Below the pieces are notes generated by a model, which saw only the letters and a list, made by a program, of their open reading frames with translations, made no database searches and was not told the origin of the DNA. Below, one piece after another: positions 1-64,000 of a stretch of DNA of 64,000 nucleotides. Within the stretch, counting starts at the first letter, position 1; every line of letters begins with the position of its first letter. The translations under genes and the position numbers were made by a program. The DNA lies in the NCBI GenBank assembly GCA_038087875.1, contig CM075989.1, positions 20,896,001-20,960,000 of the forward strand, written 5' to 3'. The DNA is from Malacoraja senta. Taxonomy: Eukaryota.

Positions 1-94
1 ACTTTTGAATTTATGAACCCTATTTTCCTGCCTTCTCCCCATAACCCTGAGACCCTTCATAATCATGAAAACAAGTAACCACAAATCTCCTGTG

Positions 95-365
95 CAGCTC
101 AGTGGCGCAGCAGTAGAGCTACTGCCTTACAGAGCCAGAGACCCAGGTTCGATCCCGACTACGGGAGCTTGTCTGTACGGAGTTTGTACGTTCTCCCCCT
201 GACTTTACTCTGAGATTTTCTGTTTTTCTCCCACACTCCAAAGACGTTCAAGTTGTCGGTTAATTGGCTTGGTATAAATGTAAATAGTCCCCAATTTGTG
301 TAGGATAGTGTTAATGTTCGGGGTGGACTCGGTGGGTGTTTCCGCGCTTTATCTCTAAACTAAAC
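95..365 (+). mobile_element. tRNA-derived SINE (HE1-like)
   Basis: A box TGGCGCAGCAGTAG, B box GGTTCGATCC, body GTTCTCCCC...CCCACACTCCAAAGACG, (CTAAA)n tail. Confidence 0.8.
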
Positions 366-939
366 CTGCTATTTAATGAAATGGGAAGCCAGACACTTGA
401 GCTATTTGTTTAGAAATGAATTTACTATTTCATATATTTAAGAAAGAACTGGAGATGCTGGAAAAATCGAAGGTTTCGACCCGAAAAGTCGCCTATTCCT
501 TCTCTCCATAGATGCTGCCTCACCCGCTGAGTTCCTCCAGCATTTTTGTCTACTTACTATTTCACCTCCTCAGTCTGTCAATGGGCTAACACTACACACC
601 ACTTATGCCTGTTAAAGATAATGGCTAGGATCTCACGTTGGGCAGGTAACACTAATGCTTTTTAAACAGGTTATGTACCTCTCGTGGGAAACTCACTCAC
701 AATGTACCTCTCGTGGGAAACTCACTCACAATGCCGAATTAGAACACAACTTACAGCTTCTGCTTCTGAAACATCACGTTGACTGTCAATCCTATTTTCT
801 TTCCCCCCTCTCAATGCATTGTCAAACTTGTTGTACACCATACCCCGTTAATAAACAAGGTGAGTGGAAGAGTGTTCGCGATTGTAATTGATGCAGATGT
901 GGCGCCCTGGTTTCTACAGCCCTGTTGTGTAGCCCGTGT

Positions 940-1137
940 AATAAGGAACTGCAGATGCTGGTTGAAACTGAAGATAGAATCAAAACGCTGGAGTAACTCA
1001 ACGGGACAGGCAGCATCTCTGGAGAGACGGAATGGGTCGAGACTCTTCTTCAGTCTTGACTTGAAACGTCACCCATTCCTTCTCTCCAGAGATGCTGCCT
1101 GTCCCACTGAGTTACTCCAGCTTTTTGTGTCTACCTT
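940..1137. mobile_element. Palindromic Penelope-derived terminal repeat
   Basis: GGAACTGCAGATGCTGG...GCTGGAGTAACTCA...CAGCATCTCTGGAG arm and its reverse complement. Confidence 0.75.
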
Positions 1138-1286
1138 CCATTGTATCGCCCTGTTCCTCAGCTCATCAATAATGCAGTCTCAATTACCAGACTCTTCTAC
1201 ACCAAGTTTTGGAAATGATAGATCTGACGACACAGAGATTTCAAAAAATAGTATTAAATCTGTGATTAGATTTTTCAGCAAAACCT

Positions 1287-1287
<1 letters not shown>

Positions 1288-1338
<51 letters not shown>
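1288..1338. repeat. (CA)n microsatellite
   Basis: Directly visible. Confidence 0.97.
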
Positions 1339-1343
<5 letters not shown>

Positions 1344-2550
1344 ATCAACAGGTTGTTCATATACTTGGAACTAGCAGCGTATGAAAATAACCCATTATTC
1401 TAAATCAGTGGTTATGTGAAATAAGACTTGCCTTATTCTTTATTACATGACTTTTGTTTTACATTGCAACGTGTGGTTTAATGGCCGCTGCCAATAATTG
1501 CGCTTCTTCCCATTGTAGCAGTATTGCCTCCTTTATCCAATAACTCTATTTGCTTTTGAAGAACACACTGCAGCAGATGGAAAGGATTTTTCTGACCTCA
1601 GGCAGCTCAGAGCACTTTAAAGTCAATGAAGTATTAAATGTATAATTAGGTCTTGCAGGCAAAGCCCTCCTGAAATACGGCCATTAGTTTGTTATGATTC
1701 CCTGAAGTAGTTATATTTGAAAACAGACCATCATTCTAAATCAATAGTTATGTAAAATAAGACTTACTTTATTCTTTATTCTCATCTCTAGTTGTAGGAC
1801 ATAATTTAATGCATGCTGACAACAGTACTGTTACTGTTCCGACAGGTAATTTTATTTCTCAAGATATTCAGGGGCGGCACGGTGGCAGACTTGCTGCCTC
1901 ACAGCGCCAGAGACCAGTGTTCGATCCTGCCCTCTGTGTGGAGTTTGCACATTCTCCCTGTGACCGTGTGGGTCTGCTGCCTCACAGCGCCAGAGACCAG
2001 TGTTCGATCCTGACCTCTGTGTGGAGTTTGCGCGTTCTCCCGGTGATCACATGATGTTCCTTCAGGTGCTCCGGTTTCCTCCCACATCCCAAGGACGCGC
2101 AGGTTTGTAGGTTAATTGGCCCTCTGTAAAATTGCCCTCCGTGTGTGGGGATTGGCCAGCAGAGTGGGTTAACAGATAACTACCGTGAACGGGTGATAGT
2201 TTAGGGATACAGCACGGAAACAGGTCCTTCGGCCCACCGAGTCCACACCAACCAGCGATCCCAGCATATGCTGCCAGACCCGTTGAGTTACTCCAGCACT
2301 TTGTGTCTATCTTTGGTGTGAACCAGCATCTGCAGTTCCTTTCCTCAACTTACCTATCTACTATCCCATGCTGCCACCTTTAGTGAGCTATGAACTTGGA
2401 CTCCACGATCTCATCTGAACATTGGTGCCTTTAACAGTATCATTTTTTGTTTTTAACTCATCTCTGGAACAAGATGTGAACCCTGGCCTCTGACAAGGAG
2501 ACACAAGTGCTACACTTCAGCCCAGCGTAACTACAAAAATGCCTTCGACA

Positions 2551-2828
2551 ACACGGTGGTGCAGCGTTAGAGTTGCTGCCTTACAGTGCCAGAGTCCCGG
2601 GTTTGATCCCGACCACGGGTGATGTCTGTACGTTCTCCCCGTGACCTGCGTGGGTTTTCTCCGGGCGCTCCGGTTTCCTCCCACACTCCAAAGACGTACA
2701 GGTTTGTAGGTTAATTAGCTTCGGTTAAACAAAAAAAGATTGCAAATTGTCCCTAGTGTGTAGGACAGTGCTGGTATACGGGGTGATCGCTGGTCAGTGC
2801 AGACTCGGTGGGCTGAAGGGCCTGTTTC
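2551..2828 (+). mobile_element. tRNA-derived SINE (HE1-like)
   Basis: Same A/B boxes and body; other plus-strand copies near 1871-2195, 5231-5440 and 24401-24705. Confidence 0.8.
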
Positions 2829-3040
2829 TCAAAAAAGTTCTGCTTACAGTAATCACCTTATAATAATATAAATATCAGTAAACATCTTAAAATAAATGCA
2901 TCCAAATTGGAGTCTTGTGAATTGTGATTATCGGTTAATGCAGCATATGATTGTGCACAGAGAGGAGGATGCTGTTTCCTCATTTTGGAATTAGAATCAC
3001 ACCAAGGCAGGAATTGCTGTACAGTTTACATTATCATCTC

Positions 3041-3056
3041 ACACTAGGTGGCGCTG
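3041..3056 (+). promoter_or_regulatory. Candidate CTCF site
   Basis: ACACTAGGTGGCGCTG fits the core CCASYAGRKGGCRS with one mismatch, in unique sequence. Confidence 0.5.
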
Positions 3057-3104
3057 TACTACAGATAGTAACCAGTGGTCCTGTTATTCCACGATGATCA
3101 TTCT

Positions 3105-3410
3105 TTAGTTTAGTTCAGAGATACAGCGCAGAAACAGGCCCTTCGGCCCACCGAGTCCACGCCGGACAACTATCCCCGCACATTAACACTATCCTGCGCA
3201 CACTGGGGGCAATTTACTTTTGCACCAAGCCAATTAAGCTACAAACCAGCATGTCTTTGGAGTGCGGGAGGAAACTGAGGATCTCGGAGAAATCCCACGC
3301 GGTCACGGGAAAACGTACAAACTCCGTTCAGACAGCACCCGTAGTCAGGATCGAACCTGGGTCCCTGGTGTTGTGAAGCAGCAGCTATACTGTTACGCCA
3401 CCATGCCACA
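3105..3410 (-). mobile_element. tRNA-derived SINE (HE1-like)
   Basis: Reverse complement of the same family with (TTTAG)n tail. Confidence 0.8.
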
Positions 3411-3550
3411 GGGAAGTCTGTTGAATTCACAATCCCCATGAAATAGCTGTAACATACAGTATATTCATTTTAATTTGGCCACTCCAGACATATAATATGA
3501 TATTAACTCGAGCTTTGTTTTTGTTGTTGATAAAAGGGTGCTGATATGTA

Positions 3551-4686
3551 TCTATATAACCAAAAGTCTCATCTTGACCACTTCCTGTCTGCGCTGTATA
3601 TTGATTTTAGAAATAACGCTACCCTATATCGCTATGATTTTCGGCCATCTTACTCATAGTCCCCCTCCGCTGAGGCAGCCCCGAGGATTTTTCCGATCGA
3701 TGAAAAATAAAAAAGTTATGAGTGTTTAAAAAATCTTGAGATCAGCTGATTGGTCATCTCGCCTGTCAATCACCATGATGAAGGTAACGCCCCTTCCGGG
3801 GGGCAGGACTATAAACCCCGGATGCCTGGACGTGAGTCAGTCACTCTGGAAGATCGCGAGGGAGAGGCTACAACTGTGATTCTAAGCTATGAATCAACGG
3901 AACCGTGAGTCTGCAATGTACTTGCAATAAATGATTTGTTAGCCCTTAATGACAATGCAATGACTTGTTTGGCCTGCCCTGCCTGTGCTTGAAACTGCAA
4001 TGCAAAATTGAAAATGAAATGACGATGCCATGAGTTGTTTGGCCTGTCCTGCCTGTGCTTGAAACTGCAATGCAAAATTGGAAATGAAATGACAATGCCA
4101 TGAGTTGTTTGGCCTGCCCTTGAAATGGATTGACTTGACTTGACATGAAATGGATTGACTTGACTTGACATGAAATGGATTGACTTGACTTGATTTGACT
4201 TAAGCCATTTAGAACGGACACGAGGAAACACTTTTTCTCACAGAGAGTTGTGAGTCTGTGGAATTCTCTGCTCAGAAGGCGGTGGAGGCCGGTTCTCTGG
4301 ATATTTCAAGAGAGAGCTAGATAGGGCTCTTAAAGATAGCAGAGTCAGGGGATATGGGGAGAATGCAGGAACGGGGTACTAATTGGGGATGATCAGCCAT
4401 GATCACATTGAATCTCCTGCATCTATAGTCTATTGTCTATTGACTTGAAATGGATTGACTTGATTTGACTTGAAATTGATTGACTTGACTTGAAATGGAT
4501 TGAAATTGATTGTTGGCCCTGCACTCACTGTGCTTGACTTGACTTGACCCACAACACCCATGCTAGCGCTCCAGAAAGCCCCCCCCACTGGCCACCAATA
4601 TTGGAATTGGTGGAGAGGTGGAATATTGCATTGGGGACCAGCCTTCCCATGTGAACCTGGGTCCCAACGGGTCCCACTTAGTCTAG
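3551..4686 (+). mobile_element. Non-autonomous Helitron (copy A), containing a CR1 fragment and (TGACT)n arrays
   Basis: A|TCTATATAACC 5' end; imperfect subterminal hairpin TGGGTCCCAACGGGTCCCA; CTAG|T 3' end; no TSD. Confidence 0.8.
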
Positions 4687-6454
4687 TATCAATTAAAGGT
4701 TAAGAGTAGAACGCTGCAGATGCTGAATTACAAAATGGGACACCAACTGCAGGAGTAACTCAGCGGGTCAAGCAGCATCTCTGGAGAACATGGATAGGTG
4801 AGGTTTAGAGTCAGGACCCTTATTCAGAATTATTTTGGTGGAAAGGTCCAGACACAAAACATCATCTATCCCTGTTCCCCAGAGATGCTGCCTGCCCTAA
4901 AATGCTGGAGTAACTCAGCAGGACAGGCAGCATCTCTGGAGAGAAGGAATGGGTGACATTTCAGGTCAAGACCATCTCAGTCCAGCATTTTGTGTCTATC
5001 TTAGGTTTAAACCCGCATCTGCAATTTCTTCCTTCACATGCTGCTTGATCTTGTGAGTCACTCCAGCACTCTGTGTCCTTTTTTTTTCAATTAATAATTA
5101 AGCTACATTTATCAACAAATTTTTTATCCATCAATATGCCCCAGTTTTGATATCACCAATCAACTGCTAATTTAATAAATAATTCAAAAAAAAATTCAAA
5201 TTTTTGAGTTAGTGAGGCAGTTAGCGTTAAGGGGCAGCACGGTGACGCAGCAGTAGAGTTGCGGCCTTGCAGCGCCAGAGACCAGAGTTCGATCCTGACT
5301 ACAGGCGCTACTTGCAGGTTCTCCCCGTGACCTGCGTGGGTTTTCTCCGGTTGCTCTGGTTTCCTCCCACACTCCAAAGACGTACGGGTTTGTAGTTTAA
5401 TTGGCTTTAATTGTAAAATTGTATCTAGTGTGTAGGATAATCAACTGATTAAGTTAATCTCTTCCCCTGATAATCAAGATATTACAAACTTATCTCTGGA
5501 CGGAATCTCCACAGACTCAGCACCCTGAGAATAATTAACAGTGAACCGTCAATATAACACACCAAAGGGAAGCAAACTGCCAGACTAATTGCCACAGGGA
5601 ATCCAGAACACACTGCGCATGATACGCCCAATATCTTGTCAGAACTGTACGGCTGAGAGAGTTTTCAATGCATGGAGCTGTATTAGTGTGATGCTACCCT
5701 CTCATTCCTCCCAAACCACAGCCCATAGTGTCAGGCAATGTGTGTGGGAAGGAACTGCAGATGCTGGTTTACACCAAAGATGGACACAGATCAGTCTGAA
5801 GAAGGGTCGCGATTCAACGCTGGCGGCCCTCGCCAAAGGGCCCCAGGGACTCCGCGATGTCGGTCAGCGCCGCCCGCGCTGGGAGCTCCTACGACAACCT
5901 ACGTCAGCAAAAATTGTCGGCAACAAATTTTCAACATGTTGAAAATTTTGTGGCAGTCGCCTGTAGTCACCCAAAAAATCACCTAAGTAGGACAGGCCCA
6001 TAAGTGTTAACAATGATTGAGCCTCTGGGATGGAGACTGGTTGAAGCTGTAGGAGATGAGGGGTGATGATCATATTGAGGCATCACCTCCAGGCACTGTT
6101 AGATGTGTGGCAAAGATTAGTGCACTTTTCATGTTCATGTTCATTGTCATAAGTTTGTTCGTTCGTTCGTTCGTTGGTTCCGATTAAGGCGCTGTGTACA
6201 CGGCAGCCAGCTAACAGTCGCTTGTCTTTTTTCCTTTTCTCACTTTGAATTTAATTTTAATTTCAAGTTGTCATCTACCTTGTTGTGTGCTGTGACTGTT
6301 AGCAGAACAATTTCCCTCCAGGGGATGAGTAAAGTTCTATCGTATCGTACATGCATGATTACGGTGAGACAGGTGCAGTAAAAAATCGTCCTCGCGGCAG
6401 CTCCTCAGGCAGATAGACTCAGACAAACGACAAAACACAAATTATTGCGTATAT

Positions 6455-6880
6455 GTGTCGGAAGGAACTGCAGATGCTGGTTTAAACCGAAGAGAGGCAC
6501 AAAAAGCTGGAGTAACTCAGCGGGTCAAGAAACTCAGCATCTCCGGAAAAAAGGAATAGGTGATGTTTTGGGTCGAGACCCTTCTTCAGACTGAAAGTCA
6601 GCAGAAAGGGGAATGAGAGATATAGACGGTGATATAGAGAAATATAGAACAAATTAATGAAAGATAGGCAAAAAAGTGACAATGATAAAGGAGACAGACC
6701 ATTGTTAGCTGGGGTCTAGGTGAAAACAAGTTACTGACAATGAGATTCAACAAGACGACTTTAAACTAGTACAACAACGGGTGGGGGAGGGACAGAGAGA
6801 GAGGATGCGGGTTACTTGAAGTTGGAGAAATCAATATTCATACTGCTGGGTTATAAGCTGCCAAGCAAAATATGAGGTGC
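6455..6880 (-). mobile_element. Penelope-like element 3' end (degenerate ORF C-terminus, UTR, terminal repeat)
   Basis: Minus strand HLIFxLGSLxPSSMNIDFSNFK* (6880-6812), then a pyrimidine-rich UTR and the CTGAAGAAGGGTCTCGACCC terminal module. Confidence 0.75.
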
Positions 6881-7444
6881 TGGGTTGAGTTTTCTTGAGT
6901 TTAGCTTTTGTTGCTTTTCACTGTACCTTGTAAACGTGACAATCAACTAAACTCGACTAAACTCAATAACTTGATAATAACATTCAAAACATTCAATTAA
7001 ACCCCATGTATAAATGTATTGCTGGCTGGGAAGGTGATTTCTTACCTGCTGCAGCTTTACATGCCAGATAATGGCAATAACACTGCAAATAAATATACAA
7101 TAATCAAGAACACAACAGATTACCAACAGTATTGGGTAACCCGACCATTATACTCTAAACTATAGCATGTAATGCAAGCAATACAAAGTTCACAGTGGGA
7201 TTCATTCCCAGAGATGTGCTGCATCAGCTGTCACAGTCATCTGGAGACTGACTCCTCCTCGCTCACACAGTTCAAGGGGACAGAGTCCACGGTGCAAGGA
7301 GATGAACGACAGCTTGAGATAATATTTACCAGTACTCTTTACATCCACTTTTTCATTTGTCTCCTTATTAGGCCATTCAGCCCATCAAATCCATGCTGGC
7401 TCCTGTCAGGGGAATCCCATCAGTCACCCTGTATACTGTAACTT

Positions 7445-7757
7445 CTTTAGTTTAGTTTACATTTAGAGATACAGAGTGGAAACGGGCCTTCAGCCCACCG
7501 AGTCTGCACTGACCAGCGATCCCCGCACACTAACACTACCCTACACACACTAGGGACAATTTACATTTATACCAAGCCAATTAACCCACAAACCTGTACG
7601 TCTTTGGAGTGTGGGAGGAAACCGGAGATCTTGGAGGAAACCCACGTGGTCACGGGGAGAACGTACAAACTCCGTACAGACAGCACCTGTAGTCGGGATC
7701 GAACCTGGGACTCTGGTGCTGTGAGGCAGCAACTCTACCGCTGCTCCACCGTGACGC
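7445..7757 (-). mobile_element. tRNA-derived SINE (HE1-like), full length
   Basis: Reverse-complement copy; others near 8050-8365, 23265-23577, 27165-27465, 56180-56463, 57100-57400, 60100-60403 and 62740-63045. Confidence 0.82.
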
Positions 7758-10355
7758 CTCCTCTCCCTCTCTCACCTGCCCATTAACTTCTCTTTGATAC
7801 TTTTGTCACTTATCTGCATCATCAGGTAATTTACTGTGAGCAACTAACACAGCAGCACATCGGTGGGATGTGGGAGGGAACTGGAGCTCCCAGGGTAAAT
7901 CCATGAGGAATGAGAGAGAGAGTTTACAGTCCACATGGAAAACATCCATGAGAAGGATCAAATCAGGTCCTGATGCACATAACGGAACATCTGGGTATAC
8001 CCATTTTATCTGGATTTTGCTGAGCATCATCTTTTATTTTAGTGTTTTTAGCTTTAGAGTTATAGTACAGGAACAGGCCCTTCAGCCCAGAGAATACAAA
8101 CTGACCACTGATTACCCATTCACACCAGTTCGATGTTGTTCCACTTTCTCATTTACTGACTACGCACGAGGGGCAATTTACCAGTTAAGGTACAAACCCG
8201 CACGTCTTTGAGATGTCGATGGGAAACCCGAGCACCCGGAGGAAACCCACCTGGTCGCAGGAAGAACGTGCAAACATCACACAGACAGCAACCTGAAGTC
8301 AGGATCGAACCCTGGTCTCTGGTGCTGTGAGGCAGTAACTCTACCAGCTGTGCCACTCTGCCTCCCTTATGTTCTTTTTCTTTTTTGAAAGCTTTTCTGT
8401 TTTGGGCTTTTTTGAAAGCTAATCCTCCATCCTCATGAACTGCATCCGGTGTTCCCGGAAGGGCCTCCTGTTCATCGGCGAGACTAAAATGTTGCATCCA
8501 GCGCTTCCTACCCAAGGCCAAACTTAGGAGCTTCTCTGAACAGAGAATATCAGGCCCATGACCAGAGAGCGTCAATCATCACATCCCAGCTAATAGGGAA
8601 GTAGGGGTGTTGGGAATGAAGAAGTCCAGCAGACTGAGGGGTGTGGTGGAGTAGAGAGGACAGGGGGGAACTCAGTGAAGATAGACACAAAATGCTGGAG
8701 TAACTCAGCGGAATTCTGTGGAATTCTCTGCCTCAGAGGGCGGTGGAGGCCGGTTCTCAGGATGCTTTCAAGAGAGAGCTAGATAGGGCTCTTAAAAATA
8801 GCGGAGTCAGGGGATATGGGGAGAAGGCAGGAACGGGGTACTGATTGGGGATGATCAGCCATGATCACATTGAATGGCGGTGCTGGCTTGAAGGGCCAAA
8901 TGGCCTACTCCTGCACCTATTGTCTATTGTCTATTGTCTAACAGGCAGCATCTCTGGACTGAGTTGAATTTAGTTTAATGTCACGTGTACCGAGGTACAG
9001 TGAATGGCTTTTGTTACGTGCTAACCAGTCAGTGGAAATACTATACATGATTACAATCGAGCCATCCCCAGTGTACAGATACGTGATAAAGGGAATAACG
9101 TTTAGTGCAAGATATGTTGCCCCGGGCATTCTCAATTAGATCAGCTCTTTAACAATATTTCACGAGCATCATAAAAGAAAAATAGGCACTGGAAACAACA
9201 TAATTTCAATTGCATAATACTAACAGCATTGTGCAATTGAATCTACAGGAAGTAATATCCTAACAATGGAAACATTCAGCGTAAAGCAGGGGTTATCTCT
9301 GCACGGTTGGCATTGCGTGCTGGTAAACCATAGTTGTTGCCATGCCACGCTCAACGAGTTTTTCTTTGTCTCCAAAATACATGAATTTCTTGCATTGAAT
9401 AATCAAATGCTTCAATGCCAACAGATGTCAGCATCTATTTAGTGAGATCAAATATACTTGAATTTGCAGAGAGGGGAAAATCAAAGCTCATGTACTGGGT
9501 CACTTATTAAGCTGCAATCCATGTGCATGTATGTCTGGATTTTCTCTCTTCGCAAAGCACATCAGCTCAGTATTTCTATGGCCAAATGTGAGAAACCTGA
9601 TCTAACCAATGCCCACAAGGACATGAGTAAGAAGGAACTGCAGAAGCCGGTTTAAACCGAAGATAGACACAAAAAGCTGGAGTAACTCAGCATTTCTGGA
9701 GAGAAGGAATGGTTGACGTTTCAGACTTGAAGAAGGGTCTCGACCCGAAACATCACCCATTCCTTCTCTCCAGAGATGCTGCCTGTCCCGCTGAGTTACT
9801 CCAGCATTTTTGTGTCTATCCTCGTGTTTTGATTACCACTTGGTGGTTTTGATTAAACATTCTCGGAAACCAATTGCACTGTACATACTGTACCTGGCTG
9901 TGATCTTAACTGCTGCACAAAGAGCAGCTGACATTAAACAACCATGGCATTGAGAAATAAAAATGGAAACTGCTGGGAATGTTCCTTTCTCACCTTACTC
10001 CAGCTTTGTGTCAGGGCCGTTTGTTGTTGGAGCCACGTGTAGTCAAGATATCTGTGGCAGCCTGTGGGCTTAGAGTTGATACTGGTCACTAACTTAAACC
10101 ATCACCTGGAGGTAGAGAAAAAGTACAGAAGGGTGAAAACACACAGCACCAGATTCAGGGACAGGTTCTTCCCAGCTGTTATCAGGCAAATGAATCACCC
10201 CACCACAACTAGAGACCAGTCCTGAACTAATATCTACCTTTTTGAAGTCCCTCCGACTAGCCTTGATCAGACTTTGCTGTCTTTATCTTGCACTAAACTT
10301 GATTCCCGTATCTTGCGTCTATACACTGTAAATGGATCGATTGAAATCATGTGTT

Positions 10356-10423
10356 GGCCCTATAGCAGAAGCGTTCACTTCGCGGGGGCTGGAAACTGGA
10401 AGTATCCCGAGCTAATTCTGCTA
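10356..10423 (+). ncRNA. HDV-like (CPEB3-like) self-cleaving ribozyme motif
   Basis: P1 GGCCCU/GGGGCU with G1-U wobble; P2 UAGCAGAA/UUCUGCUA; P3 GCG/CGC; L3 UUCACUU; imperfect P4; J4/2 CUAA. Confidence 0.8.
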
Positions 10424-10557
10424 CCTCCATCATCTATTGCAACAAGTGCATCAATTGATGGCTCCCGCTGATTGTCGCCGGAAGCTTGCGTCCTTTTCAG
10501 GACGGACGATGACCGCAAGGTCAACATTTGAAACAAGACGGACACGAAAAGAAGAAG
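10356..10557 (+). mobile_element. Short non-autonomous retroposon with 5' HDV-like ribozyme and (GAA)n tail
   Basis: 11-bp TSD AATCATGTRTT (10345-55 and 10558-68); GAA tail; interrupts an older LINE 3' tail fragment. Confidence 0.75.
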
Positions 10558-11737
10558 AATCATGTATTATCTTTCTGCTGACTGGTCAGCATGAAACAAA
10601 AGCTTTTCACTGTACCTCGGTACACGTGACAATAAACTAGACTGAATTGAGAAGTCATCATGTAGATCTTGTGAAAACAAAGTCTAAATTAGGATCAAAA
10701 AGATCATCAAATTATATTTCCCTGTCAGGCATTTGTCTGTCTGACGGAGGACAAGTCGCCAATTTCACAATCAAAAAGTCTCACTGAATTTTCCTGGAAA
10801 AACAGCCCTTCTTTGATCGAGAGATGTTGCTGTGGTTTCTATTTCAATTCCTGTTTGAACGGACTTAGATTGTTTACTGTGATTCATTTGGCATTCCCTC
10901 CCTTATTGACTGACTCAGAGTTTTCAATAAATACGCTGCTCATTCAAATCTATCAAAATAGTCCGGGAGGGAGAGAGAAAATGCCCAGTTAAAACAGGCA
11001 CTGAATTTGGACTTTAGAGATACAGTGCAGAAATGGTCTCTTTGGTCCACCGAGTCCGTGCTGACCAGCGATCCCCATACTCTAACACTATCCCACACAC
11101 TGGGGACAATTTTATAATTTTTACCATAACCAAGTAACCTACAAACCTGTTTAAGAAAGAACTGCAGATGCTGGAGAAATCAAAATTAGACAAAAATGCT
11201 GGAGAAACTCAGTGGATGAGGCAGCATCTATGGAGCGAAGGAATAGGTGATGTTTCGGGTCAAGACCGTTCTTCAGACTGAACCTATAAACCTGTGTGTC
11301 TTTGGATCCCGAGCTGAAATGTCACCTAACCGTGGCTCTCCATAGATGCTGCCTGACTTGTTGTGTTCCTCCAGCACTTTGTGTCTTTTTGTACATGAAC
11401 CAGCATCTGCAGTTCCTTGCTTAAACCATCTGTTGACACAACTCTACCACTGCACAAAAAGCTGGAGTAGCTCAGTGGGTCAGGCAGCATCTCTGGAGAA
11501 AAGGAATTGGTGACGTTTCGGGTCGAGATCCCTTTTCAGATTATGTACTGACAATAAAACGCCATTTTGACTTGCCACAACATAACAGCGTTGTAAACAC
11601 AATACATGGAGATAATATATAATTTTAAAAAATCAATAATTTAATAACCCCAAAACGCCCAAAGTCTTTAGTGCAACCAAAGACGTTAATGTTCTGCAGT
11701 GTTCAAGAGCCTGATGGTTGTAGGGAAGAAGTTGGCA

Positions 11738-12165
11738 AAGACTGGATAGACTCAGCTTGTACTCGCTAGAATTTAGAAGATTGAGGGGGGATCTTATAGA
11801 AACTTACAAAATTCTTAAGGGGTTGGATAGGCTAGATGCAGGAAGATTGTTCCCGGTGTTGGGGAAGTCCAGGATAAGGGGTCACAGTTTAAGGATTAAG
11901 TGGGAAATCCTTTAGGACCGAGATGAGAAAAACATTTTTCACACAGAGAGTGGTGAATCTCTGGAACTCTCTGCCACAGAAGGTAGTTGAGGCCAGTTCA
12001 TTGGCTATATTTAAGAGGGAGTTAAATGTGGCCCTTGTGGCTAAAGGGATCAGGGGGTATGGAGAGAAGGCAGGTACAGGATACTGAGTTGGATGATCAG
12101 CCATGATCATATTGAATGGCCGAATGGCCTACTCCTGCACCTATTTTCTATGTTTCTATGTTTCT
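11738..12165 (+). mobile_element. CR1 LINE 3' fragment
   Basis: Matches the 3' end of the 52935-55995 element, including the TTTCTATG tail; similar fragments near 4205-4440, 8712-8940, 13604-13985(-), 25670-26230, 28128-28425(-), 33045-33520, 50575-51060(-) and 60555-60845. Confidence 0.82.
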
Positions 12166-14381
12166 AAGATGTTCTTAAACCTGTTCAGGGTTTTCAAACT
12201 CTTGTACCTTCTTCCTGATGGTAGGAGTGAAATGGGAGCATGGTTTGAGTCTTTCATGATGCTGGCTGCCTTTTTGAAGTCTTATTTCCTTTCTTTTTCA
12301 TGTATATTGTTTTTGTTTTATTAGATTAGTTAACATTATGTCCTTGGAATCCAATGTATTCATTCCCAGCGATAGAGCATAGAATAAAAGGACCGTGCAA
12401 AACTGACAGCAGAGACGGAAACCGCATGGCTCTTCGAGTCTGTTCTTGCTAAGAAGGCGTTGGACAACTCCCTGCGCTAAGTTCAAATCCCCATTTGGGC
12501 AACAAACCCAAATATTGTTATGCATCATAATATTGTAATAGGTGTGCTGATAGTTTCTGCCTCAACCACCCTTCAGCTTTAAGGTGAGAGCGGCAAGGTT
12601 TAAAGAAGATGTGCAGGGCAAGCGTTTTACACTGAGGGTGGTGGGTGCCTAGAACGTGCGGCCAGTGGTCATGGTGGAGGCAGATACAACAGTGGCGTTT
12701 AAGAGGCTCTCAGATGGGCACATGGATAAGGAGGGATAGGGACATCAGTGAACATGGCATGAAATTTGGCACAGACATTGTGGGCTGAAGGGCCTGTTCC
12801 GGGTCCAGTATGGACTCGATGGGCTGAATGTCTCCTTCTATCTCTGTAAAGAAATATATATGATTGAGCCACAAGGAACTGCAGATGCTGCTTTACAAAA
12901 AAAGACACAAAGTGCTTGAGTAACTCAACGGGGTCTGGCGGCATCTCTGGAGAACATGGATGGATTAATGATGGGATGACCCAAAGAGTCCCGACCCGAA
13001 ACATCACCTATCCATGTTCTCCAGAGATGCTGCCTGACCCACTTAGTTACTTCAGTGTTTTGTGTCATGTCTGATCAACGATTTGTGTTCTATGTTCTAT
13101 CAGTGAGGTCTGCAGTTACATCTATGCCTCTGATACCCTTTTATACCCTCCAGCTAAAGTAAAATAGATCCTTCCTCATTACTTTATCAGGTCCCTCCAG
13201 GATTTGATGCACCTCAGTCTCTCTACCTACAAAGAACACAATCCCAGGATATTGAATCTTTCCTGAACTTGCCTTAAACCCTATCTCTTGTCGGGACGAA
13301 GAGGGCGTGATGAGGGTGAGACTGGTCCTGAGTGTGGTGGGTGTCTGGTACGCGGTGCCAGGGCTGGCGGTGGAGGCAGATACAATAGTGGCGTTTACGA
13401 GCGGACTGTTCGGGTGCCTGATAACAGCCGGGAATGACCCCTTCTCCCGTCTCCAACACTGCTCTTCCTTCTGGTCTCCCCGCAATGGCCTTCTGCCTTC
13501 TCTCAACCTTTTCAATTCCAAGAAGGGTCCCGACATGAAATATCGTCTGTCTATTCTATTTCCACTCCGCAGAGGCTGCCTGACTTGCTGAGTTCCTTCA
13601 GCAATAGACAATAGACAATAGGTGAAGGAGTAGGCCATTCGGCCCTTCGAGCCACCAGCGCCATTCAATGTTATCATGGCTGATCATCCACAATCAGTAC
13701 CCCGTTCCTGCCTTCTCCCCATATCCCCTGACTCCGCTATCTTTAAGAGCCCTATCCAGCTCTCTCTTGAAAGTATCCAGAGAACTGGCCACCACTGCTC
13801 TCTGAGGCAGAGAATTCCACAGACTCGCAACTCTCCGTGTGAAAAAGTGTTTCCCATCTCCGTTCTAAATGGCTTACTCCTTATTCTTAAACTGTGGCCG
13901 CTGGTTCTGGACTCCCCCAACATCCGGAACATGTTTCCTGCCTCTAGCGTGTCCAAACTCTTAATAATCTTATGTTTCAATAAGATCTTTGTTTTTTGCT
14001 CACAATCTAAACAAAAAAGACCCGTAATCCCTAGCTCTTTAAGATGAGTCGTTCTGACGGGGTGTCATGAAGTTAGCGCTCAATTGGGATTGAAACTGCA
14101 AATGTAGCTGGTTTTAATTCAATGTTTGGATCGAGAGTGGAGAATGGCGATGGGGTCCAGTGAGGTCCAGATCCCTCCAGCAAGGTGAAGCATATGATAG
14201 GAGCCTCTGAAACCGGGCACACTTCCAGATTCAGGGACTGTTTCTTCCCAGGCAACTGAACCATCCTACCAACAACCAGAGAGCAGTTCTGAGTTACCAT
14301 CTATCTGATTGGAGATCCTTGGACTATCTTTACTGGGCTTTATCTTGCACTAAACGTTATTCACATTCCTTTTATCATGTA

Positions 14382-14592
14382 TAGGAAGGAACTGCAGATG
14401 CTGGTTAAAACCGGAGATAGACACAAAATGCTGGATTAACTCAGCGGGACAGGCAGCATCTCTGGAGAGAAGGAATGGGTGACATTTCGGGTCAAGGTGT
14501 GAAGAAGGGTCTCGACCCGAAACGTCATCCATTCCTTCTCACCAGTGATGCTGCCTGTCCCGCTGAGTTACTCCAGCATTTTGTGTCTATCA
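14382..14592. mobile_element. Palindromic Penelope-derived terminal repeat
   Basis: Same inverted arms; further copies near 4710-5080, 9630-9820, 11150-11420, 12870-13065, 30965-31093, 33900-34030, 49398-49860 and 61815-61940. Confidence 0.75.
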
Positions 14593-16439
14593 TCCCTTCA
14601 TCATGTATCTGGGCACTGTGAATGGCTCAATTGTAAACATGTATAGTCTTTCCGTTGACTGATTAGCATGCAACAAAGCTTTTCTCTGTACCTCGGTACA
14701 CATGACGAGAAACTAAACTAAAACTGAGGTTTGCAGTATGAAGGGTTAAACAGATCCTGTAATGTACGTGACAAGGTTTCTCACAACAGGCAAGAAATAT
14801 TTATAGTGCCTGACAACAGGGAGTTTTGTTATTATTCAGCTGGAGTGTTTAATGAGAGTGCGTTGAGCAAAAAAATGAGCTAAACTGCGGGAGTGGACAT
14901 CGTGAGAGTGCGTCATCTCGTTTCATCAGGTAGTACGTTTTGCTGATCTGAGTTGTATGCAAAATTACTGGTCCCACCCAAACGGGACAGAAACTGAATC
15001 AAGTTCAGGCAGAAACAACCTTTCACATTTCTCACTAATGCCTAACACACGAGAGTAAGAGATCGGGTAGACGCACAGAATCTCTTGCCCAGAGTAAGGG
15101 AATCGAAAACCAGAGGACAGAGGTTTAAGGTGTACGAATTAATGGTAATACGAATATCACTGTACCTTAATTGGTACACATGACAATAAAAGACCTTTGA
15201 AACCTCTGAAAGTGAGGAGGGGGTGGGAGGAAGATTTAATAGGAACCAAAGGGGTAACGTTTTCACACAAAGGGTGGTGGGTGTATGGAATGAGCTGCTG
15301 GAGGAGGTAGTTGAGGCTGGGACTATCCCAACGTTTAAGAAACATTTAGATAGGTACATGGACAGGACAGGTTTAGAGGGATATGGGCCAAACGCAAGCA
15401 GGTAGGACGAGTGTAGGTGGGACATGTTGGCCGGTGTGGGTAAGTTGTGTCCCACATAAATGGGACCAAAACTGAATCAGGTTTGTGCAGAAACATTCTT
15501 TCACATATGTTAATACATACGTTTTTTTTTGTAAGGCAGCCTTTCCTTTTTTAAGATACCTTTATATTCTGTGATGGTCCAGCAATTCTCTATCGGTTGT
15601 TCATAACATACCTAAAAGAGCATGTCCATTTTATACAGTCATAGAGCATTACAGCATGGAAACATGCTCTTTGGTCCAACTTGCCTCAACAGCCTTCTGT
15701 GGCAATTAACTCCTCAGATTCACCACCCATTGACTAAAGAAATTCTGTATGGCATACCTGATCTGTTTGGATAGCTTGCAAAACAAAAGTAGACACAAGG
15801 AACTGCAGATGCTGGTTACAAGAAAAGACACACAGTGCTGGGGTTACAGCGGATCAGACAGCATCTCAGGAGTTTATGAATCTCATATCTTCTGTCTTTA
15901 CATCTCTGGCCTATGTTCAACCAATTGGCTATCAACACCCCCCCCCCCCCTGATTAGTACAAGTTAGTACCTGATTAGTACAGGTGTCAGAAGTTGTGGG
16001 GAGAAGGCAGGAGAATGAGGTTGGGAGGAGAGATAGATCAGTCATGATTGAATGGCAGAGTAGAGTTGATGAGCCGGACAGCCTAATTCTACTCCTATTA
16101 CTGATGAACTTATGACGCCCCCTCCCTCATCTGTATCCACCTATCACTTGCCAGACTTTGTCCTGCCCCTTCTCTCCACCAGCTTTCTTCCTCCAAATCC
16201 CCCCCCCCCCCAATCAATCCTAACTGGGGTCCCAACCCGAAACATCACCCACCATATTCCCCAGGGATGCTGCCTGACCCGTGGAGTTACTCCAGCACCT
16301 TGTGTTTATTTTTTGGCTGTAAAACAAAGCTTTTCTCTGTACCTCAGTACATGTGACAATAATAATCCTAAACCTAAACCTATGTTGTGGTTGGAGTCAT
16401 CCACGTGCATTCACGTACACCGAGCTCTGACAATGAAAC

Positions 16440-16680
16440 GTGTAGGAAGGAACTGCAGATGCTGGTTTAAACCAAAGATAGACACATAAAGCTGGAGTAA
16501 CTCGGCAGGTCAGGCAGCATCGCTGGAGAAAAGGGATAGGTGACGTTTCGGGTCGAGACCCTTCTCTTTGAAGGGACTGAAGTCTGAAGAAGGGTCTCCA
16601 CCCGAAACGTCACCTATTCCTTTTCTCCAGAGATGCTGTCTGACCCGCTGAGTTACTCCAGCTCTTTGAGTCTATCTTCG
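16440..16680. mobile_element. Palindromic Penelope-derived terminal repeat with hammerhead core (16584-16611)
   Basis: CTGAAGAAGGGTCTCCACCCGAAACGTC, preceded by an antisense arm. Confidence 0.75.
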
Positions 16681-17894
16681 ATGCAGCAGTAGGGATTGGT
16701 ATAAATTGTGTTAAACATTGATGTGGACCCAGGGCCTGCTTCACTTTTTTTAAGACTATGACTCATAAGAAAACAGTAAAAGTAAGTAAACATTTTGGAT
16801 ATGAACCTTAATCGGAAGTTCTCCACCTCTCTCCGATGTGAGTTCAGCAACATCCTCTCTCCCTGCTCTCCCTCCGTGGCAGTCTGAGGGAAGGGTCTCG
16901 ACCTGAAACGTCACCCATTCCTTCTCTCCAGTGATGCTGTCTGACCCGCTGAATTACTCCAGCTTTTTGTGTCTATCTTCGCCCTGACAATGAAATCCAG
17001 CACCATTAAAATAGGAGGTTAAGTTTAATGAAACCTACTGCGTTATAATTATATTTTGATCGGAATTGATTTTGCTTGGAATGCGAAATCGCCTTAATGA
17101 GCAAAATAAACCTTTCGAAGAAGAAATCATAATTATTCTAATAGTTTTATTTGTGTGCCTTAATTCTGAGAGTATTTATCCCTAAAATTTGCTTTGCTTG
17201 CCTAAATAAACTTTATTTTCTGCTGAAAATTAAACATTTAACACACAGTTAGAATTCTAGATGGAACACCATTGAAAATGAAAGTCAGCATTGGTAAACA
17301 GACTTTCCTATATTATTGGCCCGAAGAACTCATTATCAGCATTGAAAACTGCTGCTTCGTAGTATATTTTTACAAAATGAGATGTTTTAGGATGATGCAA
17401 ATTGCTGAGGCATATTAACACAGCTCTGGAAAACAATCATTGCCCATAATTACTCACAGTCCATCTCTTCTATTATGACTGTAATCGAGCTGAAAAGGGA
17501 ATACATGGATAATTACCAGAATAAAGCAGAGAAATGGCTTCATCGAATGATATTTTAGATTAAACAAACATAACAAAGATACTTAATCACAGAATGGTGA
17601 CTGCCTGAAATGCACTGCCAGGGACGGTGGTGAAGGCAAATACCGACCAACATGTCCCATCTACACTAGTCCCACCTGCCTGTGTTTGGCCCATATCCCT
17701 CTAAACCTGTCCTATCCGCGCACCTGTCTACTTGTTTCTTAAACATTGTGATGGTCCCTGCCTCAGCTACCTCTTCCGGCAGCTCATTCCATACACCCTC
17801 TGTGGGACAATGTTACCCTTCAGATTCCTGTTAAATCTTTCCTCCGTCACCTTAAACCTATGTCCTCTGGTTCTCGATTCCCCTCCTCTCGGCA

Positions 17895-18367
17895 GTAGAA
17901 CTATAGTCGCCTTGTTTTTGATGGCAATCTGTTCGATGGCGTTGAGCTTGGCGGTGGTAAGGCCTTCAACATTGAGGTGCAGTAGTGCTAAACCTCGAGA
18001 GTTGGCGGCATTTAACGGTGCTGCCTGGCCTGGGGAGGCATGGCTTTTAGCAGCCTGCAGACGTGGTAAAGACATTGGTTTCGCTTTGTGGGCTTATGAG
18101 CCTGTAAGCTACTCGTGGAGGAGGCCGCGTAGAGGCTGTCTTTGTCTCGGACGCTATGGAGTAGCGATGAAGAGGTGGGGCCTCGTGGACAGCGCCTCCT
18201 GTGAGTGTGAGGACCCAACACAGACAGTGGAGCACATAGTCACCAGTTGCCCCAAACACCGGCCACCGAATGGTGAACGAGGTCTGATTGTCCTGGACGA
18301 TGACACGTTGGCCTGGCTCGCCTCAACGGAGCTGCAGGTCTCAAAGACATACGACAGAAGAAGAAGA
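17895..18367. mobile_element. Rearranged Ingi/Vingi-like non-LTR element: inverted 5' APE start joined to 3' CCHC end
   Basis: Minus strand LHLNVEGLTTAKLNAIEQIAIKNKATIVLL (APE N-terminus); plus strand MKRWGLVDSASCECEDPTQTVEHIVTSCP (CCHC knuckle); (GAA)n tail; imperfect TSD CTCTSGGCA inside a CR1 fragment. Confidence 0.7.
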
Positions 18368-18799
18368 CTCTGGGCAAGAGACTCGGTGCGTCTACCTGAC
18401 CCAATCCTCTCGTGTCTACTCATAAGTAATCATAGTCATGGAAAGCCAAAGTGCAGAGTGCAACTAAAACCAAAGTCTGTAGAAGATGATAGTTTCTAAG
18501 GTGGTGGTTAGTGTGGTCGAGCGTTCAGGGACAATGAAATTATCCTAGCCAATATTTCTCCATTACCTAACATCATTAAAAACCATTATCATCTGGGATC
18601 TCGCTGTGCTTGCCGACACTAATTTACACCAGTGACGACCCTTCAATCCATCCATGGAATTTTGTACGTTCATTTTAGGTCAGAGCTTTTTCATCTGTTG
18701 AATTGCATTGAAGCATTGCCACAACAGATGGTCAGAGTTAACATTCTGACTGAATAAATACTCCATGATCTATGCAGGGTACACACGCGTTTTACCGGA

Positions 18800-20500
18800 A
18801 TCACGGATTACAATGGGAAAAACAGGTGCACTGTTCAGCATACCGCTTCGCTCCCGGACGAGCTTAACACCTTCTATGCCCGGTTCGATGCAGACAACAC
18901 ATCACCCACCATGAGTCCACAGGTGTGCAGGGGGACTACCTCACTGACCCTACAAACGGCAGACGTGAGGCGGTCCTTCAAAAAAGGTCAATGATCGCAA
19001 AGCTCCAGGGCCGGATGGTATTCCAGGGCGGGCTCTCAGGGCGTGCGCTGATCAACTGGCGGAGGTGTTCACCAACATCTTCAACCTCTCCCTGAGTCAG
19101 TCTGTGGTTCCCACCCCCTTCAAAGCATCCATCATTGTTCCTGTTCCAAAGAAACCAGTACTCTCCTGTTTAAATGATTGCCGTCCTGTCGCACTGACAT
19201 CAGTCATCATGAAGTGCCTCGAGCGACTAGTCAAAACTCACATCTGCTCCTCGCTCCCTGACACCTTGGACCCTCTTCAGTTTGTGTATAGTCCCAACAG
19301 GGCCACGGACGATGACATCACCATGGCAACTCACACTGCTCTCACCCACCTGGACAAAGGGAATACATATGTGAGAATGCTCTTCATTGACTACAGCTCA
19401 GCATTCAATACTATCATTCCCTTAAAACTCGTCCCCAAGCTCCTAGATCTTGGACTGGAGACCTCCATCTGTGGCTGGATATTCGACTTCCTGACGGGCA
19501 GGCCCCAGGTGGTGAGAATTGGCAGCCACACCTCTTCCTCACTGATCCTCAACACAGGCGCACCACTGGGCTGTGTGCTCAGTCCTCTCCTGTACTCCCT
19601 GTTCACGCACGACTGTACTGCTAAGCACAGCTCCAACATCATCTTAAAGTTTGCTGACGATACGACCATCCTGGGCCTCATCACAGACAATAATGAGACG
19701 GCCTACAGAGAGGAGGTAAAGGCACTAAACAGCTGGTGCCAGCAAAATAACCTCTCTCTCAGTGTCAGCAAAACTAAAGAGATGATCGTGGACTACAGGA
19801 GACAACAGGGGAGTGGACACCTCCCCATCCACATCGGCGATGCTGAGGTTGAAAGGGTCAGCAGCTTCAAGTTCCTCGGTGTGCACATCACTGAGGACCT
19901 CTCCTGGACACTGCACACGGACACAATAACAAAGAAAGCCCGCCAGCGGCTCTTTTTCCTGAGAAGACTGAGGAGGTTTGGCATGGACGCCAGCATCCTC
20001 TCAAACTTCTACAGTTGCACCATCGAGAGTCTGCTGACGGGCTGCATCACAGTCTGGTACGGGAACTGTTCTGCCCACAGCCGCCAATCACTACACAGAG
20101 TGGTGATGGCGGCACAGCAAATCACTGGCAACTGTCACCCAGACGTTCAGGACATTTTCCACCGGCTGTGCCTGCAGAAGGCACACAGCATCATCAAGGA
20201 CCACAGCCACCCAGCACATAGACTGTTCTCCTTGTTACCGTCAGGCAGACGATACAGGAGCAGGGCTGCACGTGCCACCAGACTTAAGAACAGTTTTCAT
20301 CATCATGCCATCAGGCTTCTGAACTCATAAACACATCATATATGTTGATTATTTTATTTATTATTGTCTTTTACCTACCAATGTCACTTTTATCTTATCT
20401 TTTTTTACCTTAATTTTATCCTTGTAATATCATTGCTGAGGTGACCCGTTGTATTGTCAAACACATTTCATTGTACCGTTGATCCTGTGTTAACCTACAT
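18800..20500 (+). mobile_element. 5'-truncated Rex1/Babar-type LINE with an open 421-aa RT ORF (19065-20330)
   Basis: [45 protein letters not shown] and KFADDTT motifs; AT-rich 3' tail. Confidence 0.88.
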
Positions 20501-20855
20501 ATATCCGCGGCCCGGGCAGCTTCGACCACCCCGGGCCGCGGAGTTTGAACCGGCCCGTCGCGGACGGAGCACGGATTCAGCCGCGGGACTGACTTACCAT
20601 CACCCGGCGGGGTCACAGCGTCAGAAGCCTGGATCGCCTCAGCGCAGAGGGAGAACAAAGCGGGAAGAGACAGAGACTTTAAGACTTTTGCCTCCATCAC
20701 AGTGAGGAGGTGCCTGGTGAACTCACTGTGGTGGATGTTAATTTGTGTTTATTGTGTGTTTTGTTATTTATTATATGTATGACTGCAGGCAACGAAATTT
20801 CGTTCAGACCGAAAGGTCTGAATGACAAATAAAGGAATCTCTAATCTCTAATCTC
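20500..20855 (+). mobile_element. Non-autonomous retroposon with GC-rich head and structured 3' tail
   Basis: Homologous to 31150-31467 (minus); AATAAA followed by a short tandem tail. Confidence 0.6.
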
Positions 20856-21120
20856 TATATGACAAATAAAACTGAACTGAACTGAACTGCCTCAAAAAGG
20901 CAGCCAGCATCATCAAAGACCCACACCATCCTGGCCACACACTCATTGCACCATTGCCATTGGGAAGAAGGTACAGGAGCCTGAAAAATGTAACGTCCAG
21001 GTTCAGGAACAGCTTCTTCCCTACAGCCATCAGGCTATTAAACACGACAATCTCATATAAGCTCTGAACTACAATAGACTATTATTATTATTATTGCACT
21101 ATTTTGTTTGTTTTTTGAGT

Positions 21121-22940
21121 AACAATTGGGTAACTAACTAATTATATATAAATATATTGTGCGTATGTGTATTGCTTGTCGGAGAGGGATTTCCTCGGGC
21201 TGCTAGTCGATGCAGAAAAATCGATCGGACTTCCGTTCCCGTTTAAAATTTTTTTTTTTTTTAAATAAATCGCTGGACAATTTATTAGTTGGATTAAAGT
21301 AAAAATCGACTTCGAACGCCCTCAACGCCTTCAACGTGATGGATCGTAACATCAGGACAGAACAAAGGGTTAGTCGTTTATTTCACATATAATCTTGCTT
21401 CTTGGGGTGGCTTTAGTCTAATTTTACAAAGCGAAAATTTTATTTAGACCCCAAACGATTCGGCCATGTCTTGCCTGCCGATATGGGGTTAAAGCTCACG
21501 GCAACGGCAACGTTCCAGTCGATCGCCTTACAGAAACACCCACTCGCAAGATGATTAAAATTCACTTTTTCTTTGGACAATCATGTCATAACAGCATCTA
21601 AATCATCCATATTTTGTGTAATTGTCTATTCATAATCAATATTTTTATACTAAATATCCACATTGTGGAAAAAGTAATAATTTTGATTATATTGTAGAGT
21701 GGATGTTTCTAGATTAATTTATGGGATAATAATTTATTAAATTCCTTCCATTTGGCATATAAGTTCATGACAGTGAGATTTAAAAATAATGTTATATTGT
21801 GTGAATGGGATTAGTTTGTTATTTGGATACTTAGGCTATTTAAAAAATTTAGCCTTTTCTTAAGAAATGGATAGATGTTTAGGTCTAGTAATTGAATTTA
21901 GATTAATTTAATTGATTAGATGAATTTAATTGATTTGATGAAACTGATGAATATGAATTTTTTGTTGGGTATTTACTATTTGTTTTAGCGTTTAATTTTT
22001 TTTTTATCATTTCTACCTTTTTTCTAAAACTGAAAATAATAAATTATTTCTGTTAATGCTGTTCAGTGTTTTATTTCCTTTACATTTTAAACAGATGTCT
22101 CTGAAGAAGAAATGCAAAATTGTCAATCCAAATGCCCAGCAAAAGAGACTGATTTAGACAGCATTCGCAGAGATTATCTGAATTTGGACTACTCCAAATG
22201 TGATGATCTACAGGACATTCTTAATGGGAAAGTAGTGGGCAGAAAGGCATGTCATGCGTGGTTTGAAGAGCAAAAACTTGTAGTTTACAATGCCAAAATT
22301 GAAAAGTTGAGGAAAAACAAGGTGTACAGAGTTGCTTATTGGTTACAATCTGAGGAGTATGATGATGCTACTGTTTATGATATGCCAATGTACCAGCTAG
22401 CAACTGATCTTCTCCATAAAGACTTGGTCTATTGCTAGAAATTGTAATTTATTTACCTATCTGTTACGGACTTACAGCATATAATACAATAATATTAAAG
22501 TTCTGATCTTGAGAATATCACATTTTTGAATTTTCAAGGCAGTCTGGGTGTTTATTACTATTTCCGACACAACGGTCAATTTTGTAATTAGCTACAATTA
22601 GGTAACTAACTAATTATATGCTTTAATTTCAGGTCATCCAAGAAAGATGTTTCATATTCGTTTCAGAATGCTTCAATCTATAATAACTGAAAATTTCATT
22701 CAGTTCTCTTAATTTTTAAGAAAGTTATGGGCTTTTGACTGTCCTCGATCGCAGCTTTTGTGTTAAGTCAATGGAAAAGCAATAGGGAACAAGATGCTAA
22801 TTTCCAAGTATGAAAATGGCCATAGCTTTTTTAATACTGAAGATATGGAATTAGGTATCAAATTAAATTTATTTTTATGCTTTATCTGATGGGATAAATT
22901 GCAGACTTGATTTTTAAAATCTCAAAATTATGTAACATTG
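21121..22940 (+). mobile_element. Unclassified AT-rich transposon-like insert nested in a Rex LINE 3' tail
   Basis: Interrupts a Rex tail that resumes at ~22942 (compare intact tail 51360-51660); CpG-rich left part; repeated GGTAACTAACTAATTATAT. Boundaries approximate. Confidence 0.5.
22095..22438 (+). CDS. Orphan terminal exon/ORF in the insert; Tudor/Spin-Ssty-like by eye
   Basis: Polypyrimidine tract + AAACAG acceptor ending 22094; open frame to TAG 22438 in very AT-rich DNA; ATTAAA at 22494-99. Confidence 0.5.
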
Positions 22941-22980
22941 CTATATTATGTTTACATGTTCTGTTGTGCTGCAGCAATTA

Positions 22981-23202
22981 AAGGGCCTGTCCCACTTGGC
23001 GATTTTTTTTCGGTGACTGCTGGCGTCAAAAGATTTTGAACATTTCAAAATCCAGCGGCGACAAAAAAAATGATGAGACACTTGAAAAAACACCGCGCGT
23101 CATACGTCATCACGGCCACGCCACGCCGTGAATTTTTTAGTGACCTGATACGTCAGTCAATGATGACGGCAGTCGCCGAATCGCCAAGTGGGACAGGCCC
23201 TT
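22981..23202. mobile_element. MITE with 24-bp TIRs, PIF/Harbinger-like
   Basis: AAGGGCCTGTCCCACTTGGCGATT ... AATCGCCAAGTGGGACAGGCCCTT; TTA on both sides; related right end near 5985-6003. Confidence 0.8.
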
Positions 23203-26200
23203 TACGAATTTCATTGTTCTATCTGGGACATATGACAATAAAACACTCTTGCTTCTTGACTTTGTACAGTTTAGTTTAGAAATACATTGCGGAAACAGGC
23301 CCTCTGACCCAGCGGTTCCGCGCCGACCAATGATCCCGGTACACTAATAATGTCCTACACACACGAGGGACAATTTACGATCCTTACCGAGGCAAAATAA
23401 CCTACAAAACCTGCACGTCTTTGGAGTGTGGGAGGAAACCGGAGCACCTGTGGAGAACCCATGCGGTCACTGGGAGAACGTACAAACTCCGTACAGGCAG
23501 CAGCACCCGTGGTCAGGATCGAACCTGGGCCTCTGGTGCTGTAAGGCAGCAACTCTACCGCTGCGCCACCATGCCGACCCTAAACACCTCTTTTGGAATT
23601 TCTGAGCTTTTCGTCATATGTCAAAATATTTACCCTAATTGTTCTTCTTTACAGGAAAGAGGATGATTCATCTGAAATTTACTGTACGGAGACCGCTGCT
23701 CATTGAGTTCAGCTTAAAATTTAATGGCACATTACTGCAACATCAATACATTTTGCAACCGGGCCACTGAATATGCAAATATTGAAAACACTCGCGGGCA
23801 GTTTAATGGGAATGTCTGTTTCTTGGAATGACAGGGATGATCACCTCCTGTTTGCACACTTGCTGAGGCAGCAGCAACAACGGATATACTGAGGTACGAC
23901 ATCAACTCAGCAAGTGAAAGAAATGTCACAGTGAGGCAGTCAGACTGCTGAGTATTTGGTCATTCAGATTTTCTTCAGACTGATGAAGTTCGCCAACCCG
24001 ATATATTGCCAGCTGGGCCTGTATGTCGACCACTTCAAAGGCTTTTGAAGCCCAGAAATAGATCAAAGCAAATGTTTAGCCCAAACTAACATGGTGTCAG
24101 AGGTACACAAAAATGCTGGAGAAACTCAGCGGGTGCAGCAGCATCTATGGAGCGAAGGAAATAGGTAACGTTTCGGGCTGAGTTTCTCCAGCATTTTTGT
24201 GTACCTTCGATTTTCCAGCATCTGCAGTTCCTTCTTTAACACATGGTGTCAGAGGTTATGGGGAGAAGGCAGGAGAGTGGTGTTAGGAGGGAGAGATAGA
24301 TCAGCCATGTTTGAATGGCGGAGTGGACTTGATGGGCTGAATGGCCTAATTCTATTCCTATCCCTTATGACCTTAAAGGTTGACCTGTGAAATGAACCAA
24401 GGGCGGCCCAGGGGTGCACTGGTAGAGTTGGTGCCTCCCACCGCCAAGGGACATGGGTTTGATCCTGACCTTGGGTGCTGTCAGTGTGGAGTTTGCACGT
24501 TCTTCCTGTGACCGCTCTGGTTTCCTTCCACATCCCAAAGACGTGCAGGTTGGTAGGTTAATTGACCACTGTCAATTCCCCCTAGTGTGCAGGAAATGGA
24601 TGAGAAAGTGGGATATTGTAGAACGAGTGCGAATGGGTGATCGGTGGTCAGTGTGGACTCGGTGGGCCGAAGGGCCTCTTTCCATGCTGTACCTCTGAAC
24701 TAAACTGTCAAGATCAATGGAAGGTAGTCATGAAGTGCTGGAGTAACTCAGCGAGTCAGGCAGCATCTCTGGAGAGAAGGAATAAGTGATGTTTCAGGTC
24801 AGAACCCTTCTTCAGACTGAAAGATAGAGGTGAGGTGTGTGGGGGGGGGGGGGGGGGTACTGGAGGCGAGAAAAGACTAGAACGAATCAGGGCAGGCAAC
24901 AGATGACCTTAGAAAGGGTGGAGTCCATAATGGCCCATTGTTGGCTGGAGATGATGTGTTAATGAGAGTGATACAACAAAGTAAATAGTGGAATGAGTGG
25001 GATGACTAGGATGGGGGAGAGAATACATGATTTCTTCAAATTAGCTAAATCAACATTCGATATTCAATGGAAACATTATTTGCTGTTGTCTATTTTACAA
25101 ATAAATCAACTCAAACTGGCAGTCTATTTCAGTATTTTCAGAAAACCTTAAATCACGGCAATTTGATTGTAAACATGGAGTGAGCGCGTTTATGATCTTG
25201 ACCATACTCTTCATACTGCAAGTACCTTGTACCTTGTGGTCATCACTTCCGAAGAGTCCACCAGGAACTATACTGGAAGTTGGACAATTTATACTGGACA
25301 ATGTTTACATTTATCAAGCCAATTAACCTACAAGTGTGAGGTATTGAATTTTGGGAGGTTGAATGTAATGGGAGAGTGGCACGACCCCTAACAGCATTGA
25401 TGTGCAGAGGGATCTTGGAGTCCAAGTTCATAGCTCACTGAAGGTAGCAGCACAAGTAGATAAGATGGTGAAGAAGGTATATGGGGTGCTTGCCTTTATT
25501 GCTAAGGCGATTGAGTATAAGATTTGTAGGTTAATTAGTTTCTGCAAATTGTAAATTGTTCCTAGTGTGTAGGACAGTGCTACTTTATGGAGCGATCGCT
25601 GGTCAGCATGGACTCGCTGGGCCGAAGGGCCTGTTTCCACTCTGTATCTCTAAAGTCTAAAGTCTAAAGAATCGGGAAGGCATGATGCAGCTCCGTCAAA
25701 CTTTGGTTAGGCCACATTTGGAGTATTGCATGCAGTTCTGGTCGCCCCATTGCAGGAAGGATGTGGAGGATTTGGAGGGGGGGAGGGGGGTGCAGAGTAG
25801 GTTTATCAGAATGCTGCCTGTGATAGAGGGGTTCAGCTACAGGGAGAGGTTGGGTAAACTTGGATTGTTTTCGATGGAACATCGGAGGTTGAGGGGAGAT
25901 TTGACAGAAGTATACAAAATTATGAGCGGAACCAATATGGTTGACAGTCAGAACCTTTTTCCCAGGGTGGAATTGTCCAACACTAGAGGGCATAGCTTGT
26001 AAAGTGAGAGGGGGGAGGTTTATTGGAGATGTTTGGGGCAAGTTTTTTTACACAGTGAGTGGTGGGGGCCTGGAACACATTGAGAAAGGGGGTGGTGGAG
26101 GCAGATACGATAGTGGTGTTTAATGGGTTTTTAGATAAGCACCTGGAAGTGCAAGGAATAGGGAGATATGGATCATGAACAGGCAGATGAGATCAGTTCA

Positions 26201-26230
26201 ACTTGGCATCATGTTCGGCACAAACATTGT

Positions 26231-26273
26231 GAATGGTCTGAAGAAGGGTCTCGACCCGAAACGTCACCCATTC
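26231..26273 (+). ncRNA. Minimal type-I hammerhead ribozyme motif (best copy of a Penelope terminal module)
   Basis: GAAUGGU-CUGAAGA-A-GGGUC UC GACCC-GAAA-CG-UC-ACCCAUUC. Confidence 0.65.
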
Positions 26274-26658
26274 CTTCTCTCCAGAGATGCTGCCTGTCCT
26301 GCTGAGTTACTCCAGCTTTTGTGTCTATCTTCGGTTTAAACCAGCATCTGCAGTTCCTTCCTACAAGGTCCCATTTATGTTCTATGTATTTCCCCCAAAC
26401 ACCACCCCCCACCCAACTCTTTCAACCAAAAATGTTGACTATCCATTTCCCTCCACAGATCTTGACCCGAAACATCACCCATTCCTTCTCTCCATAGATG
26501 CTGCCTCACCCGCTGAGTTACTCCAGCATTTTGTGTCTACCTTTGATTTTACCAGCATCTGCAGTTCTTTCTTACACAGCCTGACCCGTTGAGTTCCTCC
26601 ATCACTTTGTGCTTAGCGAGGTTTTGAAACTTGAGTGTCTTTTTATCAGTAATTTAAT

Positions 26659-26775
26659 CCACCCTGTTTCGACGAATGCCATCAACCTGGCGTGCCAAAA
26701 CAGAAGATCAAACAGAGCAAGAGCAAGTTGCCTTACAACTTTAGGCTGTGCACGCCATACGCAAGAAGAAGAAGA
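26659..26775 (+). mobile_element. Short (GAA)n-tailed retroposon fragment
   Basis: TSD AGTAATTKAAT (26648-58, 26776-86); ends CATACGCAA(GAA)n. Confidence 0.6.
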
Positions 26776-28554
26776 AGTAATTGAATGTTTAGGATATTCA
26801 TATCCCTGTTTTCATAATTGTTTAGCCTAGAAGATATCATTTAATCTTATGTGGTTGTGAATTGTGAAATCAACTAACTCAGCTTGCTTGACAAAAACAT
26901 AGCAGGTCTGTCTATTTATAACAGTTTGTGAAACCAGTTTGGCACAAGCATATTGTGAAAACAAATCCAATAGGAAGTAGAAAAGTTGGAGAGTGGATTT
27001 ATGTCAGAATATAGGGATCATATCCACCTATCACTTGCCAAGCTTTGTCCTGCCCCCACCTCTTTTTCCTAGCTTTCTCCCCCCTCCAACAATCAGTCTG
27101 AAGAAGGGTCCCGACCCAAAGCATTGTCTAGTCCATTCCCTCCACAGGTGCTACCTGATCTGCTGAGTTTAATTTAGTTTAGAGATACAGCGCGGATACA
27201 GGCCCTTCGGCCCACCGAGTCCACACCGACCAGCAATGCCCGCACACTAACACTATCCTACACACACTAGGGACAATTTACATTTACACCAAAGCCAATT
27301 AACCTACAAACCTGCACGTCTTTGGAGTGTGGGAGAAAACCGGAGAAAACCCATGGGGTCACGGGGAGAACATACAAGTTCCATACAGACAGCACCCGTG
27401 GTCGGGATCGAACCTGGGTCTCTGGCGCTGTCAGGCAGCAACTCTACCGCTGCACCACCGTGCCGTTCCTCCGGCTCTTTATGTTATGATCATTTACAAA
27501 GCGTTTTTAAAAAAAACATTCTTTGGATATCTCAAAGAACTTTGCCACCGATGACTTATTATTGAAATACCAGCAGTTGTGTTTTGTCGGCATGGGGAAC
27601 AAACAATTTATAGACATCAATATCCCTTAAATATGATTAGGTGGATGACTGATCATGAATGGTATTAGTAAGGTCGTCTGTTAATTCCTCCACCATCACC
27701 CCAGCTCCCCTCTTCGGATACTGAAACCTTTAATCAGGTCTTTGTTGCCCTGTAGACCTCCCTCAATCTGTCCATAAATTGAGGCCATTCAAAGGTTTGG
27801 TTTGGTCTCAATGTTATAGGTCTCACCCATCACCCTGTTGCTTATTAGCCTTCACTGCACCCTTATGAACAGCGCTGTGATTTTAGATTGCCGTATATCC
27901 TTTCAGAACACAAGATGACTGCCTTCACATAAAGCCTGGGTCATTCAGCCCATTGCCTTCATGCTAACTCACAGAGCAATCCTATTCCCCATTCATTTCC
28001 CCTGCAGCCTTTTCTCTGTATATTCCTAACAATTCCACTGTCTAGCTACACAAAGGGCAATTTTCAGTGGCTAATAAACCCACCTACATACATCTGTAGA
28101 AGATTAACATATACAGTAAGACAATAAGACCATTAGACATAGGAGCAGAATTAGGCCATTTGGCCCATTGAGTCTACTCCACCATTCAATCATGGCTGAT
28201 CTATTTTTCCCTCTCAACCCCATTCTTCTGCCTTCTCCCCATAAACCCCTGACACCCGTACTAATCAAGAATCTATCAATCTCCGCTTTAAAAATAGCAA
28301 TTGACTTGGTCTCCACGGCCATCTGTGGCAATGAATTCCACATATTCACCAGACTCTGGCAAAAGAAATTCCTTCTCATCTCCATTCTGAAGGAACATCC
28401 TTTTATTCTGAGGCTGTGCCCTCTGTTTATCATTAAACATTCTATTGAAATGGGGCTAGCTTGGATGGGGCATCTTGATCAACTTGTTTGAATTGGGCCC
28501 AGGGTCTGATTCTGTGCTGCATGAGGCTACGACTCCATGACATAGATAAGGGTC

Positions 28555-30670
28555 AAGTTCAAGTTCAAGTGAGTTTATTGTCATGTGTCCCTGATAGGAC
28601 AATGAAATTCTTGCTTTGCTTCAGCACAACAGAACATAGAAGGCATTGACTACAAAACAGATCAGTGTGTCCATATATCATTATATAAATATATACACAC
28701 ATGAATAAATAAACTGATAAAGTGCAAATAACAGATAATGGGCTATTAATATTCATAGTTTTGTCCGAGCCAAGTTTAATAGCCTGATGGCTGTGGGGAA
28801 GTAGTTATTCCTGAACCTGGTCGTTGCAGTCTTCAGGCTCCTGTACCTTCTACCTGAAGGTAGCAGGGAGATGAGTGTGTGGCCAGGATGGTGTGGGTCC
28901 TTGATGATACTGCCAGCTTTTTTGAGGCAGCGACTGTGATAGATCCCCTCGATGGAAGGGAGGTCAGAGCCGATGATGGACTGGGCAGTGTTAACTACTC
29001 TTTGTAGTCTTTTCCTCTCCAGGGCGCTCAAGTTGCCGAACCAAGCCACGATGCAACCGGTCAGCATGCTCTCTACTGTGCACCTGTAGAAGTTAGAGAG
29101 AGTCCTCCTTGACATACCGACTCTCCGTAATCTTCTCAGGAAGTAGAGGCGCTGATGTGCATTCTTAATAGTAGCATCAGTGTTCTCGGACCAGGAAAGA
29201 TCTTCAGAGATGTGCACGCCGAGGAATTTAAAGCTCTTGACCCTTTGAACCATTGACCCATTGATATAAATGGGACTGTGGGTTCCCATCCTACTCCTTC
29301 CAAAGTCCACAATCAGTTCCTTGGTTTTGCTGGTGTTGAGCCAGGTTATTGTGCTGGCACCATTTGGTCAATCGGTCAATCTCACTTCTATACTCTGACT
29401 CGTCCCCATCAGTGATACGTCCCACAACAGTGGTGTCATCAGCGAACTTGATGATGGGGTTCGCACTATGACCGGCTACGCAGTCATGAGTATAGAGTGA
29501 GTACAGCAGGGGGCTGAGCACGCAGCCTTGAGGTGCTCCCGTGCTGATTGTTGTCGAGTCTGACACATTTCCACCAATACGAACAGACTGTGGTCTGAGA
29601 ATGAGGAAGTCGAGGATCCAATTGCAGAGAGATGCGCAGAGACCCAGTTCTGCGAGTTTGGTAACCAGCTTGGAGGGGATGATTGTATTAAATGCCGAGC
29701 TGTAATCGATGAATAACAGCCTGACATATGAGTTTTTGTTGTCCTAGTGGTCCAGAGCGGAGTGGAGAGCCAGCGAGATCGCATCCACCGTTGATCTGTT
29801 GTGGCGGTAAGCGAACTGCAGTGGGTCCAGGTTTTTGTCGAGGTAGGAGTTGATTTGCACCATGATCAACCTCTCAAAGCACTTCATCACCGCAGGCGTT
29901 AGTGCCACAGGTCGATAGTCATTGAGGCACGTCACCTTGCTCTTCTTGGGCACTGGTATGATTGATGCCCTTTTGAAGCAGTTGGGAACCTCAGACCTCA
30001 GAAGTGAGCGGTTGAAAATGTCCGTTAAAACCTCCAGCCAGTTGGTCCGCACAGGTTTTAGAACACGACCAGGTATACCATCAGGTCCAGGCGCTTTTCG
30101 AGGGTTCACCCTTCTGAAGAATTTCCTGACGTCGGCCTCTGTGACTGAGACTGAAATACCATCACAGCGAATGGGAGCTCGGGAAGGCACATCGGTGTTC
30201 TCCATATCAAAGCGTGCGTAAAACGCATTGAGCTCATCAGGGAGTGATGTTTCGCCGACATTCGAGCTGCCTCCTGATTTTGCCTTGTAGGAGGTGATTG
30301 CATTCAGGCCCCGCCACAGCTGCCGAACATCTGTCTCATCCTCCAGTTTGGAGCAGAATTCCCTTTTGGCCTTTTTGATGGCCTTACCAAGGTCGTATCT
30401 GGACTTCTTGTAGACCACTGTATCATCAGACATGGTCTTCAGAAGAGTGCGGATCTAAAAGTTCATCCAAGGTTTCTGATTGGGAAACACTCGGAAGGTT
30501 TTTGTAGGGATGCAGTCCTCTACACATTTCTTAATGAAGTCTGTAACGACTGTGGCGTATTCGTTCAAGTCCGTTGCCGGGTCCTTGAACATTGCCCAGT
30601 CGACAGACTCCAAACAGTCCTGTAGTTGTTCCTCTGCCCCCGCCGACCAGCTCTGCACTGTCCTCACCTC
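28555..30670 (-). mobile_element. Rex1/Babar-type LINE, 5'-truncated and frameshifted
   Basis: ORF pieces [56 protein letters not shown]; 3' tail with short repeats. Confidence 0.88.
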
Positions 30671-31149
30671 CGAAACGTCACCCATTTCTTCTCTCCAGAG
30701 ATGCTGCCCGTCACGCTGAGTTACTCCAGCATTTTGTGTCTGCCTTCATTTTAAAACAGCATCTGTAGTTCCTTCCTATACAGAATCTCCACAATCTTCT
30801 AAGGAAGTAGAAGCATAGATTCCAAGAAGGACGTTCTTTTAGGAAGGAAATGAGGAGGAATTTCTTTAGTCAGAGGGTGGTGAATCTGTGGAATTCTTTG
30901 CCACAGAAGGCTGTGGAGGCCAAGTCAGTGGATATGTTTAAGGCAGAGATAGATAGAATTATTGTGTAGGAAAGAACTGCAGATGCTGGTTTAAATGGTT
31001 GAAGACAGGTCTCGACCCGAAACGTCACCCATTCCTTCTCTCCATAGATGCTGCCTGTCCCGCTGAGTTACTCCAGCATTTTATGTCTACCTTAGATAGA
31101 ATTCTTGATTCGTACAGGTGTCGAGGTTATGGGGAGAAGGCAGGAGAAT

Positions 31150-31467
31150 TTGATTTGATTTGATTTTATTTCTTGTCATTTGAACCTCAAAGAGGCTCAA
31201 ACGAAACTCCGTTTCCACAGCCATACAAACAAAACAATTCCTACACGACACACAAACAATTCAATTTACAGAAAAACATCCATCACAGTGAATCTCCTCC
31301 TCCCTGTGATGGAAGGCAAAGTCTTTTCTCTCCCCTGCACCATTTTTCTCCCGATGTTGAAGCCCCAGGCGGGCAATGTTAAGTCCCACGGCCGTTGAGG
31401 CCGCGCCGGGCGGTATACAGCTTCGCTCCGGGCCCAAAGTCACAAGTTGGAGCCCCGGCGGGCCGTA
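31150..31467 (-). mobile_element. Second copy of the 20500 family, nested in a CR1 fragment
   Basis: Shared GACTTTTGCC.CCATCACAG...CACTGTG.TGGATG block and 3' hairpins; (TCAAA)n tail. Confidence 0.6.
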
Positions 31468-34400
31468 AATGGGGTTAGGAGGGAGAGATAGATCAGCCAT
31501 GATTGAATGGCAGAGTAGATTTGATGGGCCGCATGGCCTAATTCTCCTGCTATCCCTATGACCTTATGGGCACGAATGTGCTGGGCCCAGGACTTTGAAA
31601 ACTGTTGGAGTTCTGGTCAGTTCCACTGAGGATAACGCTACCGCGTGCAGGACCTGTCTGCAAGGGTATTTATGGTGTTGTTGTCACAGTGTCCTCTGAC
31701 CACAGGACTTCTCACGTAACTATATCGCAACACACTACGTGCTACAAATATTGTTCCCCTGTGTGGATCTCAAATTAACATCATTCCTTGCCTGAGGAAT
31801 CCTCAAACATTAAGAGTGTCAGAAATAGACGTTACTGAATTGTTGGAATTAAGCCACCAAACAATAGATCAAAGCAATAGTGGACTATATAGCATTATTT
31901 ATCCGATGATTTCAATTAAGCAGCATAGATTTTTCCCTGCTGAAATATTTTGACATTCATCATTATTAGACATTCTCAGGTTTTTATATTTGTAGAGCAA
32001 AAAAAGATGGGGACTAAATATTTTTGAAATGCATATGACTGATGTTTAGCGAATGAGCTGGTTAAAGTAAGTCATATGAGGCTGTTTTTTCTTGGAACAA
32101 TAATACATCTGATGCCAAGTTCTGGAGAGAACAACATTCTAATTCCTGGGACATATCCAATATTCCATGCATCCAGTTGCCAGTTTGGAAAATTTCCAGC
32201 AGGAACCATTTCAGGTAGTTTGTTCGGATGGATACAGTTCAGTAAAAGAGGTTGATGCTTAGACTTTACTTTAGACTTTGGAGATACAGTGCGGAAACAG
32301 ACCCTTTGCCCAATGAGTCTGCGACGACTAACGATCACCCCGTGCACTAACCTGCACACACCAGGGGCACTTTTTACAACTTACCAAAGCCAATGAGCCC
32401 ACAAATCTGTACGTCTTTGGAGTCAGAGTCATACAGGGTGGAAACTGGCCCCACGGCCCAACTTGCCCACACCGGCTCGCTTGCGTTTGGCCCATATCCC
32501 TCTAAAGCAATCCTGTCCATGTACCCGTCTAAATGTTTCTTAAACATTGCGATAGTCCCTGCAGGGGTGTGGGAGGAATCCAGGACACCTTCGGGTGCTG
32601 GAATCCAGGACACCTTCGGATGCTCTGGTTTCCTCCCATATCCCAGTGACGTGCAGGTTTGTGGGTTAATTGGCCTCTGTAAATTTCCCCTAGTGTGTGG
32701 GGAGTGGTATAACATTTGCCCTGGTCTTTTCTCGCCTCCAGTGTATCGGGTGTCATAACAACCGATAAAAAACAGTATCTGCAGTTCCTTCCTGCACATG
32801 GAACTAGTGTGAATGGGTGATGGACTCGATGGACTGATTGGCCTTTATCCATGCTCTATATCTGAACTGAACATATGGTATGGTTAGCTACCCAATAAAC
32901 CCACGTGGTCACTGGGCGAACAAGCAAACGCCACACAGACAGCAACCACATATGTGGATTTCAGTAATGTTGAACTATGTGAACATATTTTAATTTTTAA
33001 TGTCTGAGCAAAATAGATTATTTCAGGAGAAACTTCATTCAATACAAAGGGTACAAAGAAGATTTACGAGGATGTTGGCAGGACTAGAGGGTCTGAGCTA
33101 TAGGGAGAGGTTGAGTAGGCTGGGAGCGCAGGAGGATGAGGAATGATCTTATAGAGGTATATAAAATCATAAGAGGAATCAACCGGGTAGATGCACAGTC
33201 ACTTGCCCCACAGTAGGTGAATCAAGGACCAGAGGACATACTGTAAGTTTAAGGTGAAGGGGAAAAAAACTTAATAGGAATCTGAGGGGTGACATTTTCA
33301 CACAAAGAGTGGTGGTGTATGGTAGAAGCTGACAGAGGAAGTAGTTGAGGCTGGGAATATCCCAACATGTAAGAAACAGTTACAAAGATAGGACAGGCTT
33401 GGAGGGATATGGGCTAAATGCGGGCAGGTAGGACTAATGTAGCTGGGACATGTTGGCCGGTGTGGGCAAGTTTGGCCGAAGGGCCTGTTTCCAAGCTGTA
33501 TTGCTCTATGACTCTATGAATACAGCAACAAGGAACCTGGTGACATAATGAACAATCTAATCGTGAAGTCCTAATTAAGGCCAAAACGTGAACCTTTCAT
33601 CTTGGGTAAATCTGGCAAGGATAGTATTCTAAATTTGGATGGAGAATGTAACAAAGAACGAGAAAGCCTCGGTTCACACGAGATGAACTGTATGTTTTGA
33701 CAATGAAGCTGGAAGGCAGAAATAAGTTTATACATTTCACAAAAGGATTTCCAGAGTTCCGTGTCAACTGAAGTGAATTCAGCAAGGCACTGCAACTTCA
33801 GAAGCAAAGAAACTTGGACAGTTGAAAGTCACAGATCTTGTTACACCAGTAACCATGTATGGAACGAAACCCGCTGAGGAAAGATAACATCAACTTCTCA
33901 GTCTGAAGGGTCTTGACCCGAAGCGTCACCCATTCCTTCTCTCCAGAGATGCTGCCTGTCCCACTGAGTTACTCCAGCATTTTGTGTCTATCTTCGATTT
34001 AAACCGGCATCTGCAGTTCCTTCCTACACATTTTGTCAAATTCTCAGTGTTTTTCACCTTGTTGAAATATGCTTTAAAACATGAATCATTTGTAGTCAAG
34101 AGTGATTTATAGTTGTTTACCAAACAGAACAATGAAATTATTACATGCAGCAGCACAACAGAATATGTAAACAGGGTACTCTGTGTGTGTATATATATAC
34201 ACAAAATAAAATATGTACACATATTATCTATATATACACATATCATATGCATGTGTATCTGCACATATACTGCATATGTGTAATATGATAGATATATAAT
34301 ACATGTGCATATATATAAAGATACAGCGATATCTATGTGTGTATATATATATGGCTCTGTTTTTGTGCTTCTGTAATTCGTCTCGCTACCCTCAGGCCCC

Positions 34401-35381
34401 ATTCAACACAAATCACATAAGGACTTTGTTCCCCAAAAGCATGGGGTGTTGAAAACTCAAGGGAGAGTTTTAAAGTGAGAGAGAAAAGTTGTTTAAAAAG
34501 GACCTGAGAGGCAACTTTTTCACTTAGATGGTGGTGAGTATATAGAACAAGTTGCCAGAGGAAGTGGTAGACGTGGGTACAATGAATCTAAAAGATAGTT
34601 GGACAGGTACATAGATAGGAAAGTTTTTGAGGGGCTTTGATGGACCAGTTGGGCCGAAGGGCCTGTTTCTACGTGGTATAACTCTATGACTCCATAAATT
34701 TTGATCATAAGGGGTCTTGGTTATGCTGTGGAGTGGACAACCTTCAGAGATTTGCTGTTGTTCTATCACCTTCACACGTAACAGATCAACGCACAGACAT
34801 GGTACATGAAATGTAGTAGACAAAACATTGGCTCCTTTTATGCTCAACCAACATTAAAAACTCTCACGTGACATGGCTGGGCAGACTAGCGGGAGTTCAG
34901 TCTAAGACTTCATCCAAGTTGTACCGTACCTTGACAATACTGCCATGCACAAAGCAGTTTTGTCGAATTGCTGATTCATTTCTTAGATTTTTGTGAAAAG
35001 GCAGAATACACCCCCCCCCCCCCCCCCCCCCACCAAAGGGTCTGTTTCCACACTATATCTCCAAAACTAAAAGGCGATCAATATCTGAGCTGCCTTGAAT
35101 TAGGAAAGAAAATTGAAATGACCTGTTTTCATTCAATAATGCCCCTTGGAAGATTACCTTAAACGTTCTGTGTAAATACAAGTTATTGTAGTTTTTATTA
35201 ATTTGCAATGAATCTGAAGCAGTAATCCTTATTTATTTTTTAGCATTATTTTGAGTTTTATTTCCATATAATCTACAAAATACTGTATTAAAAATGCTAA
35301 GTGTTAGCCAAGTGTTTTAAAATATTCCAAATGACAGGCAGTAGCCATCCATGTCTCAGGCAAGATGGATTGTATTGTGTA

Positions 35382-36743
35382 CTAGACTAAGTGCCACCCG
35401 TTGGGTCCCAGCATCACACGGGAGGGCTGGTCCCCCAACGCAATATTCCACCTCTCCACCAATTCCAATATTGGTTGCCAGTGGGGGGGGGGGAGGGCTT
35501 TCTGGAGCACTAGTATGGGTGTTGTGGGCTGAAGGGACTGGTTTCCAGGGGGGCTAGTATGGACATTGTGGGCCGAATGGATTCCTGTCTGGCGGCTCAG
35601 TCACTCAAGCCTGTTGGGCTGGCAGCTCACTCACTCACAGCTGGTGGACTGGCAGTTGACTCACGGCTATTCCTTGAAATTCCATTTCAAGCAGGGTGCA
35701 AGGCCACCAAATTCAAGTGCAGTTTCTTACCACTTCAAGCAGCGTGCAAGGCTACCAAATTCAAGAGCAGTTTCATACCATTTCAAGCAGGGTGCAAGGC
35801 CACTAAATACAGCGAGTCGTGACCTCTCCCTCCTCCATCTTGCAGAGACTGAGCCACGCCAATACTTCTGGGTTTTATAGTCCCTCCCCCCCCTCCCACC
35901 AGAAGGGGCGTGGCCTTCATGGCGTGATTGACGGGAGAGAAAATCTCAACATTTTTTAAACATTAATAACTCTTTTATTTTTCATCGATGGGAAAAATCC
36001 TCGGCACCTGATGAGCGGAGGGGGACTGAGTAAGATGGCCAAAAATCACAGCCGCACGTGGGAGCATTTTTTTCTAAAATTAATATAAAGCGCAAACAGG
36101 AAGTGGTCAAGATTACTTTTAATTATATAGGAGGCAAGGCAACTTTAATTAGGCAAGGCAACTTTAATTAGGCAAGGCAACTTTAATTAGGCAAGGCAAC
36201 TTTAATTTGGCAACACAGCTTTAGCATTTCCAAACCATAGGCAACACAGCTTTAGCATTTCCAAACCAAAGGCAACACAGCTTTAGCATTTCCAAACCAA
36301 AGGCAACACAGCTTTAGCATTTCCAAACCAAAGGCAACACAGCTTTAGCATTTCCAAACTATATTTTCAAACCACATTAAGGGCACTGACAGGTTAGTAA
36401 AACCACTCAGAGTTTAGTAGACACGTGTTCAGTGTTATTCATAGCTCAGAGACGTGACCCTCTTGCTCCCCCATCTTGTAGAGACTAACTGAGGCACTCA
36501 ACACTTCCGGGTTTTATAGTCCCTCCGGAAGGGGCGTGGTCATCAGGAGAGAGAATCTCAACATTTTTTAAACACTAATAACTCTTTTATTTTTTTAATC
36601 GATGAAAAAATCCTCTTATCCTGTGCAGCGGAGGGGGACTCGGAGTAAGATGGCCAAAAATCAGAGTCGTAAGTGGCAGCGTTTTTTCTAAAATCAATAT
36701 ACAGAACAGGAAGTGGTCATGATCAGACTTTTAGTAATATAGA
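35382..36743 (-). mobile_element. Non-autonomous Helitron (copy B) with duplicated 5' module and internal minisatellites
   Basis: Minus strand A|TCTATATTACT ... TGGGACCCAACGGGTGGCACTTAGTCTAG|T; both ends homologous to copy A; 19-bp and 31-bp tandem repeats at 36133-36360. Confidence 0.8.
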
Positions 36744-37494
36744 TGTGCAAGCTTTTGGAAACATATCTGAAGCATCTTTGCAATGCACTATGGCAGTGAA
36801 ATTAAAGTATCCATGCTGCTTTGTTTAAAGATGAATGTGTATTTCAGAGCATCTCCTTGGCATAAGATTCTCTAATGCTTTCCCATTAATAGCCTGTGGA
36901 AAATGAAAGGGGATCTCAAAATTGTTAATTTACAATCTTACATTAACTAATGAATTTGGATATTTTTGAAGCTAGACATTGCAAAGAAACTTTTAATGGT
37001 GTTTTGAAAAAGTTTAGATCGGTAACTTTGTCTATTAGTGTTATGTTAGCCAGTAGTAAAGCAAACATAATGGCATTTAAACAAATGACACACTACTTAT
37101 TGTTTCAGAAAGAGGAAATTCAGCCTACCAGATCCCTGCCTGTTACCAGTAGTTACCCATCAACTACCTCCTTGATTATTATGCTACTTACATACACTAA
37201 GAATTAATTTACAGTAGCCAACTAATGTCCCATGTCTTTGGGGTATGGGAGGAAAACGTTTAAACTCTGCAATAGAATTGGTTTATTTATGGGGAGAAGG
37301 CAGGAGAATGGGTCGACAAGGAAAGACAGATCAACCATGATTGAATGGCGGAGTAGACTTGATGGGCCGAATGGCCTAATTCTGCTCCTGTAAACAATTA
37401 TTCTTGAAGAGGCACAGTGAAAGGCGTGTGTACTAGCTATCCAATTAAATAAGATATTATACACGAGTACAATCAAGCCATACACAAATACAGG

Positions 37495-37865
37495 TGTCTC
37501 CTCAGTACCACGCAGCTCCGCCTTTGCTCCCCCTTCTCCCCCCGGTCACAACAGGGACAGTCCCCCAGTTCTTACCTTTCACCGCATCAGTTATCGCATA
37601 CAACACATAATCCTCCAACATTTTCACCACCTCCAACGGGATTCCACCACGAGTCACATCTTCCCATCTCCACCCCTTTCCGCAGAGACTGTTCCCCCCG
37701 CAACACCCTGGTTAACTCATCCCTTCCCACCCTTCCCACCCCCTCCCCAGGCACCTTCCCGTCTCCATACCTCCTCCCACGACTCCATCCAGGGACCCCG
37801 AGTCCTTTCAGGTTAGGCAGAGGTTCACTTGCACCTCCTCCAACCTCATCTATTGTATCTGTCAT
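37495..37865 (+). mobile_element. Penelope-like element internal fragment (RT/GIY-YIG linker)
   Basis: Degenerate PVLTFH..RIQHIILQHFHHLQRDSTTSHIFPSPPLS...SFQVRQRFTCTSSNLIYCI. Confidence 0.75.
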
Positions 37866-38984
37866 CCGACTGATTCATCCTCTTTGCCTGCTACAAACTA
37901 TGATTGGAAATCCTTCTTGTAAAGACATTTTGTGGGTATAAAGCCTGAGCTTTTCAGCATTGTGAAAAGTTGGTGACTGAGTTTATTTTCTGATTTTTCT
38001 CACTTTCAAAAGCTTGTTGGGGACAGGAACAGGCACAAAGCAGTCATTTGTTTTTTTACATGACTTATCTTTTGGTGACATTGTCATTTTAAGTAGAAGG
38101 AAATCTTGCACAGGCCGTTCACAGGCATCAAATGTGTTCTGTTTTTACAGGTGCCCTTAAGTTTGTTTTGACCACAAATCGAAAAATATACATAACTCGA
38201 TATGGTAAAGCTTTCACCTCCACAGTCCTGTAATGAATGGCAACAAAAGCACAGAAGACCTATTAAAAAAAAAAAGAACAATGGCTAAAATTGGCGAGAG
38301 GAAGCTAGTTCTGCCCATGATCTCTGCTGTTCTATTCAGGAGGGTCCCAACCCAAAACCTCACCTATCCATATTCTGCAGAGATGCTGTCTGACCCGTTG
38401 AGTTTCTCCAGCACTTTGTGTCTTTGAATGCAATTGTATACTCACATGATACAAGTGACCAGCTGACACTGTGGGTAGTTCGGTGTGACCACAGCACTGA
38501 TTGCGGTGCATGGCTACTTCCCCATTAGGTTCAAGCAACTTTACACAAGCCTTCAATGGCCATTCAGAGGATGGGCCCTGCATTAATGAGGCATGCTAAT
38601 GAGCACACTTGTATGTGGAAAACGGGTGGTCAGAATACTCTTAGCATGTTAGGAAAGGTTTGTCTGCATTTAAAGAAAGACATCTAAACCGTTTTATGAA
38701 GTCAGAGCCTAGCGTGTATCTATAGATACTATACTAAACTCTCTGACCAGACTCCATCTTTGAATCCTAAAGATTGAAGTGAAGCAGCACAGTGAGCTCT
38801 TCAGTTCCCAAAGTCTTTCCACTATATAAAACAGGAACAAATGAACAAAATACTTCAACTTGTTCTAAATACTGAATGATGACGGCCCAAATGTTGTCCA
38901 CAAGGGGCAGAAGGCACAGCAATTTCTCCCTCCATCCCATTAAATTTAAATTACAGGAAATGAATTAAAGTATGACTAGTACAG

Positions 38985-41018
38985 AAAAGGTTATGTTCAA
39001 AAAAGTTTATTAAAACATTGCATTGGATTTAAATAGTAGAAAATACACTGTCCTTTGCATCAAGGTGCAAAAAAAATTGGAGAAAGTCACAGTTTTAACG
39101 GCAAAGAATAAAGCACATTTAGCTTATTGTATAATTCACATTCAAAGTAACAGATTTGTGCTCATGTTTTCACTCCATTTGAAATGCTCCTCTGCCTTTA
39201 CAATTACCCAAGACTTAACATAAACAAGGTCACTTTAGGGACAATTGCTGAACGCATCACCACAGTTAATGAACAAGTATGAAAAAAGCTATAAAGGTTA
39301 TGCACAACACTATTAACATTGCTGTGTCACCACTTTTGTGACCAAAGTTTTCATTTTCCAAAAGCCAAGTGCATCATTTTATATTGGACTTTAAGACATT
39401 TTATGTCATATTTGTGAAGCTACAAAAATTTTAATCATGACCTCAGGCTCCAGAATTTCCTAACAAAGTTTAAAAAATATTTTGTCATAATGGAAAGTAT
39501 AATTCACATTGAAAACTTGAGGCAATTTATTTTGGCGATAAAATATGATTAAAGATATCTGTGCAAAGAGTTCTCACTTTTTTATTTGCCAATGTGGTTT
39601 GCGATTAAAACACAATTTTCCGGTTTTCAGTACTATCAAGAGATAACCCTGAACAAATCAGGAATAAGCCGGAAGATTCTTCAGCAATTAGAACAAAAGT
39701 TCTCTCCCAATAAACACAAGTAAGAACAAAAACAAAAATCAGGAGTGCACTACAGTCAAAGCCCTGAGAAACACAATATTGCACCATAAATTTTCCAAAT
39801 CAGAAATCAAAATGGGAATTCTAAATTGCAGAAATCACCAGAATGCTGGAGAAAAAGGCAGCCGCAATAATTCCTGTTTGATCAAGCTTCCACATGAAAC
39901 ACTATTCCATCGATGCATTAAATGCAAGGTCGCCACTCGAGTAAGTGCTTTACTTGTTCGGGAAGTGAACAAAACATATAAAGTCTTTCACGTACATGCA
40001 AAATTTCAACAACTCAGAATTGCTGCTTTACTACAAAATCAAGTGTGCCGAGAGATATGGTCACATTTCTCTGCTCAAAAATTCATTTTTTATAAAAAAG
40101 TTACGAGGACACACTTTACATGCAAATTTAGCATAGTCTTGGAATCCAACCACTCCCTATTTAAGTACTGGTAAACATCAGTCAAAAAAAATTTCTGGCA
40201 AATACCTTCACAAGATATGTGGCATGAAAGCCAGTTGTCAGACATTAATAGTGAACAATTTATCAGCATATGCAATTGTCCCGAGTACCTCTTCTACTAC
40301 CATAGTTAGCACCGCCAGGCCACCCCTATCTGCTCCACGTTTCCAGATAGTATTCAGGCTGGCAAAACTATTCCCTCTATTCAGCTGGCCTGCATTTGTA
40401 GAGGCACCAAATGATTATGCACTACAATACATCGACCGCATACAGATTCATAAACAATGTCAAATCAATTTTTTTGGTAGCTACAAATGCAGATTATGGC
40501 AACCATTTTCTGAAGCTATTAATTTGCTCAGCACTTAAAGCAACATTGGCAGTAATTTCAATAACTGGAAACACTAGAGTGTTTTAAGAGGGCATAGAAA
40601 TGCAAACGTAAACATTAAGTGTTGGTTTTTCCAACTAGGATCAACAGTCCCCAATAGTTCAGACTTCTTTTCTCCTTTCTACTGATGGATATAGCAAGTG
40701 GTGGATGCTTGTATCATCGCCCCACCATTAGTTGTTACCGTAGCAGTAAGTCTGAAGTCAATGCATTTGGTTGCTTACAGCCCTTGAGAACAAGGTTTCA
40801 ATCGTTCCGTAGTGTCTGGACTGATTACATTTTCCCTTTTTCTCCCCCCTTGGTTCAGGATCAGCAGCAGTCCTTCCTCGTCCCTCTGCCCAGTGCGGGC
40901 CAATGATTTTTCACCATCTTCTCAGTTGTCTCCCATTCAAACGATACTCTGAGATGCTCTCTACTTCCATCCTGAACTATTCGAATCACAGATGACCTCA
41001 AGTTACAGATAATCCTGC
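38985..41018 (-). other. ARRDC4: Probable ARRDC4 3'UTR, with candidate polyA signal AATAAA at 39011-39006
   Basis: ~2 kb AT-rich, repeat-free stretch after the stop; minus-strand AATAAA followed by U-rich sequence. The 3' end is inferred. Confidence 0.6.
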
Positions 41019-41078
41019 TCAAATTTCAAACGACACTTCATGTTGCACCTCTTCAGAAAAGGCAGGATTGGGGTCAAC
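41019..41078 (-). CDS. ARRDC4: ARRDC4 exon 8 coding part
   Basis: ttgtag|VDPNPAFSEEVQHEVSFEI*; TGA at 41021-41019. Confidence 0.88.
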   Translation of the reverse strand, partial: VDPNPAFSEEVQHEVSFEI

Positions 41079-44000
41079 CTACAAGGGCGAAACAATTTAT
41101 ATACTTATTTTGAAATGTAGCCAGTCTCTAAAGTCATGCAGGTGACAGACAATACTGTTGTTATAATAGAAAATCTAATTTGTACGGAAAGTTTGGCCTC
41201 ATTAAAACAGAGTATCAAAAAACTTGTCCAAACCTCTGAATAAACTGGTGGTGGCTGAAATCTGAATTCCTGAATGTAAGCAAATATGGGGCTGCCAAAT
41301 TCATGCTCCAAATCATCAGCTTGTGGAAGAGAAGGAAATTGTCTGGCAAGGTCTTCCTCAGACACGACATCAGCATAGTTGGGTGGAGCTTTATAGAAAA
41401 AAAATAAAGGAGAGCTTTATAATCTGAATCACTGTCAACAATCATCACATTAGAAGCCATGAACCCAGTATTTCACATGTTTTCAGAAATTATTTATTCT
41501 ACTTAAAAGGTAAAGGCTGGATTTTGGAGTTACAACAGGTGGAATTTCAATTATAATTTTAAATTGACATGTATGTGTATGTGCCATTAAGGCAAACCCA
41601 AACTGATGGTCAATTAGCAGGACTTTTACAGCTTTCTCCAACAAACAATGAATTTCCAAGAACCTTAGGTGAATGTTAAAAAATGTTAGGAAACACTCAG
41701 ATCAGGCAGCGTCTGTTAAAAATGAACAGGAATTAACATTTCAGGTTGAAGACCCTTTGTTAGAACTTGCAAAAAGAAATCCAACATCAATCTTGGTGAA
41801 ACAAATAGCTCTTCCAGATGAAGCAGCAATACATTGACTTTTAATCCAGTGCACAGAGTTCAGTGGATGCAATGTGGTCTCCACTATAAAGTAGAAACGA
41901 AACACAGATTGTTCATCTCTCTGCAAAGCATCTGCGCAGTTGGCAGAGCAACCCTGAGTTTGCTGTTTTATCACTTTAATTTTCCATTCTATTCTGACCA
42001 GTGTGGCCTCCTGCACTATTACAAGGCCCAAGGTAGCTCATTTTAGTCACTCATGTGAGGTATTGATTTAACTTCTCTCTCTCCCCCCACCCCAGCACAG
42101 CTCAACATATGCTGCTCATCTTACAGCCAAACATGTCAATCTCCTTTCGTTGTATTCCCTCCAACTAGCCCCCCCATAACATATTGATCAGATGACTGCT
42201 TCAACTTGTCCTTATTGCAAACCATAACCCGCTTTTCACGGAAATTATTTTTATCTCAGCTACTCCTTTTTTTTAAACTTAAAACCAACTTGTTCTCTTC
42301 CCTTTCCTGACAAAGAGACTTTCACCTGATAAGTTATGACCATTTCCCTTTCCACATATGCTGCCTTACCCAATGAGTGTTCTAGCACTTTGTTTTCATA
42401 ACCAAGTTCCAATATCTGCATTTCTTTTGATTGGCAATAATTTGGGATACCCATGTTTTTCACTTTAGAAAAAAAACCTGTTATACTCTGCTTCAATAGA
42501 TGTTATACTCTGCTTCAATAGATGCAATTAAGCTTTTAAATGGCATAAAACCTGCAATTTACAGAATCCTTTCAATTTTGTAAATATAGATTGACATTCC
42601 CTCAAATCTTTGGTATGATTTGGTTTTCACAATAATTGGATATTCAAGTTGCTACCTTAATTTGTGTGCATCTGTAATTAGCTTTGAAACGGCAGAGATT
42701 TGCTTTTCATCTTTTATCTGGGAGAGTTCTTTATTGCTGCTCTGCATCCTTGATTACAACATTGTTGCTAGATTCCAAAAGATATCTTGGAATGAACACT
42801 TAACAGCAACAGATATCAGAAGATTCAAAATTATTGAGCTTTCCAACCCTATAGGATGTTTGAGGTCAGCTGTGACTACAATTAATCCACTGTTAATTCC
42901 AAAATACAGGTGTCTACTTCCAATAATTCGTTCCATTGATTAGATTTCACAATATCTAAATAGATATGGAGGTAAAGCATTTACCTTCAGGTTGTTCTGG
43001 TAGGGCAAGTTGAAGCCAACTCATATCCAGCCCAAAATGACCAGAAATGCTGGATGTTCTGCTTCCAAAGCCATTGTATGGAATTGTACCAATAACTATA
43101 GGAAGCTCCAGCATTAGCTTTTTAGAACCTGGAATGTGTACATAAACCTGTAAATAAAAAGATTAAAAAGTGAAGATCCAAATGAAAAATGTATTTAGAA
43201 CTTTATGGAAAATAAGCTATTTTCTGTTTTTGCAATCTTATGCATTAATTGCTTGTGTTATTAGCTGCCATGAAGGGAAGTGTTATAATAACTTATATTG
43301 AGGTTTTCATAAAGTAACCCATATTAATATGTCACAAACATACTTACAGCCAAAGAGTATTCCACTCGGATGATGCTGCAGTCTAAGATAGATGGGTTTA
43401 CGGGTGGGATTTTGAGACTCTTCCCATTCCACGATTCTGTACTACCAGAGGCAACATGGTTTCCACGGACATTTGCAATAATTTGTCGAAACGTCTTAGT
43501 TTTTTCATTTGCGAGATAAGTCTGGGTTTGAAAAATAGCAGCTTTTGGCATAATGAGTCGTGATGAGCAATTCTCAAACTCCGCATAGATTGGGATTGCT
43601 TCACCTGTGGTAAAAATTACAGTTAGCACGAGGAAATAAAATATTTAGGTGAAACCGTCTATGTAAAATGTTTTATAAATGCAACTTACCATTACAAAAT
43701 CCACTTCTCTCAATTTTGGCACTTAATGATATTGGTCCAGAGGTAAAAAGCCAACAACCAATCGTCTTCTCTATACTCTTTGACACTGATGCCTGAAAAG
43801 GAAATGATAAACAGTTCAGTAAGAACTAAATAGTTATCTGTCAGTACTTAATTTCAAGGTGGTGCTATCCATTAGTGGTTTGTTTTAATCTGAAGCATTG
43901 TTGAGATATTTATTTGCTAAACTAATCAAGGCACCACTGAGGTCCAAAGAGGAATCTGTCTAAATGACACCAATCATAAGGATATTTGCAGTTAAAAATT

Positions 44001-47000
44001 CATCCTAAACACCAATTGCAAGTTAATCTATAAATATTGCTAAAAAGTATTGGATTAGGTATGTTATGAACTGCTTTACAGACTAATTGCCAGAAAATCT
44101 GGCTGCAAAGTATTAATTCAAATTCAACATAGCCTCTTAAGAGTTTCCTCAAAACAAATTAAACCAATGACACCCATTTATGTGCGTTAAGATTGCAATA
44201 TTTACATTTTGCGGAGCAATGTCAGTACTTCACAGCTAATTAGTTATTTTAGTACGTGAAGCAGCCCAGCATGGGAACAGGCCCTTCGGCCGCCCACAAT
44301 GTCTGCGTCGAACATGATCAATTTTATCTGCTTCAACATAATCCATTCTTCTTCATTCCCTGCATATCCATGTGCCTATCCAAAAGTCTCTTAAATGCTA
44401 CTATCATATTTGCCTCCACCAACACCCCTGGCAGCATATTCCAAGCACTTGCCACCAAAAAAAAACTTGCCCTGCACATCTACTTTAAATTGTGGCCCTC
44501 TCACTTTAAAGTTGTGCCCTCTAATAGTTGATATTTTCCAATTTGGGTAAAAGGTTCTGCATACCCGCAACTTCCAGTATTTCAGATTTTGTGGACTAAA
44601 CTGTAGTATCTGCAAGTTGGAGATTTATATTAATTCTTAAACCTGAATGTACAATTATAAAGCCAAACCTTTAGAATCAGATCAGTAATTAATAATTGCA
44701 AAATCTATTCACTTTTGAGTTTATCACAATTGATTTTTGTTTTAGGTTGATCTACTTGCAAGACAACAGCACAGATGTTCTAAAATCCTGTTGACAGCTG
44801 TTTAAATGTTTCCAACAATGTAATACAAAAACAAATTAACTTACCAAGAAATATGGTGCATTAACATCAATTTGACTTGTTACAGAGAATTCCCTCTTCA
44901 CAACTTGACTTGTGCCACAAGGTCGCTCAGTATTGCTGTCACCCAATACTTCACACTGCCATATTTTCCACTGAAGGATGTGACCAATGGCCTGTTTTAG
45001 ACAATTATAAACTACATTGTAGAATCTTTGCTGACATTTGTTTTTGTGAATTTAAAAATCACTTTTTTTGAATAGATCACTTACCCTTGTGGAAGATGAA
45101 ACTGAATGGAAACTCATGTTTTCCAGGTTGTAATGTGAAGTATCCTTCATCATCTGTTAAGAAAGAACAAAGTTGTACAACATATCAATAAAGTGAAAGG
45201 GCATTTGCAAGAAATCAAAAACAAACATTATTTATATACAAACTGGGAGATAGTAATTTGAAAAGCCAAATTAATGTATTTATTGAGGGGGGGGGGTTGG
45301 GGGAGAGAGAGAAAGAGGATAGTAAGGACATAATTTAGTCATGGTGCTTCAGTCACAATAAGGGCAAGTGCAAAGATTTGCTCAACTCACTGCAATCTTT
45401 CTTCAAAAAAAAGTCATCTATTTTAATTAGATTTTCCTTCCCCCACAACTAACTAGCTTATTTCTGAACACTTCAACCTGTGTCTCTGCTTTATTGACCA
45501 GATCCATGTAGATTGGGTAATTGCTTTACAGAATAACTCAACAGAATTGATTAAATTTCAATATACTTGCTTTTCAATATACCTGCACGAAATTCAGCAG
45601 AATGTTTTAAAATTGAGTTGAGATTATAGAACTCAGTCCAAAGGAAGATCTCAAGCTTCCCCACCTGACCTCTACGTTGGCCTCATGTTCCAAATCCACT
45701 TAAAAGTTCCCAACTGTAGTTTGGGAAACATCTCATTTTCCAATTTGACATGTTACATTTAACATAGCCTGAATTTAACATTCAGAAAGCCAGGTTTTCC
45801 AGGTTACGTCAGTATTGGCTAATTCTGCTGAAAACTTATTGTACTGAAACATCAGGTGTTTCCCCCCCATCATAGATACTGCCTGTCCTGCTGAATATTT
45901 CTATCATTGTTATTATTTGAGATTTAGAGCATCTACACTTGGCTTTTCAATGATACATTTCTGTTTCTGTGACAGATAGTGTTCACTATTTTTCAAACAT
46001 TTTCAAAGTTACCCTGGGAGTTGCAACAAATATTTCCCAAACTTGCACGTAGAAAGCTGCAAATCAATGGTCCACTGATTCACATTCTGAACTATAGAGT
46101 AGCTTATTGAAATGGAAATAAACTGCAAAATATTGTGCCAAAGGTAAAAGCACTGAGTGCCTTTTGTATGGAACAAATGATGACAGTGGTTGTTGAGGAA
46201 GAGGGAAATTAAGCACAATTCCTTTCTTGAAAAGAGATCTCTGAAAATTCTGTAGGTTCTTTTTATCTGGTTAAAGAAGTGTAACTAGGACATGAGGCAC
46301 ACAAGCTTCATTAGTTAGCATTGTCTCACTAGTTAATATGACTTTCTTCAAAGTACTCATTCAGCAGGGGGTAGCAGATGCATGCTCTAATCTAATATAG
46401 CCTGCACATTGATACTGACAGGCTTCTGGTGGTGGTCAGGGTGAGGGTGTCAGACTTTTTAGAGAGTATGGTATTGATAGAGACTATCCCCCCCACCCTC
46501 CCAAAAAATATGAAGCGGAGATTCAACACAATTACCTTTACATAAAGTGATCTCTCAAAAAACTAATACTTCTGTGCCTTATAAGTTCTACGAATCACAT
46601 GTGTCTCATTAGTCTCTGTGGTTAATATTACTTTCCCCAAAGTACTGATTCAGCAGGAAGAGAGCAGATCCATGTTCTGGTTTAATATAGCCTGAACATG
46701 GATATGGACACCGTGGGGAGGCTGGTGAGAGAAGGGGGGGAGGGAAAGATAGAGGGGAGGAGAGGAGAGGTGAAGTGAGGAGGGGGGTGGGGGGGAGACA
46801 AAAGGATGGAGGGACAGGAGGGGGATAGAGAGAAGATAGGATAATGAGGGAATGGGTGATGGGGGGGGTGGCAGGTTGGGGGGGGGGTGGCAGGTTGGGG
46901 GGGGTGGGTGGCAGGTTGGGGAGGGGGGTGGGCAGGTTGGGCGGTGGCAGGTTGGGTGGGTGGGTGGCAGGTTGGGGAGGGGGGTGGGTGGCAGGTTGGG

Positions 47001-47982
47001 GAGGGGGGTGGGTGGCAGGTTGGGGAGGGGGGTGGGTGGCAGGTTGGGGAGGGGGTGGGTGGCAGGTTGGGATGGGGGTGGGTGGCAGGTTGGGGATGGG
47101 GGTGGGTGGCAGGTTGGGGAGGGGGTGGGTGGCAGGTTGGGGAGGGTGGCAGGTTGGGGAGGGGGGTGGGTGGCAGGTTGGGGAGGGGGTGGGTGGCAGG
47201 TTGGGGAGGGGGGTGGGTGGCAGGTTGGGGAGGGGGGTGGGTGGCAGGTTGGGGAGGGTGGCAGGTTGGGGATGGGGGTGGGTGGCAGGTTGGGGAGGGG
47301 GGTGGGTGGCAGGTTGGGGAGGGGGTGGGTGGCAGGTTGGGGATGGGGGTGGGTGGCAGGTTGGGGAGGGGGTGGGTGGCAGGTTGGGGAGGGTGGCAGG
47401 TTGGGGAAGGGGGTGGGTGGCAGGTTGGGGAGGGTGGCAGGTTGGGGAGGGGGTGGGTGGCAGGTTGGGGAGGGGGGTGGGTGGCAGGTTGGGGAGGGGG
47501 TGGGTGGCAGGTTGGGGAGGGGGTGGGTGGCAGGTTGGGGAGGGGGGTGGGTGGCAGGTTGGGGAGGGGGTGGGTGGCAGGTTGGGGAGGGGGGTGGGTG
47601 GCAGGTTGGGGAGGGGGGTGGGTGGCAGGTTGGGGAGGGGGGTGGGTGGCAGGTTGGGGGGGGGGGGTGGGTGGCAGGTTGGGGGGGTGGGTGGCAGGTT
47701 GGACGGTGGGGCAGCTCCCTCCCCCGTACCTGCGGCCCGCCGCACCACCTGCCGCTGCTGCAGGTACACCACCTCATCGCGGTGCCGCGCCGCCGCTGTT
47801 GCCAGGCCGTCGCCCCCCCAGTGGACGCGGGCACAGCCCTTGGCCTCCAGCCGCAGCTGGATGACAGGCAGCCGGACGCCGGTCTCCAGCAGCAGCTGCC
47901 CCGACACCCGCTCCCCGCTCGAGTAGCTGCTCAGATCCCGGCCGTCCAGCACGATGCCGAAACTCTTCAGCCGGACGCCCAT
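41019..47982 (-). CDS. ARRDC4: Arrestin domain-containing protein 4 (alpha-arrestin), 8 coding exons, ~402 aa if two 1-bp deletions are corrected
   Basis: Spliced translation gives MGVRLKSFGIVL...LQPGKHEFPFSF...PLVTSFSGKYGSVKY...GCWLFTSGPISLSAKIER...GEAIPIYAEFENCSSRLIMPKAAIFQTQTYLA...LPEQPEAPPNYADVVSEE...IQEFRFQPPPVYSEVDP, closely matching recalled vertebrate ARRDC4. All introns are GT-AG; two PPxY motifs. Confidence 0.9.
41234..41388 (-). CDS. ARRDC4: ARRDC4 exon 7 (155 nt), both PPxY motifs
   Basis: APPNYADVVSEEDLARQF...FAYIQEFRFQPPPVYSE; AG/GT borders. Confidence 0.92.
41670..42430 (+). mobile_element. Old degenerate Penelope-like GIY-YIG fragment in ARRDC4 intron 6
   Basis: QCGLHYKVETKHRL...HFNF...GLLHY resembles GIY-YIG 'CGLLYIGETKRRL'; degenerate terminal modules flank it. 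Confidence 0.55.
42985..43147 (-). CDS. ARRDC4: ARRDC4 exon 6 (163 nt)
   Basis: VYVHIPGSKKLMLELPIVIGTIPYNGFGSRTSSISGHFGLDMSWLQLALPEQPE; AG/GT borders. Confidence 0.93.
43348..43604 (-). CDS. ARRDC4: ARRDC4 exon 5 (257 nt)
   Basis: GEAIPIYAEFENCSSRLIMPKAAIFQTQTYL...IIRVEYSLA|GTAAGT; within ORF 43324..43629. Confidence 0.93.
43690..43792 (-). CDS. ARRDC4: ARRDC4 exon 4 (103 nt)
   Basis: ttttcag|ASVSKSIEKTIGCWLFTSGPISLSAKIERSGFCN G|GTAAGT. Confidence 0.92.
44845..44991 (-). CDS. ARRDC4: ARRDC4 exon 3 (147 nt as assembled; apparent 1-bp deletion)
   Basis: Acceptor aaacag, donor GTAAGT; PLVTSFSGKYGSVKYWVTAIL / ERPCGTSQVVKREFSVTSQIDVNAPYFL in two frames. Confidence 0.88.
45085..45153 (-). CDS. 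ARRDC4: ARRDC4 exon 2 (69 nt as assembled; apparent 1-bp deletion)
   Basis: Acceptor ttaacag, donor GTAAGT; DDEGYFTLQPGKHEFPFSF, then the frame slips (HLPQG lies in another frame). Confidence 0.88.
46866..47702. repeat. G-rich minisatellite in ARRDC4 intron 1, unit ~GGGTGGCAGGTTGGGGAGGGGGT
   Basis: About 35-40 tandem units of ~17-24 bp, directly visible. Confidence 0.97.
47730..47982 (-). CDS. ARRDC4: ARRDC4 coding exon 1 (253 nt)
   Basis: Kozak gccATGG; arrestin-N start (YSSGERVSGQLLLE...LEAKGCARVHW); donor G|GTACGG, phase 1. Confidence 0.88.
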
Positions 47983-48029
47983 GGCCGGGGTGGGGGGCGA
48001 GGGCCCCGCATAGACCACCGCCCACACCG

Positions 48030-48340
48030 GCTCCTCTCCTCCTTCCCTCCTTCCCTCCTTCTCTCTCTCTCCCACTTCTCACTCTTGACCTTTGCTCCTT
48101 CTCTTTCCCTCTTTCTTCTCTCCCTCTCCTCCTTCCCCCCTTGTTCTCCTCCTCTCCCTCCTTCTCTTTCTCTTCTTCTCTCATTCACACCTCCCCACCT
48201 CCCCACATTCTCCTCTGTCCTCCTTCGCCTTCTCCCCTTCCCTTCTCTTCCTTTCCCTTCTCTTTATCTCCCCACCCCTTCCTCTTTCTCCTTTTGTCTT
48301 CTCCCCCTTCACCCCTCCTTCACCCCTTCTTTACCGCCCT
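48030..48340. repeat. Polypyrimidine/polypurine low-complexity tract
   Basis: Almost pure C/T on the plus strand. Confidence 0.9.
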
Positions 48341-48367
48341 GTGGTGAGGTGACTGCAGGCAGGCAGC

Positions 48368-48369
<2 letters not shown>

Positions 48370-48400
<31 letters not shown>
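48370..48400. repeat. (GT)n microsatellite followed by poly-G
   Basis: Directly visible. Confidence 0.95.
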
Positions 48401-48403
<3 letters not shown>

Positions 48404-48660
48404 GGGGGGGGGGGGCGGGGAAGCAGCGTGTCGGGTCGAGCTGCGCGGGCGCGGCGCGGCTGATCGGAGCGTGATCACCAATCAGCGGCGGGGACCCGCA
48501 CGTGTACAGCGCCGCCATTGGCGGGCCGCAGGGCAACCCTCCGCACACCGGACCAATGGCGAGCCCGCTCCTTCATGTGCATGGGCCCGGCCAGCCGCTG
48601 GGCCGCCGTTACCCCGGCAACCGCCACTGGGCGCCGCCATTGCTCCCGCCTCTATATATA
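48400..48660 (-). promoter_or_regulatory. CpG-rich ARRDC4 promoter core: three CCAAT boxes, E-box, RFX X-box
   Basis: CCAAT 48478-82, ATTGG 48517-21, CCAAT 48553-57; CACGTG 48499-504; GTTACCCCGGCAAC 48608-21; high CpG density directly upstream of exon 1. Confidence 0.75.
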
Positions 48661-48661
48661 C

Positions 48662-48673
48662 CCAGACAGACAG

Positions 48674-48730
<57 letters not shown>

Positions 48731-49212
48731 GAGAGACACAGACACAGACACAGACACAGACACACAGACACACAGACACACAGACACACAGACAGACAGA
48801 CAGACAGACAGACACACACACACAGCCAAACAGACAGACACACACACACACAGACAGACAGACAGACACACACAGAGACAGACACACACACAGACACACA
48901 CTCAGACCGACACACACAGACAGGCGCACACGCGCACACAGACAGACATATATACACACACGCACTGACACGTACACACACACAGACACACATATATACA
49001 CACAGACAGACAGACACACAAACAGACAGGCGCACACAGACAGGCGCACACGCACACACAGACAGACATACATACACACACACACACACACTGACACGTA
49101 CACACACACACATATATACACACACAGACAGACAGACACACAAACAGACAGACACATAGACAGACACACACACTGACATGTACACACACAGACACACACA
49201 CACAGACACACA
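48662..49212. repeat. Compound (CA)n/(CAGA)n microsatellite
   Basis: Directly visible. Confidence 0.95.
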
Positions 49213-51443
49213 AAGTCAGTGCTGGAGTAACTCAGCGGGACAGGCAGCACCTCTGGAGAGAAGGAATAAGGTGATTTTTTGGGTCGAGACCCTTCTTCAG
49301 ACTTCAGAGGGGGAGACTAGAGATATGGAAGGGCAAGGTGTTAAAATGATAGTTCGAAGCAGACGGTGACCAAAGGAAATGTAGAATTGATCATCGTGTA
49401 GGAAGGAACTGCAGATGCTGGTTTACACCAAAGGTAGACACAAAATGCTGGAGTAACTCAGCGGGACAGGCAGCAACTCTGGAGAGAAGGAATAAGCTGA
49501 CGTCTCGGGTCGAGACCCTTCAGACTGAGTCGGGAGAGGGAAACGAGAAATATAGACGGGGATATAGGACAAATGAAAGATGTTCAAAAAAGTAACAATG
49601 ATAAAGGAGACTGGTGCCATTGTTAGCTGTGGGCTAGGTGAAAACGGGTTACAGACAATCAGACTCAACAAAGGTAGACAAAAAAGCTGGAGAAACTCAG
49701 CGGGTGAGGCAGCATCTATGGAGCGAAGGAATAGGCGACATTTTGGGTTGAGACCCTTACGTCGCCTATTCCTTCGCTCCATCGATGCTGCCTTACCCGC
49801 TGAGTTTCTCCAGCTTTTTTTGTCTACCATCGATTTTTCCAGCACCTGCAGTTCTTTCTTAAATATTTATCATGCAAGTAATTGACTGTTCAAAGATAAC
49901 CATAACACATAGATCCATTGAGTCTGCCTGTCTATTCGATCATGGCTATCTTTCCCTCTCAACCCCATTCTCCTGCCTTCTCCCCTTAACCTTTGATGCC
50001 CTTACCAATCAAGAACCTATCAATCTCTGCTTTGAAAGCACCCATTGACTAGAAGCTATTGTTACTGATAGAAAATTGTGACTCAATAAGATGTATTAAA
50101 ACTTATAAAAGTAAAATCAGTGTTAGTATATCAACAAAACATAATTACCACATTAGTAAATGGCCATTAAATGGTAATTATAACACAGGCAGGTATTGTA
50201 CCAGTTATGTACTTTATTTTCACCCATTGTAGGAAGATCAAAGAGGTTAATTAAACCTGTTTTGCAATTAAGATTCACTGACTTTTTAAAATTATGTTTT
50301 AAAAATAACTTAATAGGATTTATTAGTTTGCTAATGATTAATCACTTTGGAGCAATATTGCTGTGTAATTAAGAAAGAGAGAATGCCATTTCCTCTCTGA
50401 AATTAACAACGGGTTCATTAACAAAAAAATTAGAGCAATGCGTGTGGCTCTAAGATGCGTTATTTCTGATTGCCAACTTCTCCAAATTACGGTAAAAATT
50501 GCAGTATCCATGCTGAGATGGGGTGGAGCTGCCAAGTTTCCCAATGTCTAGTTGTATGTTCTCAGAGGAATTTATAAGTTCATAAGAGATTGGAACACAA
50601 TTAGGCCCTTCGGTCCATCAAGTCTGCTCCGCCATTCAATCATGGCTGATCTATTTTTCCACTCAACTACATTCTCCTGCCTTCTTTGATATTGTTGCTC
50701 ATCAATGTCTGCTTTAAAAAAGACCAATGACTTGGCCTCCACTGCCATCTGTGGCAAAGAATTCCACAGATTCACCACAGAAATTCCTCCTCATCTCCTT
50801 CCTAAAGGTACATCCATTAATTCTGAGGCTATTACCTCTGGTTCTAGACTCTCCCACTACTGGAAACATCCTCTCCACATCCACTCTATCAAAATTCGGT
50901 AGGCTTCAATGAGATTCCTCCTCGTTCTTCTAAGTTCCAACTAATACAGGCCCAGAGCCATGAAATGTTCCTCATACATTAACCCAATCATCACCGGGAT
51001 CATTCTTGTAAATCTCCTCTGGACCCTCTCCAACGCCAGCACATCTTTCTTCAGATATGGGGCCCAGTTGATGGGGTACACAGCAATTTAGTACCTACCT
51101 CCACATCCCCAGAGCCAGGCACGATAGCTTTGGAAACACAAGGATGCTGAAAACTTGTGTAGAACTCAAAGCACTGGATAACACAGCGGGTCAGGCAGCG
51201 CAAAGCGCAGACAGCATCATCACAGACCCGCACCACCCTGGCCACACACGCATTTCACCCCTGCATTCGGGAAGAATGTAGAGGAGCCAGAAAACTGTAA
51301 CATCCAGGTTCAGGAACAGTTTCTTCCCTACAGTCATCCAGCTATTAAACACTACAACCTCAAATAAGCTCTGAACTACATTGACTATTATTGTTATTAT
51401 TGCACTATTATTGTTTGTTTTTATGTGTGTGTGTGTGCATGCT

Positions 51444-51485
<42 letters not shown>

Positions 51486-52934
51486 TATGATCTATATATA
51501 TATATGTGTATTTGTGAGTATGTGTATATATACACACACTGAAGTTTTTTTTCCTCACATTTACTATATTGTTTTCAGAGTACTATGTTTATATATTCTG
51601 TTGTGCTGCTGCAAGTAAGAATTTCATTGTTCTATCTGGAACATACAATAAAACACTCTTGACATCTGGAGGGCATGAATAGACTACGTTTTGTGTCGGG
51701 ACCATTATTCAGATTCTTCTTTCCCACCTTCCCCTTTCTCAGCCTGAAGAAGGGTCCCAACCTGAAACGTCAACTATCCATTTCCTCCAGGGAAGCTGTC
51801 TGGCCCGTTGAGTTACTCCAGCATTCTGTGTTCAATGGTAGGGTTGGAAGCTGAAAGGATTAATGCTCTTTGCTCCCAAGAATCAGCCGATTGTCGAAGC
51901 AATGACCACATAAAAGCTGAAGAAATGCAGCTCTATATCTTTTTAACTTCCTTTGAGTAACACCTTTCCACATTCTGCACAGTCCTTCCTTCTAAGTCCA
52001 TCCACCATAACTCGTGTGAATTCCCTTTCTTCCAACTCTCCTCTCAGCTTTAAGTTTAAAGTTTATTATTGTCAGAAGTACCAAGGTACAGTGAAAAGCT
52101 TTTGTTTGCATGCTATCCAATTAAACCAAGTAGCGCTACACATGAATGGAGTTAAGGCAAACTCAAGTACACAAAAAGTAGAGTGAAGAGAAAGATATAG
52201 AGTGCAGAATATAGTTCTCAGCATACAAGTGCAAGAGAATACATCTAGATTTTTTCTCTCTTTGCAACTGTCGTCCGTTCTTCATTTTGTCTCTCCAAAC
52301 CTAATAATTCTGCAGAAGGGTTCCCACCCGAAATGTCACCTATTAGTTTTCTCTAGAGATGCTGACTGACTCGCTTGGTTACTCCAGCATTTGGTGTTTA
52401 TCCGCAGTTCCTTCCTACCAACAAGGACAGCTGTTTTGCTGCAGAGCATGAACATGACCATCGTGCATTTCTATCCTTCTTTCCCCTTCTTTCAAGTTTC
52501 ATGTTCTTAAAAATATAGATCCTTATCTTGGTCTTAAAGGCCAGTTGTCCTGGCGGCGGGCATTGAGTCTGTGTTACAAGGGTTGGCATGGCCTAGCAAT
52601 TATGTCGATGTCCTCCAACGTGTCTCCACCATTGCAGGTCCGCTTGCACATCATTCTTTTATTCAGAGATTTTTTGATTGCCAGTTTTCTGGTGGCTGGA
52701 AGGGATGAAACAATTCATATGGAATTGTTGGCCCACTTTTTGGTTTTGCCTTGATACTTCCATTTTAATTCTTTAATTTTTATTCAGCTTTAACTTGCAT
52801 TTCTGTTGTTTTAGTTTCATGGGTTTAGTAATTCACTTTCACATTATGAAATGGTGAAATGCAAAATGTCGTTGGAGAAATTTTGCTAGCACTGAAATCC
52901 TTTATTTTTAAATTATTAGAGAGATACTTAGAAT

Positions 52935-55900
52935 ACTTAGAAAGATACTTAGGAGGTGTCAAATGGGATAGTCAAGGACGGAGTTAAAGGGAAAGGGAGT
53001 AAAGGGATAGTTAATGACCCCAGAATTAACGGGAAAGAAAGCTCACAAAGGGATAGGAGAGTATGGCCAAGTGTAGTAGGGATCGATGTGAATGGTGAGA
53101 TGCGTAAAGAATTAAATGTACCGTTTTTGAATGTGCAAAGTATAAGAAGTAAAGTAGATGAGCTTGAGGCTCAGATAGAGGTTGGTAGATATGGCATTGT
53201 GGGGATTACCGAGAATGGTGGCTGCAGGAGGATCGGGTCTGGGAACTTAATATTCAGGGTTATACATCCTATAGAAAGGACAGGCAGGTGGGCAGAGGAG
53301 GGGGGGGGGTAGCTCTCCTGGTGAGGGATGGAATTCAGTCCCTTGCGAGGGAAGACATAGGGACTGACGAGGTAGAGTCACTGTGGATTGAGTTGAGGAA
53401 TTGCAAAGGCAAGAAGACATTAATTGGTGCTATCTACAGACCCCAAATAGTAGCCCGGATGTAGGGTGTAAGTTGCAGCAGGAGTTAAAACTGGCATGTA
53501 ACAAAGGTAATGCCACTGTGGTGATGGGGGATTTCAATATGCAGGTAGACTGGGAAAATCAGGTTGGTTCAGGACCCCAAGAAAAGGAGTTTGTAGTGTG
53601 CTTCCGAGATGGATTCTTAGAGCAGCTTGTAATGGAGCCGACCAGAGAAAAGGCAATTCTGGATTTAGTGTTTTCCAATGAACCAAATTTGATAAGAGAA
53701 CTCGAGGTAAAGGAACCGCTTGGAGGTAGTGATCATAATATGATTAGTTTTAATCTGTAATTTGAGAAGGAGAAGGTTAAATCGGAAGTGGCAGTGATGC
53801 ACCTGAACAAAGGGGATTATGAAGGCATGAGAGGGGAGCTGGCCAAGGTAGCCTGGAAAGGGATACTAGCAGGAATGACAGTGGAACAGCAATGGCAGGA
53901 ATTTCTGGGCATAATCCAGAAGACGCAGGATCATTTCATTCCAAAAAGGAAGAAAGATTCTAAGAGGAGTAGGAGGCAACCGTGGCTGACAAGAGAAGTT
54001 CGGGATAGAATAAAATGAAAAGAAAAGATGTATAACACAGCAAAGAGTAGCCAGAAGCCAGAGGATTGGGAAACTTTCAAAGGACAACAGAAGGAAACAA
54101 AACGGGCAATACGGGCTGAAAAGATGAAGTACGAAGGGGAGCTGGCCAGGAATATAAAGAAGGACAGTAAAAGCTTCTTTAGATATGTCAAGGGAAAAAG
54201 AGTAGCAAAGTCAAATGTGGGTCCCTTGAAGGCAGACACGGGTTAAATTATTATGGGGAACAAAGAAATGGTACTTCGGATCTGTCTTCACTAAGGAAGA
54301 CACAAACAATCTCCCAGAAGTACTGGAGGACAGAGGATCTAAGGGGTTCGAGGAACTGAAAGAAATTTTCATTAGGCGAGAAATAGTATTGGGTAGGCTA
54401 ATGGGACTGAAGGATGATAAATCCCCGGGGCCTGATGGACTGCATCCCAGGGTCCTCAGGGAGGTGGCTCTAGAAATAGTGGACGCATTGGTGATCATTT
54501 TCCAATGTTCAATAGATTCAGGATCAGTTCCTGTGGATTGGAGGATAGCTAATGTTATCCCACTTTTCAAGAAAGGAGCGAGAGATAAAACGGGGAATTA
54601 CAGACCAGTTAGCCTGACTTCGGTTGTGGGAAAGATGCTGGGATCAATTATTAAAGAGGTAATAATGGCGCCTTTGAATAGCAGTAAAAGAATTAGTCCA
54701 AGTCAGCATGGATTTATGAAAGGAAAATCATGCTTGACTAATCTTCTGGAATTTTTTGAGGATGTGACAAGTAAAATGGATGAAGGGGAGCCAGTGGATG
54801 TAGTGTATCTAGACTTTCAGAAAGCCTTTGATAAGGTCCCGCACGGGAGATTGGTGACTAAAATTAGATCACATGGTATTGGGGGTAGGGTGTTGACGTG
54901 GATAGAAAATTGGTTGGCAGACAGGAAGCAAAGAGTAGGAGTGAACGGGTCCTTTTCAGAATGGCAGGCAGTGGCGAGTTGAGTGCCGCAAGGCTCGGTG
55001 TTGGGGCTGCAACTGATTACCATATATATTAATGATTTGGAAGATGGAATTAGGAGCAACACTAACAAGTTTGCGGATGACACAAAGCTGGGTGGCAGTG
55101 TGAACTGTGAAGAGGATGTTAGGAGGTTGCAGGGTGACCTGGACAGGTTGAGTGAGTGGGCAGATGCGTGGCAGATGCAGTATAATATCAATAAATGTGA
55201 GGTTATCCACTTTGGTGGCAAAAACAAGGGGGCAGATTATTATCTCAATGGGGTTAGGTTAGGGGGAGGTACAGCGAGACCTGGGTGTCCTTGTACACCG
55301 GTCACTGAAAGTTGGCGTGCAGGTACAGCAGGCAGTGAAGAAAGCTAATGGAATGTTGGCCTTCATAACAAAAGGATTTCAGTATAGGAGTAGAGAGTTT
55401 CTTCTGCAGTTGTATAGGGCTCTGGTAAGACCACATCTGGAGTATTGCGTACAGTTTTGGTCTCCTAATTTGAGGAAGGACATCCTTTTGATTGAGGCAG
55501 TGCAGCGTAGTTTCACGAGATTGATCCCTGGGATGGAGGGACTGTCAGATGAGGAAAGATTGAAAAGACTAGGCTTGTATTCACTGGAGTTTAGAAGGAT
55601 GAGGGGGGATCTTATAGAAACATATAAAATTATAAAAGGACTGGACAAGCTAGATGCAGGAAAAATGTTCCCAATATTGGGCGAGTCCAGAACCAGGGGC
55701 CACAGTCTTAGAATAAAGGGGAGGCCATTTAAGACTGAGGTGAGAAAAAACGTTTTCACCCAGAGAGTTGTGAATTTGTAGAACTCCCTGCCACTGAGGG
55801 CAATGGAGGCCAAATCACTGGATGGATTTAAGAGAGAGTTAGATAGAGCTCTAGGGGCTAGTGGAATCAAGGGATATGGGGAGGAGGCAGGCACGGGTTA

Positions 55901-55995
55901 TTGATTGGGGACGATCAGCCACGATCGCAATGAATGGCGGCTCGAAGGGCCGAATGGCCTCCTCCTGCACCTTTTTTCTATGTTTCTATGTTTTT
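52935..55995 (+). mobile_element. CR1-clade LINE (HER1-like), near-complete ORF2 (APE endonuclease + RT), inactivated
   Basis: FLNVQSIRSK, VVMGDFN, ILDLV, GSDH, KSPGPDG, YRPVSLTS, YLDFQKAFDKV, KFADD, RPHLEYCVQFWSP; several stops and frameshifts; (TTTCTATG)n tail. Confidence 0.92.
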
Positions 55996-58900
55996 ATGTA
56001 ATATTATAGTACAGTACAATCAAAATCAACATGGATTTATGATTTATAATGGGGAACATGTATTTGATGATGGGGAACATGTATTTGATGAGTTTCTTAG
56101 CGTTCTTTGACTATTAAGAATCAGTAGGATTTATAACAAAGGAACATGTAGATTCAGTGTATTTAGATTTCCAGAAGGCATTAGTCTTTAGAGATACAAT
56201 ACGGAAACAGGCCCTTTAGCCAACCGAGTCCGCGCCGACCAGCGATCACCCCATATACTAGCCCTTTTAACAATTTACAATTTTTACTGGAGTCAATTAA
56301 CCTGCAAACCTGTACGTCTTTGGAGCATGGGAGGAAACCAGAGCTCCCGGAGAAAACCCACACGGTCACAGGAAGAACTTACAAACTCTGTATGGACAGC
56401 ACCCATAGACCTGGGTCTCTGGGGATGTAAGGCAGCAACTTTACCGCTGCGCCACCATGCTGCATTAGATGCAACATAAAATCATACTGCACAAGCTAAG
56501 ATCTTATGACATTGGGGACAAACAATTTTTTATCATTGATGGAAGATCAGGTAAAAACAGAACAGGGAGATGGGATTTCACAGGAACATATCAGCCTTTC
56601 CAACCCAGGTGCGGGCAGGTTGGGGGATCCATGAGCAAGCATGTGCTGGTGCAGATGGCCCAAGCATCCTGACAACTGAATCTATCACAATGCACAGGCC
56701 CTGGTGGGGAATCTGCTCACCTGTGCCAGGTTAGAATGAAGCAAAACACAAAGTGCTGGAGATACTCGGCAGGTCAGGCAGCAACTGAACCATCCTATCA
56801 ACAACTAAAGAGGTCCTGTGTTACTCTCCACCTCATTGGAGACCCTTGGACTATCTTTGATCGAACTTTACTGTACTTTATCTTGCACTAAATGTTCTTT
56901 ACGTTATTCCCTTTATCCTGTATCTGTACACTGTGGGTGGCTCGAATTGTCTTTTCGCTGACTGGTTAGCATGCAACAAAAGCTTTTCACTGTACCTGGC
57001 TACACATGACAATAAACTAAAATAACTCACTAATCTGTGGAGGGAATGGACAGATGACATTTCTTCAGACTGATGGCGTAGAAAGGGGAGAGCTTTATTG
57101 TTTTAGTTTTGTTTATAGTTTTAGGGATACAGCATGGAAACAGGACCTTCGGCCCATTAAGTCCACGCTGACCATCAATCACATGTACACTAGTTCTACA
57201 CCTACACACTAGGGAAAATTTACAGAAGCCAATTAACCTACAAACTTGCACATCTTTGGAGTGTGGGAGGAAACCGGAGCAATGGGGAAAACCCACGCAG
57301 GTGACAGGAAGAACGTGCAAACTCCGTACAGACAGCACCCATAGTCAGGATCGAACTCGGGTCTACGGCGCTGTGAGGCAACAACTCTACCGCTGGGCCA
57401 TTGTCTGGGTATATTTTCAATATATATGTAATTCACTCTTTTGAAAGAAACTATTTTCTGCAGACGGCATTAATGGGCCACCAAGTTCCCACTGCTGCTC
57501 AGATGATGGTAATTTTCACCTCCCATTTGTTCAAATGTGCCATCTGGTGGAATTTGAGTGCACCAGCTACCTGAAGCAGCTCACTGGTGCCATCTCATGT
57601 CCGCACATGGCGTTGAAGGTTAATTTGGCTGCTGATAAAGCTTTCCTGAGGCAATTGCATTACAAGCTCATCCTGTAAGTATTCTGCTCAGCCAGACTTT
57701 GCTTGAGGAGAATGATTAAATATTCCATGTGATCTGTGGGAAAAAAAAATCTTATTGCCCTGTTTAAGAACTGAGCATTCAAAGGACATGGTTTAATATG
57801 TGACAAATTACATTTAGCATTCTGCTGATTATTTATTGCCATTTCCATTTATTTTCTTCCATTAGCAGCATTAGATTTCATCAGATAATGAACCTACAAA
57901 GTAAATATTGCCAACTGATTTTTTAAAACTAGCATTTAAATATAGTTTGAATATTTGAATAATCTCTAGAGCACAAACTCCTGCAGCAATTACTTTCAAT
58001 AAACCATATGAGCTTAAATTCTCTATTTTTTTTGTAGCTTAATAATTTGATGAGGACATGATGTTTTCAATAACAGTTGCATGTTAAGAAATTTAGCAGT
58101 TACAGAATGAGGAGACTTTTTTAACCTGCCAACGTCCGGCTTTTACAATTTCATTGGAAATACAGGTCCACCACCGATTTTCCTGCACCCTTGGTTCCAG
58201 AGCCTTGCCGTATTAACCGTTTTGCCGGACCAACAGAGGTCACGTAATAATGATACAATGCAAAGTTGGTCTTGGAAGTCTAAGGGAAGCATCCATTGGC
58301 TCCGGCCAGGTCAGAGTTACAGAGCCCTGGCCGCAGGGGGCAGATTCCACCCGCCAATCGGCTGTGGATGTCCCGATGAGGTCGAGATCGGCCGCCTCAC
58401 CCGGCCTAGGCACCACATGTTCATGGAGACTTCCTGGGGGGATTTTAAAGAAAGGGGGTGAGGAGGAACTTCTTTAGTCAGAGGGTAGTTAATCTGTGGA
58501 ACTCATTGCCACAGAGGGCTGTGGAGGCAGAGATAAGTGGATATTTTTAAGGCAGAGATAGACAGATTCTTGATTAGATCGGATGTCAAGGGTTATGGGG
58601 AGAAGGCAGGATAATGGGATCAGGAGGCAGAGAACAGCCATGACTGAATGGCAGAATGGACTCGATGAGCAGAATGGATTCAATGGGCCGAATGACCTAA
58701 TTGAACTCCGATAACTTGAACTTGTAAGTGCGCTCCTGTCATTTTGCCTGACCACCAGTTGCCGGAAGATTGGTGGTGGACCTGTATTTGGTCAACTGTT
58801 GAAAGAAAACCTGTTATCCTGAAAAAAATGAGAGTCACAAGTTCCAAATATCAGCGATATTATATTTTACAATTCATGTTGCCACAAATAACATTTAATA

Positions 58901-61900
58901 ACCTAAGGCAAGATTTTTCACTTCAATGTTCTTGCTGAGCTGAATGGATGGAATTGTTTTTCCTTTGCATCCGTTGAAGTAAAGAGACAGAGAAGATGCG
59001 GTGGTTATTTTCCAGGCATATACTCATGTCTCAGGTCACCAGCACTAGAAAATCTCCTGAGTTCTTTTCCCTCTTTTATTTTTATTTCAAATGCATTCAA
59101 TGTGTTGATTAGATTCTGCACATCAGCTTGAAAAAAATAAATAAATAAATAAATAAACTGCAGATGCTGGAAATGAGATATGCAATCAAGAGAATAATCA
59201 ACGCCCTCATCAGGTCAGTCAGCATCTGTGGAGAGAGAAATAGAGCTGACATTTCATGTTGAAGCCCCTTCACATGCTGTACAAAAAATAAAGTACTGAA
59301 GGAGTTCAGTGGGTCAAGCAGCATCTGTGGAGTCTCTCCATTTCCTCCACAGATGCCGCCTGACCCATTGAGTTCCTTCAGCACTTTGTTTTTTGGTCAA
59401 AAATTCCAGCATCTGCAGTTTCTTGTCTCTCTACTTCAAATGATGTGACTTAAAATGTTTATATTTTAACAAAAGTTTGTGTTTGATCTGGAATGTGCCA
59501 GAGTTATGTATGATTCAGTCAGATGGATTAATATGGTTGATGTATTTTGAGTTGAACTCTATGGGCCTATCTATTTACTCAAGACCACTGAGCCCTTGTT
59601 GAGAGTGAGTGGAGGAAGCATTTTTAGAAGCGATACCCATTTCTTATTTATTGTAGGCTTTATTCCTTTCCTCCATGACTCCTAGGAACTGACGTTCTGT
59701 GACTAAAACAATAAAGCCTGAATCATTTAATTGATTAATGGTGTCTACTTTCATTTAATTGATTGAAAGATTCAGCATGGAAACTGGCAACCATTAGGCG
59801 CCTGTCATTCTACATGGATAGGACAGATTTGGAGGGATATGGACCAAATGCTGGCAGGTGGGACTAGTGTAGCTGGGACATGTTGGCTGGTGTGGACAAG
59901 TTGGGCCAAAGGGCCTGTTTTCACACTGTATCACTCTATGACCCTATCACCTCAGCCCACCAAGTCCATGGCAACCATCGATCACGCATTCTGCACTCAT
60001 CCCACCCTTCCTTTAGAGCAGGGAGGTAAGGTTCTGCACATCAACAGATGACATCACCATGTGCTGCGTCCCAATATCGCCACGTGTCTTAATTTGTCTT
60101 TGGTTTTAGAGAAACAGCATGGAAACAGGCTCTTCGGCCCACTGAGTCCATGCTGACTATCGATCACTTCTATGTTCTCACTCTCGCATCCACTTCCTAC
60201 ACACTAGGGGCAATTTTACAGAGGCCAATTAACCTACAAACGCGCACGTCTTTGGGATGTTGGAGGAAACCGGAACGCCCAGAGGAAACACATCTAGTCA
60301 CAAGGAGAACGTGCAAACTCTACGCAGACAACACCTGAGGTCAGGATCAAACTCGGATCTCTGGCGTTGTGAGGTAGAAGCTCTGCCAGCTGCACCTCGG
60401 TGCGACCTGGCAGGAAACGTTTGAAATAATTTTGCTTAAGATGTATTTTTTAAGGACTAGAGTATGGGAAATGAGAAATGATTGACTATCAAAGGACAAT
60501 TGCCTGCGAGTCAGATTATGTAGTACAATGCTTGAATGTGTTGTACTTGAATGTGCACAGTTTCTGAATAAGGGGTAGGCTATTTAGGATTGAGATGAGG
60601 AAAATCTTTTTCACCCAGAGAGTTGTGAATCTGTGGAAATCTCTGCCACAGAAAGCAGTTGAGGCCAATTCACTGGATGTATACAAGAGAGAGTTAGATA
60701 TAGCTCTTCGAGCTAATGAAATCAAGGGATATGGGGAGAATGGGGTACAGATTCTGGATGATCAGCCATGATCATATTGAATGGCGATGCTGGCTCGAAG
60801 GGATGAATGACCTACTCCTGCACCTGTTTTCTATGTTTCTATGTATTGTGTGATCCATTTTCTGAGAAACTAAATGCAAACAAAAGTTAACACTGTACTC
60901 CGTGCATCCTCCATGTAGGACATGGATGCCCAGGGCTGTTCAATGATGTGTGATGGGTTTGTGCAGAATCAGGCTTTCAGTGCATCTGTGAAGCTTGCTC
61001 CCGTAAAACTTAAAGGGGATTTCTGAGAACATGTCATGAGCCACTATTGCAGACTTCACTAAAGTAGTTATAAAAGCAGGAAATGCTGAAACCACTCAGA
61101 AAGCCAGGAAAGAGAAACAGAGTTAATGGCTCAAGTCACATCAGAAGAGTTAGACACAAAATGCTGGAGTAACTCAGCGGGACAGGCAGCATCTCTGGAG
61201 AGAAGGAATGGGTGATGTTTTGGGTCGAAACCCTTCCCCAGACTGAGAGTCAGGGGAGAGGGAGACGGAGATAAGGAAGGGCAAGGTGTGAAAATGAAAG
61301 ATCATAGGGGACGAGGTTCATGAAAATGTAGAATAGATCATTGTTAGCTGAGGGGAAGTAGACAACGAGGCATACAAGAGTTAGCTGTTTCTCTTCTCAT
61401 GGATGCTCCCTGATCTGCTGAGGTTTCTCTCCTCTTTTGATCTGCTCCTCTTTATACACCTTTACACCTCTATTATACACCTCTGTACATCTCTGCACCT
61501 ATCCTGCGCTCCAAGGAATAAAGTCCTAACCTCTTCTAACATCTCCCTATAGCACAGGGCCTCGAGTCCTGGCAACAGCTTTGTAAATCAACGTTGTCAT
61601 CGTGACTCCCAACCCTAATATTACGACACAGCTAATCCTCGACTCTGGTGGATAGATTTGAGAAGAAGAAATTGGTCGGAAAATGTTGTTCAAATTTTGC
61701 TGTTTCTGACTAACAGTTAATTTATGGACAAATTGTCATTGATTAATTTTCAGGATATCAATGAACATATTCAACTGACACCCCGCTGTGAATATCCCGC
61801 CAATATCAGCCTGTAGAAGGATCCTGACCCGAAACGTCACCTATCCATGTTCACCAGAGATGCTGCCTGACCCGCTGAGTTACTCCAGCACTTTGCGTAT

Positions 61901-63809
61901 TTTTTGCAAAACCGCATCCGCGGTTCCTTGTGTCTACATTTCAATGAGGTGAGTTATTTCCATTCTGACTAGGGAATTTAGATTTGAAATCAAGGTACAT
62001 GTTCATCATGAAATCAAACAGCATCAGAATTGTGCGTCTTAACAGAAAATCAAGATGCATAAAAAAATGTTTATTGGAATTAATCAGGTTTACGTTTTTA
62101 ATAAGGGAACAGTTCCAATCAACTTAGACGCTTGAGTTAATTCAGTGAAATTACCTTTTTACCTCATGTAAATTGTCCCTAGTGTGTGTAGGATAGTGTT
62201 AACGTGCGGGGATCGCTGGTCGCAGTGGACTTGGTGGGCCGAAGGGCCTGTTTCTGTGCTGTATCTCTAAACTAAACTAAAACCCTTTGATATACATTCC
62301 TCCAACCAAGATTTCAGATACTTTCTTAGCATAATTTTTGGTCCGATTTTTAATATTAAATACACTTTATAAATGTGAGTTGTCATCGTGATTATGGAAA
62401 TGAATTTGGAACAATCCCTTTGAGAACTATAATTCAGCTTAAAGGCACATTTGTGAACATATGCTAATCACAAACAATAAAACAATGGCCGATAAAGATG
62501 TCTAGGTTAACTCTTGACAAAGCAAATATATCTTGCTGAGAGGAAATGTCATTCCTGCATCTGAATTTCTTAGGATACAGCAGGATGATCACCAAAGCCT
62601 AATTATAAAACAAAGCAGGCTGGAATAAAAGCAATCTACAGTAACTTCTCTTCATTTTGTGTTTTTTCATTGTTGAATAATGTAAATCAGCTGATTGTGC
62701 ATAAAATAATTTGCACAAATGTAATGGGATTCCAGACTTAGTTTAGTTTAGCCTAGAATCCCTAAGCTTAGTTCGAGATACAGTGCGGAAACAGGTCCTT
62801 CGGCCCACCGAGTCCAGGCCGACCAGCCCTCCCCATACACTAGCATTATCTCACACACACTGGGGACAATTTACAATTATACCAAGGCAATTAACCTACA
62901 AACCTGTACGTCTTTTGAGTGTGGGAGGAAACCGAAGCTCCCAGAGAAAACCCACGTAGGTCATGGGGAGAACGTACAAACTCCGTGCAGACAGCACCCA
63001 TAGTCTGGATTGAACCTGGGTCTCTAGCGCTGTAAGCGCTGTAAGGCTTTATCTAAGGCATTATCTCACTGATATTTGTGGAAGCTTTCTATTCATTTTA
63101 TAAGTCTCTTGTGTTTCTCCAAGCGTAAACAGAGATAGTTTAAATAGAATATCCTCCATTGAAAACATTATCTCTCAATTGAAACACAATGTTTGGGTTC
63201 GACAAAGTATCAAGATTCAATCCACATGAATTAGACTTAATCTTAAAGATAGCCTACCTGTAAATACACTTCAACATGATTGCCTGTATGTTATAAATAA
63301 CTCACTGACAGCAAGGAAACTTGAAATGGCCATAGAATGTTTTATAGATAATATGAATGAAAATTCCTTTGTTAACTTCTATCAACAGAAAGGGTGGTGG
63401 ATGTATGGGATGAGAGGCAGGGACGATCACAATGTTTATGAAGCAATCAGACAGGTACTTAAATAGGACAGGTTCAGGCCAAACACAGGCAAGTGGGGCT
63501 AGTGTGGATGGGACATGTTGGTCGTTGTTGGCCCAATTGGCCTGTTTCCACACTCTATGACTCTATAACACTTAGTTTCTAGATTCAAGTTCTGAACATG
63601 AAGTACTGATTTTACATCAGTTAGATCAACAGTGCTTTTATTGTTGACAGCATACAAGTGGTGTTTCTCCACAGTTATACCAATGTACATTGTAACTGGT
63701 AGGGATTCAATTGTATACTGGAAAATATTTATTTGTTATCCTGATGTTATACTGTTTAATTTGAAACAGACAGAAGAACCCTTTCTTTGCATTGGAAAGT
63801 TGGGGATCT

Positions 63810-64000
63810 ATTAACCAGTCTTCGTCGATGTAATCACAAAGAAAGCCCATCAATGCTTCTACTTCCTTAGAAGATTGTGGAGATTTAGTGTGTTGCCAAG
63901 TACTCTATTGAACCTCTACAGGTTAACGGTAGAAAGCATACTGACCGGTTGCATCATGGCCTGGTTCAGTAACTCGAACGCACAGGATCGAAGGAGGCTT
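63810..64000 (+). mobile_element. Rex1/Babar LINE fragment running off the window end
   Basis: Degenerate KKAHQCFYFLRRLWRF...NLYRLTVESILTGCIMAWFSN. Confidence 0.75.

What the first reader, a model, noticed from the sequence alone, without database searches (positions are those of the whole stretch)
10345..10568. Tiny retroposon capped by an HDV-like ribozyme closely resembling the mammalian CPEB3 ribozyme
Seen: a 202-bp insert between 11-bp direct repeats (AATCATGTGTT / AATCATGTATT), ending in (GAA)n. Its first base (G10356) starts a nested double-pseudoknot fold: P1 GGCCCU with GGGGCU (10385-90) closing in a G1-U wobble, a perfect 8-bp P2 (10363-70 / 10416-23), P3 GCG/CGC, L3 UUCACUU, an imperfect P4 (10391-10411) and J4/2 CUAA with the candidate catalytic C at 10412. 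Known: from memory the CPEB3 ribozyme reads CAGCAGAAGCGUUCACGUCGC...GCGAAUUCUGCUG; this copy reads UAGCAGAAGCGUUCACUUCGC...GCUAAUUCUGCUA. HDV-like ribozymes process the 5' ends of R2, RTE and Ingi/L1Tc retroelements. Inference: a ribozyme-headed, non-tRNA SINE family whose 5' end is made by self-cleavage, possibly related to the mobile source of the single-copy CPEB3 ribozyme. This copy may be attenuated (L3 G>U at 10379, 6-bp P1, ragged P4).
Basis: partly seen in the sequence, partly recalled or inferred. Interest (0 to 1): 0.92.

Follow-up and report, generated by a model that had tools for sequence, protein, structure and literature searches.

The report
CPEB3-type ribozyme heads small retroposon
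A 200-base mobile element whose first 68 bases form a self-cutting RNA of the same sequence family as the mammalian CPEB3 ribozyme belongs to a whole group of jumping genes in this genome, and may show where that mammalian ribozyme came from.

Summary
Window 10356-10557 is one old, about 10% diverged copy of a roughly 194-bp non-autonomous retroposon ("SINE A", at least 1,200 copies). It lies between 11-bp target-site duplications and ends in (GAA)n. Its first 68 nt fold as an HDV-like double pseudoknot. The window copy scores 31.6 bits on Rfam's CPEB3_ribozyme model, below the cut-off of 35, but 13 of 20 other copies pass it.

The same ribozyme type heads a young 3.1-kb LINE with endonuclease and reverse-transcriptase domains ("LINE D", 56-64 bits). 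It also heads an older LINE, a second small element ("B", at least 400 copies) and three further families. P1, P2, P3 and P4 differ between families by compensatory changes (covariation 0.308 against 0.131 in shuffles, 0 of 500 shuffles as high).

Copies of SINE A, B and LINE D mostly begin at the predicted cleavage-site G; for the older LINE only one sampled copy does. SINE A and LINE D share the last 19 nt.

A relative of the LINE on public metagenome contigs carries the same ribozyme.

Self-cleavage and expression were not shown. The host's taxon was not determined. No report of this was found in four searches of the paper library.

The parts
10345..10355 (+). Left target-site duplication (11 bp)
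   Evidence: Read. It matches 10558-10568 at 10 of 11 bases. The script finds it, as locus L001.
10356..10557 (+). One copy of the small non-autonomous retroposon 'SINE A' (202 bp here; the family majority is about 194 bp). An old copy with a 9-bp insertion in the body.
   Evidence: 29 other loci align over the whole element and have unrelated flanks; 89.7% identity to the family majority.
10356..10423 (+). HDV-like (CPEB3-type) ribozyme head. P1 is 10356-10361 with 10385-10390. P2 is 10363-10370 with 10416-10423. P3 is 10371-10373 with 10381-10383. L3 is 10374-10380. P1.1 is 10375-10376 with 10391-10392. P4 is 10396-10400 with 10405-10409. The predicted cut lies just 5' of G10356.
   Evidence: RF00622 at 31.6 bits, E 1.1e-6; own model R1 at 61.5 bits; covariation across families.
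10412..10415 (+). J4/2 with the candidate catalytic C at 10412
   Evidence: This alignment column is C in at least 90% of 23 ribozymes, and the A two bases after it never varies. It aligns to the C-G-A-A of the CPEB3 model.
10379..10379 (+). Substitution at a nearly invariant G of loop L3; this copy is probably a poor or dead ribozyme
   Evidence: nearly invariant column; other copies carry G there.
10489..10504 (+). Conserved hairpin in the body of the element; role unknown
   Evidence: Present in all aligned copies. Predicted in the fold of a near-consensus copy.
10541..10557 (+). 3' box followed by the GAA-repeat tail. With the two following A's, which also begin the right repeat, it is identical over 19 nt to the 3' end of LINE D. 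This is the likely recognition and priming site for the LINE's reverse transcriptase.
   Evidence: L078 3093-3107 matches at 100%, extended to 19 nt by eye. The same box lies at the 3' end of LINE C, family B and the metagenome LINE.
10558..10568 (+). Right target-site duplication (11 bp, one mismatch)

Best explanation
Window 10356-10557 is a decayed copy of a small non-autonomous non-LTR retroposon (SINE A).

The element has no promoter that I could recognise. Inferred: it is transcribed as part of longer host transcripts. Its first 68 nt then fold into an HDV-like double pseudoknot that cuts the RNA immediately 5' of its own first G. This frees an RNA whose 5' end is the ribozyme itself.

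Inferred: the 3' box and GAA-repeat tail are recognised by the reverse transcriptase of a young 3.1-kb single-ORF LINE (LINE D), which has endonuclease and reverse-transcriptase domains. Shown: LINE D carries the same kind of ribozyme at its own 5' end and the same last 19 nt.

Inferred: target-primed reverse transcription copies the RNA to its very first base, so new copies keep a complete ribozyme. Shown: copies gain target-site duplications, detected here as 7-15-nt direct repeats.

Shown: the ribozyme belongs by sequence to the family so far known only as the single-copy mammalian CPEB3 ribozyme. In this genome it heads at least two LINE families, two abundant small elements and three more families.
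For: Anatomy and repeat status
- establish the element, its copy number and its end repeats.
- 29 of 30 copies start at the G of the terminal P1 pair.

Fold
- On 73 ribozymes (65 distinct) from seven families, 80.5% of cells pair, against 68.6 +/- 0.6% in shuffles (0 of 500 as high).
- The covariation score is 0.308 against 0.131 in shuffles (0 of 500 as high). It is at most 0.115 when partners are slid by 1-3 columns.
- P2 is a pseudoknot helix that was not part of the model used to align. It pairs in 91.9% of cells, and 5 of its 8 pairs change on both sides.
- P1 has changes on both sides in 5 of 7 pairs.
- The second P1.1 pair switches between C-G (31 rows) and U.U (30 rows).

Family
- RF00622 scores: 13 of 20 SINE A copies at 35.1-42.8 bits; LINE D 56.6-64.2 and LINE C 51.1-59.7; E, F and G 43-51.
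- In the whole genome, 39 of 59 scored candidates are over the cut-off, against 0 of 14 control genomes.

Partner
- L078 is a 3.1-kb element between 9-bp duplications that starts at G1.
- Pfam finds Exo_endo_phos_2 at 36.4 bits and RVT_1 at 116.6 bits.
- Its tail is identical to SINE A's.
- 11 near-full-length and many 5'-truncated copies are 95-99% identical to it. That matches the age of SINE A (mean 97.6%) and of B (96-100%).

Independent source
- Metagenome contigs L116-L118 hold an RT relative (64% identity). A full ribozyme lies about 1,540 nt upstream of the RT match (R1 67.5 bits, RF00622 55.6 bits).
- That element also has a target duplication and the same 3' box.

Precedent
- Ribozyme cleavage at the 5' junction is reported for the R2, R4, L1 and RTE clades (passage of PMC3774820).
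Against: No biochemical or RNA evidence exists.
- No RNA run was listed, and the runs laid were contigs that cannot show ends.
- Any repeat family has a fixed 5' end. The coincidence with the cleavage site is therefore circumstantial, although it recurs in families with different P1 sequences.

The SINE A ribozyme departs from the textbook form.
- P1 has 6 pairs, not 7, and P4 has an internal mismatch.
- Family B closes P1 with G-C instead of the G.U wobble.
- B scores below the Rfam cut-off, at 30.0 and 18.1 bits.

The window copy itself is below the cut-off and mutated in L3.

The body of SINE A (about nt 70-175) matches none of the LINEs examined. Its origin is therefore open. Apart from the ribozyme head, the link to LINE D rests on 19 shared terminal bases.

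Nested-only folding is no better than shuffles (z -0.23, z 0.04). That is expected for a pseudoknot, but it gives no support.

L078's ORF is broken into at least three frames. An intact LINE copy was not looked for.
Confidence: 0.85

Rival explanations
1. The head is a ribozyme by descent only. The 5' end of SINE A RNA is made by transcription initiation from an internal or upstream promoter, as proposed for the Pr77 region of L1Tc and NARTc, which is both promoter and ribozyme. Cleavage plays no part in the element's life cycle.
For: - No RNA ends were seen.
- Dual promoter and ribozyme heads are reported in trypanosomes (abstract of PMC3383444 in the listing).
- A fixed 5' end is expected of any retroposon.
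Against: - No tRNA, 5S or 7SL-like part, which would suggest a Pol III promoter, was found.
- Families with different P1 sequences start at the base that pairs at the foot of their own P1 (A, B and D in most copies, C in one). A promoter would not explain that.
- Compensatory changes keep P1, P2 and P3 paired between families. That implies selection on the fold in the master copies.
Confidence: 0.08
2. The likeness to the mammalian CPEB3 ribozyme is convergence within the tight constraints of the HDV-like fold, not common descent.
For: - L3, P3, P1.1 and J4/2 are functionally constrained in all HDV-like ribozymes.
- Family B also gives sub-threshold matches to the HDV and F. prausnitzii models.
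- P1 and P4 differ between SINE A and the CPEB3 model.
Against: - P2 is not modelled as pairs in RF00622, so it is scored as plain sequence. It varies between this genome's own families.
- Even so, the P2 strands of SINE A and of the metagenome LINE match the model consensus. Family E differs in P2 by one compensated pair and also matches in P1, in the unpaired J1/2 and in the 5' half of P4.
- No other Rfam ribozyme family reaches E below 0.07 on any copy.
- Scores of 51-64 bits are far above the curated cut-off of 35.
Confidence: 0.12
3. SINE A is not mobilised by LINE D. It is an internally deleted derivative of a LINE not sampled here, or depends on such a LINE, and the 19-nt match to LINE D's tail reflects shared ancestry of tails only.
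For: - The SINE A head is closer to the metagenome LINE's head than to LINE D's. It shares L3, J1/4 and J4/2 with the former.
- The body matches no LINE examined.
Against: - Searches for a LINE in this genome with a near-identical SINE A head end or tail, using patterns that exclude the SINE's own neighbouring bases, returned only SINE variants and truncated copies. The counts were 7, 3 and 5 hits.
- LINE D is of the same age as SINE A and has at least 11 near-full-length copies.
Confidence: 0.2

Closest known systems
Mammalian CPEB3 ribozyme (Rfam RF00622)
   Same: Same sequence family by Rfam's own criterion: 35-64 bits against a cut-off of 35. Same helices, the same L3 and J4/2 in families D, E and F, and a G.U wobble at the cut site. 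The U.U plus C-G form of P1.1 is seen in the LINE families.
   Different: - It is multi-copy and sits at the 5' end of mobile elements, not single-copy in an intron of CPEB3.
- P1, P2 and P4 vary between families.
- SINE A has a 6-pair P1 and a two-pair P1.1.
[quoted passage not shown]
R2 SIDEs: short internally deleted R2 elements of Drosophila (PMC3414825; abstract seen in the listing)
   Same: Small non-autonomous elements that keep the LINE's 5' HDV-like ribozyme and the 3' end needed by the LINE's protein.
   Different: - R2 and its SIDEs insert site-specifically in 28S rDNA. SINE A is dispersed and has ordinary target duplications.
- SINE A's body is not an internal-deletion product of any LINE examined.
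- The partner has an N-terminal endonuclease/exonuclease/phosphatase-type domain. That R2 has a different kind of endonuclease is recalled.
L1Tc / NARTc / SIDER elements of trypanosomatids with the Pr77 HDV-like ribozyme (PMC3185411, PMC3383444, PMC4035085; abstracts seen in the listings)
   Same: An autonomous LINE and its short non-autonomous derivatives share an HDV-like ribozyme in the first 70-80 nt.
   Different: A different host kingdom and LINE clade. That head also acts as a promoter. No sequence likeness to CPEB3 is reported.
HDV-like ribozymes at the 5' end of RTE-clade LINEs of insects and nematodes (Ruminski et al. 2011; paper not held; known here only through the citing passage in PMC3774820, and from recall)
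   Same: A single-ORF LINE with endonuclease and reverse-transcriptase domains that has an HDV-like ribozyme at its very 5' end. Cleavage there defines the element's 5' end.
   Different: - Here the ribozyme is of the CPEB3 sequence family and the genome is vertebrate-like in its LINE content.
- It also heads abundant small non-autonomous elements.
- None of the Rfam families of other HDV-like ribozymes matched.
- RTE-clade membership of LINE D rests on architecture only.
Rex3, an RTE-clade LINE of teleosts (PMC6274825; passages)
   Same: A very short 3' UTR and a tail that begins with GAA units. LINE D's stop codon lies about 22 nt before its GAA run.
   Different: Rex3's tail continues as a tetranucleotide repeat. 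No ribozyme is reported for it: the search 'ribozyme' plus 'Rex3' listed 6 papers, none with a relevant title or abstract start.

Membership tests
HDV-like self-cleaving ribozymes (structural class) | Nested double pseudoknot: P1, P1.1, P2, P3 and P4 in the canonical order | tested here: met
   Window copy read. Across 65 distinct ribozymes, 80.5% of cells pair, the covariation score is 0.308 against 0.131 (0 of 500 shuffles as high), and P2 pairs in 91.9% of cells with 5 of 8 pairs compensatory.
HDV-like self-cleaving ribozymes (structural class) | G at +1 forming a G.U wobble at the foot of P1 | tested here: met
   G10356 with U10390. It also holds in families C, D and E. Family B has G-C instead.
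HDV-like self-cleaving ribozymes (structural class) | Catalytic C in J4/2, followed by a variable base and A-A | tested here: met
   C10412. The column is C in at least 90% of 23 sequences, and the first of the two following A columns is invariant.
HDV-like self-cleaving ribozymes (structural class) | Site-specific, divalent-metal-dependent self-cleavage giving a 5'-OH product | not testable with these tools
   No RNA ends were obtainable. An in vitro assay is needed.
Rfam RF00622 CPEB3_ribozyme | Covariance-model score at or above the curated gathering score of 35 bits | tested here: inconclusive
   The window copy scores 31.6 bits, below the cut-off. Its family passes: 13 of 20 copies at 35.1-42.8 bits. 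Related LINE heads score 51-64 bits.
Rfam RF00622 CPEB3_ribozyme | Single-copy element in an intron of the CPEB3 gene of mammals | tested here: not met
   There are over 1,000 dispersed copies at the 5' ends of retroelements. The gene context of CPEB3 in this genome was not examined.
SINE in the strict sense | Head derived from tRNA, 7SL or 5S RNA with an internal Pol III promoter | tested here: not met
   ARAGORN found 0 genes in 10200-10700. Rfam at E up to 10 lists no tRNA, 5S or 7SL.
SINE in the strict sense | 3' end shared with a partner LINE; dispersed copies with target-site duplications | tested here: met
   The 19 terminal bases are identical to LINE D. Direct repeats were found at 23 of 30 copies.
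SIDE (short internally deleted LINE) | The whole sequence derives from the parent LINE's 5' and 3' parts | tested here: not met
   Only the ribozyme core and the last 15-19 nt match LINE C, LINE D or the metagenome LINE. A closer LINE may exist unsampled.
RTE clade of non-LTR retrotransposons (for the partner LINE D) | One ORF with an N-terminal endonuclease and a reverse transcriptase, about 3.2 kb, very short UTRs and a short-repeat tail | tested here: met
   L078: 3,110 nt between duplications. Exo_endo_phos_2 scores 36.4 bits and RVT_1 116.6 bits. The ORF starts about 30 nt after the ribozyme and stops about 22 nt before the GAA run. That these features define the clade is recalled.
RTE clade of non-LTR retrotransposons (for the partner LINE D) | Phylogenetic placement of the RT within the RTE clade | not tested
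   No reference RTs were at hand. The Atlas and homologue searches give only generic RT names.

The most novel reading that the evidence does not exclude
The single-copy mammalian CPEB3 ribozyme is the exapted head of a retroelement of this LINE/SINE lineage that landed in a CPEB3 intron in an early mammal.

If so, the families found here are the missing outgroups for its evolution. The lineage's reverse transcriptase is 52-61% identical to proteins named from arthropods and an annelid. The element may therefore have reached different animal groups by horizontal transfer.
Probability: 0.45. Interest if true: 0.9.

Novelty: new variant of a known kind. Interest (0 to 1): 0.8.

Why it matters
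Ribozyme-headed LINEs and their short derivatives are known from flies, trypanosomes and, for RTE, invertebrates. The mechanism itself is therefore not new.

What is new:
- The ribozyme here belongs to the CPEB3 sequence family. The literature describes that family as a single-copy, mammal-only element with no outgroup and no known origin (PMC8233481).
- In this genome it drives a whole radiation: two LINE families, two young small elements with hundreds to thousands of copies, and variants that include one without P4.

What this makes possible:
- The origin of the CPEB3 ribozyme becomes directly testable.
- It provides a natural series of compensatory variants for structure-function work.
- It adds a class of non-Pol-III small retroposons to vertebrate-type genomes. 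Such elements can release themselves from any host transcript they are inserted in.

Tried and rejected
Folding
- Nested-only MFE folding of the head and of a whole copy was no better than shuffles. It is uninformative for a pseudoknot.

Hunt for a LINE with a near-identical SINE A head end or tail
- I used patterns that demand the SINE's anchor but exclude its neighbouring bases.
- They returned 7, 3 and 5 hits, all SINE variants, truncated copies or rearranged copies.
- The window's own CR1-like and L2-like LINEs show no likeness to the element.

RNA evidence
- No RNA holder was listed.
- Four runs guessed to be RNA were laid. They were contigs, probably DNA, and gave no information on starts or ends.

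Earlier notes of this scan
- Nothing on this genome or sequence.

Classification and taxon
- The ESM Atlas gave only a generic RT family.
- The taxon of the host could not be determined with the tools, because names are coded. I did not pursue it.

Family E
- This is the family most like CPEB3 in P1 and P4. It is old and low-copy: 5 heads at 79-86% identity. Whether it was a LINE or a small element stays open.

Papers and literature searches
- Ruminski 2011 and Webb 2009 are not held.
- Four searches found no paper that links CPEB3-type ribozymes to retroelements of vertebrates: 'CPEB3 ribozyme' with 'retrotransposon' and 'HDV-like', with 'RTE', with fish and shark terms, and with terms for evolutionary origin. 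Subscription journals and repeat databases were not searchable.

Step not run as planned
- A script that located ribozyme ends by typed motifs was not run. The alignment was made from coordinates instead.
Full report
**Observation**

- A 202-bp insert (window 10356-10557) lies between 11-bp direct repeats that differ at one base.
- It ends in a GAA repeat and begins with a G.
  - P1 is 10356-10361 with 10385-10390, with G.U wobbles at both ends.
  - P2 is a perfect 8-pair helix, 10363-10370 with 10416-10423.
  - P3 has three pairs, L3 seven bases, and P4 is short and imperfect.
  - A C at 10412 opens J4/2.

The Rfam results:
- A scan of the whole window at curated thresholds listed nothing.
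- A permissive scan of 10250-10650 gave one real match: CPEB3_ribozyme, 31.6 bits against a cut-off of 35, E 1.1e-6, over the whole model.
- The five other matches had E of 2.2 or more, and none was a tRNA, 5S or 7SL RNA.
- ARAGORN also finds no tRNA.

Ordinary nested folding does not distinguish the head from shuffles (z -0.23). That is expected for a pseudoknot and carries no weight.

**It is a repeat family (SINE A)**

Copy number:
- The 224 bases found 1,985 first-look candidates in the window's own 1.94-Gb genome. All 40 scored candidates matched, 39 of them other loci at 88-89% identity over nearly the whole element.
- A 28-base word of the head occurs 1,195 times at up to two mismatches. 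A 25-base word of the tail occurs 851 times. Each reversed control pattern occurs 0 times.

Ends of the copies:
- In 29 other loci the likeness begins at element base 1 (28 loci) or base 2 (1 locus), and the flanks are unrelated.
- 29 of 30 copies start with G, and 26 share the same first six bases.
- 23 of 30 copies have a 7-15-nt direct repeat at their ends. Two pairs of loci share flanks and are duplicates.

Age:
- These copies are 91.9-99.5% identical to the family majority (mean 97.6%). The window copy is 89.7% identical and carries a 9-bp insertion.
- The sample consists of the copies most like the window copy, so the mean is not an unbiased age.

The window copy is thus an old, decayed member. 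It also has a substitution (10379) at an L3 position that is G in at least 90% of the aligned ribozymes.

**The family passes the CPEB3 test**

- Of 20 other SINE A loci, 13 reach Rfam's cut-off for CPEB3_ribozyme (35.1-42.8 bits). They do so although 11 model positions fall on unrelated flank.
- The first G of the element aligns with the second G of the CPEB3 model. P1 therefore has six pairs instead of seven, and it still closes in a G.U wobble.
- The two P1 strands differ from the model by compensating changes.
- P2, P3, most of L3 and J4/2 are nearly the same letters as the model.

**The partner LINE and further families**

Patterns built to find a LINE with the SINE's exact head end or tail gave only SINE variants. 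A pattern that kept the ribozyme core but excluded SINE A's P1 gave 21 hits:
- 17 were SINE A copies lacking their first 4-10 bases.
- 3 belonged to a second small element, family B.
- 1 was the truncated 5' end of a LINE, family C.

*LINE C.* L067 holds a 3.1-kb element between 10-bp duplications, with endonuclease-like and RT open frames.
- About 500 mostly 5'-truncated relatives are 89-95% identical to it.

*LINE D.* Following LINE C's 5' end led to LINE D.
- Locus L078 holds a 3,110-nt element between 9-bp duplications. It starts exactly at the G of its own P1.
- The ribozyme occupies bases 3-77 of the locus. The ORF begins about 30 nt later.
- Pfam finds Exo_endo_phos_2 at 36.4 bits and RVT_1 at 116.6 bits. 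The first ORF fragment is just under the cut-off for Exo_endo_phos (23.8 against 24.5 bits).
- The stop codon lies about 22 nt before the GAA run.
- The frame is broken at least twice in this copy.
- The last 19 nt are identical to the end of SINE A. BLAST gives 15 of 15, and the rest was read by eye.
- The family has 545 first-look candidates. Of 40 scored, 11 are near-full-length, counting L078 itself (the other ten 95-97% identical). The rest are 5'-truncated at 95-99% identity. This is the classic LINE pattern, and the age matches SINE A and B.

*Family B.* It has 407 candidates, and 40 scored copies are 96-100% identical.
- It is about 175 nt long, counting its complete 5' end, and has the same 3' box and GAA tail.
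- 8 of 10 fetched copies carry the full 5' strand of P1 directly after unrelated flank.

*Whole-genome search with RF00622.*
- 59 candidates were scored. 51 had E of 0.001 or less, and 39 were over the cut-off. The same search gave no match in any of 14 control genomes.
- The fetched places define three more families:
  - E has P1 strands that match the CPEB3 model consensus in two copies (L085 5', L087 3') and a like 5' half of P4. It is old and low-copy.
  - F has a short P4.
  - G has no P4.

*RF00622 scores by family*:

| Family | Bits |
|---|---|
| D | 56.6-64.2 |
| C | 51.1-59.7 |
| E | 43.4-51.4 |
| F | 45.8-48.2 |
| G | 43.7 |
| B | 30.0 and 18.1 (below the cut-off of 35) |

B also gave sub-threshold matches to two HDV models.

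**The fold is supported by covariation**

I aligned 23 ribozymes and built a covariance model with P1, P3 and P4 only. I then aligned all 73 matches in the loci held. The pairs of the full structure were counted with P2 written as a pseudoknot.
- 80.5% of cells pair, against 68.6 +/- 0.6% in shuffles (0 of 500 as high).
- The covariation score is 0.308 against 0.131 in shuffles (0 of 500 as high). It is at most 0.115 when partners are slid.
- P2 was not in the model and so is not favoured by the alignment. It pairs in 91.9% of cells. Five of its eight pairs change on both sides; one pair, for example, is C-G in 35 rows, U-A in 16 and A-U in 9.
- P1 has five of seven pairs with changes on both sides.
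- P3 has one such pair, seen in family B.
- P4 varies everywhere but pairs in only 60.9% of cells. Its length differs between families, and SINE A is offset in the alignment.

Caveats:
- The rows include 5'-truncated copies, whose P1 columns hold flank. This lowers the P1 figures.
- The rows are related sequences, so the shuffle control overstates significance. The slide control does not have that problem.

The second pair of P1.1 is C-G in 31 rows (SINE A) and U.U in 30 rows (the LINE families). U.U is also what the CPEB3 model has.

**An independent source**

A scan of public metagenome contigs with LINE D's RT gave 24 loci encoding relatives at 46-88% identity.
- Model R1 finds a complete ribozyme (67.5 bits) in three of them (L116-L118, identical in the ribozyme and alike in the RT match). 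It lies about 1,540 nt upstream of the RT match, which is the distance expected from LINE D.
- Two more loci hold a 3' half.
- RF00622 scores the L116 ribozyme at 55.6 bits.
- That element also sits between target duplications. It ends in the same 3' box, followed by a different trinucleotide repeat.
- Its head is the closest seen to SINE A's: the same L3, J1/4, J4/2 and P2. Its P1 is that of the CPEB3 model.
- In the other 19 loci no ribozyme was found. Many lack enough upstream DNA.

**Mechanism**

Shown:
- The anatomy and the conserved, covarying fold.
- The coincidence of element starts with the foot of P1 in families with different P1 sequences.
- The target duplications.
- The shared 3' box with a LINE of the same age that encodes an endonuclease and an RT.

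Inferred:
- The small element has no promoter of its own and is transcribed within longer RNAs.
- The ribozyme cuts 5' of its first G. This is reported for R2, R4, L1 and RTE elements (passage of PMC3774820).
- The LINE's protein recognises the 3' box and GAA tail and copies the RNA to its first base.

Open:
- How the 3' end of the RNA is made.
- Where the body of SINE A (about nt 70-175, with a conserved hairpin at window 10489-10504) came from. It matches none of the LINEs.

**Comparison with what is known**

- Small elements that keep a LINE's HDV-like ribozyme and its 3' end are known as R2 SIDEs in Drosophila (PMC3414825) and as NARTc and SIDER in trypanosomatids (PMC3185411, PMC3383444, PMC4035085). 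I saw only the abstracts of these, in search listings.
- Ribozymes at the head of RTE-clade LINEs were reported by Ruminski et al. 2011. I could not read that paper. I know it only from a citing passage and from memory.
- The element therefore works like a known kind.
- It is not a SINE in the strict sense, since it has no Pol III-type head. It is not a demonstrable SIDE either, since its body is not LINE-derived.
- What differs is the ribozyme's identity. [quoted passage not shown] - Here the family is present in over a thousand copies on mobile elements.
- I could not determine the host's taxon. Its LINE content (long CR1-like and L2-like frames in the window) and this copy number do not fit what is described for mammals, but that is an inference.
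- Near-identical SINE A words occur in public runs under seven coded organism labels from 12 studies. Some of these may be the source of this genome.
- Four literature searches found no paper linking CPEB3-type ribozymes to retroelements. Subscription journals, Repbase, Dfam and Rfam's own full hit lists were not searchable.

**Verdict**

- The window copy itself is a dead member.
- The family and its LINE relatives are a new variant of a known kind of system.
- They make the origin of the mammalian CPEB3 ribozyme directly testable.

Noticed in passing
L078 1377-2888 (LINE D reverse transcriptase): The RT is 52-61% identical over 83-97% of its length to proteins named from a psyllid, a springtail and a tubeworm, and up to 88% identical to unnamed ENA proteins. 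That is high for animals so far apart and may point to horizontal transfer of this LINE lineage.
   Followed up: no
L091, L093, L097, L098 and L013 1871-1925: Family G ribozymes have no P4 at all. P1's 3' strand runs almost straight into J4/2, yet they still score 43.7 bits on the CPEB3 model. One copy lies about 180 nt downstream of a SINE A copy, in L013.
   Followed up: partly
L099, L102 (family B heads): Family B's L3, P1 3' strand and J1/4 resemble the HDV ribozyme itself. The matches are sub-threshold: HDV_ribozyme at 26.3 bits against a cut-off of 50, and HDV-F-prausnitzii at 24.8 and 23.1 bits against 44. Its P1 closes with G-C instead of G.U.
   Followed up: partly
L083 (G000 contig 8, about 937.6-937.8 kb): Upstream of a LINE D head lie two further partial copies of the first 30 or so bases of the head in tandem. 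This may be a product of template jumps at the 5' end during insertion.
   Followed up: no
window 18969-20330 (+), 28753-30454 (-), 52953-55781 (+): Long open frames of L2-like and CR1-like LINE reverse transcriptases; the labels L2-like and CR1-like are my own reading of the translations and rest on no search. They are unrelated to the element studied.
   Followed up: partly
window 46609-48474, both strands: A proline-rich and glycine-rich repetitive stretch is open in several frames on both strands for over 1 kb. Beside it is an exon-like start with an arrestin-like N-terminus (that label is my own reading and rests on no search), followed by AC- and ACAG-type microsatellites to about 49.3 kb.
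   Followed up: no
L010/L016 and L017/L018: These two pairs of SINE A loci share their flanks, 55 kb and 857 kb apart on contig 1. They are segmental duplications, not separate insertions.
   Followed up: no
L014 1502-1695 (near-consensus SINE A): By eye, an ATG about 90 nt into the element opens a frame that stays open to the GAA tail. It may be chance in so short a stretch.
   Followed up: no

Follow-up and report, generated by a model that had tools for sequence, protein, structure and literature searches.

A deleted hAT-like transposon in Malacoraja senta retains part of a transposase gene whose C-terminal domain is predicted to resemble a Spindlin Tudor repeat

The window analysed here is a stretch of 64,000 nucleotides from Malacoraja senta (GenBank assembly GCA_038087875.1, contig CM075989.1, positions 20,896,001 to 20,960,000 of the forward strand), and coordinates below are positions within that stretch, on its forward strand unless stated otherwise. 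The 3′ end and tail of a LINE lie at 20887–21167, matching two other LINE 3′ ends in the window at 85–88%. This tail is interrupted by a DNA transposon at 21168–22943 and resumes at 22944; the insert has a GC content of 32%, against about 45% in its surroundings, and so the AT-rich insert nested in a LINE tail that the initial annotation described is indeed there. Within it, a polypyrimidine tract and AG acceptor (22060–22094) are directly followed by a start codon, an arrangement shared with the parent element described below. The acceptor ending at 22094 had been recognised from the start, as had the ATTAAA at 22494–22499, a candidate polyadenylation signal that also has a counterpart in the parent. 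Between them is a frame open from 22091 to 22438, which encodes 115 residues from stop to stop, or 108 counted from an ATG at 22112. The length of this frame is only modest evidence for coding, given that 20 of 1000 base shuffles of the insert contained a frame at least as long. Its peptide, however, has 185 homologous proteins at E ≤ 0.001 and is identical at 89 of 99 positions to the end of an intact transposase. Thus we conclude that the frame derives from coding sequence.

Searching the genome (1.94 Gb) with the DNA of 21150–22980 returned 5,312 candidates, 40 of which were scored; these matched at 83–100% identity, and the long matches among them are 86–95% identical to the window copy. 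Twenty loci define a non-autonomous element of approximately 1.9 kb (mostly about 1.88 kb) with 16-base inverted repeats, TAG...CTA. A 7-bp target duplication flanks 15 of the 16 non-autonomous copies for which both ends were found, while an 8-bp duplication flanks none of the 16. The preferred target site is a C, five A/T-rich bases and a G, as judged from 48 right flanks, some of which are counted twice. About 105 bases are missing from the left end of the window copy, among them the left inverted repeat and the left target duplication. The copy keeps the right inverted repeat (22928–22943, 16 bases, ending in CTA), followed at 22944–22950 by what other copies lead us to expect is the right copy of the 7-bp duplication. 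Having lost its left end, the window copy can presumably no longer be moved. A 26-base direct repeat (96%) occurs both just outside the left edge of the element, at 21122–21147, and inside its 3′ part, at 22594–22619; it is possibly a remnant from the loss of the left end.

The intact parent of this family was found by using the closest long homologue of the peptide to search the genome. An uninterrupted frame of 978 codons is present at 11 of the 20 loci examined, and seven of the eight regions fetched are complete elements of 4,266–4,274 bases (∼4.27 kb), with 16-bp terminal inverted repeats. Both ends were found for seven complete parents, and all seven have 7-bp duplications. The expectation that the feature would prove to be transposon-borne, multi-copy and linked to a transposase, and that full-length elements with inverted repeats and target duplications could be found, is therefore borne out. 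The seven complete parents are 98.9–99.9% identical to one another, which suggests that the parent family has moved recently. Two loci, L029 and L035, each carry an additional left end from this family inside or next to a parent copy, suggesting nested or adjacent insertions.

The parent gene has a single coding exon of 978 codons, with its start codon directly behind the acceptor. All 19 full-length homologues listed start at, or close to, one shared basic stretch of the N-terminus, which leaves no coding sequence upstream. From the sequence we infer that an intron in the 5′ untranslated region (parent bases 288–825) would be removed at this acceptor. The 5′ region of the parent offers a single donor-like site, at base 288, preceded by no ATG other than in the inverted repeat; one copy (L010) has a donor-like site at base 291. 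The pattern is not matched at the corresponding place of the window copy, where the likely donor of its non-coding first exon (21366–21374), assigned by position relative to the parent only, looks degraded. Among the joints listed from contigs of six presumed RNA sequencing runs and one run of unknown kind, none is a GT..AG joint into the acceptor, a result that speaks neither for nor against splicing. Apart from the intron, we regard the anatomy of the element as close to certain.

Compared with the parent, the window copy has lost 2,595 bases of the transposase gene and gained two at the junction (22139–22142), which shifts the frame. What remains is 45 coding bases, the two extra bases and the last 98 codons with their stop (22142–22438), the latter 94% identical to the parent in DNA. 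Translation from the native start codon (22095–22157) would run through 15 N-terminal codons of the transposase and stop after 20 residues. The frame that had been called intact is thus open and does contain the quoted peptide, but it is a chimera, opening with 17 residues that come from out-of-frame reading of the transposase N-terminus and from the junction bases; the 108-residue frame is the +1 frame, reachable only from the second ATG at 22112. An identical deletion junction is found in 20 of 20 copies examined and in contigs of three sequencing runs from two organisms (X1, X2 and X4), with a near-identical one in a fourth run (X11). Identity between the window copy and the parent is 94% over the last 802 bases and 75–78% in the 5′ part, so the derivative represents either a related subfamily or a recombinant. 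The contigs also hold other internal-deletion derivatives of the family (joints 3603–6836, 3524–6461 and 3569–6983 on the parent locus L041:2932–7204), for some of which the summed contig depth is greater at the ends. Shorter miniature forms are thus probably abundant.

When modelled by AlphaFold2 with 81 sequences, the full 978-residue protein has a mean pLDDT of 84.9. The predicted layout comprises an RNase H-like DDE core with a helical insertion, a long helix of some 58 residues (825–882) and a Tudor barrel. Foldseek returned 14 matches for the full protein at E ≤ 0.001, and of the 13 listed, 11 are Hermes (best 7.8e-7) and two are the P element (best 1.5e-4), although the Hermes alignments have low TM-scores (0.17–0.25 by query) and high rmsd. 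Residues D429, D506, E784, C531 and H534 are retained in 80–81 of the 81 aligned proteins. On the basis of this conservation and of their strand positions in the model, D429, D506 and E784 would form the DDE triad, and C531-x-x-H534 the CxxH motif. No Pfam family fits the transposase, and none of nine long proteins scanned matches the BED finger, the hAT dimerisation domain or THAP. Residues 12–117 of the parent protein are confidently modelled as a helical domain in which a GH motif recurs; Pfam offers no match for this domain, which occupies the place taken by the BED finger in hAT proteins. Named homologues come from Hydra, limpets and other molluscs, a priapulid, echinoderms, a brachiopod, a sea spider, a sponge and bony fish; some of these end before the Tudor domain.

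Our classification of the transposase, assigned from the Foldseek comparison of the predicted fold alone, is that it is probably hAT-like but not a canonical hAT. It shares with Hermes (6dwz, 4d1q, 8sjd, 8edg and 2bw3), its best full-protein match, short terminal inverted repeats, a DDE core, the CxxH motif and a large helical insertion. It differs from Hermes and from hAT elements generally in its length of 978 residues, in lacking a BED or dimerisation match in Pfam, and in carrying a long C-terminal helix and a Tudor domain. The 8-bp duplication of canonical hAT elements is replaced by one of 7 bp, in 15 of 16 derivative and seven of seven parent copies. The hATw group of Repbase has 7-bp target duplications. 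According to the accessible text of PMC12730594, hAT duplications are usually of 8 bp and subgroups with 5, 6 and 7 bp have been named; entries for hAT elements with 7-bp duplications, and the names hATw, hATx and hATm, appear in what is available of PMC4455052, PMC8721813, PMC12905397 and PMC13465017. The hATw group of Repbase and Dfam overlaps our element in its taxa, being listed for Hydra and amphioxus in the accessible parts of PMC13465017 and PMC12905397, and many of the homologues found here are from Hydra. The fungal hAT7 also has 7-bp duplications, but the available text of PMC12730594 places it in fungi and clusters it with Ac/Tam3; its likeness to our element is one of duplication length only. 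In the accessible portions of the literature consulted, a Tudor domain is not mentioned for hATw or hAT7, and our likening of the element to hATw is by description rather than by sequence.

The THAP domain is an N-terminal feature of P elements. The P-element superfamily is a further candidate for kinship, given that 7-bp duplications are mentioned in the accessible literature on Galileo and that P transposase is the second-best fold match; the match to it is, however, weaker than that to Hermes, and THAP is the domain for which the nine proteins gave no hit.

The initial annotation had likened the peptide, by eye, to a spindlin Tudor domain, and proposed Pfam and AlphaFold/Foldseek as checks. 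The structural check agrees with it. AlphaFold2 models the 115-residue frame with a mean pLDDT of 86, exceeding 90 over the domain (residues 45–115, encoded at 22223–22435; roughly 886–978 in the parent) and 95 over the barrel, and predicts a Tudor barrel for which the best structural matches are Spindlins. The best Foldseek row for the domain is Spindlin1 (E 0.01, probability 1.00, rmsd 2.7 over 77 columns), with no match at E ≤ 0.001. A wide search with VIA, covering 48,161 chains, gave equal scores of Z 7.1 to Spindlin-4 and the plant RDM15 Tudor domain, a level that the tool calls common; TraI domains are within 0.5 of the top, and no chain reaches Z 8. A second VIA search, over the 981 chains that Foldseek had aligned, places Spindlin-family entries in the top 24 of the 50 listed (Z 7.5–8.6), the best being Z 8.6 with an rmsd of 2.2 over 66 residues of Spindlin repeat 2.

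The Pfam check, in contrast, yields nothing. The Spin-Ssty model (PF02513) does not match the peptide, is not among the 25 of 43 families listed for 53 homologues, and when run over this genome scores above its cut-off for the host Spindlin only. No significant Pfam match was obtained for the peptide, two close homologues or nine long proteins, and the 53 homologues gave faint hits to Agenet (6/53) and to the PTM/DIR17 Tudor domain (4/53). Searches of PDB sequences with the peptide and two alignments gave no informative hit. In the ESM Atlas there was no usable match for the peptide, and one homologue led to a low-confidence model and unnamed clusters.

The domain is widespread among the homologues. 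It is present in 87 of the 120 listed, from cnidarians to fish, and in 81 it lies no more than 15 residues from the C-terminus. The remaining 33 comprise 32 proteins that terminate ahead of it and one fused model. As far as these sequences allow us to judge, it is thus kept in every listed homologue that reaches the C-terminus. Mean identity among homologues is 44% for the domain and 52% for the core, against 24% for the linker. With Spindlin1-4 (PF02513; 7e9m, 4mzh, 5jsg and 4uy4) it shares a barrel followed by a helix and a last strand, a VG..H.W start, three cage aromatics in register and a conserved L..D....DL tail. Unlike Spindlins, in which three tandem repeats make up a stand-alone protein, it is a single C-terminal domain on a transposase; it also has approximately nine additional residues after strand 3, falls under the Pfam cut-off and is not acidic overall. 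Our conclusion is that the domain is built like one Spindlin repeat, but is not itself a Spindlin. The resemblance to MYQL..D....DL that first drew attention is in part incidental, since M100, Y101 and Q102 vary among homologues; L103, D106, D111 and L112, on the other hand, are conserved.

The cages of Spindlin are given in the accessible text of PMC3967050 as F141/W151/Y170/Y177 and W62/W72/Y91/Y98. In the hhalign alignments, W57, Y66 and Y83 of the domain align with W62/W72/Y91 and with F141/W151/Y170, and these positions carry an aromatic residue in 96, 98 and 98% of 186 domains, respectively. For Y177, the tyrosine in fourth place, hhalign gives P99 rather than Y96 as the partner; from the strand pattern, Y96, which is aromatic in 89%, may be the fourth cage residue, completing a candidate cage of W57, Y66, Y83 and Y96 (W920, Y929, Y946 and F959 in the parent). 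The H3-binding surface of Spindlin1 is described as acidic in what is available of the same paper (PMC3967050), whereas the domain has 11 D+E and 11 K+R, and hence no net acidic excess. A complex prediction of the domain with an unmodified H3 tail (36 residues, with the alignment unused by the tool) scored 0.02, against a mark of 0.34, and speaks neither for nor against binding.

Taking these results together, the reading that we favour on balance is that the feature is a deleted, out-of-frame remnant of a hAT-like transposase, and that in the parent the Spindlin-like C-terminal domain tethers the transposase to methylated histone tails. Since the domain is predicted to fold like Spindlin, the transposase would be likely to read methylated chromatin. 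In outline, a 5′ untranslated intron would be spliced to the acceptor ahead of the 978-codon exon; the transposase so made would bind the inverted repeats, excise parent and derivative elements alike and reinsert them with a 7-bp stagger. An aromatic cage at the end of the long helix would meanwhile bind methyl-lysine or methyl-arginine on a nucleosome near the target, and this binding would bias or enable target capture. As to the reading of methyl-histones by the domain, considered separately, we lean slightly in its favour.

The insertion sites bear on which mark might be read. CpG-island-like right flanks are not enriched, being found for 2 of 20 derivative copies, 2 of 22 parent copies and 6 of 60 control windows, the latter taken from 20 hand-picked sites (p 0.14–0.66). 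This result argues against strong targeting of promoters (H3K4me3) among surviving insertions. It is compatible with other marks, and promoter insertions are removed by selection.

Of the alternatives to this reading, the one that survives best is that the Tudor barrel is real but binds something other than a histone mark: DNA, another subunit of the transposase, or a methylated non-histone protein of the host, such as one that partners Spindlin or the piRNA pathway, whereby it could blunt silencing. We consider this unlikely, yet deserving of attention. The SH3-like barrels of Tn7 TnsB (Z 6.9) and TraI (Z 6.8) follow close behind the Spindlins in the structural search, and the domain has a basic loop at residues 72–77 and no acidic excess. 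The flanks, moreover, show none of the CpG-island bias just discussed, and SPIN1 silences young transposons in mouse stem cells, according to the accessible part of 10.64898/2026.08.20.746118, so that a mimic of Spindlin could help a transposon. Against this, the aromatics at the cage positions are the best-conserved residues, and the three best families in the VIA searches (Spindlins, RDM15 and BAHCC1) have all been solved with methyl-histone peptides.

A second alternative is that small SH3-like barrels have converged, and that the domain is a structural module unrelated to Spindlin. The lack of a Pfam hit, a sequence identity to Spindlins of 16–19% and the top Z of 7.1 in the wide VIA search are what would be seen in that case, as is a profile search of PDB sequences in which Spindlins appear only at E 0.23–0.63. 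Profiles that do not depend on the model say otherwise. In 265 proteins scanned, 196 domains were long enough to use; filtering for redundancy at 80% left 186, which we compared with repeats from 120 Spindlins. The hhalign probability is 95% for Spindlin repeat 1, 14% for repeat 2, 0.1% for repeat 3 and 86% for the pooled repeats, and a 60-row subset gives 92% for repeat 1 and 81% for the pooled repeats. By comparison, 60 column shuffles do not exceed 6% (repeat 1) or 18% (pooled), and the reversed profile gives 0.9%. With a database size of 20,000, an HMM of the domain detects 27 of 120 Spindlins at E < 0.01, and Spindlins are the only Tudor proteins among the 11 hits of the PDB search. We therefore think convergence improbable and hold with good confidence that the domain is true kin of the Tudor/Spindlin family. 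What had been recognised by eye as a spindlin-like domain is accordingly upheld by predicted structure and by profile comparison, though not by Pfam.

It might also be proposed that the deletion derivative itself encodes a protein, namely the 108-residue Tudor-only product from the ATG at 22112, acting as a repressor or decoy that aids the spread of the family. The junction is common to 20 of 20 copies, the Tudor part is free of codon gaps and most frames are open; two distinct stops are observed where four or five are expected, and the coding part has accumulated substitutions at a rate of 1.7%, compared with 2.5% for the 3′ non-coding part. However, these 20 copies are the best DNA matches, a sample biased toward gap-free, intact-looking copies. 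Distinct changes from the majority sequence of the 20 number 12 synonymous, 66 missense and two stop; pN/pS is 1.1–1.8 depending on weighting, with no synonymous excess (p 0.07–0.47), and H55, W57 and W84 are mutated in some copies. Furthermore, the 108-residue frame is preceded by the native ATG, which is in another frame, and the donor looks degraded in the window copy. No purifying selection is evident on the remnant, and in our view a working Tudor-only product is very improbable. The window copy makes no working protein and is probably dead, an ordinary decayed derivative.

The initial annotation took the frame for the final exon of a spliced gene with several exons, the earlier ones apparently being missing at this locus. 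That suggestion is favoured by the strong acceptor directly before the frame but can be dismissed with near certainty, given that in the parent the same acceptor opens the uninterrupted 978-codon frame, that it is the middle of this single exon which has been deleted, that the skipped stretch is bounded by GC..TG rather than GT..AG and is missing from genomic DNA, and that homologues start at the same place.

In the literature searched, which did not extend to Repbase Reports or most subscription journals, we came upon no DNA transposase described as carrying a Tudor or Spindlin domain. Matches to ‘Tudor’ in PMC3212892, PMC7386202 and PMC13548663 were rejected as an author's name. The closest precedents are Gypsy-10_Ec32 of Ectocarpus, called the first reported transposable element with a Tudor domain in the accessible text of PMC12477816 (2025), and fusions of Chromo and PHD domains to transposons, including a hAT–chromodomain fusion in a sponge, as given in the available part of 10.1101/2021.11.30.470311. 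As far as those texts go, these share with our element a mobile-element enzyme bearing a C-terminal reader of the royal family, but they are retrotransposons or taxon-restricted fusions, and the readers are others. Here, by contrast, we have a DNA transposase lineage that extends across several animal phyla, and a Spindlin-type domain that Pfam misses. The hAT-like transposase with a Spindlin-type C-terminal domain is apparently a real and undescribed variant, a matter on which the supplement of 10.1101/2021.11.30.470311, with its list of reader–transposon fusions, may bear.

Reader domains are already known on the integrases of retrotransposons, and a Spindlin-type domain would extend them to cut-and-paste elements; found across phyla, it would also provide a candidate relative for the Spin/Ssty repeat. 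The boldest form of the idea is that an animal transposase lineage has carried a working Spindlin-type reader of methyl-histones, choosing chromatin targets, since before cnidarians and bilaterians split, and that the repeats of host Spindlin derive from the transposase domain by triplication; taken as a whole, we find this rather doubtful. A shared origin of Spindlin and the transposase domain, in whichever direction, would be of interest because SPIN1 silences young transposons, as the accessible part of the study cited above has it. Because the genome holds near-identical intact copies (11 of 20 loci), reader-guided insertion could be tested directly, with and without the domain.

As for the host Spindlin, its repeat 2 is 92–95% identical to four cartilaginous-fish proteins (among the best 120 of 327 hits). 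The gene occurs twice in the assembly, on contigs C1 and C1031, with identical scores, and the second is probably an assembly duplicate.

Several other features were observed in the window. TTAA-like flanks point to elements of the Kolobok or piggyBac type. In the same LINE tail, adjoining the transposon, is a small non-coding element (22979–23204) with perfect 26-base inverted repeats, after which the LINE resumes; it is flanked by TTAA-like bases, suggesting a miniature element of one of these types. An open LINE reverse-transcriptase frame of 453 codons lies at 18969–20330 (RVT_1, E 1.5e-26), and further decayed LINE copies are found on the minus strand at approximately 28750–30450. Finally, 47740–47982 on the minus strand, in a GC-rich island at approximately 46600–49200, is likely the first coding exon of an arrestin-domain host gene (Pfam Arrestin_N, E 7.9e-5, just under the cut-off); the transposon is on the opposite strand, about 25 kb downstream of this exon.
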